Below the pieces are notes generated by a model. That model did not search any database, had not been told where the DNA came from, and saw only the letters and a program-made list of their open reading frames with translations. The position numbers and the translations under genes were made by a program. Shown piece after piece: positions 1 through 64,000 of a DNA stretch of 64,000 bases (the first letter of the stretch is position 1; each line of letters opens with the position of its first letter). This DNA is from the human T2T-CHM13v2.0 reference genome, Homo sapiens, in NCBI RefSeq assembly GCF_009914755.1, contig NC_060925.1; one strand, 5' to 3'.

Positions 1-192
1 GGCTCACTGATGTGGTTCTACCTCGTCTTTTTAATTGCTGTGTAACAACGGTTCATGGTGCAAACATATCAGAGTGGTCTGCCTAAGTGACCTTTGTCAA
101 TGACTGTGCACTCGATTTGGAGTGGCAGGAAGTGGCCGCACCTCTGTCATAAATACCCGTTTATGGATCTCCTTCTGCTACTGGTGCTCTTG

Positions 193-503
<311 letters not shown>

Positions 504-940
504 GGCACTCATTCTTATGGGCTCACGCACCAGGGGTGGAATTGTTGGATCAGTTGCCATTCATTTCCCCGAAGCTGCCGGATTCAGATCCCACCAGCCA
601 CGTTGGTACTTGCTCTCCGCTTCCTGTGTGTAGACAGGAGGCACCATCTCTGTATTGACTCTGTAGCAATCTGGAGGGTGCAACGTGCGATCTCATTACT
701 GCTTTTCTTTTATGTCCTTTTGTCTCCATGGGAGGTTGAGCTTCTTTTCCTACAAGTTTACTTACTGTTTGCATTTACTTTTTCTTTGCATTGTCTGTTC
801 CAGTCCTCTGGCTATTTGACTATTGTGTAATAAAAGGACCAAAAACAAATGTGCCAAACTGTTGACAGTTTGAGTGTTGAAAATATGTGACTCTTTTGTA
901 CGTGTTTGAATTACAGATTTTCAAAATTTAAAAAAGCCTT

Positions 941-1076
941 GGCCAGACGAGGTGGCTGATGCCTATAAATCCCAGCACTTTGGGAGGCCAAGGTGGGAGG
1001 ATTGCTTGAGGCCAGAAGTTTGAGAATAGCCTGGGCAACATAGTGAGACCCCACCTCTACCAAAAAAAAAAAAAAA
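941..1076 (+). mobile_element. Alu left monomer (FLAM/AluJ-like)
   Basis: ggccagacgaggtggc...ggattgcttgaggccagaagtttgag, A-tail. Confidence 0.85.
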
Positions 1077-1099
1077 TCTCAATGAGAGCGTTTTAGGAA

Positions 1100-1750
1100 G
1101 ATTTGTTTGAGTGGGCTGAGATCTAAGGGACTTGGAGACTCTTGCAGTGGCCTTGCAAGTGATGACTTAAACAGTGAGAGTGAAGGTGGGATTCAGCAAC
1201 TATGGGGGCAGCAATTTACAATGTTTGGCGCTAATGTGGGAAGCCAAGAAGAGGAGGAATTGAGGGAGATGAGGGGTTTGAATCTGGGTGAACTAGAGGT
1301 TGATGATAGAAATTGGCAGCATTGTAGAGGCCAGGAGGGGGCCATTTGAGTCTACAAGGGATGTATGAGTGGGAGCAGGGTCACTGCTGGGGAGATGATA
1401 TTTGGTGGACACGTCAGGTTCACAGGCAGACACTCCCTGGAGCCATGAGAGCAAAGGATCCCACGGAGGGAGGTCCTGTGGAGGGAGAGACCCTCAAAAA
1501 CATCTGTGTGTAAGGAGCAGGAAGAACAGGCGGAGGAGCTGAGACAGAACCTTAGAGAGTGAGTCAGATACTGTCACAAAACTAGGAGCGTTTCAGGTCA
1601 AGGGCATGGTGGTATTTTCAGATACAGTTGAGAGGTAGAGAGAGGATGCTTGTTTTTTGGGCCCGTTCAATTTATCGATTAGGAGGTCATGATCTTGGAA
1701 GAGCATTTTCCCTGCAGGGTCTAGGCCTGAGGTCAGCTTGCTGCTTCTGC
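1100..1750 (-). mobile_element. Degraded L2-like fragment
   Basis: Purine-rich strand resembling antisense L2; boundaries uncertain. Confidence 0.35.
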
Positions 1751-1861
1751 AGCCTGAGTGCGTAGAGGGTGACGGAGACCACAGGAAGTGTGGTGGCAGC
1801 AGGAGAGGGCATCGGCTGTGGGTGGTTCTGGCCTGGGCCCCATCCTGGGCTCCGTGGCTGA

Positions 1862-2533
<672 letters not shown>

Positions 2534-2942
2534 TGAGCCTGCTGTGAACAGCCTCATCCAGTGTAGGCTGACCCCAGAGCGGCCCGGGGAAGAGCACAGT
2601 CATTTTTTTATTCCAACGGAAAGGAAACGAGGTTGCCAAAGAGACCCAAGGAGCCCACGGGCCAAATCAATAGCAACATTCTCCCTCTGCCCAGCTGGCT
2701 TTCCTCTCCAGCGCGGCTCCGGGGAAAACAGCTCAAGGTAGAGAGGACCTGGCTGTTGGCTGGCTCAGAGGCAGGTGGGGCCTGGCCAGGGATGCTCCGC
2801 CACATTCCTTCTCATTTTTTCGCTTTTGTCCCAGTAGCATCAGGACAGACGGACTCCATTCATCACCTAATCTCCATGCCTCAGGTTTCTGTTTATTTTT
2901 ATATAAACCAAAGCATTTTTCAATTGTAGCAAATACATATAA

Positions 2943-3405
<463 letters not shown>

Positions 3406-3524
3406 TAAAACCATTTTTAAGAGTTCAGTGGCATTAGGTACCTTCATATTGTTGTACAACCATCACCGTTGTCCATCTCCAGAACTTTCTTATCTTCCCC
3501 AACGGAAACTCTGTGCCCATTCGT

Positions 3525-3596
3525 CACTGACCCCCCATTCCTGCTCCCCGGAGCTCCTGGCACTGACCCCCCATTCCTGCTCCCCGGAGCTCCTGG
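3525..3596. repeat. Perfect 36-bp tandem duplication
   Basis: cactgaccccccattcctgctccccggagctcctgg x2. Confidence 0.95.
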
Positions 3597-4091
3597 CAAC
3601 CACCATTCAACTTTCTGTCTCTATGGATCCGATTGTCTTAGGTACCTCATGTAAGTGCAATCATATAGTATTTGTCTTTTTGTTACTGGCTTATTTTACT
3701 TCATATAACGTGTTCAAGATTCACTCATATAGCATGTATCAAAATGTCCTTCCGTGTTAAGGCTGAGTAATATTTCATCGTGGGGATGGGCCCCATTTTG
3801 CTTCTTTGTTCATCTGTCCGTGGACGCGGGTTGCTTGCACCTTTTGGCCATTGTGAACAATGCTGCTATGAACATGGGTGCACAAATATCTGTTCAAGGC
3901 CCTGCTTTGCATTTATTTGAGTGAACACCCAGAAGTGGATTTTCTAGGTCATATGGTAATTCTATTTTGAGTTTTTTGAGGAATTGCCGTATTGTTTTCT
4001 ACAGGGCCTGTAAAATGCAACATTTTGTAAAATGGTGCATTTTCATTGGGTGATCTTTAAGGTATCTTTGTGCTTCAAAAGAATGTTGTGG

Positions 4092-4695
<604 letters not shown>

Positions 4696-5105
4696 GAATG
4701 TTGTGGTTCTCTGGTCCCTTGATCAGTGGCTGGACGATGATCTTTGGAGTTTTTACCCTCCGAATGTCATGTGCACAGTAGTAACGATAGCTACCACCTA
4801 ATGCATTCATACATATCAAGTACAAGGTACTCAGAGATGCCCCATGCAGAGCTGTGTAAGCATCCAGCACTGTTTGAGGACCTAGTGTGTGCTGGGAACC
4901 ATAAGACTCTTCGTGTCTGTCCATTTTCTTCTCTGAGGCTCTCTGCAGGCTTCCAGGGTAGGCATTTATTGTTCTCGTCTCTGTAGGTGGAAAGTGAGCA
5001 GTGCTCTCTCATGTTGTTGGTTTGAAATGTTATTTCTCGGGTTGTTAACTCACTTTGAATTTTCTGTTTACTTAAAACAAATTTTCTAATTTTTCCTCCT
5101 GGTTC

Positions 5106-5395
<290 letters not shown>

Positions 5396-8300
5396 CCTCC
5401 TCCTGGTTCTTTACTGCTTCCCCCAAAGCAAAAGGAAGAAAGAGGAGTGGGGGATCCTCTGCCCGCGTGCATTCAAGGAAGAGTCTGGGGCAGAGGCAGG
5501 GGCAGGAGGCCGCTGCCTGAGTTCACCCCTGGCGCTGGGCTAGTGAGGACGCAACTCCTGGCCGGCTCGGGCAGGTCCCTCACTCTGAGACAATAAAAGG
5601 GCATAGTTGCTGTGTTCAGGGAGCCACTGCCCTTTGCTGCCTTTTCATTCGGTGATGAAACTGCACTGCTCCCTGGAAAGAGGGGGACACTAGCCCTCCA
5701 TCTCCATTTATAGTTCTTTCTATAGTCCCTGTCCAGAGACCCAGGTGGGTACGGGTGAGTTTGGGGAAGGAGCCTTCTAACCTGGCACCTCCCCTTCTGG
5801 TGCCTGCTGGTCCCCACTGAGGGGCCGCTTCACAGTGCTGGGGCCTGACTCCCTATCGTGGCATTCAAGGCCCTTGGCATCTGGCTGCAGACCATGTTTC
5901 TAGCTCTCTCTGGCATCATTGCCCCAAATGCTCCTGGCATTCTAAGAAACTCCTCCATCAGTTCTGCTTGTCCCAATGAGAAGAGATGACAAGGGGCCTA
6001 CATGAGAGGGGAAGGGGTGCTTTCTGGTCGTTTCCATCTAGTTGTCCTAGAAACGGTCCATTTATGTTACCAGCACATCAGAGTCAGGATCTGAGCCTCT
6101 AACCCCCGGGATTAGCTCCAGCTCAATGGCCTTCCCCCTCCAAGGCAGAGTGGAGGACAAGAGTTGGCCCTGAAGTCCCTCTAAGAGGCCAAGGACGGGG
6201 GCTCAGTGGGGGAAAGAGGAGAGGGCTCCTGACACTCAGGGGAGGAGTGTGGCCAGGGCAGGCACCTCACACCTGGCCAGCCACCTGCCCACCTAGCCAG
6301 TGAGATTGTTCACTCGTTTTAACTTTAAGGCCTCCATGGTTTGGGGACAGGAAACCCTCTTTGGGGGGATGGGAGAACAGGGTGAGGCTGGGGGTAGGGG
6401 AGGGGTGCACCCTAACCTCGCACCCCAGCCCTCTGCGGGCTTTTCTCCCCTTCAGCTGTGAGTGCAGCGCCTCCAGCCTTGCTGAGGTGGGGTCCCCAGT
6501 TAGGTGCCTCTCTGGGGGTGGCATCCGCTCAGAGCCTCAGGCCACCCTCCTGATGGGGACTCCCTGGCCACCGGGGCCCTGAGCCAATATCCGTGGAGGC
6601 TGCAGAGCCGCTGGTAAGGATGAACCTCCCTGCTCCCTGCCTCCGTTCGTTCTCTTGCTCCCTCACTCTGTCTCTGTCTCTCCTGGGACGCCCCATGAAG
6701 CCAGGGCAGCTGCTCTAGCCGAAGATCAGCATGGGGAAAAACAGACCCAAGAGCACCTTTAGGGGCGGGAGGGGTAACTTAAGAGAGTGACCTGGTGGCT
6801 CTTCCGGTGAGGAAGGGACGTGGGTCTGCTGCCAACGCTCTGGCCAAGGTCAGCAGCCTGTCTCTGAAAAAAGGCAGGGATGGAGATGTCCCCACCTCCT
6901 CAGCTGGGGTGCAGGGAAGAGGGAGCAGGTTTGAATTGGTTCCTGGAAGACATTGAGTGCTCAGATGGGGGAGGGGCCAACATCTCTCCCTGCAGGTCCC
7001 CTGTCCCCTCGCTCCTCCCCCCAGACCTGGAGACATGGAGGTTGGCGGTTGGGGGGTGCCACTCAGCTCTCCCCTACCCCGTTTCTTCAGGCTTCTGCTC
7101 ATGGAGACCTGGGAGACAGCCAAGGCCCTGGCCGTGGGCTCCCCAGGACCCCTTTGTGGGGTGCCCCTGCCCAGGGGAGACCCTGTCCCCAGGGAGGAGG
7201 TTCGTGACTGTATGGGGGCTCTGGGTGTGCTGTGACAGGAGGCAGTTGGGGATCCATGCCTAGGCTATCCTGGCTGCGCCTAAGGCCCCTCCAGGACAGC
7301 ACTTGTGGGGGTCAGTGTACCTAAGGCCACCCAGGACAGCACTTGCTGGGGAGGACAGGGGGCACAGCCAGATGCTGCCCTGGCCACTCTCTTGCCAGCT
7401 CCGGCCTCGCCCAGGAGGAAGTATACTTTCTTCTTTGCTGGTGAGTTTCTGTTCATTTCAGGACAAGTTGCCTGGGAACCAGAGAGTTGGTCACAGCTGG
7501 AAAAGGGTCTGGGAAGGGAATCGTGCTGGCTTCACCTTTGAGTCTGGCCTTGCAGGCAGGGCTGGGGTCTTCAGTGCCGCCTTTTGAGGTCTGAGGGGGC
7601 GTCACCTCCCCCATATGACTTCGTGGCTGTGAAACGTGGGTGGCGTGGGCCACGATTCTGCCTTCGCCCCAGCTTCCTGGGGGCGCTCCCGCCTTGCTCT
7701 GCTGTGCTTTCCTGAATGGGATGAGGGGGTCTTTGGGTCTTGGGGAGGGTGCAGCAGCCACAGAACAGGAGCGTGGACACCCTGGCCCCATTCTGGAGGA
7801 CTCTGGAAAACCCGGCCGATTACCTTGTAATTGTTCCCAGCAGTGAGGATCGAGTCTGGGCCCGGGAGCGGCCTCCAGTGTTTGTTTTGCCTTCTGGTTC
7901 TCCAGGCCAGTGGTAACCAAGGGCCGCTTCCCCTTGGAGACGGTGGAGCTTGCTCCGGCCAGGGCTGATCCAGCCCAGGCAAGGCAGGCCTGGGGACCCT
8001 ACTGCAGGGGCTCCGGAGGTCCTGCCCTCACCCCTCTTCTGTCATTCTCCCCCCAGCGGTGAGGACCTGTGGGGCTTTTCTCCTGGGTCTTTTCCCAGGC
8101 ACTTGCCTAGAATATTCGAGAACTCCAGGTCCCCCGGTAGGTATCTGGGACACCCTGAGAATGCTCACTGGCCAGCCACATGTGGGTGGTCTCGGGTGGG
8201 GCGTGGACTTCAGCTAGGACTTAGGGCTGTGACTCACCGCCAGGCCAGGTTCTGGCAGGACCCAGGGTCCTCAGGTAATTCCGGGGCGAGTCTGGAGGCG

Positions 8301-10282
8301 ACGGAGAGGTGCTCTGAGACGGCTGCAGTGGAGGCCAACCAGGGAAGGCTCCGTGGAGGAGGGGCCCCTGGAAGATCCCACACAGATGGGATTCCTGTCA
8401 GATGGGGTTGTTTGAAGTGAAAAGAACATCGTTATAACTCATGTGGTTCTTAAGGACTAGCAGGGCTGGTGTGGCCACTGGTGTCTAAGGGACCTTTGGA
8501 GAAGCTGAGAGGGCCTGTCAGGGGCTTGGAAGGTGGAGAGCAGGGACCCTGTGAGGAGGGGAGGGGCCTCCAGCAGGGTCGCCCTGACCTCTGTCTTCCC
8601 AGACCCCGAGTGACTGATGGCTTCTACAGGGTCTGGGCAAGGGGATCGGCAGCCTGTTTATGTGCCCTGCCCCCCATTCTTGTGGACCTGGTGGCAGGAC
8701 AGGGGAAGCTACCTGCTCCTTCCGTGGCACAGGTCGGCCTCTAGATGTGGCTGGTTCAGGTCAGTTGTATTTTAGGATTGGCTTGGAGAGGGATGGGAGC
8801 CCCTCCACCTTTTCCTTCTGATGTGTGTTTCCTCCAGCCCCCCACCTCGGGAGGACCCCCACCGACAGCCCTTGAACCACCTGGGCATGCAGGTCACCCA
8901 GAGGTCTGGGGCTAGTGCCATTCAGGGGCAGTAGCCCGAGACTCTGCATTTCCAGCAAGCTCCCGGCTGATGGTCTGTGGGCCGCCCTAGGGTCACCGGG
9001 TGCAGGGCACGCAGGGTGACCAGTTCCCTCGCCCCTGTAGGAACTGTTCTCAAGAGAGGAGACAGACTCTCCTTGGGCAGGCTTTCTCTCCTGTCTGGTT
9101 TTCCATTTGGGGGCCTAGAGAAGGGGTGCTGTCAATCAGCAGAGGAGGGGCCTGGGGGGGAAGGCAGGGACACTGGTGTTTGGGGACTGGCCGGAGCCCC
9201 GCGGTCTGACTTTCACACGGATTCCTGCCACCAGCCCAGCTGCCGATACAATTAAACCTCAGTGATTCACTGTAGTGCATGTCAAGGCAAGGCGTTGTGT
9301 TATGAAAACGTGGGTCCCAGAGGTTTGTTTTGTTGGCAGGTCTTGCTGCCTCAGCAGAAAAGAGGCGCTTTTGATATGGGAACGGAAACTTGGGACCATG
9401 TTAGAAATAGTGTGTTCGGCAGAGAGGACCTTGGTCCTCCTCCAGCTGTGGAAACTCCACGCCTGGCGGGAAGATGGCAGCCTGTGGGGCTGGGGAGGGT
9501 CCCCGCAGCACCTGGGTCTGCGGTCTGAGCCGCCTGTGCTGTGATGTGGCCGGCCTTCCCTGCCACCGAGGGGCGTGGGATGCACCCGTCCCCTGCTCGC
9601 CCCTCTGCCTGCAAAGGTAACATGCTGCTGTTTTTTATTTTATGGAAAGTCCAGCTTGCAGAGGAAATACCTTTCTCAACGCAGCCTGTCTGATGTCGCG
9701 GAGCAGCTCTGCCCAGCAAGGCGAGCACATGAAACGCACATTTGTAGTCCTCCTGTGTACCTGGCTGCGGTGCGGGGAGGCAGAGTGGGAAGGGGAGAAG
9801 ACTGGTCTAGCTCAAAAGGCCAGTCCTGGGCTTCAATTTCCAACACTGGGCTGACTCTGCTGGGACAAGCAACTGCCTCTGTTCTTGTCTCTTCCTCCTC
9901 GGGCCCTGATTGCTGGCCTGGACTAGCCCATTCAATGGATATTGGGCCAATTTCCCTTTTTTCCACTTCCCCTTTCTTCCCCTTGTGTTCTCAAAATGTG
10001 ATAAATGGAATAGGCACACCCCAGATCCAAGTTGCTTTTCTGAGAAACTTCCCGCAGTACTTAGGTCCTGGCCCCCCGGCCTCAGAACAGAGAAGCACGG
10101 TACACACACCACTCCCCACCAGGGCACTGCAGACCTATGTCCAGGCTGCCACCCCTTCCCAAGGGCATGAGGGAGGCAGTGGGGGAGAGTTCGGAGATGC
10201 AGGTAGAACCTCCGCCAGCAGCCCCTTCCCCTGAAGCTTGCACTCATTGTTCAGATGATTGGGTGTTGCCTGCCTCCCCCCA

Positions 10283-10360
10283 CTAGACTGAGCTCCCTGA
10301 GGGCAGCAAGTTCTGCCTGTTCTGTGTATCCAGTAGGTGCTTAATACTTTTGGAATGAAT
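10283..10360 (+). mobile_element. L2 3' end
   Basis: ctagactgagctccctgagggcag...agtaggtgcttaata...gaatgaat. Confidence 0.6.
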
Positions 10361-10551
10361 TCCAGCCCTGAGGCACATTATTTGGACTTGGGTGTTTTCC
10401 CACTGTTCACCAGCTGAACATTGCCAGACCATCTCTCTGGTTGGGTCACTTCTGCCGGTGACATCTTGTCCATGTTGTTTGTTCTTTCCAGTTTCCTCTT
10501 GGGAGAGATGTTTTCTAGCAGTTCGGAGGAAGGCCTGTTCTCCCTTCCTGA

Positions 10552-10872
<321 letters not shown>

Positions 10873-11939
10873 TAGTTGGCCTGTGTTTTGAATTGGCCAC
10901 CTTGTTGAGGCACTCAGGGACTGAGAAACAAAGCAAGGTCTTGAGAAGCTCATTCTAACCTGTCTTAGGGGCTTAGCAGATACTTGTGGGGTGGGTGAGC
11001 AAGCGACTCAGAGCACAGGCCTCAGATGGTGGAGTTCTCGGCCGACTTCCCATGTTCCATGTGAGTGAGCCTGGCCAGGAGAGGATCCGTGGGCAGTGGC
11101 AGCACCTGGCATGAGACACCTGGGCTGTGCCAGGCCTGTGAGTGACGATCCCTCCGTGAGAATGAAGAAATGCAACCCATGAGAAGAGGTTTGCGTAGTG
11201 ACAAGTCCAGAAACCGTGTGCATCAGCCTGGGGCACCCCTAGCTGTGGGCAGAAGCTCCATGGTGCAGCTCATAGTGGCAGTCAGGCCCCAGCGTCAACC
11301 GTGGGAGAGCACGGAGGATCCCAGTGGCTTGTCAATTCGCTGATAGCAGAAGGTAGGGCCTTTGCCAGTTTGGAGCTGCCTCAGGGTGTTGACCTGCTCA
11401 GTGAGAAAGTAGGCGCCTAGGAATCCAAACGTCCCTCTCCCGCCTCATCCTGCCTTGTTCCCAGTGTAGTGATCACCCTGACATCGGTTCTCCCATGTCC
11501 TCATCCCCCGCCAGCCCGCGGGGTCATCCCCTCCCCAGACCACAGTTTGGGCCCAGGGGTCTGGGGCACACATCCGAGATGCAGGCACACATCCCGGACT
11601 CCTCCGGAGAAACTCCATCTACAGGTGCTGTCTCGGGGCAGCAAGGGCTGCCAAACCACAGCCCTGCACTTTTTCCTTTGGAGAACAGAAAGGGGAGGGG
11701 GCAGAGGCCTGGACTGCAGCAATTCTGCTCTCGAAGGCTCTTCACTCCCCACATCTGAGCATCAATGGTGTCCTTTTGTGTAACCCTGGCTAATAAGCCC
11801 AGTTGAAACAGCCAGGTCTCTGTAAGTTCTGTGCCTCTCTCTGCCCTGCACCCCCATCCACACCCACCCCCTGTCCATGTGGATCTTGGAGAGATATAGA
11901 TAGATCTTGGAGAGGTAGACATCTTTCATCCATTTATGT

Positions 11940-12400
11940 GTTTTGTTTTTATTGAGGTGAAATTCACATAACATTCACCTTTTTAAGAGTACAATTCGAT
12001 GGCATTGAGTACATTCGCAATATAGTATACTACCACCTCTGTCTTGTTCCAAAACAGTTTCATCACCCCTAAAAGAGGCTCGAGTCCCAAAACAGTTTCA
12101 TCACCCCTAAAAGAGACCTCTGTCACTTCCCATCCCCCTGCTTCCTGGCCCCAGGCAAGTGCCAGTCTGCTTTCTGTTTCTATGGATTTGCCTATCCTGG
12201 TCATTTCGTCGAAAGGGAATCGTACAATGTGTGACCTTTTATATCTGGCTTCCTTCACATTAATATAAAGTTTTGGGGGTTCATTCACATTGTATCATGC
12301 ACTAGTACTTTATGCCTTTTTATGGCTGAATAATATTCCACTGAATGTGTATACCACAATTTGTTTATCCATGCATCCATTGATGGACATTTGGGCTCAT
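11940..12400 (-). mobile_element. L1M (L1MB-like) 3' end
   Basis: ttattgaggtgaaattcacataac...tatggctgaataatattcc...gatggacatttggg. Confidence 0.8.
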
Positions 12401-12652
12401 CCATTTATGTTTTTGCAACAATAACAAGACAACAGTAAAGAAGTTTAAAAGGCAGGGAATTCATAAGCTCATCACTCTAAACACAGCGACATTTTCATTT
12501 CTCCGGGCTCCTTTCTACCTCTTTCCTGAGTATGCCGATACAGTTTTTTCTAGGTTTTAGTCTCACGGCAGATGCAGTTGTGACCTTTTTTTCACTTGAC
12601 ATGGGAAACCTTTTCCCTTGTGCTCTTGTACAGAGATCCTTCCCATTAGCAG

Positions 12653-12958
12653 GTTTTTTGTTTTTTATTTTTTTGAGACAGAGTCTCGCTCTGTTGCCTA
12701 GGCTGGAGTGCAGTGGCGCGATCTCGGCTCACTGAAAGCTCCGCCTCCTGGGTTCATGCCATTCTCCTGCCTCAGCCTCCCAAGTAGCTGGGACTAGAGG
12801 CGCCTGCCACCACACCTGGCTAATTTTTTGTATTTTTAAAAGTAGAGATGGGGTTTCACCGTGTTAGCCAGGATGGTCTCGATCTCCTGACCTTGTGATC
12901 CGCCCACCTCGGCCTCCCAAAGTGCTGGGATTACAGGCGTGAGCCACTGCACCTGGCC
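12653..12958 (-). mobile_element. AluY
   Basis: Y-type diagnostics (aagctccgcc, ccattctcc, ccgtgttagccaggatggtctcgatc). Confidence 0.92.
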
Positions 12959-13058
12959 AAGATAAGTTTTTAAAAATTATGGTACAAGTGTAATCCTGAT
13001 GGTTTTCATTTAATAGGGATCTGAGATTCTAAACTGTTGAGCCATAATTCCTTGAAAC

Positions 13059-13233
13059 CAGTGGTTCTCAATCTCTGGCCTCATCCTAGTTCCCTGGAGG
13101 GCTCATTAGAATGCAGGCTGCCCCGTGGAGTTTCTGATTCAGAAAGTCTAACGGGATCAGGAATTTGCATCTCTGAGTTCCCAGGTGACGCTGACTGATG
13201 TTGCTGGTTGGGACCCCACTTTGAGAACCACTC
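13059..13233. mobile_element. MER5A-like hAT DNA transposon
   Basis: Terminal inverted repeats AGTGGTTCTCAA (13060-13071) and TTGAGAACCACT (13221-13232). Confidence 0.8.
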
Positions 13234-15906
13234 CTGTAAAACAGGGCCTTTCCATCTGCCTTTCCTCACCGCCAGACAGAGGGAGGCCTGTGGGTCTCGT
13301 GACGGGACCGAGCAACTTGGGTCACCCCTGTGAGTTGTAGGGCCAGCACCTGCCATGGCATTCCCTGGCTGAGCGCTCTCCTGCACTTGGCATTCACGAT
13401 TCCAAGCTATCAGGTGTCCCCTGATAGCCTCAGGTGTTGAGAGGCGGCAGGAGGAGGGCAGGGAGCAGCATGTATGAAGCTCTTACTTTGTGCCTGGAGC
13501 TTTATTAGGCAATTCTATGGTGACATCATGAACGCTGCCCTTCTTATTCTTATTCCCCCAGGTGGTTTGAGGGCAGCCACCTGGGCCTCAGGGGGCGGAT
13601 GAGTGGATGCCCGGCCCCCTGACTGTCACGTAGGCTGGGTGGTGGCCCCTGAAATCTCTCTGGGTTGATGCTTCCTGAGTCCTCAGATCCCTTCCCCGGT
13701 CCTTTCCTGGTCAGCCTGCTGCTCATTATCCCTGGAGGGACATGAGGGTGACCCAAGGACCACTCCCAGAGGTGACCTTTGCCAGCTGGCACATCCCATG
13801 GAGAGAGGTCAGAGTGTCACTGGCTCCCGTTCAGGCCTTGGCACCCTGAAAGCCTGGGTTTGGTCGGATCCCCTATGTCCAAGAGACTGCCTTGTTGGGG
13901 GAAAGTGGCAGACTTTGGATGCACTCCAGCCTCTTCCTCTCAGGCCAGGCAGCCCTGAACTCTGGAGTCCCACAGGAGGCTAGGCTGGAGCGAGGCCCTT
14001 CCAGAGAACCAGCTTCTCTGCAGAGCCTCCTCCTGGGAGTCACTGGGCCCACCTGATCCACCCTGCCTCAAGCCCCCGTCTCCTGCCTTCTGGGGAGCTG
14101 CTGGGGGTTGGAGGGCAAAGAGCACCAGCGTCTCTGAGCCTGTCCCCGTGGGTACCCTGTTGGTGGCTCTTTTCTTGGAGATGGCCGTGGGGCTGCTTTT
14201 GGGCCTGCCTTTCTGCTTCCACTCTTTGGGGGCGCCCCACCTCCTGTGTGAACCAGATGGGCCCAGTGTGTTACCCGCCGAGGCTAGGCAGTGTCGGTGG
14301 TCCATAGTCCACGTTTTATTCCTCTTGCCGTGGGAGGGCATGTCTGCTGCTGTCTGGGTCACCTTTTGGGAAGGTTGCTGTGTGTCCCTGGGGTCCCTCA
14401 AGAACTGGCTTCTCGTCTGCATCAGGCACAGTCCGTTGTCCTCGCCACCCTGACTAAGCTACAGCTGCGATATATTGTAATTTTCAGTCTGTTTGACTAT
14501 CATGCTGGTTTCCCAGGCCATGGCTCCACTGATTCGAGCCCTCTGAAAGTGCTGTGAGTCATCTGGGCCCTTCCATAGGTGTTTACAGCAGGTGCATTTT
14601 GGGTCTTTTGAGGTCAGGGACTAGAGCTCTGGACCGTGTGGGATTTTCTCTCCAAAATCACTTGTCAGAACTTTCCAGAAGGATCCTGTTCTTTTTTGTT
14701 GATTCTAGGGGCACAGACTTATTTTTATATCCCTCCTTGAGGGGTCCCTCCTCAAGTTGGCAGTTGGCAGGGTGAGGGGTGGAGGGTGGTAACCACGTGT
14801 CACAAGCCCTGCTGGTGGTGGCCCCTTTGCCAGGGGCTCCATGGCCCAGCCAGCACGGAGCATGCCCCGAGCCCTTCCACCACCAAGAGTGTCCCTGCCA
14901 CTCATGCTCAGGATGCTGGAGGGAGCACAGAACCCCAGTGAGCGGGCAGAGCCCAGGCAGCGGCTGAGCCAGGCTGCAGAGATTGATTCTGATAAAATAG
15001 CAGATTGCTCGGGGCATGTTTCTCTTGCAAAATCCTGGGCTGCCACCACTGATGTGTGAGACGGGGCGGCAGAGGGAGGGAACTTACGTGATCTTCAGGT
15101 GAAAGGAGGCTTTATAAATAGGTCACCTTGTTCCACATCCTGAATTTCATTCTTTCCCCATCTTGGGGCAAAACAATGGTTTTACTGTTCTGGGGTCAGT
15201 CGGACACACTGTGGAGGAACTGGGTGTAAGGAGGTGGGTGAGTGTCTGCCACTCGCTGGTGACAGACCCACCTCTGTGCATCCTTTACCTGCCCTTTCTG
15301 TCTGTCTGTCCCCAGTCGCTTTGGCTACATCCCCAAAAGAGGGTGTAGCCGTTCCTTCAACAGACCTCTTCCTAAAACACCACCACAAACAGGTAATTTT
15401 TAGAGGAAGCAAGGCTCGGGAACAATTGATCTGAAAGCATTTTGGGGGAAGGTGGGGTCTGCAGGGTTGTGGCTTTAATTGAAACACCATCGGGGGGTTG
15501 CCGGCAGGTGCTGTGCAGTCTGGCCTGTCTCAGCCTCCCCCAGGGTCTGCTCTCAGTGCCTCATTCCTCCTCACCTCCTCCTCTTCCCTGGCGTTGGTCT
15601 ATCAGGGGTGGAACAGCCACCGGTGTTTCTGATGGGGCCACCTCACCTGGCCTTTGCCACATGCAGAGCTGCTGTGCAGCTGCCACCTGGCTGGGTATGG
15701 GGACGGACCAGCTGTTCTCTTCTTGTGTTCTGGGTCAGTAGAGAGAGACAGCCGCCCCATTTTTACGGGGCTAATTAAAATCTGTAATTTTGAAACAGTA
15801 TAATCGGAAGTCTTGGGATAGATCACTGTAGAAATAATGTCCCTCTTCGGGATGGCCCCAAAGCTTCCCCAGGATTCTCATCCTTTATTTAAATACCCTT
15901 CTGCCA

Positions 15907-16039
15907 GGCTGGGCATGGTGGCTCACACCTGTTATCCGAGCACTTTGGGTGGCCAAGACAGGAGAATTGCTTGAGCCTCGTAGTTAAGAGAGCAGCCTGG
16001 GCAACATAGTGAGACCCTGTCTCTTTAAAAGAAAAAAAA
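15907..16039 (+). mobile_element. Alu left monomer (FLAM)
   Basis: Monomer with A-tail; degenerate TSD ttaaatacccttctgcca / ttaaacgcccttctacca. Confidence 0.85.
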
Positions 16040-16719
16040 GCGTTTTAAACGCCCTTCTACCAGTTATGGATCCTTAACACGTACCTTCATGGATAAAGCA
16101 TTCAGGACAATAGTGCTTACACATTACGCTGTGCTTGCTTTATAAAAGCAACACAGGTGCAGAACCTGTAGGAATTGCTTTGGGAATAACTTGTTCTTGC
16201 AAACATAGTGTGTGAAATCATTGTTTCTCAGCCTTTGATTCTCTTTTGTGTGCTTAAAAATCATTTTAGTTTGAAAAGGAATACATGCATTTTAAAAAAT
16301 TCAATTCAAAAAGCGTTTTTTCCCTCCCACCCACAATCATTAACCATTGTGAAAGGTTTGATGTTTATCCTTCTAGACCTTTCTCTTTACCTACAAACAT
16401 AAATAGGCGCAGAGAGAATCTTTTTAAATTCTGTTCTTTCAGAAACGGCATCATGATCTGCATATTGTTCTGTGATTTGCTTTACAAATGCGACAGCATC
16501 GTGTTACATTTTCTGTTACGTCACCACTTTGGAGGGGCTGCATGGAGCTCCGTGGTGTAGATGAGGTGGGACTCATGCTGTCCCCAGCATCTTCATCCTC
16601 ATGTCCCTGTGGAGGCCTATAGGGTTTGGTAGACAAGAGCCCTGGAAGGGCTGTTGCTGGGTGATTGTTGGGCGTTTTGCACATGGACAGGGACTGCCTC
16701 GTTGTACCTGCACACCTAG

Positions 16720-17118
<399 letters not shown>

Positions 17119-17807
17119 TAACCCTGGGCATCCCACAGCACTGTCTCGCTCCTGTCTCGGCGGTAGTGCTGTGTCTAGCATCACATTCCTCTGTGCCTTG
17201 CATAATGAAAGCAAACCGTGGCTGTATCCAGAAGGCGCTCTCTGACCACAGGGACCTGCCTTGCCTCTCCTGCCCCTCCAGGCTCCCTCAGCCTTCAGAG
17301 AGAATGGCTGCCCTAGATCATTAAAGGCTGAAGACAGGTGCCCTTCACCTGTCCCGGGTCTAGGACTCCCAAACAGTGCACTTTGGGGATGCTTTTGACT
17401 CCTCCCCATCCCCTGGGATCAGCATTCATTTCCAGGCTTCCTTCCCTCTGTATCTGCAGACCTGGCTGCCCCCACCTGGAGGAGCCCACGAAACTGGAGG
17501 GATTTGCGAGGTTCTTTTCTTCCTTCCTACTAAGATCTGGGGCCCCCAGCAAATCCAAAGATGGCCTTTTTCCTGGACCCAGACAACCTTAAATGGCTGT
17601 TCGAAGCTGGCCGAGGGAGTACGGGGCTTTCAGAAGCTCATCTGCTTAGAGCCCAGGCTGCCACCGAGAAATCCAGTAGGGTCACGCGGCTCTGATGGGT
17701 GTTTGGAACCCCAACCCACCCCGTCCCATGGCTGCTCTGGAAACACTGGGTTGAGGGCTTTTGCCGTCAAAGGATGTAAGGGACATCCCCTTTCACTCGT
17801 GCAAGAA

Positions 17808-17856
17808 TGTGTGTGTGTGTATATATGTGCGTGTGTGCACGTGCATGTGTGTGTGT
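17808..17856. repeat. (TG)n-type microsatellite
   Basis: Alternating purine-pyrimidine tract. Confidence 0.9.
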
Positions 17857-18780
17857 AGTGGTGGGGTATTCCTCCCACTGGGGGAAGAAGTTCACTGAAG
17901 CCAAACCCCAGGGCTTCGTGTCATCTGGTGTCCCCGCAGGTAGCCCCTCCCCCTCCTCCAGAGCTTTTAATGGCCTTCACTGTGTTGTAGGAAAGGCAGA
18001 ATCTCCTCCAGGGTGTGTATCCCTCTGCAGGGGAAGCCAAGGTGACTCCAGGGCCCGTGGCTGCTCTCCGGCTCTGAGGGTCCGGGCCATGGTTCCTGCC
18101 TGCATCCCGTTTTTCGCTCCTCTCTGCTTCCCCGAGCCCAGCCCTCCCGTGCATGAGACAGACGCTCCCGCCACGTGCTCGACTTTGATATTGGTGACGT
18201 GTCCTCTCCCTTTATCCCCCACCTGCTTGTGGCACGATGGGGCCAGAGCTGTGCCGGGCCAGGACTGGGGGTAGGTGAGTGTGGGGTTAGGGGGCTGTCC
18301 CAGCTGAGCTCAACCAGAGAGGCCAAGGGACGTGGAGCGTGAGAGGCTGAGGCCTTGGCGCCAGCGCCGTAGATGCGTGTCAGATTTGACAGCTGATCTC
18401 TGACACAAGGCGTGCAGGAGCGTGGGTGGGTGGACGGCTTGCCTGCCTTCCTCAGGAGGAAGCTATCCACGGGACATGTCCTGAGCGAGTGTCAGGGAAC
18501 TCGTGCCACACACAATCCGCCACCAGCATCGACTCTTCGATCCAGATGAGATGCAGCTGTCTTCCGTGACTCACGGCCTCTGGGCCAGTTGTGTGAGGAA
18601 GGTCCTTTCGGGAGTTCCCAACCCACCGTTTTATGGCTGTTTTTCTCTCTTGACCCTTCCTGATCTTTACTTTAATCTGATCTTACTTGTGGGAAAATGT
18701 TGCTAGGAGTTCCCAACCCAGAGTGACTGGTGAGCTCCCTGTCACCCATGAGGAGGACGGTCCTGCAGTTAGAGCTCCTG

Positions 18781-19005
18781 TACATACATATGCATACACA
18801 CACACAGACACACGCCACACACGCAGACACAGGCAGACACGACACACGTGTACCTACATGCACACACAGCACATATATACACACATGAAGACACACCACA
18901 CACATATACACACATCCAGACACACCACACACACAGATACATACACGCCTCACATATCTACACACACACACACACCCCTACCACCCGCACAGGTACACAC
19001 ACACA
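18781..19005. repeat. Imperfect (CA)n tract
   Basis: ~225 bp CA-rich. Confidence 0.9.
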
Positions 19006-19423
19006 TTCTTTCTCCTGGTTGAAATACCCTCACGGCATTTATGCCTGTGATGAGATTACAACCTGGTCTTCAGGAAGCACCAGACATTGGACCCCTGCGT
19101 GTGACAGCTGAGCCTTGCAGCCTGAGGGCTGCGGACAGGAGAACTGTCATTATTTAGAGTGAGTAGAGTTTGGTGGGGCAGGAGGGGTACAGGCCAGGCA
19201 TTGGTTTGTTGTGGGGCTTGGCTGAGACAGCTGTGCAGAGGAGGAGGCAGGCGCGGTCCTGGGGACGTGGTGACTAATGCAAGAGTGTGCTTTTGGGGAT
19301 GAAAACTTTCACTAAGGGAATGGAGAGCAGGCGCCGCCGGCCAGGGCACTGCCTGGACTATGACGCCTCTGTCCTGCTTGTTAGTCTCAGCTGCTGCCTT
19401 TGCTCTCACTGTGTAGGCACACA

Positions 19424-19478
19424 GTGTACACGTGTGTGCATGTGTGTGCATGTAGGCATGCGTGCATGCGTGTGTGTG
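19424..19478. repeat. (TG)/TGCATG tract
   Basis: gtgtacacgtgtgtgcatgtgtgtgcatg... Confidence 0.85.
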
Positions 19479-19935
19479 GTGGGTGGCGGTGGCAGCAGCA
19501 GGGCCACATCTGTCCTCTGCTCTCCCGTTCCAGCCCTGCAGGGCAGTACGAGCCACGCCCTTTGCGTCTGCTCCTCCTGGGTGGGGATGAAGGCTGAGTC
19601 CTCCCACCTCCTGGAAACTCACCAACTGCTCAGCAGTCCCAGGCCCTGATGCTTCTGTGGCACTGCTGGGCCCCACAAGGCTTAGGCATCTGCATTTGCT
19701 TCTCAGAGCAGCAGTAAGTGGGGGTGGTCCCAGAGCTGTGCTGTTCTCCCAGCTCCTGCCTGAAGTGTAGTGCCCGGTGCTGGATGCCCTCCTGGCCCAG
19801 GGATGTCTGTCTTGGTCCAGTGTTAACAGGAGCCATCCAGGCACCTGTGAATGTTACTCGGTACCTGTGGGTGGTACACACCCCCTGTCCTGAGCGCCAT
19901 GTCCAGGAATTGTGATGATGGTATTAGCAGTTTTG

Positions 19936-20100
19936 CATGGGGTCGGCAAACAACAGCTCCTGGGCCAAATCTGGCCCACTGTCTATTTTTGTAAATAAAG
20001 TTTTATTGAAACACATTCATGCCCATTGATTTACATATTGTCCGGAGAGCCTTAAGTAGTTACTATCTGGCCCCTGATGGAAGAAGTTTGCTGACCCCTG
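19936..20100. mobile_element. MER58A-like DNA transposon, internally deleted
   Basis: Ends ggggtcggcaaac / gtttgctgacccctg; core tttgtaaataaagttttattgaaacaca. Confidence 0.75.
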
Positions 20101-21274
20101 GTTTAGAAGGGACCTTAAACTTGATCTGCCCTAGCCCAGACTTCCAAGTCCTTGGGTCTTGGCCCAAAGGCAGCGTCCCTCTGTAGGGCCAGATGTGGTG
20201 ACCAGGAAGACAGGAGAACAGTGATCTTTGATCAGTGAATGGAGCACAGGCTAGGAAATAAATGAAAGTGGAAATGCAATAACGCCAGCCCTCTCTGGAA
20301 CACTGTCTCCACTGAGTTTTAGGTAAGTGTGTGACAGACAAACGAGCAGAAGCTTGGAGAAGCTCAGGGTGGATCTTGGTGGCCGGAGCTACTGTCTCGG
20401 CGCATGAGCTTGGAAGCTTCAGGAAGCAGGGCTGGGGAAGCACCCTCCAGGCTGCAGTTCCAGGGGAGGTGGCGAGTCCAGCTCCTGGGGACCCGCAGAA
20501 AGGGTGGATCTGTGCGGCCACATTTTAAAATAGAAGGAAGAGGACAGATGGATGGCTTCAGTGTTCCTGCACAGCAAGGAGGTGGCTAGGTGTGAACAAA
20601 AGGAAGTTGGGAAGGCACTGTCATCTTTAACCATAGCCTGGACACAGGGTGGGTGACAGATGAGTCAAGAGTAGCCCTAGGGCCACCACAGTGATTGACC
20701 ACCTGGGAGGTGACTCAGATGGCAGAAGTGGCCGGGTGTGTGGGCCACATTCCCTGGCTAGGCCCTGGGGTGCCCTTGTGAAGGAATCACCCCACAGTGC
20801 TGCAGGCCCCTTTACCTGCCTGCCCTGCCCGGGGAAAACGCCCCACCCTCTTTCCCCAGCCTCCCTCCTCCCAGGCCCTCCCTCCCACAGACTCCCATCC
20901 CTCACAGCCATGTGGTCCAAGGCCTGGGCTGGGGTGAGGGGGTGGAGGGAAGGTGGGTGGAGGTGGAGGGGTTGTGGTTCAGGTTAGGTTTAGGGAGCTC
21001 AGCCCAGCATTGGTGTTAAGGACTTGCTAGGCCACCTGAGGTGCTGGCATCTCAGAACTAGGAGAGGTTGTGGAGCCGACCTGGACAGACAGACAGTGGA
21101 TGTCCCACGTCAGGGTGAAGCCGTCCTTTCTGGTGGCTCTTTCTGGGACGGGGCTGGCCCAGCCTCTGGGGATCCCCCGCTCCCCACCATCCGGATAATG
21201 CCTGCTACAGCCCCACAAGGCTGTGTCTTAAGTGGAGACGATGCAGGGCCCTGTCTAAGCTCTGGCTGGCGGAC

Positions 21275-21440
21275 CCCAGGCCAGCCTGTCCTTATAAATA
21301 AAGTTTTCTGGAACTCAGCCACGCGCGTTTATTTATGTCCCGTCTGTGGCTGCTTTTGTGCGACAACAGCAGAGACTGTCTGGCCCTCAAAGCCAGGCAT
21401 TTACTATCGCGCCCATTTCAGAAAAAGCTGATCTCCGGTC
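21275..21440. mobile_element. MER58-like fragment
   Basis: ataaataaagttttctggaactcagccacg...tggctgctttt...tatttactatc-like core. Confidence 0.6.
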
Positions 21441-21492
21441 TCGCTGAGACAGGCGTTCTGTGTGTTCAGTTCTGGGTTTATTAGCCTGAGAG

Positions 21493-21735
21493 CTCCCTCC
21501 TCCTCCCTCCTCTGCCTCCCCCTCCTTCCCCGTCCCTCCCTGTCTCACCCCACTTCACCCTTTCAGAGCAACCCTCTGAGGTGTTGCTCTCCTCGCCTCT
21601 TCCCCCCTCAACCTCCCTGTTATGGTCCCTCCTGGCATTTTCAATTACCTGCTAGAGGACCTCTCCCCGCCACCTGTCTCTCCCACCCTCCCCTCCCTCC
21701 CCCAGCCTCCTCCTCACTCTTCCCACCTGCTCCCA
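21493..21735. repeat. CT-rich low-complexity tract
   Basis: Multiple C-runs (G4 potential on the minus strand). Confidence 0.7.
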
Positions 21736-22495
21736 CACGTGGAGAGAGGGTGAATCTTCCATGACAGACGAGATCCCGGGAGAAAGGTCCTCCCTGCTGC
21801 CACAGTTGAGCGGCAGGGGGGCTGTGGAGGGGCTACGCTGCAGGAAGCGTGACATGAACTAACTCTCTTAGAAAGTAATTCCTGCCCCGTCCTCCCAGGG
21901 AGCTGACCTCTGTGCCCACAGGACCCTGCAAAATTGAGAATATGGAGAGGTTCCTGGGCACCAAGCTGGAGGGGGTGTCCAGACAGATGGGAGGGTGGTA
22001 CTCTGCACCCCCGCTCCATGCAGCTCTGACCTCGAGAGCCGCCTCAGCCCGCCCGGCCCCTCGAGAGCCGCCTCGGCCCTCCCAGCCTTCCTACAGCTCA
22101 GAAAATGCTCCAGTGGAGGTTGGGGAAGAGGGGAATTCAGGGAAGGCCACACCCGCACCACACCAGACCCAGCTCTCTCCCCCTTCCCTCCCGCAGCTTG
22201 AGGCGCAGGCCCCAAAGCCACAGGGTGTCCCTCTGCAGCGCCATGGAGGGAGTCCTAGAGGTTTCAGTGGCTCCCAGGAGAGGAGATGGAACTAAAAGCT
22301 TGAAAATGGGATTTTCCTGGGAGATCATGGATGTGAGGTCACAGTATTCACAGAACTCTCTGGAACCAGGGCGGCCCTCTAGGCTGCAGAGGGGACACCT
22401 CAGCTCTGTAATGGCTTTGCAGACACTGGACACAAGGAGTCCTGCCCTGCTCTGAAGAGATGACCGTGCCCCTGAGATCAGAACCCTCTGTCTAT

Positions 22496-22789
<294 letters not shown>

Positions 22790-23372
22790 GGAACCCTGTG
22801 TCTCACATCAGAAAGGGGAGGGCGAGAAGCATGACCTGGCCCCTGAGATAAGGGGGTCGGGGCACCAAGTGTTCCCGCATGGGAAGGTTCTGCCAGGACC
22901 AAACTTCCTGGAGACCTGGCCGCCCCGGGAACAGGGTCTCGTGGGGCCTCTTCCCAGCTGAGAGGGAGCTCTAGGCCAGCCCCACTGCAGAGCCTGGCCC
23001 TGGCTGGCCCCATACTGAAGGGGGAGGCCAGCCCTCTGAGGTCCCTGGATTTCCGTGTGTCTGGGAGCCTGCAGCCTCCCCTACCCCGGGTTCCTTTGGG
23101 TTCTCTTTGTCTCCTTTACTCGGGCACCCTAGTAACAAGCGACCCAGCGTGACTCTCTCCCGGCAGCCAAGGCTCCAACAGCCTCCCGCCCAGGCGCCCC
23201 CACAGGCTCCTTTAGTTCCATTTCTTCAACGGGAGCCTGCCTTGCCCCTGGCCTAGTTGATCCTAGGAGCCTGACCCCAAACCAGGCTGCCCTCCTTGGC
23301 CTCTCTGGTCCCTTCCAGAGGCCAAGGAGGTTCTTGATGGCAGAAAGAAACTTCTCTCTTGAACGAGGCTCA

Positions 23373-23903
<531 letters not shown>

Positions 23904-24600
23904 CTAAGAAATCCCGGGGGTCGGGGGATGAGCCCCCCTTGCTGTCTGAATCGAGGCCTTCCCTTGAGAAGAATGTAGCTGGCGGAGGAGGCTCCTGGTG
24001 CCTTTCGTGCCAAGCGCACACAGACCCCTGAGTTGAGCTGTCCAGCTGCACCAGAAGGCCCTTTTCTGCAGTGAATTGGTGGTGCGTCTGCTGGAGGTAG
24101 CTGTGCCAGAGACAGGGAGGAGGAGCTGGGATTGGCATCCTCAGCAGCCTCTGCTGCTACCTGGGGCTCCACTTCCCCTCTGAACCGCAAGGCAAGGGCC
24201 ATGCACCTCCCTCTGTTTTGACCAAGCAAATGCCCACTGTCATGGCTGAGTCCTGGTTCTGTGGCACCATGGCCTTCCGCCCTGTGGAACCCTGATGAGG
24301 TATTTGGTGGGCATCAGCCATGTGTCTGTACCCAACACAGATGAGGGTGATGCCCATCCCCCAAGCCCACCTCTCCACACAGTCGGCCGCGTGGACAGAC
24401 AGACCCTTTCCTTTGTGACAGCTAGCCAGGGAACGGGGGATTTCATTCTGCGCCAAGGCTCCAGCCTGCCCGTGTCAGGCATGACAGAGCCCAGGTGCAG
24501 GCTGCTGGGACATGCTGATGTGGTCGCCTTGCCCTCCGGGTTAACTTTCCCCTTCATCCCACAGTCCTGCTCACCGGTTGTTTGTCTTTCCGTCCATTAG

Positions 24601-24749
24601 GCAATACTGAACACTGCGCAGCTTGCAGAGGTCTCCTGGCAGCCCTCATTAGGAATTCTGTCTGGCCCCGATCAGAATACTGGAGACGAGACCACGAGAT
24701 TGATGAGTTTGCCTTGGGAGTCGGTAAGAAGGTGAAGCCAGGGGCGAAC
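24601..24749 (+). other. SPSB1: 5'UTR portion of SPSB1 exon 2 (149 nt)
   Basis: Acceptor tttgtctttccgtccattag|G at 24600/24601, branch-point-like CTCAC at 24570-24574. An alternative AG lies at 24563-24564. Confidence 0.8.
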
Positions 24750-25443
24750 ATGGGTCAGAAGGTCACTGGAGGGATCAAGACTGTGGACATGAGGGACCCC
24801 ACGTACAGGCCCCTGAAGCAGGAGCTCCAGGGTCTGGATTACTGCAAGCCCACCCGGCTGGATCTGCTACTGGACATGCCCCCTGTGTCCTATGATGTCC
24901 AGCTGCTGCATTCATGGAACAACAACGACCGATCGCTCAATGTCTTTGTGAAGGAGGACGACAAGCTCATCTTTCACCGGCATCCGGTGGCCCAGAGCAC
25001 GGACGCTATCAGGGGCAAAGTCGGGTATACCCGTGGGCTGCACGTGTGGCAGATCACGTGGGCCATGAGACAGCGGGGCACACACGCCGTGGTGGGGGTG
25101 GCGACGGCAGACGCCCCCCTGCACTCTGTCGGGTACACAACCCTCGTGGGGAATAACCACGAGTCCTGGGGCTGGGACTTGGGGCGCAACCGGCTCTACC
25201 ACGATGGCAAGAACCAGCCAAGCAAAACATACCCAGCCTTTCTGGAACCAGATGAGACATTCATTGTCCCTGACTCCTTCCTGGTAGCCCTGGACATGGA
25301 CGACGGGACTCTGAGCTTCATTGTGGATGGACAGTACATGGGAGTGGCTTTTCGGGGACTCAAGGGCAAAAAACTGTATCCTGTAGTGAGTGCCGTCTGG
25401 GGCCACTGTGAGATCCGAATGCGCTACTTGAACGGACTCGATC
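24750..25443 (+). CDS. SPSB1: SPSB1 coding exon 2: residues 1-231 plus first base of codon 232; N-terminus and B30.2/SPRY domain
   Basis: ATG at 24750 in strong Kozak context (aacATGg). Translation [21 protein letters not shown]...[27 protein letters not shown]...[23 protein letters not shown] matches SPSB1. Ends at donor C|GTAAGT (25443/25444). Confidence 0.98.
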
Positions 25444-25645
25444 GTAAGTGTCTCCTCTGCTGTCAGAGGCAATGCCCTCCCTCAGTCCCCATGGTCCTGG
25501 CTGGGCTCAGGCCAAAAGTTGATTCATTGGAACTAGAGTGTTTTGAAGACGATATTCCAGTGTATTCAGACCCTCAGAGGCAACTTTTGCATCGGGTTAA
25601 GTGAGGAATTCTACCCAGAGTCAGCTAGATTACCTAACGGTGCCT

Positions 25646-26236
25646 CATGAATGAATGGACAGATGGATGGATGATGGATGATGAATGAATAGATGGATGA
25701 ATGATTGGTTGGATGGATGGATGATGAATAGATGGATAGATGAGTGAATAATGGATGGATGCGTGTATAATGAATTGATGGATGAATGTTTGGATTGATA
25801 GATAAGTGGTTGAACAAACAGATGGATGGATGTGGGTGGATGGGTGGGTAGGGGGTGGATGAGTGTTTAGATTGATGGATGGATGAGTGGATGAACAAGT
25901 GGATGGATGAATGAGTGGATGGATAAATGAACGGATGGATGGGTGGGTGGATGGATGGATGGATGGATGAGTGGATGGATGGATGGATGAGTGGATGGAT
26001 GGATGGGTGGATGGATGGGTGGATGGATGGGTGGATGGATGAGTGGATGGATGGATGGGTGGATGGATCAGTGAATGAATGGATGGATGGATGGATGGAT
26101 AAATGAACAGGTGGATGAGTGGGTAGATGGATGGATGGATGGATGAGTGGGTGGATGGATCAGTGAATGGATGGATGAGTGGATGGATAAGCAGATAGAC
26201 TAATGAATTGATGGATAAATGGATAGATGGATGAAT
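25646..26236. repeat. Imperfect (TGGA)n array, ~590 bp
   Basis: tggatggatgga with tgaa/tggg variants. Confidence 0.95.
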
Positions 26237-28279
26237 TAATAAGTAGGTGGTCTTTGTTTCTCTGGGTGACCTGCCTCCAGGTTTGATCCTCAGTTGACCA
26301 AATTCTAGCCCAGTTGCCAGCATATCATCGAGCTGGGGTTTGTAACCTTGGGGATACTAGGGCCTCTCCGGTAAATGAATGCTAGTGACCTCTCTCACTC
26401 ATTAGACAGGCTTAGAGTCTTTCTCTTCTGCCAGAGGCTTCTGAGTGGGCTCTGAGATACAGTCCTGAGGGACTTCTTCAGTCATGAAGTTGGGGAGGAG
26501 CATGCAGATCAGAAACAGACTGAGTCAACAGCGAACTCCACCTGTCCCTTTGGGAAGGGGAGTGGCCTTTCTCAGACTGTGAATGCAGCCCATGTGTAGG
26601 GGCACCGTGCTGGTGTGGGAGGTGAAGGCTCCATGGCTGCCCAGCTGGGAGTCCGTGGTAGCAGGAGGGCCTGGCGTTGCAGAACGGCTCACCCCGTGTA
26701 CGGCCCTCTCTCAGAGTTCCTTGCCTGCATGAGTCCCTTCTACCGCCTGCAAGTCCCACGTTGGGAAGCAAGTGGGCTGGAAAGCTCCATCCACCCATGG
26801 GTTGACTGTCCTTAAAGGGCAGGTTCAGCTCAGCACCCTGAGCTCTAACCCCACCCTGCAGGCCAGGCAAGAGGCAGAGGGGGGTGAGGCCCCCCACCAG
26901 AGGTCAGGAATACAGATGCTGACTCTGTCTTGAAGTCTCCAAGCCTGCAGCTTCTCCTCCTGGAGAAGGAGGTCCTCCTCCTGCTCTTCCTCCCCCACGT
27001 CAGCCTTTGAAAGATACTGGGGAAAGTGTCGGGGTGGTTAGGCATGCGCAAACGCTTACACATTTCTCTTTGGAAGCCTCCCCGCCCCTCTTTCTCTTGG
27101 TCCTCTGCTGTGACTTTGACTGTGATGGCAGTGAGTTGACAGCCACACACGATGTCTGTGGTACAGGCTCCCAGGGCTGCTTGGTCCTCGTCTGTGCAGC
27201 CTGGCGCCCCCAGGTCATGGGACTCCTGGAAGAGGTGGGTGACCAGGCCTGCAGCCAGCAGGTAGCCTCCCCGGGGAAGTCACCTCGGAAATGGAACCAG
27301 CAGAGTGAGTTCTGTGTCTGTCTCCCTAGGTGTCAGAAATGAGTGGCACCACGTCCACAGCCAAATTTGCCTCAAACTGGGATGGCTGCAGATTGGGAGC
27401 CCTGGGCATATCCTGCCTAGGACCTAGAATCTTGAGGAGCCCTGACCCTCAGCCCTGCCTCCCTCCTCCCAGCCATGGGGTGGTCACGGAGCCAGGGAGG
27501 TTAATGTCCATTCTTTGCAGACAGACAGATGAGGGGACTGCCAGACCTGCTCTTGTTGCCTGCCCACTGAGACTGTGGGGCCCCATGAAGATTTCCAGCC
27601 CTGTGCCCTCCAGGAACATGCCCCCTGATGCTGTCATGAGCTCTGGGTTTGCACAGCTTCACGGTTATGTATCATAGCTCCAGTACAGTACACAGACCCC
27701 TGGAGTGGCTGGGAGGGGACTGGAGCCTATTTGAACAGAGGGTTCCGCCCACCCAGTCCTGGAGGTGCAGACACATGTCCTGTGAATAGGCGATTTCCTG
27801 CTTAGTTAGCTCTGCATGAGATGGGAGGTTGGATGCTTTCATAATTTTCCTTGTTTGGAAAATCCTGAAGATGTTGGGTGAGTGGGGAATACGAGAATGG
27901 GAATCAGGATTCGGGAACCGCATCTGTGAGCTGGAATCTAGATGGCCACTCAGAGCATCACAGCCGGGCGCTATTAGTCAGTGACGAGGATGCTTTTTCC
28001 TCTCCACCAGCATCAGATGCCCAGCAAGTCCTGGTCAGACATGAATGGGCCCTGGGCCACGTGGTCAGTTGACTTTAGAGGTTCCAGATTGGAAAATAGA
28101 TGTGGTCGTTCTTGGGACACCGAGCAAAACATTGGAGGGTGGGGCACTGTCACAACTCCGCTGCAGCGTGGTGATAGGGTGAGGCGCGGGTGTTAGCGCT
28201 GCCAGCCTCAACCCGCTTAACCCGACACCTCTGGACGCTTATTGAGGCAGCATCTTGTGTCTTAGGAGTGTCGTTCTGC

Positions 28280-29275
<996 letters not shown>

Positions 29276-29284
29276 GACAGACAG

Positions 29285-29715
29285 GGTATTCGTCTCCTGG
29301 AGCTGCTGAACACATTACCACAAGCAGGACAGCTGAAAACAGCAGAAGCGCTCAGGAGGCCAGGTGTCTGCGATCAGGATGGTAGCGGGCTCGACTGCCT
29401 CCGAGCTCTGAGGGGGAGCCCGCCCCATGCCTCCCCTCGCCCCTGGGGGCTGCCGGGAATCCTTGGCGTCCCTTGGTCTGTAGATGCCTCCCTGAGTCCC
29501 AGCCTCTGTTTCCCCAGGGTGCTCCACCTGTGTATGTGTCTCTCCGTGGCCCCTCCTCTTCTTAGAGGGACACCAGCCATTGGATTCAGGGCCCACCCCA
29601 ATCCACTATGCCCTCGTCATAATGAAGTACATCCGCAAGGCCCTGTTTCCAGATAAGGCTCCACTCTGAAGTTCTGGGCAAACATGAATTGGAGGACACT
29701 GGTCAACCCGCTTCA
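29285..29715 (-). mobile_element. MLT1 (MaLR) solo LTR, MLT1B/C-like
   Basis: ggacaccagccattggattcagggcccaccc...ataaggctccactctgaagttctggg. Confidence 0.75.
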
Positions 29716-30011
29716 GATGTGGAGGCAGCCAGTGTAGACCATCTCCATGAGGCCTTCCTCTCCCTGTGCTGCCACCTGTGGGGGGTGAAAGATGAGCCCG
29801 GAGCTCCATCCTCTCACGTCACCCCTACCGATGCTGGGGTGCCCATAGTGAGGTCAGAGCCCACCCAAGTCCCCCGTCCCGGGAGAGTTGGCTTTGCCTT
29901 CCAATACAACTAAAGAAGGGGGGTGTCCTGGTGAGATCGAATCCCAGGGTCTGCCCGGGAGCAGAGCATGACAGATGGAGGCTCTGGCCAGGCATGGCTG
30001 GATCTGTCATT

Positions 30012-30014
<3 letters not shown>

Positions 30015-30042
<28 letters not shown>

Positions 30043-30160
30043 GAGATGGGGTCTCACTATGTTGCCTAGGCTGGTCTCAAACTCCTGGGCTCCTAAGTGG
30101 TCCTCCTGCCTCGGTCTTCCAAAGTGCTAGGATTACAGGCGTGAGCCACCATGCCCAGCC
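30015..30160 (-). mobile_element. Alu left monomer (FLAM)
   Basis: Poly-T plus monomer. Confidence 0.88.
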
Positions 30161-32562
30161 GGATCTGTTTTCTTGGTGGCAGACCTGATCTGGGGCTTTG
30201 CTGTCTCTGTCTTGGAGGTGGAGGTAGTTCCACTCCCTGGGATATCTGGAGAATCATCAGTGTCCCCACCACCCCTGGATTCGACTTCCACGAGGGGCAG
30301 CTGTTTGTAGGGCAGCTCCAGCAGTTTGCCTGCGTGTGTGCCTTCCCGGGGGTCTCCCAGCCCACTGTCCCCTGTGGCCTCTTTCCTGCATGCCAGGCAG
30401 AACCCCCCCGCAGCAGAGTCCCGGCTTCTACACTGGGGCCGTGGCCGGGCGGAAGTAGGGGTACTGAGTTCTCGACGTTTCCCTGTGCGGCCTCCCCACT
30501 GTCCAGCCTGCTGGGGCCACAGGCCCCGTGCTCTGATTCCTCCTCAAGGCTCGAGGCACAAGGCCTTGTGCTGAGGATGCAGCCAGAGAGGCTGCTGTGT
30601 CACTCTCCCTCTCTCTCCTGGAGGGCAGGAGTGGAGATGGCCATTGCTGAGTGGGGAGACACAGGGCCTGGCCTGACCCCGGGCCTGCCCGCCACCCTCC
30701 CTGGAGATGTGGAAAGGCCTGTTTGCAAGCAGCAGGCTGGCAGGCTGTCCAGGGGGAGCCCCTGACCTTGTGGGTCCTCTGGCTCTACCCCCACTGCTTT
30801 AAAGACATCTCCCACTGAGGAGGCATCTTCCATGCAGTTCAGCATTTTCGAATTTTCTTTAACGGCTCCCAGATGGGTTTGGTGTGGTTTGTCGTGGTTG
30901 AAGGTTCAGGGAAGGTCAGCTCGTCTCCTCAAGATCAGAGCCTCCTCCCGGGTGCCTCCTTCCTGCACTCCACTCCAGCTGGACTCTGCCGGGAGCTACT
31001 CATCGGGAGACTGATACACCGCCACCAGGGCCACCCACCCTCCCTCCCTCCCTTCCTTCCTTCCTTCCATGTCGGGGAGGGGTTGTCCCAGACCCTATTC
31101 CCCACACCCTCCAGAAGTTCTGGTCATATGAGGACCGCAGGCTCTCAGAGTTTGGGGGGGATAGGGGACCAAGGGTGTCTGATCACCTAGGTGGATCTCA
31201 GGCGTCCTTCCCCAGTTGACAAGGACAAAGGCTCCACGTTGTGTTTGGCTGTGCTCTTTCGTAAGAACTGCGTAGTGTAGAGGAAAACACACACACATCC
31301 TATGATGGCCACCCGACCCGTGACATTCTAGAATCCATGTCCTGGAGCGTGGTCCCCACAAGCTGCTTGCAGGGCCAGCCACAGGAGCCATGACAGCTGT
31401 CAGCGAGGACATTGCGGAAGCCGGGGCATTCTCTGATGCGGAACATTTTTCCTTGACCTCACCGTTCTGCAGCTCGTTCACTCAGCCCGTGAACTGGGCA
31501 CAGCACCACACTCTTGAGGCTTGAGTTGGGTTGAAATCTCTCGGGGAACAGTGAGACAGTTGTGGGTTGGGGCTCTGGGGCTGTGCATGTTCACGTGGGC
31601 CACCAGGTAGCCGTTTCTCACAGAAATGTGGAAGCTGGTGCACTGTCTCTTCCAGTTCCTCAGGCTTCTGCTCCCAGAAATAGCGCCTGATTGACTTCCT
31701 GATTTCTTTGCTGCTCATTCAGCATTGCACTCTCATTCACAGAAATTATTTAAATGAATGAGCGCCTAAGCTTCCTGGGGATGGGCATAGCAGCCAGAGG
31801 CCCCAGGCCACAGTGCAGGTGCCCACCCCCTCGGTAGATTTCAGCAGGCACCTGGGTTTGTGGCTGGAGCTGGGTGCAAAGCTGGCAGCCCCCAGTCAAG
31901 AGTGTGGAGGTTGGGGAGAACTCCCTGGTACTGGTAGTGACCAGCTGAAATGGGGGCTGGGCATTTTTTCACGGCACGAAGCCCACGTCTGTTTCTGTGG
32001 CCATGCATTCTTGGTCTCTGCCCAGCCTTTGGAAAGCAGTTAGACCGGGCCCTATGCGCCATCAGTTTCCTCCTGCAAGATCAAGGAGGCGTGACCTGTT
32101 TATGTACTTGAGGACCCAGAGAAGAGACCCATTCACAGGATGCCTGGGTGACTCTGGTCCTATTTTCAGCTCATAACACATCACTGCAGCCATTCACTGC
32201 CACTTCTCTAGCCCGTCTTGGTGGATCCCATGACCCATCCCTAACTGGTTTATTCAGTGAGATCCAGAGATGGCCAGGCTGTGGCAAGTCCTCTACCCCA
32301 CACAGCTGCGTTCACAGGGGATGGATTGTGGCAGCTGGAGGGCCTCATCCCTTTGGAGTCCATGGCTCTCAGACCTTGGACCTGTAACTCTCACCTCCCC
32401 AAGCCCATTTCCCTATCTGTAGGTTGGGGTCACAGTCCCCATCAGGCACACGACTGGTGCCCCACAGGCCATGGCTGGGGCTGGGGCTGCGGTGTCAGCC
32501 ACTCAAAATAAGGCACTGGATGGAGCTGGGGGCTCATGTGGGCCTCTGCAGTTTTAGAAAAT

Positions 32563-32857
32563 TTTTTTTTTTTTGGAGATGGAGTCTCATTCTGTCACCC
32601 AGGCTGTAGTGCAGTGGCGCAATCTCAGCTCACTGCAAACCTCTGCCTCCCAGGTTCAAGCAATCCTCCTGCCTCAAACTCCCAAGTAGCTGGGACTACA
32701 GGCATGCACGACCACACCCAGCTAATTTTTGTATTTTTAATAGAGATGAGGTTTTGCCACACTGGCCAGGCTGGTCTCAAACTCCTGACCTCAGGTGATC
32801 ACCCACCTCGGCCTCCCAAAGTGCTGGGATTACAGGCATAAGCCACCGCGTCCAGCC
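32563..32857 (-). mobile_element. AluS
   Basis: Full dimer. Confidence 0.95.
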
Positions 32858-33669
32858 TAGAAACATTTCTTCATGGGTTGATTGGAAACCCGTTACACCA
32901 AGAGGGTAGTGACTGAACTCCCTCTCAGCCCTCACTGCTGCAGCCTGGCAGGGCTCTTGGGCCACATTCAGTGGCTCTTGGAGCTTTCTCAGGTGCTTTC
33001 CAGCCACGAGGGAGAGCCCCTCCACTTTCCGGCGGGGGCTGAGCCACATTCTCCCGGGAGGGAGCTCAGGGCAGCCCAGACCCCTTGGCCCTGATGCAGG
33101 CCAGATGCAGGCGCGCTCCCAAGCAGAGAAGAGAACACACCTGCAAATTCCCCACTCCTCTGTGCAGAAGACCTACTCCCGACAGCCAGGCCAGACCACA
33201 GGCTGCGATAAGCACTTCTGGCCTTCAGGATCTTGGCTGCATGGGACTTTGGGGAGAATCTGGTCTGGATTCCGTGTCTTACAGATGGGGAAACAAGTCC
33301 GGGCAGACGGAGGGATGTGCTCCAGGTCAGGCTGCGGGGCAGGGTCTGGAGTCACCAGGCTGGGTGTTTTACCCGAGGGAAACCCAACCCTGTGAGGAGC
33401 CGGGTGGGTGGAACCCAGTCCCACCCCATCACGAGGGGTCTGTGGGATCCTTGACCTTAAAGAACCCAAGGTTATTTCATTCCTCCATTCGTCTCCAATC
33501 AGAGCTCCTCTTAATCATCCTAAGCTGGCCACGAAAGGCCCCCTTTCAAAATTCTCCATTAAAAATACAGAACATTTCAGTTCCTTGTCAGGAGCTGTGG
33601 CTGTGACCGTCCATGGGGGATGAAGAGCAGTGGTCCCTCTTCTTTTGTTTATTTATTTTTTCAGTTTTG

Positions 33670-34014
<345 letters not shown>

Positions 34015-34022
34015 TGTTTTCA

Positions 34023-34277
34023 TTTTTGAGACAAGGTCTCTGTTACGCAGGCTGGAATACAGTGGCACAATCACAGCTTACTGCAGCCTTGACCTCCTGG
34101 GCCCAACCGATCCTCTCGCCTCAGTCTCCCAAGTCCTGGCTGATTTTTATTTTTTGTAGCGATGAGGTCTCCCTATGTTGCTCAGGCTGGTCTCAAACTC
34201 CTGGGCTCAAGCAGTCTTCTGTCCTTGGCCTCCCAAAGTGCTGGGATTACAGGTATGAGCCACTGTGCCTGACCTGG
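34023..34277 (-). mobile_element. AluJ, partly deleted
   Basis: ctgcagccttgacctcctggg and ctcctgggctcaagc J-type motifs. Confidence 0.85.
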
Positions 34278-34339
34278 TCCCTCTTCTTTTAAAGCTTGGG
34301 GTTTAGTAAATGCATTATCAAGCCTAAGGTCCATTCTTC

Positions 34340-34515
34340 TATTTTGTAACAGCTTTACTGAGCTATAATTCACATACCTTACAATTCACCCATTAAAGTA
34401 TCCAATTCAGTGGCCTCTTGCGTGGTGAGATGTAGGAAACAATTTTAGAACATTTTCATCACCCCAAAAAGAAACCCTATACCCATAAGCAGCCTCTCTC
34501 CATTCTGCCATGCCC
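34340..34515 (-). mobile_element. L1M 3' end fragment
   Basis: aacagctttactgagctataattcacatac...aacattttcatcacccc. Confidence 0.7.
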
Positions 34516-35319
34516 CACCCGTAGTGTTTGGTCTTCAGTAATTGATTTTCGTATATTTGAGACACATTGGTGAATATTAAAGAACTTTAATCCACTTTTT
34601 ACTGGTAGGATGGAGTTTTGCGGGTTCCTTTTAGTTTTGGGGGCTATTTTGCTCACAAAGGAGTCTCAAAGTCAAGGGGAGACCGTGGATGAAGCCTCAG
34701 ATCCATTAGTTTCAGGGCTTTCCATCTGCAGAACAGCGTGGGCGGCCCCACGAAGGTCCAGGTGTGCTCACTCCTACCTGGTTTCAGGAAAGAGAGCAAA
34801 GAGGGGTCTGCTCTGGCGAAGCGGGCGAGCAGGGCCGCGCAGCCTTCCAACGCTCAGAAGCCTTGGAAGGCATGAGTTTCAGACTCCTGAGATCTGAAGC
34901 TGACGGCTCATCTGAGATGCAGCTGAATGAACTCAGCCTCCTTTGTAGGAAGGCAAGGCTGGGCGCTCTGGGAACACAGGATGGAGGTGCCTGGGAGGCT
35001 GCAGCTGGAAGCGCTCTGTAACCCTGGGGCCTGAGGCAGCTCTGCCCAAGTTCCCCTGGCTGTGAGAGAGCCCCATGTGCCTGGGGCAGTTGCGGGGAGA
35101 AGGCCCAGGCAGCTCTGGGGGATCAGCTGAAACTGGGCTGGCATTTCCAGTTTCCTGGGGCCTGAGCTTGGCCTGGGCCCTCAGCCTCACTGTCAGACAG
35201 AAGCACAGACACCCGGGGTTTCTCTGTCTCCATGTGGCACAGAAATGACACCTTCAGGCCGTGGGGCCAGCCAGGCCTGTCACGTATGATTCAGGACAGG
35301 GTTTGCCATGTCTTCCTTT

Positions 35320-35780
<461 letters not shown>

Positions 35781-35924
35781 TAACAGAAAATGATTCCCTT
35801 CCTGAAGCTAGTGCTGGGGGTGCGTGCCAGGAAGAGCTGGCTCCCATGTGTTCCGACCGACAGGCCCCAATGGCAGCTGCTTGCCTGGACAGGCAGAGTC
35901 ACCAGTGGGGAAGAGCAGGGATCG

Positions 35925-36145
35925 CCTGGGTTCGAATCCTAGCTGCATCTCCTGCCAGCAGGGCGACCCCTGGCAAGTCATTTAGACTCTGTCCCTCAGT
36001 TTCCTCATCTGTAAAATGGGGATGAAGGTAATGGTGTCTCTGTGACTATTAAGTCATTCATAAGAAACCACTGTGAGGATTAAATGAGTGTTAGCAGAGG
36101 GCTCGCCCAGGTGCCCAGCCCAGGGTGGGCTCCTGGTGGCAGCTA
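35925..36145 (+). mobile_element. MIR
   Basis: ctgggttcgaatcctagct...cctcagtttcctcatctgtaaaatgggg...gtgaggattaaatgag. Confidence 0.8.
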
Positions 36146-36305
36146 TTCACATGCTAAATTTAAAATGAAAAAGCATTGCATTTTTCATTGTTTCTTTACT
36201 GATTTGAGTGAATACTAATCAGTGATAATATTGCTGCTGTGGTTAGCGCTGTTTGCTGAACACCCACCCAAGCTGCGCTGACCTGCAGTTTCTCTGTCTC
36301 CCCAG

Positions 36306-36433
36306 CCGAGCCGCTGCCGCTCATGGATTTGTGCCGTCGCTCGGTGCGCCTGGCCCTGGGGAGGGAGCGCCTGGGGGAGATCCACACGCTGCCGCTGCCG
36401 GCTTCCCTCAAGGCCTACCTCCTCTACCAGTGA
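36306..36433 (+). CDS. SPSB1: SPSB1 last coding exon: SOCS box (residues 232-273) and TGA stop
   Basis: Acceptor tttctctgtctccccag|CC. Phase-1 join gives PEPLPLMDLCRRSVRLALGRERLGEIHTLPLPASLKAYLLYQ*, with BC box PLMDLCRRSV and Cul5 box LPLP. 694+128=822 nt, 273 aa. Not in the ORF track because it is a short spliced exon. Confidence 0.97.
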
Positions 36434-36700
36434 CGTTCGCCATCATACCGCCAGCGCGACAGCCACCTGGTGCCAACTCACTGAGCCGCCTGCCGCTGGG
36501 GCCGCCGCACCCTGCACCTTGGACCGGCATCCGTAGCCATGGACAGAGGTCCCTGGTCTTCCCTCATCCTCCGTGGCTGCCTCCATGGGACAAGGACCGA
36601 TTCCAACACAGGCTCCTCTTTCCCCCTTCCCGACATCAGCGGAAGGCAGCATCCCTGCATGCCGTCCATATACAACCCCTCTTTGAAAAAAGACACAGAG

Positions 36701-36706
36701 AATAAA
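36701..36706 (+). terminator. Candidate proximal polyadenylation signal AATAAA
   Basis: Canonical hexamer, but weak U/GU-rich downstream element. Confidence 0.3.
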
Positions 36707-37067
36707 CTCCTACGAAAGCCCTACATTGAGCTCCAATCTGCTCGGGGTGGGACGGGTGCTTCCCACACCTCTGGGAGAAGGCTGCAGCCACCTGGGGGTC
36801 CCAGGGTGGTGGGGGTGGCAGGTGGTACCACAGCTCTGAGAGCAGATACCAGGGGTACTAAGAGGTGCTTAGACAAGGGCTGGTGCCCGGCCCAGGGTGC
36901 CCAGCGGGGCCATGCCATGGCAGATAAAGCTCAGGACGTCAAAAACTCACCATGGACCCCAAGGCAGAAACCAAGAACTGTCTGCAGGCAAATAAGCACC
37001 CAGCACCCATCCTGGCTGCCGGTGCCCCGTACCCTGTATTTATTCTTTTAACAATAACAAAAGCCAT

Positions 37068-37076
37068 TTATTTATT
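37068..37076 (+). promoter_or_regulatory. AU-rich element nonamer UUAUUUAUU
   Basis: TTATTTATT, with ATTTA pentamers at 37038, 37066 and 37070. Confidence 0.55.
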
Positions 37077-38362
37077 CCATCTAGAAAGGAAACCCTGTTT
37101 CAGTCCCCTCTCTCTGGCTGTTCTGTTACTTTCCTTCCACCTGTGCCCTCCCTGGGATATGTATGCCTCGCCCGCCCTCCCTGGGCACATGTGCACACGT
37201 GCCCAGGCACAAGTATGTCTCTGGGTCCCTTGCCCTGCAGTTTCCAGGGGGCTCTGCTCCAAGTTCCCTAGCGGGCCCCTCAGGGAGAAATAGCCTCACG
37301 TGCAATCTGGGTGTCTTCGGGGGCCCGTCTGGAAGGGCTGCAGCAATTCCCCTGTGTCTCCAGGTAACCAGCTAACTCTTGGGCTCAGGCACCCTTGCAC
37401 AGGGTTGCATTTCTTTAGTCTTCTGTGGGTCTTTTGATGTGGGTTTGATTTTGCTTTTGCTTTTCTAGCTGAGATTTCCCAAGGGCATCCTCAGAAGCTC
37501 TGGGTGTGCCAGAGGACCCCCAGAACTAAGAAGGGAGGGCGAGTGGGTCTCCATTCCCCGAGAAGCCAGGGGCAGGGTGGGATGGGGAAGACCAGGAGCA
37601 GAGTCGAGCCTCACAGAAGCCAGCGCGGGTCTCTGCTCAGCACCCCAGCCGGGGCTCTGGACCCAGGGTAACAGCCCCAGTTCATCCCAACCCCTCTCAG
37701 AGCCTCAAGAGGGGTAGCTCGGCTGCCGGAAGAGAGGGGTGCCCTATCCCTGGCAACCCCTCCACGTAGCGTACCCCAGCACCTGCCACCGCCTTTGCCA
37801 TTTCTTTGAGCTTGAAGTTAACTCTCTTAGAGTCTAACTTTGGTTCATTTCTGCACAGGTACAATAGATGACTTTATTTGTTTAAAATGTTTAATATATA
37901 TACATACATATATATATATTTGTCTGTAAGAATTATGTTTTAAACAGCTGCTGTAGAGTACCTTTTTTTAAGTAAATCTTACAGTGGAGTATATTTTTTA
38001 AAGCACAAAATTGGTGCCAAGACTGGGTGAGAAATGTACATTACCCCCTTATTATTTTGACGGTTTTTTTTTTTCGGGGCAGGGGACCTTACCTGTAAGA
38101 CTTTTAAAGATTTTCCTCCCTCCTGTTTCAGGTGGGTCACATTCTGATGAATGTTTCCCTTGTACAGATCCCAGCTTATGGCCTTGACCCAGCCGTCCTC
38201 ACAGATGCCGGGTGACCCTCTAGCTCTCTCTGCATCTCCCACCCCCCGACACCCTGGGACCCTCGACCCCACCCTTCTTTCCTACCAGCCCAGAGCCTTG
38301 TGGCTTGTACAGTTTTGAAACTCCCGTTCTATTTTATGATGGTTGATAATAGTCAGTAACCT

Positions 38363-38368
38363 AATAAA
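38363..38368 (+). terminator. SPSB1: Distal polyadenylation signal AATAAA of SPSB1
   Basis: AATAAA with upstream TGTA (38306-38309), CA ~20 nt downstream and U/GU-rich downstream sequence (tttttg...gtttgtg). Confidence 0.85.
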
Positions 38369-39159
38369 GGAACGTTTGTTAAAATATCAAACCATTTTTG
38401 AATTCCTCGTTTGTGCCTCGGGGGAGGGGAAAGAGACATAGCTGACCCCTCCTGGGTCCAGCCAGCTCCACGGCCCACAGTTTTCAGCAGATGATGGGCT
38501 GACTCCCTACCACCCCTTGGCAGAGGGTGGGATGCCAGGCAAAGCCCCAGACAGAGAAGGAGAAGGAGAGTCCTGGAGGGAGGACCCCAGAACAGCCTCA
38601 TCCCCATTTCAGAAGTTCCTCAGCCTGGCAGCCCAAGCTGCAGAAACTTGCCAAGTCTAACAGACAGTGATTCTGTGCCTTCGTGAGCGCATCAGGTTGG
38701 TTTGTGGGGTTGTAGAACTTGAGTTGACCGTGGGCTTTTTAGGAGCAGAGTGTGAGCCATTGTGGGCGTCCTCAGAGTCCAGGCTCTAGGGGAAGGAGCA
38801 GGTCCTTCATTCGTCTTTGTGTCCCCTGGGGCTGAGTGCACGGTGATGTTTGCTGAACTGTTGCAGAGTGAACTTGTTCTGCTAGCCATGTGGGCAGAGC
38901 CCCCGACAGAAAGGACAGGAAACTCTGGCTTATTTAGGGGATCAATGGGTGATAAAATGACAGTCAAGAAATTTACTAAGATGTGATCACGTGTCACGGC
39001 TAGTTTCCAAAGAATTAGCAAGAGCACATTAAGCTTGCGGTGGGGACGCTTCATTCTGAAGGCGTGTTGGGACCTGATAGTGCCGTGAAAAGTGCCTGGC
39101 CTGAGGGCCCAAGATCCCTGGGCCCAAAGACCCATGTTCCTTTCTCTAAGAGCCTCCTG

Positions 39160-39332
39160 ACCAGCTATCCTCAGACCACACACATCAGCAGCATCTGGGA
39201 GGGGGGTTGTGAAAATGCAGATTCCAGGGCCCCACCTGAGATGTACCAAGTCAACACTTCTAGGGCCAGGCCCAGGAATATGCATTTCCTCAACTCCCTA
39301 GGTGACCTTGCCTAAGAGAGTTTGCACACCAC
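39160..39332. mobile_element. MER5-like DNA transposon
   Basis: aaatgcagattccagggcccacc...ggcccaggaatatgcattt...ggtga. Confidence 0.65.
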
Positions 39333-39663
39333 TATTTGTGACAGTGTCAGCTGTTTTGCAAAGTTGCTGGGTAGAGGGAAATTATTCCATGGTGTCGGTG
39401 GGTTGGCCCAATGAGGAGCGCATGCGCTCCTGAGTCAGACCTGGATTCAAATACTGGCTTTGTGGCCTTGGACGAGCCTCCGGAAAACAGCAGTCACTGT
39501 AGTGTAGTACCTATCTCACAGGAGGATAGCAAGGGTAAGATGAGGCTTTCCGAACAGGACCTGGAGTCTTAGCGAGTGTGCAAACAAATGCTTTAAAAGC
39601 TCCTGCATTTCTGGAAAATGGCAGTTTCTGGGTTGCGACTTTGTCTCTAAGAATGGACCAGAT

Positions 39664-40051
<388 letters not shown>

Positions 40052-42344
40052 CTAGATGCCTTTCCCAGATGCGGTTGGATGAAAGGGGTGGTGTAAAATG
40101 ATTTTCAGGTTGGAGTTCATGTCTGGGTTGCAGTTGGAACTCCGCTTCCTTTGAAGGGGGCAGCAGGGGAGGAGTGGGGTTGGGGTCAGGCGCTGGGGGC
40201 GGGGGGAGGCACAGGGAAAAATCAGGGCCCTTGTGCTGCCAGGAGACTTCTCGGGGAGTAGGGTTTTGTGCCGAAGGGAGTGGGATTAATAAAACCATCT
40301 GTGCAGACTTGGCCCATGTGGTTGTAATTAATCCCCTGCCTTCAAGCAGGTAGCAGACTCTCAGGGCTTGGCCATAGATGGGAAGAGTCCTCCCGTCCCC
40401 ACCCTTCAGCACGAAGCTTCCCTCCCGCCTTCTCCGCTCCTCGACGAGATGAGGAATGTGGAATTTACTGAACCATAAACTATGCCGGGGGAGCTGGGGA
40501 GGGGGCCGAAGACAGAGCAATTAGTTCATGCTCCAGTCCAGACACCCAAACATGGTTGGATTCCAGCTGCAAGGAATATTTGAAATAAATGAGCTGCCCA
40601 GGGCCAGGAGTTTGCTGTGTTTTCTGTATGGGGCCATGGCAACCAGGGAGGAAATCGTGAGCTAGGGACTGGGCTCTAGAGTCAACAAATGATGTCCTGG
40701 CCCAGCAAATGCAGAGGAAGCCGCTCATGGCTCTCCTCGGGTTTCTTGAGACTCAGCTGCTGGCAGGCAGGACTCGGGCCGACCATCTCCCTGGTGCACT
40801 CAGACCGTGGTGTTCTCTCCTGGGTTCTGATTTTTTTTTTTTTTTTTTTGGTAAGAAAAGAGAAAACTAACTCTTCTCTGGAACCTTTCTTCCTGGGCCA
40901 GAGAACAGCTGCTGCTGTTGCTGCCGGGCTGATAATGATTTTCCTGGGTAGAGGAATATTCTCCGTGGAAAAGCTCAGGCTGAGGGCAGCTAGCTAGACA
41001 GAGGTGGCACTGACCTTGTGCAGGGTTTGTCTTCCTGCCCCACCCCAATTGCAGCCTCTACTGGGTCTGCTTTATAGGCAGGAAAGGCAAAGGTCTCCTC
41101 CAGCTCCCTTCCCTGGTGGCGTTTGGGGGTGAACCTTACAGCTGTCCCCAAAGATGTGTCTTACAAGTGCATGTGAGTACCAGGACCGAATCGGGGATTT
41201 CACCCTGAAGTTCACAGATGCTCCCTGCATCTGAATCGCCCGGAGGAACCTAGGGGAGGAAAGCAAAATCCTGGTAAGCTTGATATGCAATAGGATGGGC
41301 CTGCGAATAGGCATCTTCGAACACCCATAGATGACGCAGATAACATTGTCCTGAAGGTTGCTGGGGTCCCAGCGTTACATGCAGAGTTGCGTCCATGCAG
41401 AGTTGCATGCAGTTACATGCAGAGCTGCACCTATGCAGACCTCTCTGCTGTATCCCCATGGTCCTTCAGAGCCCTGCCAGGGGCTGAGACCCACAGAAGC
41501 TTGGAGACCACGGGTATAGAAGATTCTGTTCGCGTGGCCCTCCCAGCTCTCTCTGCTCTGTGTCTCAGAGCACAGGCAGTCCCCGAGCTGCCGATCAAGG
41601 CATCAACGCCAGGCACAAAAACTTCTCACCCAGGCACAAAAGTGCTCATCTTAGGAATGAACAAAGTCGGTCCAAGGGAGAAATACTGGAGTCCAGGCAG
41701 GGAAACCTTGAGGGCTATCCTTCAGCCTCAGTTTCCCTAAGGAAATTAGACCCTGGAAAGCTGAACCAGGAGCTTGGAGACAACATTCGGGTCTACAAGC
41801 CACGGCCCATGCAAGACCCTTCCAGCAGGGCTATCCCCATGGGAGCTGCTCATGGGTATTTCCCACAACCTCAGCACAGCATGTAGGGACAAGGGCCTCA
41901 TCAACCCAGGACTGTGCCTCTCAGAGCATGTCTTCCTCTCTCTTTACAGCCTAAGAAGCAAACATTTTAATCCCTCTCCCACCTACATCCCTGGGCCCTA
42001 CCTTTCGAAAGATGTTCAGCTTTGCCAGTGATTTCTGTTCAGCAAAGTGGGGCCGCCAGGGTTTCTGATGTCCACAGGTGGAATCAACTCCAGTGGAAAA
42101 GGAACCTCACCTTCCAGGCTGGCCATGTGTGGAGGCTGAGTGACTGGGGAGAAGGGGCCTGGCTTCAGGACTGACGCCTGGCTTCCCACTTCCTGTCCAG
42201 GATGGTAGCTTTAAAGCCTGGAGCCTTGGCGTCTCCATCTGTGAAATGGGAACAGCACTTGCCTCCCAGCGGGGCCACTGAGACCCACATGCTTAGGGCT
42301 GGGCACATCAGGGCCTGAGCCCAGGGTACTCCTATCTCACCCTT

Positions 42345-42640
42345 TTATTTGTAATTAAGGTGAAATTCACATAACATCAAATTCACTGTTCTAAAGTATG
42401 CACATCAGTGTGGCGTGTAGTACATTCGCAATATTGTACACCTGTCACTTCTGTCTAGTTCAAAACATTATCATCACCCCCAATGGGGACCTCACACCCA
42501 TTAGGCAGCCACTACCCATTCCCCTCCCCCAGCCCCTGGCAACCACTAATCTACTTTCTGTCTCGATTTGCCTATTCTGGACATTTCTTATCAATGGTCT
42601 CAAACAATAGGTGACCCTCTGTGTCTGGCGTCTTTCATTT
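42345..42640 (-). mobile_element. L1M 3' end fragment
   Basis: ggtgaaattcacataac...cagcccctggcaaccactaatctactttctgtctc. Confidence 0.8.
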
Positions 42641-42679
42641 CCAATTGGCTTTTTAAGGAGCTACTCCCTGGCCCCTCCC

Positions 42680-42830
42680 CCATGACTTCCCTGTGTCTTT
42701 GTTTCCTTATTTCATCATATGGGAGAACATTTCCTCTTCTTAGGGTTATTGTGAGAATTAAGTGAGCCATGTCTGTAAAGTGCTTAGAAGCTGGTCGCTG
42801 GTCGCAGGAAGCAATCAATAAACATAGCTA
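42680..42830 (+). mobile_element. MIR fragment
   Basis: tagggttattgtgagaattaagtgag...tgtaaagtgcttagaa. Confidence 0.6.
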
Positions 42831-43081
42831 GTATAATTACTCCTCCACCCCCCAGGGCACCCAGAGACCCTTGTTTATGCTCCTAAACTCACCGAAGTCA
42901 CCTAGTCCATGAATGACCCTTTCCTAGAGGGCAACTTGCAGGGAAATTGCCTGAGCCCAGGGGCCTCAGTTTATCAGATCCAGTTTTCTAAAAATCAGTC
43001 TGGTCACCAGGGCTAACAGAGAGTTGGGTGGTTAAGAGCTCTGTGGCCTCGTGCAGCTCCTCTGATCCCTAGTTTCAAAAT

Positions 43082-43870
<789 letters not shown>

Positions 43871-44310
43871 TGTGGAGTCCTAATTAGGGAAAAGGAGTCA
43901 GGCTGGCGGGACCAAGGGGAAGCAAGATGAGAAAGCAGATAAGCTGTAAATCTGCCTTTCTTCATGGTCCAGGACACAGCGCCCTCCTGCACAAATAACT
44001 CTCAATCTTCCCGTGCCCAACTATCACCAGACCCTCAGCTGATAGGAAAACACATGTTAGCTCACTGCAACCTTGGCATGTAAGTACTTCACAAAGCCCT
44101 CTTCAGCACATGGCACAAGCACCATCCTGTAAAATCCCAGCAAGCCTTTGTCTCATTGCAATCAACATCTCTCTTGCTGATCTGCACCCTTGCAACGTAT
44201 TTCCATATTTTCTCTAATAAATTTGCCTTTCTTTACCTACAATTGTCTTGGTAAATTCTTCTTACCCCCATGCCACTGACTAGGGGAGCCACCATGCAAC
44301 CCTCCACACA
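43871..44310 (+). mobile_element. ERV1 solo LTR (MER83-like)
   Basis: TG...CA ends, internal AATAAA near 44216, flanks tacc/cacc; family name from recall. Confidence 0.65.
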
Positions 44311-46419
44311 CACCTTCAGGGCAGAGTGCGTAATAGTACCCACTCCTGGAGTGGCCATGAAGACCGATGAAACCAAGCAGGTAGAAAAGAGCTCAGCACC
44401 AGGCCGATGGTGGGTGCTGCCCAACAGGCCATGACTCCCATCCTTATTCGTGACATGCCATCTGCCTCCTGTCCTGGCCTCTTGCAGCCAGTCCCCTGAG
44501 ACCAGATTTGCTCTAGAATTAATTGGTCGATGTTCTAAGAGATGAGTACCAAGGGCCAGAAGAAGCCACAGGACCAGGCTCAGACCAGAAACTTGTTGGA
44601 TAGAGGACTTGGACTCTCTTGATCTCTCCTCTGACAGGCTACAGTGAGTGGGTCCTGGGCCCTGCGAAGGGTGGGCATTGCCCAGGAGTCATTGGAAATA
44701 GGGGCTGAGCTCAAGACATCATGCCCCAAGTGCCAAGCATCGCCTCCCCCCATCTTTCACTGAGACAGACGGATGAAGCTTGCATCCCTGCAGCTTCTGC
44801 GGCCAGGCCTGCTCTGAATTCATCGTACAAGGAAATGGAATGTGAACCCCAGGCTATTTAAAGAGCCAGGGAGACTGGGGGCTCGGCGGGGGCCCAGCCA
44901 AGCCAGGGTGCCTCGGATCGGCACAGGTCTCCTCTGTGCACACGGTTTGATTTACAGGAGGGCTGCGAGCGACTCCAACTTCAGACAGAGAACTATTTGA
45001 AGCAGCTGCCAGATGTTGTGTCTGAATTGGGTTTTTACAACTTGCTTACTGGTTAGCAGCCTGCCTCCCGCCAGAGTTCAGCTTGCCCCGGCGGGTTCAG
45101 GGTCCTGGCACTGGCCCACAGGCCTTTGCTCGGCAGCCTGATCCCTCCTGCTCAGCCCGAGCCTATTCTGCCTCGAGTGCAGCGGAGCGGGGTGCCTGGT
45201 TTCCGAAGCATCCCACCTTCCTGAGGTGGTGATGGGGCCCTGATTTCAGTACATCCTTCAGGCACCCTAAGAATGCTCTGGAATGTTCTGTCTGAGCTCC
45301 CTACAGGACCCTCTGGGAGAGGCAGAAATTTCACAAACAGCTTTGCAATGAGGCACCCCTTGGAGCAGATCCTCCATAGCAGGACCGTCCCCAACCCCTT
45401 GAGCGTGGCCTGGGAGGTGTGGCACAGACTGGCAGGTTCTTCCATCCCGGTCCCTCCCACTCATTTCACTTTGGCTGATGCCAGCCTCTTTAATTGGACC
45501 ATGGAAGGTCACAGGGGACCAGGGCTGGGAACTCAGTCCCAGTTCAACTAGGGACTTCTGGAAGTATCCCAATCTTCTGGAAATCCCGGTGAACCAGGGA
45601 AGCTCCAGGCAGGCACCAGTGGAACCAACCTGTGGATGGAGGCCACTGTGTCCAGGCCAGACCCACCCTGTCAGGGTCGGTGGGATTTCTCCGAGAGAGA
45701 CTATAGGGGTTCACTTGGAGTTGGAGGGTGTTTCTCAGCCCCTCCTCACTCTGGGGAGGCCTGTGGCGAGAGGCACATGACTCAGTGTTCACTTCCTGAG
45801 GCCACTTGGAATGGACGTCTTAGAAGATTTGCTCGGGAGCAAAGCGGGTAACCAGGGAAGGGGGTGGGGCGGGAGGTGGGGCGGGCAAGGCCCAGGAGGG
45901 AGGAGGTTGTGTCATTAATCTTGTTGCATGTGAAAGCACACTTGTGTCGGTCCAGGAATCCCGAACTCGCCAAAGTGGACAGAGTGTTCAGTCCCCTCCC
46001 GAAAGCGCCAGAAATGTTTTGTCCACTAGGAAGGAAAACATCCTCTGCTTATGTGCTCGAATTTGGCTCTCCCTCGCAGGAGACACCTCAGAGGGCCCCG
46101 ATCTGAGCAGCGAGCCAGTGGCTGCAGGACGGGGTGTAGGGGGCGTGCACCCTGCCTCCCTTTGGGGCCAAAGAAGACCCCTCCAGCCTGTGTTTTTGGC
46201 AGCCCTAAGGAACTCTTTCTGCACTACCCAGCCCCAGCCCCGGCTCCCTTTTTTTGCTTCTGAATCCTTCTGAGAATCAGAAAGAGAGGAGATCATGAGC
46301 AGGACGCCCTCTCCGAAGAGCCCAGAAATGGTGGTGGAACTTAGCAAGCTCCCAGGCTGGCCTGCTGCAGGGGTGAAGGCTGCAGGAGTGCACAGAAATG
46401 CAGGCCAGGGCCCAGGTGA

Positions 46420-46909
<490 letters not shown>

Positions 46910-47378
46910 CCAAGGTCTTAATCTAATAAAATTTGTTTATGGGAAAGAGGGAAAGATAAGCATCCCGAGGCACGTCTATGCCTTCTGGAGAGACCCCTCC
47001 TTGTGGCCCAGCAGCTTCTCCTCCTGGGTCTCCTGCAGCCGTCCCTGGACGCTGGGGGCCCTTCTGAGCAACCCCACCCCCAGCTTGCTGGAAGGATGAG
47101 CTGGGGATGCCGTTTCCCCCGAGGGAAGCCCCCAGGCCGAGGCAGAAGCCCAGCCCAGACACCGCTTTGGAGGACAGACCTTGAGGATGTCCTGGCCACT
47201 TACGAGCCAGCAAGCGCCTTTCCCTTTCGGGGCCTAGCCCCCAAGTCTGAGAGGTCCTGTCAGGGTGGGGCATACAGGTGCTGCTGCAGACCCACAGTCT
47301 CCATCGTCCCATTTGGCAAACATATCATGACCCTTTTTTCTGTGCCAGATACATGTGGACATCAAGATTCAGACTCAG

Positions 47379-47836
<458 letters not shown>

Positions 47837-48255
47837 CTAGCAAGGTTTTGAAGGATGAGTAGGAGTTTGCCAGGGGAGGAAAGTGAGCTGATTTGTTTAG
47901 GTTCCTCTGTAAAGTGGGGACCTTGCTGGATGGCTTTTTGTAAAGTACTGAGAACAGGGCCTGGCACATGGTGCCATTTAAGATGATGATAGCAGTAATA
48001 ACACACTATCTAAGCCCACAGCCTCTCTGCCTCCTATGGGCAGCACCTTGAAGGTGCCTGAAACCCAGAACTTCAGATCTCCAGGGTCATTTATTCTGTT
48101 TAAGTTCAGAGGTTCTTCTGCCTCCAGGCAGCTCCTGGTCTGGGCCCTGACTCTGAATTCCCACTGGGTGCTCCAGTTGTGAAACCCACTAGCAGTCTAT
48201 ATCCCAAGTGTTTTCCCTGGAGAGGCCAGCCCCAGCTGCTCACAGGAAGAACCTG

Positions 48256-48756
<501 letters not shown>

Positions 48757-48792
48757 TTAAAATAAATAAATAAATAAAATTTAAAAAGAAGA

Positions 48793-49052
48793 AGCCAGGC
48801 ATATTGGCTCACACCTGTAATCCCAGCATTTTGGGAGACCAAGGCAAGTCGAGACCAGCCTGGCCAACAACATAGTGAAACCCCGTCTCTACTAAAATAC
48901 GAAAATTAGCTGGGCATAGTGGCGGGTGCCTATAATCCCAGCTACTCGGAAGGCTGAGGTAGACGAATCGCTTGAACCCGGGAGGCAGAAGTTGCCGTGA
49001 GTGGAGATTGCGCCACTGCACTCCAGCCTGGGCGACATGGCAAAACTACATC
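48793..49052 (+). mobile_element. AluS with left-arm deletion
   Basis: gagaccaaggcaagtcgagaccagcc lacks the GGATCACCTGAGGTCAGG segment. Confidence 0.9.
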
Positions 49053-49064
49053 GAAGAACAAGAA

Positions 49065-49099
<35 letters not shown>

Positions 49100-49263
49100 A
49101 GAGGAAGAGGAAGAGGAAGAGGAAGAGGAGGAGGAGGAGGAGGAGGAGGAGGAGGAAGAGGAGGAAGAGGAGGAAGAGGAGGAAGAGGAGGAGGAGGAGG
49201 AGGAGGGAAGAAGAAGAAGAAGAAGAAGAAAAGAAGAAGAAGAAGAACAACAACAACAACAAC
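49053..49263. repeat. Compound (GAA)/(GAG)/(GAA)/(CAA) trinucleotide repeat
   Basis: Pure purine run 49060-49247, then (CAA)n. Confidence 0.95.
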
Positions 49264-49789
49264 GCGGGCCTCTCTGGGTGGCTCCCTTTGGTTTTTCATT
49301 TTTCTGGGAGTAGCCACAGTGGCTGCTTGGAGCCCACTCAATGCCATGTGGGGCGGCTAGCCCCAGAGTGTCCTGGATCCCAGACCTTGTGTGTGCCTGG
49401 AGATGAGCCCCTCAGGCACTCTGAGTGTGCGGTGGGCCAGCCTGGAGATGCTGTACAATGGAGCATTGGCAGTGGATGGGAGCAGGACTCAGCACCTCCC
49501 AGGCTCCCGAACGGCCAAGAGCAAACCCAGACTGCCATCCTCCTGAATTCATTTCCTGGGAAGGATCCCAGGAGGAGCTGGAGTTTGCTCCTCCCAAGAG
49601 TAGTAAGTTCAGAAAAAGAGATCCAGGTAGAAGACCTAGGACACGGGTAGAAGACAGGGCTATAGTTCCGCCACTCATCTGTGGGCCTAGGAAAATGACC
49701 GCACCTCTCTGAGCCTCCGAACCTGCCCTCCCAAACAGGCATGATTATAATATTCACATCTTGCCAATGACATAATTCTGAGAACTCAC

Positions 49790-49975
49790 CCTGTCTAGCA
49801 AAAGCACTTTGCATGCATTAATGCATGTAATCCCCTACCAGCTCTCTGTGGCAGGTGCTGCTGTGACCCCACAGGCTCAGAAAGGTTCATTCGCTTGCTC
49901 AAGGTCACACAGATGGAACTGAAAACCAGGCTTCACTGGCATCAAACCCTGAGGTCTTGACCCTATGCTACGCCA
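49790..49975 (-). mobile_element. MIR fragment
   Basis: aggctcagaaaggttcattcgcttgctcaaggtcacacag. Confidence 0.6.
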
Positions 49976-50218
49976 CCTTCCTCAGCAGATCCCAGGCAGC
50001 TTGCAGGCAGTCAAGGGCTTCCTGAGACCCAGAAGTCTTGCTCTTATTCCTTCAGCACTCACTCACCCTTGCTCTGTGCAGGACAGTGTATTGGGTTCTG
50101 AATGTGGCCCCTAGAGACAGAGTGAACTCTGCCCTGGGGCTTTCCTGCCACAGGAATGGGAGGGGTGGTGCTGTGTCCTCTGGTCCCTTGCTTGATCCCG
50201 GCACATAGTAGGCGTTCA

Positions 50219-50930
<712 letters not shown>

Positions 50931-52360
50931 CCCTGGTCTTTGCCAAAGATGAAGACTAAGGAGGCCCAGGCCAAGGGAGGAGGCCAGGGGGCAGGTTAGG
51001 ATGGAGGACTCCACACTGAAAGCCAGGGCCGCCTTCCGGGCGATGCAGAATGAACTGGCACCTCCAGCCAGGGCCAGGGTGAGGATGGGGACGGGACATG
51101 CACCAGGTATCCAGAAGGACCACATTCCTCTCTCCCTTGGCGCAAAGGAGAGGCTGTCTTTGAGTGCTGGGCTCGCCATGCCTGCAGAGTTCACCCAGCA
51201 TGGGCTCTGCTGCTGGCCTGTCTTCTTGTTCTCAGGAGAAGCCAGGACAGGACTCAGGCGTTCAGACCGCAGCCGGCGCTCCCTGGACACTAGGCACACT
51301 CCACCCCAGGCAAGCCTCGGGACCTTGCAGGGGAGCTGCTGCTGTACCTGTTTCTCAGAAGCAGAAACAGAGGCTCAGAGGGGCACCGTGACTTTCTGCT
51401 AAAGGACAGAGCTGCAGCCCAGCGCTCCCCTTCTGCTGTGCTGGTTCCCGGGGGGAGCGCTGTCTCCCGACCAGACCTGGGTCCCTCTTCGTGCTGCCCA
51501 GGCAGTGTCCGCACAGAAGCCTTCACTGCAGCTGCTTGGCCCCTTGGGAAGGGCTAGGTCAAGGCCATCCTTGCTGCCTTCTCTTCCTTTTCTTTCCCAG
51601 GAATTGACTTTTCTGTTTGGAGCTGAGAAACGGGTCCCTTGAGGATGCCAGAAGCAAGGGGATCTTCCCAGCCGACCTCCTCCTCTTGCGTTGCTCATGC
51701 AGGCATTGAACAGTTTCGCTCGTTCCCCATGGGTCACCCTCGGAGGCAGGCTCTGAAGGTAGGAGGCAGCGCGATGGAGGGAAAGGCAGGGTCACACTGG
51801 CTGGCATCAGTGATGCCCTTGTGTGTGCTGGCACTGCCTAACCTCCTTTAGCCCCTCATCCCTGCAGTCCTCACCCTGAGACAGAGAGTCTGTGCTTATC
51901 TCCACTTTACAGATGAAGACACCGGGACTCAGGGCAGCTAAATGCACACTGAGGCCACAGGTCAAGCCCAAGTCCATTGGGCTCCCACGCATGCTGTGCT
52001 CAGCCCCACAGTCCCCGCCTCCCGGGAATTCCAGGAAAGGGAGGGAGACATAGAGTGGCCACAGCCCATGGGCTTCCAGGACCCCGGCCTGGGGTGCCAG
52101 CTGCCAGGGCTTCCCCGAGGGGGGACTCTGGGATGGATTTCCCAGGAGGGACCTGCGGGGACCTTGTGCAGAGCAGATGGCGCGGGTGTTCAAGGAGGGG
52201 AAGATGGGCCCTGGGGAGGGAGGAAAGCCACCTCCAGGCTCGGGGCTGCAGACCAGAGGGGTGGGAACTGGCAAGGGGAAGGCTGACAGCAAGGAAGCCT
52301 GGGCCCAGGGGTCCCCCCTTCTCTCACAGGCATCGGGCAGCTCTTTCACTAAGAGAGTGT

Positions 52361-52715
52361 AGCCTAGGCAACATGGGGAGACCCTGTCTCTACAAAAAAA
52401 CGAAAAATCAGGCTGGGCGCAGTGGCTCACACCTGTAATCCCAGCACTTTGGGAGGCCGAGGCAGGAGGATCGCTTGAGCCGAGGGGTTCAAGACCAGCC
52501 TGAGCAACATAGTGAAACCCCATCTCTACTAAAAATACAAAAATTAGGTGGGCATGGTGGTGCATGCCTGTAGTCCCAGCTACTTGAGAAGCTGAGGCTC
52601 ACTTGAGCCTGGGAGGCAGAGGTTGCAGTGAGCCAAGATTGTGCCACTCCACTCCAGCCTGAGCGACAGAGTGAGGCTTTGTCTCCAAAACAATAAAGCT
52701 AAAAGAAAAAAAAAG
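52361..52715 (+). mobile_element. Alu left-arm remnant plus AluJ/S dimer
   Basis: Remnant 52361-52410 followed by dimer from 52411. Confidence 0.9.
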
Positions 52716-52778
52716 AACTAAAAGAGTGACGCCCAGATTTGGGCATCTCCAGTATTTCTCACTGGGACTCCCCCGCCC

Positions 52779-52950
52779 TTTTTTTTTTTTTTTTTTTGAG
52801 ACAGGGTCTCACTCTGTCTCCAGGCTGGAGTGCAGTGGTACAACTGTGGCTCACTGCAGCCTTTCAGCCTCTGCCTCCCAGGCTCAAGCAATCCTCCCGC
52901 TCAGCCTCCCAAAGGGCTGGGGTCACAGGTGTGAGCCACCACACCAAGCC
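52779..52950 (-). mobile_element. Alu monomer with left-arm start and right-arm end
   Basis: Read on the minus strand it begins ...ctcacacctg...ctttgggagg and ends gctgcagtgagcc...gagaccctgtctc. Confidence 0.85.
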
Positions 52951-53337
52951 AGTCTGTGTTTTCATGTCCCTCTTCCCCATGTCTGTCTGGAAGCCTCTGC
53001 CTGGCACCTTGTAAGTAAGCACTCATTACACATTTGTAGATTGATTGGGCCAAAAAATGAGCAAGTGGATGGATAAGTGAACAAAGTGGTAAGTTGACTA
53101 GGACACGGGACTCCTCGATCAATCCCCAGGGTCCAGCTCCCCCATGGAGCCCAGATAACTGGGGTAGCCAGCAATGGCCCCCGTGCCAAGGGCAGAAAGC
53201 CAGGGAGAGGGTGGCAGCTGCTTGTCCTGGCTTCCAGGCCAGGGGAGACGGAGCTTCCCATCGAGTCTAAGCAGTTCTGGATGGTCTGTCCCAGGCAAGG
53301 TGGCCCCTCCATCCCACCCTCCTCCTCCTCTCCCATG

Positions 53338-53491
53338 CCAAGCAGATCTGCGATGGGGAGGGGCCATCCCGCCAGTCCCCAGCTCAGGACAGGGCTCTTC
53401 AGATGGAGGGGTGCCTTCAGGCCTTCACGGAAGGGGCTATACACACCGGAGGCTTCTCTCCTTCCCCTCGCTCTCTCCCCTTACACCAACA
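53338..53491 (+). repeat. Copy 1 of a 154-bp dispersed direct repeat
   Basis: Ungapped match to 55966-56119, 11 mismatches by hand. Confidence 0.92.
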
Positions 53492-53510
53492 ATGTCTCTG
53501 CTGAGGGGGC

Positions 53511-53555
53511 ACCAGCAGGACTGTGACCAGCAGGACTGTGACCAGCAGGACTGTG
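53511..53555. repeat. 15-bp minisatellite x3 (accagcaggactgtg)
   Basis: Three perfect copies. Confidence 0.95.
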
Positions 53556-53701
53556 ATGGCTTTCCCAGGGCCACATCTCTCCTTGTTTTCTCTGAAAACA
53601 TTCCCGTGTCCAAAACGAATGAGGACAATTGACCTAGCCAATGTTACCTTGGTCTTCCTGGCCCAGTGTCGGTTCCCAGCTTATTTTTACGAGCTGTTTA
53701 A

Positions 53702-54425
<724 letters not shown>

Positions 54426-55614
54426 TTGGGGCTTTAACTTTGAACTCCAAAGTCAGGGCGTTACCCACTGTTCCTGGGCCCCGCCTGCCCTGGGATAGGC
54501 TGCAGGACCCAGACCCGGGACTGCCTGGGATTACACCCAAGACAAAAGGTGCTCAGCCCAAGAAATGAAGGCTCACAGTGGAGATTTTCAGTTGCTCGCC
54601 CCTCCTCTCATGGTCCTCGCTCCCTCCATTGCTCATTCACTGACTGTTCCTTTATTTGCTCCTTGAACGCTGAATGCCTGCCCTTGAGGAGCTGGATAGG
54701 GTGGGCTCAGGTCTCAGGGCAGTAGACAGGCGGAGGGAGTGGGGTGTCCCCTGAGCTCAGTGGCCACAGTGCTGCTACACACGTTATGTGGGTGTGCCAG
54801 GGAGTGCAGGGTGTGCTGGCATCTCCCTGTGTGTCCAGGCCAGTGTGGAGCTTCCTGCTCCAGGCCCCAGGCACAGGCCCAAGTCTCCACACTCACCCAC
54901 ATGCTCTCAATCGATTAGTTTACATCTACACCGAGAATGGCGCCCTGGTGGGTGAGATACCCTCGTGCAGTACACAACCTGAATACCTGTTCAAGGCAGC
55001 CCCGCACCACCTTCCCTCCCTTCCCCATTCGGATGGAGTCTCGTGAACAAAAGTCCTGGCTGCTCTTTGGGTCAGTAGAGTCTTCATTTCGGCCTCTCAT
55101 ATGGGTGCGGGGAGCCACAGGGGACAGTGGGTGAGCAGAAGAAGGAGATTTACACACAACGAAGAGGATTCTGTAAGATGGAACCGGCTGAAGGTGGGGA
55201 ATAGGGCCGTGGGGTGGATATGACTCAGCACACCGTATGTGCCCTACAGATGGGGTGGAGCTTCTGGTTTCATTACGACTGACCAGGGGACCAGGTCCCT
55301 GCCATGCAGGCCTCTAATCCAGTGCTCCGGCCCATCCTGGAAGGGAGGCTTCCCGAGTGGGACCTGGTAACACCACGCTGACTCCCTGATCCACAGCCCT
55401 GAGGCTCTCCAAACCCTGCCCCCCATGTCACAGAGAGCAGGGCCCTTGAGGGCCAAGCCAGAGGAAAACGGGGGCCACGGGCTGACCCTCGGAGGGCCAA
55501 CGCCAGCACAGCACATCCCGAGAAGCCCCTGAGCCCCTCCCCCGCTCAACAACAGCCAGGAAGACGCAGGCGTCCTTCTGTCGGGATCTCTGCTGACCTT
55601 CTTTATCTAAATGG

Positions 55615-55914
<300 letters not shown>

Positions 55915-55965
55915 TAAATGGAATCTTTAGATCCGAATACTCGGTAAGGAATTCCCAAAATCACA

Positions 55966-56119
55966 CCAAGCAGATCTGCAATGGGGAGGGGCCGTCCCGC
56001 CAGTCCCCAGCTCAGGACAGGGCTCTTCAGATGGAGGGGTGCCTGCAGGCCTTCATGAAAGGTGCTATCCACACTGGAGGCTTTTCTCCTTCCCTTCACT
56101 CTCTCCCCTTACACCAACA
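55966..56119 (+). repeat. Copy 2 of the 154-bp dispersed direct repeat
   Basis: See 53338-53491. Confidence 0.92.
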
Positions 56120-56660
56120 GTGCACAAAGCAAGAAGAAAATGCCTCTCTGCCCAAGTATTCAATAGTACTGATGTTAGAAGAGGAGCGAGTGAAAGCCTC
56201 CTGTGGCCCCAGCTTCTACCCACGTCGTGACACAGAGACTGATCACCAGGCCAGGTGTCCCCTCACCTGTGGGGGCCGTGGAACCAGCTTTGCTGCGCCC
56301 CCAGCTTCCTGCCCCACCAAATGTCTCCCCGTCCCAGCTGCGAGGAGGGGAGTCGGAGAAAATACTGGGAGATGCAAGTGGGTTACGAAACAAGGAAGGG
56401 CGAAGAAAAGAAGGGAAGACCAGCCGTTCATCCCTCCTCCCCAGGGACAGGAATGGAGGGAAGAATGGGGGTGAAGATGGCCCCTCTAGAAAGGACCAGG
56501 ACCAGGGCAGGACCAAACCGGCAGGTCTCTTGACTTGTTGCCAACCCTCCCTTCCCCAACACACGGGAAGAGCTAAAACAGAAGCAGAAGGGAAGAATGA
56601 AGAAGAGACCAGAGCATTTCAATACACAGGCCTGAGCATTTTACATTTGAAAATGATGGG

Positions 56661-56970
56661 GGCCGGGCGCAGTGGCTCACGCCTGTAATCCCAGAACTCT
56701 GGGAGGCCGAGGCCAGTGGATCACTTAAGGTCAAGGGTTCGAGACCAGCCTGGCCAACATGGGGAAACCCCGTCTCTACTAAAAATACAAAAAAAAATTA
56801 GCCGGGCATGGTGGCACACACCTGTAATCCCAGTTACTTGGGAGGGCTGAGGCACAAGAATCGCTTGAACCCAAGAGACAGAGGTTACAGTGAGCCGAGA
56901 TTGCACCACTGCACTCCAGCCTGGGTGACAAAGTGAGACTCTGTCTCAAAAAAAAAAAAGAAAAGAAAAT
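56661..56970 (+). mobile_element. AluS with TSD gaaaatgat
   Basis: Full dimer. Confidence 0.94.
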
Positions 56971-57119
56971 GAAAATGATAGGAAAATCTGTGAGTCAAAG
57001 AACAGGGAGAGTAGTTTGACCTTGCACAGCTGGCAGGCAGGGACTGGAGGAAAAATCAAAAGACTCCAGGCTATTCCATAAACCAGCTCCGAAAGCCCCA
57101 CGCAAAGCCCCCCAGAACA

Positions 57120-57300
57120 CTCCACCTCATTTAATGCTGACAGCACTCCTACGAGGTTGCAGTTCTGTCCTCTTTTTTATAGAGGGGGAAACTGAGGCAC
57201 AAAAGGGGAAAGGTTTGACCAAAGCGTGACTCACAGCTGTCAGGAGGCAGGGCCAGGGTTCAGACAGAGACTGTTCTGACTCCGAGCCATGCCTTGTCCC
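57120..57300 (-). mobile_element. MIR
   Basis: ttttatagagggggaaactgaggcacaaaagg. Confidence 0.65.
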
Positions 57301-58003
57301 CTCAGCCTCTCTGTGCCCCGCACTGCCTGGCACTGTGTTAGCTCAAGACGTATTTATTCAATGCACGATCTGGAATAAACAAAGCCCTCCCAGCTCGCAC
57401 ATCAGCCACTCAAACAAGCATTTGTTGAGGATGTTGAGGGTGACAAAGGCAGCATTTGGCCAGCCGCTCTGACTTCCTGGGCCTCCAGGCCGGCCAGGCA
57501 CAAGCTGATCTGAGAGGAGACAAAAGGGAGACGTCCACAGACAGGATAAGTGTCGAGTGCCCCACTCTGCTGCACCCCTGGGGAAGCTCAGAGGCTGGGG
57601 TTTTAGATTTGGGCGTGGCACTTGCTGAATATCTCCTAAGGCCTGGGTAATCTGCTAACATCCGAAGTCCCACTAGAGCCTCTCAAAAAAGGGGAGCAAG
57701 TCCCCTTTTTACAGCAGGAGAAGCTGAGGCCCAGAGGGTTCAAGGGCGGTCCAGGGTCACATAGCCTGATTATGGTAGGCAGGGTTCCTCCAGAGCCTCC
57801 GTGGGGAGCATCTGGGGCCACAGTGCCTGAAGCTGGAAGGGCACACTTTGAAGCAGCAGCTTGGCCAGCCGGGGTGGAGCTGAGTCATCTGTCCCTGGGG
57901 AAGATTTATGGTGCTGAAGTCTTTGGGACCAGGTCGGGGGTGAGGACTAAATTCTGACCTTTTTTCTCTCTTGCCCAAATTCCTACCTAAGGGGCCTAGG
58001 GAG

Positions 58004-58874
<871 letters not shown>

Positions 58875-59007
58875 GAAGTCACACCCTAGAAACCGTAGAA
58901 TCTCATCAGATGGGTTTTAGTTCACCTGATCTAATGTGGCTCACTTTTCAACCTGACTCCAACGTAACATCGCATGACAGATAAAGAAACAGATAAAGAA
59001 GGAAATC

Positions 59008-59272
59008 CGTCAAGCGTGATGACTCATGTCTGTAATCTCAGCACTTTGGGAGGCTGAGGCAAGAGGATCGCTTGAGCCCAGGAGTTCAAGACCAACCTGG
59101 GCAACATGGTGAAACCCTGTCTCTATAAAAAAAAATAAAATAAATAGCCAACATGGTGGTCCCAGCATGTCTGTAGTCCCAGCTACTCGGGGAGGCTGAG
59201 GTAGGAGGATGGCTTGAGCCTGGGAGGTGGAGGCTGCAGTGAGCCCTAATCACCCACTGCCCTCCAGCCTGA
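59008..59272 (+). mobile_element. AluJ-like inside the outer LTR
   Basis: ggatcgcttgagcccaggagttcaag; lacks an A-tail. Confidence 0.85.
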
Positions 59273-59953
59273 GTGGGGAAATTTGCATCTGTAAAGAATC
59301 TCTATTAACATAACTAAGTTTTTACCTCCTTCTAGGCCCTCCCAATCCTGAAGAGATTAACTGAGAGTCTTGCACATTTTAAGGATCTGAGTAGGAAACA
59401 CTTGCCATCTACTGTCTCTAAGGGCACTCACCCAGGAGACTTTATTAGAAGCTTGGTCTCCACAACCCCTTACCTTGACCCAGACACTCCTTTCTACTGA
59501 TTCCAGGTTTTTCGATAATATAACTCTTTCAACCAATTGCCAAGCAGAAAATCTTTGAATTCACCTGTGACCTGTAAGCCACGCCCCCACTGCCCCACAC
59601 TCCCACCCTCCAAGTTGTCCACCTTCCTGGACTGAACCAATGCATACCTCACGTGTGTTGCTGATGCCTCTTATGTCTCCCTAAAACACAGAAAACCAAG
59701 CTGCAATCCAAACACCTTGGGCACAGGTTCTCAGGACCTCCTGGGCTATGTCCTGGTCTTGGTCCTCACATTTGGCTCAGGACAAATCTCTTCAAATATT
59801 TTACAGAGTTTGGCTTTTTCAGCAGGGGGACAATTCCCATGTGGTAGGCTGTGTCTTCTCCATCCAACACAAAACATCCAGGTGCTTGCCTGTCCCTCCC
59901 CAAGCAGCTTCTGACTGTCCCCTTACCCCTCCTCAGCATGGGAGGACCCCTGC

Positions 59954-60935
<982 letters not shown>

Positions 60936-62004
60936 CTGCGACATGGAAGAAGAAGCCCCACTCCCACGTCCACTCTCTCCCTTCCCCTCAGTTGACCAAT
61001 TACTCTGTCTGCCTTCCCTGGCACACTAGAGCTTTGGAGCCCAGGCTGCACCTGTTCTTCCCAGAAGTCTCGGAGGTACCCTGATGGTCCTCTGGGAAAC
61101 CACCTTTCAGGCGTGTGACCCAGTCCACCAGTGTCTTCCCTGAGACCTTCACAGGCACCGTGGGGAAAGCAACTCTCTTTCTGCTGAGACTCTGGATCTG
61201 GTAGGATGAGGGTCTGGAGACACCGGGAGGCATCATAGCCCCACTGCTGCAAAAGGAACCAGCTCCTGGGGGAGACAGGGCATTGAGACAGGGGATGCGC
61301 CTATTCCAGGCCGGCATGTGCACACCTGAATCCAGAGATGCCTCAGGCCAGGCCACCCCCAGGACCTTGAGGCACAGGAGCCGATACATTCTCTCTTTTG
61401 CTGAAGCGAGTTAAAGCTGGGTCTCTCTCACCTGCAGCAACCAAGCAGTCAGACCCCCCTCCTCCTGAAGGACCCGAAGGACCCCTCCCAGAGGCAGAAC
61501 TGGCTTTCCTGGGACCCTGAGAGAGGGAGGATGTTGCCCATGGCATTGAAGCCCCGTGGCCAAGAGCACAAGTCTTGAGGCCACCTGTGGCCCCATCTCA
61601 GCTGCAAGGCCTCGGGCAAGCACCTTGGCCTCCTGGGGCCTCTGTCCCTTCCTTTCGAGTGGGAATGACAGTAATTGTGAGGATGGAAGGAGATGGAGTC
61701 GGTGCTCCATGCCGGTCACTGTACCCATCAGTGTCCCAACAGGAAATGACAGCACCTTCGGGATAATTCTAGGAGGGCTTATTTATAAGATGGGGCCCTA
61801 GGGGAGCCCCAAAAGAGAAGTGGCACATGAAGGAACCTAGGGCTGGCGATGGCAGCACTGTCTCCACTCCTAGGCCCAAAAGAACGATGGTGGGGAGCAA
61901 TTACCCAAACCAGAATGCAAGCCGGGCACAGCAGGACACCCTCAGGGGAGCAGTGCCCTTCAGTCAAGGGACACGGCAAGGCCAAGGGGCCCTTGCATCA
62001 GGTT

Positions 62005-62505
62005 GATGCATATCCCCAAAGATTCACACCCACCCAGAACCTCAGAATGGGACCTTATTTGAAAATAGGTTCTTTGCTGATGTAACCAGTTAAGGATCTA
62101 GAGATGAAGTCACCTCGGTTTTAGGGCGGTTCCCTAAATCCAATGGCAGGTGTCCCTATAAGAAGAGGAGAGGGCCAGGTGCAGTGGCTCATGTCTGAGC
62201 ACTTTGGGAGGTCGAGGTGGGCGGATCACTTGAGGTCAGCAGTTGGAGACCAGCCTGGCCAACATGGGGAAACCCCGTCTCTACTAACAATACAAAAATT
62301 AGACAGGCGTGGTGGTGCATGCCTTTAGTCCCAGCTTTGGGAGGCTGAGGCATGAGAATAGCTTGGACCTGGGAGGCAGAGGTTGTAGTGAGTAGTGAGC
62401 CAAGACTGCACCACTGCACTCCAGCCTGAGCGACAGAGTGAAACTGTCTAAAAAAAGAGGAGGAAAGGACACGGAGAGAGAGGGGGGAAGGCAGAGCCAG
62501 GATCC
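62005..62505 (+). mobile_element. MLT1B/C-like LTR fragment, interrupted by an Alu
   Basis: cagaacctcagaatgggaccttatttgaaaatagg...cctaaatccaatggcaggtgtcc. Confidence 0.7.
62173..62456 (+). mobile_element. AluS
   Basis: Dimer with small indels. Confidence 0.9.
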
Positions 62506-63364
62506 GGAGGGACAAGAGAAAGGTAAAAGAGAAGAGTTACTGTTGCAGTGACATCCCACCCAGATGTCTACAGGAGGCCTGTGGCTCTTCTGTTCCTACT
62601 GCATCCACAGAGACCCTGATGGCTCCTTGTCTGGCTACCTGGCTGTCATGCTGCTGCTGCTGAGAACGTGGGCACCTTGGTCTATTTCCTCCCTGCTGGT
62701 TTTCACATGTGCATTCACGAGATTTCTCCGGAGACCCACCCTTGCTTTCTTCTCCCATGCCCACATGCTGTTCTAGACCATCTTGGAACAAAACATCAGA
62801 AAACAGGGTCTCCATTGGCAGGAGAGAGAACTGAGGTAGGTGTTCACCAGGAAGGGGCAAAGCGAGGAGATTTGCAACAGTTTTGCTTCAATCATCTTTT
62901 GCTAGCTCCTCCACCAAATACCAAACCCCGAGCCCCTCAGCCACCCCCTGCCAGTGTCCAGGAGAGCAGTGAACATGCCCCCAATTGGTTTCATGATCGC
63001 CAGCTCCAGTGGCTCCTGCTGAGTGCCAGGAACTGAGTTCTGCACATGTTTCCTGATTACAAATTGCCAGGAAAAGGCTAAACGTGTCCACCGACTCTCT
63101 GGCCTCCAAAATTGCAGTTCTCCATTTTTTCCCATGCAATAGACATGATAGATGGAAGACATTCATGCAGGAAGTACACTCCAATTTTAATGGAAGTTCC
63201 CAAAATAAAATTGTTCAGAGAGCAGTACAGTAATTCATAATTACCCCCACAAACACTAAATGGCAGTGACTGACATAAAGGTGGGCCGAGGGTCCCACAC
63301 AGCTGGCCAGAACTCCACCCTCTCTCCCACCTGAGAATAGGAATGGATGGAAGTGACATTCAGG

Positions 63365-63800
63365 TAGGGCTTTTGGGGTTGCAAGTAACAGAATCCTACC
63401 TCAAACGGGGTTAAGCAAAACAGGGGCGTTAGCGTTTTGTGTATCAGAAAAGCTCAAGATCAGTTTGATTGAAGCTCGACTAGGGTGGCCAGGGAGCACC
63501 CACCCTGTCATCTCTCTCGGCTCGGGGCCCCTGGTTTCCCTGCGTGGGGTCCGTCTAGAGGTGGGCTCTCCCACCACAGTGCTCAGGCAGCTGCCAGCCC
63601 CTCCAGGCTTACACTGATCCTCAGCCAGCTCTGAGGGAGGAGTGATTTTCTCTTCCCCACGGTGTCTGCAAATGTCCCTGAACAGAGCCCTGTCGACTCA
63701 TGGCCACCTGCACTGTGACCAGGGAGATGCCCCCTTCTGATTAATTTTCTGTCACATGCACCGAGGAGCCGGGGCATGATGGGCCAGCTCTACCCAAACC
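63365..63800 (-). mobile_element. Old MLT1 (J/K/L-like) fragment
   Basis: ggttgcaagtaacagaa...ctcaaac...ttaagcaaaa. Confidence 0.5.
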
Positions 63801-63911
63801 CAGGACTGAGAGTAGGGAGTGGAGGTTCCCAAAAGAAGGTCCAGGAGCTGTCACCAGGAGAGGAGAAACCAATACCCAGCAGGGCAGGCAGGACCACGGG
63901 CGGCCCCTGTG

Positions 63912-64000
63912 AGGTTCTTGCAGCTGCTGTAGCAAACAGACACATATCAATGCTTGAAACAACACAAATGTATTAACGTACAGTTCTGGACTCCAGAAGT
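63912..64000 (-). mobile_element. MLT1 fragment truncated by the window end
   Basis: gctgctgtagcaaac...ttgaaacaacacaaatgtatt...acagttctgga...ccagaagt. Confidence 0.6.

What the first reader, a model, noticed from the sequence alone, without database searches (positions are those of the whole stretch)
24601..25443. Circularised exon 2 would be an infinite ORF encoding SOCS-box-less SPRY concatemers
Seen: the exon is 843 nt = 281 codons and phase 1 at both ends. The back-splice codon is C|GC (Arg). The 5'UTR part reads [49 protein letters not shown] with no stop, straight into the native ATG. Each lap would give SPSB1 1-231 (the whole substrate-binding SPRY domain) plus a 50-aa linker, and never the Elongin BC/Cul5 SOCS box, which lies in exon 3. 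Known: stop-less circles of 3n length can undergo rolling-circle translation. Inference: a multivalent decoy that could shield SPSB1 substrates such as iNOS from ubiquitination. Caveat: 49 stop-free codons (~0.1 under uniform codon use) times 3n length (1/3) has roughly a few-percent chance probability, and nothing here shows expression.
Basis: partly seen in the sequence, partly recalled or inferred. Interest (0 to 1): 0.8.

Follow-up and report, generated by a model that had tools for sequence, protein, structure and literature searches.

The report
Stop-free SPSB1 exon 2 circle: coincidence
If SPSB1 exon 2 were spliced into a circle it would indeed read as an endless frame for the substrate-binding half of the protein, but this looks like an ordinary coincidence of exon length rather than a selected device, and nothing shows such a protein is made.

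Summary
The arithmetic is right. Exon 24601-25443 is 843 nt (3n) with AG/GT flanks. Its 149-nt 5'UTR part has no stop in the ATG frame, and the back-splice codon would be Arg. One lap gives 281 aa (31.8 kDa): SPSB1 residues 1-231, equal to the crystallised SPRY domain, plus 50 other residues. The whole SOCS box lies in exon 3.

It is not clearly more than chance. The joint probability is about 3-7%. The open frame runs on into both introns. The UTR part has no detectable similarity to the paralogs. The homologous ATG exons of SPSB4 and SPSB2 carry in-frame stops 2 and 5 codons before the ATG, and no candidate length is 3n. Published work puts host-frame rolling-circle ORFs in 14% of full-length human circRNAs, with products mostly degraded.

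The only circle I found in print is rat circSpsb1-2.2. I found no human one and no evidence of translation. Inverted Alus across the exon make back-splicing plausible. Mammalian conservation could not be tested. Verdict: real sequence property, ordinary kind, decoy function unsupported.

The parts
24601..25443 (+). SPSB1 exon 2, 843 nt. It is the only internal exon of a three-exon gene, so it is the only annotated exon that can back-splice on itself.
   Evidence: Hub annotation; AG acceptor and GTAAGT donor read; length and 3n.
24601..24749 (+). 5'UTR part of the exon: 149 nt, 49 stop-free codons in the ATG frame plus 2 bases that would complete the junction codon.
   Evidence: No Pfam family. 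No relative among proteins of 154-490 aa (17 candidates, none at E<=10). No DNA similarity to SPSB4 or SPSB2, whose matches start at query base 149 and 371.
24750..25443 (+). Coding part of exon 2: 694 nt, i.e. 231 codons plus 1 base (phase-1 donor). It encodes the N-terminal helices and the SPRY domain.
24703..24735 (+). Short upstream ORF (ATG plus 9 codons, then TGA) in the +1 frame of the UTR part. It ends 14 nt before the main ATG.
24519..25604 (+). Genomic stop-to-stop open frame of 361 codons containing the exon. It runs 82 nt into intron 1 and 161 nt into intron 2.
36306..36433 (+). Coding part of exon 3: the complete SOCS box and the stop codon. It would be absent from any exon 2 circle.
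23419..23678 (.). Nearest upstream Alu-like repeat (0.9 kb from the exon). It is inverted relative to three repeats in intron 2.
   Evidence: 79-86% identity over 265-274 nt.
22491..22789 (.). Second upstream Alu-like repeat (1.8 kb from the exon), inverted relative to repeats in intron 2.
28279..28581 (.). Nearest downstream repeat with inverted partners in intron 1 (2.8 kb from the exon). Its partners start at 201, 2201, 2956, 5115, 10574, 12654 and 16813.
32557..35730 (.). Cluster of three downstream Alu-like repeats (about 32557-32861, 33720-34101, 35433-35730), inverted relative to the two nearest upstream repeats.

Best explanation
Exon 2 of SPSB1 is an ordinary exon that carries the start codon, and its endless circular frame is a coincidence. 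The SPSB family has a conserved phase-1 intron exactly at the SPRY/SOCS-box boundary. In SPSB1 the untranslated piece in front of the ATG happens to be 149 nt (2 mod 3) and happens to lack stops in that frame.

A single-exon circle is probably made at a low level as a by-product of transcription. The exon is long, and it sits between a roughly 62-kb and a 10.9-kb intron that hold many inverted Alu pairs. The rat gene gives an exon2-exon2 back-splice.

If the circle matters at all, the likeliest effect is through the RNA: each back-splice removes the ATG exon from a would-be mRNA. Any protein read from it would be scarce and short-lived.

Shown: the sequence arithmetic, the domain split, the paralog comparison and the repeat layout. 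Inferred: that the human circle exists, that it is rare, and that it is not productively translated.
For: 1. The chance of the property is 2.8-6.9%. Host-frame rolling-circle ORFs are reported for 14% of full-length human circRNAs (PMC9242994, passages).
2. The open frame is not bounded by the exon. It continues 27 codons into the upstream intron and 53 into the downstream one.
3. The UTR part shows no similarity to the paralogs at DNA level. The SPSB4 match starts at query base 149, the SPSB2 match at 371. Its 49-aa reading has no Pfam hit and no database relative.
4. SPSB4 has the same 694-nt coding part and phase-1 donor, but in-frame TGA and TAG at 2 and 13 codons before the ATG. All 3 of 3 candidate acceptors give a length of 1 mod 3.
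5. SPSB2 has an in-frame TAG 5 codons before the ATG. Its coding part of 664 nt combined with the 5 candidate UTR lengths listed (12, 85, 96, 379, 381 nt) never gives a 3n exon (sums are mine).
6. No peptide across an SPSB1 back-splice is in the mass-spectrometry table of PMC9242994. 'SPSB1' has 0 occurrences in the 4 spreadsheets held.
7. The same paper reports that rolling-circle products are mostly degraded by the proteasome.
8. For existence of a circle: rat circSpsb1-2.2 (PMC12608004). Also 33 inverted matches, 30 of them 100 nt or longer, lie between the 24.6 kb of intron 1 in the window and intron 2, against 45 direct ones.
Against: A 3-7% coincidence is still a minority outcome, and one lap matches a complete, independently folding binding domain unusually neatly.

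The native ATG has a strong context. The UTR part holds AAGAAG 19 nt before the ATG and two copies of AATACT. PMC9242994 names AAGAAG an IRES-like hexamer and used AATACT repeats in its enriched-element test constructs.

DRACH motifs number 22 against 14.5 +/- 3.4 in shuffles.

The rat circle rises in ischaemic striatum, a setting where iNOS control could matter (inference).

The paralogs split long ago, so their failure says little about selection within mammals, which I could not test.

The missing mass-spectrometry evidence is weak. The junction codon is Arg, so trypsin cuts exactly at the junction.
Confidence: 0.75

Rival explanations
1. The human exon 2 circle is made, ribosomes start at the native ATG without a cap and go round without stopping. 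The resulting SPRY-only monomers or concatemers hold iNOS, the TGF-beta type II receptor or other substrates away from the Cullin-5 ligase.
For: The frame is open round the circle and a start codon in good context is present. Each lap is a whole SPRY domain without the SOCS box. SOCS-box-less SPSB2 and SPSB1 bind substrates but do not promote their degradation. Rolling-circle translation of natural circles has precedents: circEGFR, circNFIB, circMAPT (PMC11724312, passages) and circPSAP, circPFAS, circABHD12. A rat exon 2 circle exists.
Against: No human circle in print: 'circSPSB1' anywhere gave 1 paper, on rat, and six spelling variants gave 0. SPSB1+circRNA gave 22 papers; the 4 I opened name SPSB1 only as an mRNA or lncRNA host gene or a microRNA target, never as a circRNA host, and 18 were seen as titles only. 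SPSB1+hsa_circ gave 3 papers, of which 1 was opened.

SPSB1 rows read 'NA NA' in three supplementary tables of Salzman 2013; I did not read the column legends. SPSB1 is absent from the 3 held supplements of Maass 2017 and from the junction-peptide table of PMC9242994.

The paralogs lack the property. A decoy must reach amounts comparable with its targets, whereas circRNA-coded proteins are reported as low in abundance and unstable.
Confidence: 0.03
2. The circle exists and acts as RNA only. It would compete with linear splicing, so that each back-splice costs one translatable SPSB1 mRNA because the ATG exon is removed. Or it would bind microRNAs or proteins. The open frame is irrelevant.
For: Exon 2 holds the start codon and is the only exon that can circularise (hub annotation). 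The flanking inverted Alus allow it. The rat authors place circSpsb1-2.2 in a microRNA competition network.
Against: There is no measurement of the circle-to-linear ratio in any species in what I could read. Sponge networks of this kind are predictions only.
Confidence: 0.12
3. The stop-free UTR frame serves the linear mRNA. Initiation at an in-frame near-cognate codon upstream would give an N-terminally extended SPSB1, and the circle is beside the point.
For: In-frame CTG, TTG (G at -3 and +4) and GTG lie 38, 12 and 6 codons before the ATG. The first 172 nt after the annotated gene start hold no stop triplet in any frame and no ATG. If exon 1 ends at the candidate donor there, the whole 5'UTR is open in frame.
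Against: The exon 1 donor is my guess, not annotation. The 49-aa reading has no relatives and no similarity to the paralogs. G+C-rich leaders lack stops by composition alone.
Confidence: 0.04

Closest known systems
circEGFR with its infinite ORF (rolling-translated EGFR), and circNFIB, circMAPT 12-7 and 12-10, as tabulated in the review PMC11724312 (passages)
   Same: A back-spliced circle whose length is a multiple of three and that has no stop in the host frame, so translation can go round repeatedly.
   Different: Those circles have experimental support listed in the review (mass spectrometry, reporters, polysomes). The SPSB1 circle has none, and none is reported in human. circEGFR is a 249-nt two-exon circle from inside the coding region. 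The SPSB1 circle would be one 843-nt exon that brings its own ATG and 149 nt of leader.
Rolling-circle ORF class of Fan et al. 2022 (PMC9242994): circPSAP, circPFAS, circABHD12
   Same: It meets their computational definition of an rcORF: no stop when the circle sequence is repeated four times.
   Different: Their cases have junction peptides and tagged reporters. SPSB1 is not in their tables. They find such products mostly unstable.
Exon 2 circles that use the host start codon: circZNF609, circAXIN1, circPLCE1 (PMC11724312)
   Same: A single-exon circle of exon 2 that contains the native ATG. The product is an N-terminal part of the host protein, and circAXIN1 acts by competition.
   Different: Those frames end at a stop soon after the junction, giving one defined protein. 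Here no stop exists.
circFBXW7-185aa (PMC11724312)
   Same: A circle from a gene for a ubiquitin-ligase substrate receptor, giving a truncated protein that acts by competition.
   Different: The FBXW7 product lacks the substrate-binding WD40 part. The SPSB1 product would keep the substrate-binding part and lose the ligase-docking part. Its ORF is finite.
Engineered SOCS-box deletion mutants: SPSB2-deltaSB (PMC2911665) and SPSB1-deltaSOCS (PMC10401548)
   Same: Same domain content as one lap. They bind substrate and do not drive degradation.
   Different: They are laboratory constructs, monomeric, over-expressed from cDNA, without the 50 extra residues. Neither passage I read shows that they protect substrates from the endogenous ligase.

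Membership tests
circRNA with rolling-circle (infinite) ORF | A covalently closed, back-spliced RNA of this exon exists in cells | not testable with these tools
   No RNA data here. In print only rat circSpsb1-2.2. Human searches were negative. Supplements checked.
circRNA with rolling-circle (infinite) ORF | Circle length is a multiple of three | tested here: met
   843 nt.
circRNA with rolling-circle (infinite) ORF | No stop codon in one frame over a full lap, junction included | tested here: met
   0 stops in the ATG frame, 10 in each other frame. The junction codon reads Arg.
circRNA with rolling-circle (infinite) ORF | A start codon in that frame | tested here: met
   Native ATG at 24750, with A at -3 and G at +4.
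circRNA with rolling-circle (infinite) ORF | Evidence of translation: junction-spanning footprints or peptides, or a concatemer ladder | not testable with these tools
   The only indirect look was negative: SPSB1 has 0 occurrences in the 4 held spreadsheets of PMC9242994, including its junction-peptide table.
SPSB family (SPRY domain plus SOCS box receptor of Cullin-5 ligases) | SPRY/B30.2 substrate-binding domain | tested here: met
   PF00622 at residues 98-221, E 8e-20. Solved SPSB1 chains 3f2o and 2jk9 cover 18-231 and 24-231.
SPSB family (SPRY domain plus SOCS box receptor of Cullin-5 ligases) | C-terminal SOCS box | tested here: met
   Met for the gene: PF07525 positions 1-39 of 39 in the exon 3 peptide. 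Not met for the circle product, which cannot contain exon 3.
circRNA-encoded competitor of its host protein | Keeps a binding surface of the host protein and lacks its effector part | tested here: met
   By sequence only.
circRNA-encoded competitor of its host protein | The product accumulates and competes with the host protein in cells | not testable with these tools
   No data.
Selected (conserved) coding feature | 3n length and open leader frame shared by paralogous ATG exons | tested here: not met
   SPSB4 has stops at -2 and -13 codons, and lengths are 1 mod 3 at 3 of 3 candidate acceptors. SPSB2 has a stop at -5 codons.
Selected (conserved) coding feature | 3n length and open leader frame shared by mammalian orthologs | not testable with these tools
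   The genome tool states that this genome has no relatives held. The other collections are prokaryotic, viral or plasmid.

The most novel reading that the evidence does not exclude
Human SPSB1 exon 2 circularises when the gene is induced in inflammation. It is then read round and round from its own ATG, giving SPRY-only chains in roughly 32-kDa steps that cannot dock to Elongin BC/Cullin-5. These chains would buffer iNOS, the TGF-beta type II receptor and other SPSB substrates against degradation: a built-in brake in which the same gene supplies both a ligase receptor and its antagonist.
Probability: 0.03. Interest if true: 0.6.

Novelty: new member of a known kind. Interest (0 to 1): 0.2.

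Why it matters
If the decoy were real, it would add a natural antagonist to the control of nitric-oxide output and TGF-beta signalling. It would also be one of the few rolling-circle products with a clear biochemical rationale.

As things stand the value is mainly cautionary. A stop-less 3n circle is expected in a few percent of start-codon exons and is reported for about one in seven known circles. The property alone therefore does not single out a gene. The neat domain split simply follows the conserved intron at the SPRY/SOCS-box boundary.

Tried and rejected
1. hsa_circ_0002577 as an SPSB1 circle: rejected. The paper names SPSB1 only as a candidate microRNA target. The follow-up search on that name was therefore wasted.
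2. Three other SPSB1+circRNA papers (mouse, goat, duck) name SPSB1 only as an mRNA or lncRNA host gene, not as a circRNA host.
3. Further detail on the rat circle: its name is not in the held, truncated supplement, so I have no read counts, length or coordinates.
4. Relatives of the 49-residue leader reading, in the hope of annotated N-terminal extensions in other species: none.
5. A retro-copied circle in the genome, which would carry the exon in permuted order: the exon matches only itself, SPSB4 and SPSB2.
6. Rfam over 24000-26200: 0 matches at the gathering threshold.
7. The list of 97 IRES-like hexamers: the supplement I opened was the primer table, so no proper density test was made. With 97 of 4096 hexamers counted as IRES-like, about 20 hits are expected in 843 nt by chance (my arithmetic), so single hits mean little.
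8. riboCIRC supplement: one small file, no SPSB1. This is uninformative, since it is not the database.
9. Two papers were not held.
10. Not run because the answer would not change the verdict: structure prediction of the leader peptide plus SPRY domain, complex prediction, and the large protein-representative search.

Full report
**The observation.**
- Window 24601-25443 is 843 nt, a multiple of three. It is preceded by a pyrimidine-rich tract ending in AG and followed by GTAAGT.
- The ATG is at 24750, with A at -3 and G at +4.
- Treated as a circle, the exon has 0 stops in the ATG frame and 10 in each of the other frames. The junction codon (last base plus first two bases) is Arg.
- One lap is 281 residues, 31.8 kDa.
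- In the other frames the longest open run round the circle is 73 and 87 codons, so a frameshift would end the chain within at most 87 codons.

**What one lap encodes.**
- The 231 coding residues of exon 2 hold Pfam SPRY (residues 98-221). They match the solved SPSB1 chains 3f2o (18-231) and 2jk9 (24-231), which are stand-alone SPRY constructs.
- The 41 residues coded in exon 3 cover the whole SOCS_box model, 1-39 of 39.
- The 50 extra residues per lap (the junction Arg plus the 49-residue leader reading) have no Pfam family. They have no relative among database proteins of 154-490 aa: 17 word-sharing candidates, none at E<=10.

**Is it more than chance?**
- An open run of 49 codons occurs in 9.5% of mononucleotide shuffles and 8.3% of dinucleotide shuffles of the leader. 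It occurs in 1018 of 5215 (19.5%) real 147-mers of this window with similar G+C.
- With the 1-in-3 chance of the right length, the joint probability is 2.8-6.9%.
- The genomic open frame is not bounded by the exon. It spans 24519-25604 (361 codons), running 27 codons into intron 1 and 53 into intron 2, where no coding selection can act.
- Fan et al. 2022 (PMC9242994; passages read) report that 14% of full-length human circRNAs can be translated in rolling-circle fashion in the host frame. They find the ratio of finite to rolling ORFs is about 3.4, and that the products are mostly of low abundance and degraded by the proteasome.

**Paralogs.** A search of the window's own genome found the homologous exons of SPSB4 and SPSB2, and FBXO45-like matches whose name I give from recall.
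- SPSB4 has the same 694-nt coding part and the same phase-1 donor. It has TGA 2 codons and TAG 13 codons before its ATG. All three candidate acceptors give an exon length of 1 mod 3.
- SPSB2 keeps the phase-1 donor (coding part 664 nt). It has TAG 5 codons before its ATG, and none of the five candidate leader lengths gives a 3n exon (sums are mine).
- Acceptor positions in both paralogs are my inference from sequence, not annotation. The stop next to each ATG makes the conclusion insensitive to them.
- At DNA level, similarity of SPSB1 exon 2 to SPSB4 begins at base 149, just before the ATG. The leader is not conserved between paralogs.
- Orthologs in other mammals could not be fetched, because no relatives of this genome are held. 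This is the main gap.

**Does the circle exist?**
- SPSB1 has three exons, so exon 2 is the only annotated exon with both an acceptor and a donor.
- Exon 2 is long and lies between an intron of about 62 kb (from the hub table) and one of 10,862 nt.
- Between the 24.6 kb of intron 1 inside the window and intron 2 there are 78 repeat matches: 33 inverted (30 of them 100 nt or longer) and 45 direct.
- The nearest upstream repeats (23419-23678 and 22491-22789) are inverted relative to three repeats at 32.6-35.7 kb. The repeat at 28279-28581 is inverted relative to seven upstream copies. This layout permits Alu-mediated back-splicing. Pairs within each intron would compete with the cross-exon pairs.
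- In print I found only rat circSpsb1-2.2, raised in striatum after ischaemia-reperfusion (PMC12608004, passages). That paper's naming puts the donor exon first and the acceptor exon second, so 2.2 is an exon 2 self-circle. That rat exon 2 corresponds to human exon 2 is my assumption.
- Spsb1 mRNA itself appears among the genes in that paper's network table, so the rise may simply follow induction of the host gene (inference).
- Human searches:
  - 'circSPSB1' anywhere gave 1 paper, the rat one.
  - Six spelling variants gave 0 papers.
  - SPSB1 with circRNA gave 22 papers. The 4 I opened name SPSB1 only as an mRNA or lncRNA host gene or a microRNA target, never as a circRNA host, and 18 were seen as titles only.
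  - SPSB1 with hsa_circ gave 3 papers, of which 1 was opened.
- Supplements:
  - In Salzman 2013 the SPSB1 rows read 'NA NA' in three tables; I did not read the legends.
  - Maass 2017 has none in the 3 held files.
  - The search tool does not cover supplements in general, and circRNA databases could not be queried.

**Translation.**
- There is no evidence. SPSB1 has 0 occurrences in the four held spreadsheets of PMC9242994, one of which is the table of peptides across back-splice junctions.
- This negative is weak. The junction codon is Arg, so trypsin cuts at the junction and leaves only one residue beyond it.
- Features that could favour cap-independent starts are present but unremarkable. 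AAGAAG, named an IRES-like hexamer, lies 19 nt before the ATG. AATACT, used in an enriched-element construct, occurs twice. There are 22 DRACH motifs against 14.5 +/- 3.4 in shuffles.
- The enriched elements in that study are A+U-rich, whereas the exon is 57.5% G+C.

**The decoy idea.**
- SPSB2 without its SOCS box still co-precipitates iNOS but does not enhance its degradation (PMC2911665, passages).
- SPSB1-deltaSOCS binds the TGF-beta type II receptor strongly, gives less ubiquitination and does not shorten its half-life (PMC10401548, passages).
- A SPRY-only product would therefore bind substrate and be dead as a ligase adaptor.
- Protecting substrates needs amounts that circle-coded proteins are not reported to reach. 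I read no passage showing dominant-negative protection.
- The paper most likely to show this (Nishiya 2011) is not held.

**Comparison with known cases.** The review PMC11724312 (passages) lists several relevant groups:
- validated rolling-circle cases: circEGFR with an infinite ORF, circNFIB, two circMAPT forms;
- exon 2 circles that use the host ATG: circZNF609, circAXIN1, circPLCE1;
- competitor products: circFBXW7, circAXIN1, circYAP, circMAPK14.

The SPSB1 idea combines these known themes. If real, it would be a new member of a known kind.

**Verdict.** The conditional reading is correct. The functional inference is unsupported and, on the one selection test available, disfavoured. The best reading (0.75) is a coincidental property of an ordinary exon whose circle, if made, is a minor by-product. 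The decoy reading keeps about 3%.

Noticed in passing
window 24703-24735: A 10-codon upstream ORF in the +1 frame of the leader, with its ATG in a weak context. It ends at TGA 24733-24735, 14 nt before the main ATG, and could modulate SPSB1 translation on the linear mRNA.
   Followed up: no
L006 (own genome, chr1 8827400-8829400), first 172 nt after the annotated gene start: There is no stop triplet in any frame and no ATG. The first stop triplet lies inside a candidate donor (GTAGGC) at offset 172. If exon 1 ends there, the whole 5'UTR of about 321 nt is open in the ATG frame, so an N-terminal extension from a near-cognate start cannot be excluded. The exon 1 end is my guess.
   Followed up: partly
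window 24636, 24714, 24732: In-frame CTG, TTG (G at -3 and +4) and GTG lie 38, 12 and 6 codons before the ATG.
   Followed up: no
L002 (SPSB4) and L003 (SPSB2, reverse strand): The intron at the SPRY/SOCS-box boundary is phase 1 in all three paralogs, and the coding part of the ATG exon is exactly 694 nt in both SPSB1 and SPSB4. The best SPSB4 acceptor candidate gives a 153-nt leader, close to the 149 nt of SPSB1, although the leaders share no detectable sequence.
   Followed up: partly
window 25441-25443 joined to 24601-24602: The back-splice codon is Arg, so the junction is itself a trypsin site. This limits what standard shotgun proteomics could ever show for this circle.
   Followed up: partly
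window 24519-24600 and 25444-25604: The SPSB1 reading frame stays open 27 codons into intron 1 and 53 codons into intron 2. Retention of intron 2 would therefore add 53 residues before a stop instead of the SOCS box, which is another conceivable route to a SOCS-box-less protein.
   Followed up: no
window 24603, 24676, 24726: Two copies of AATACT and one AAGAAG lie in the leader part. Both motifs appear among the IRES-like elements tested or named in PMC9242994. They are expected often by chance.
   Followed up: partly
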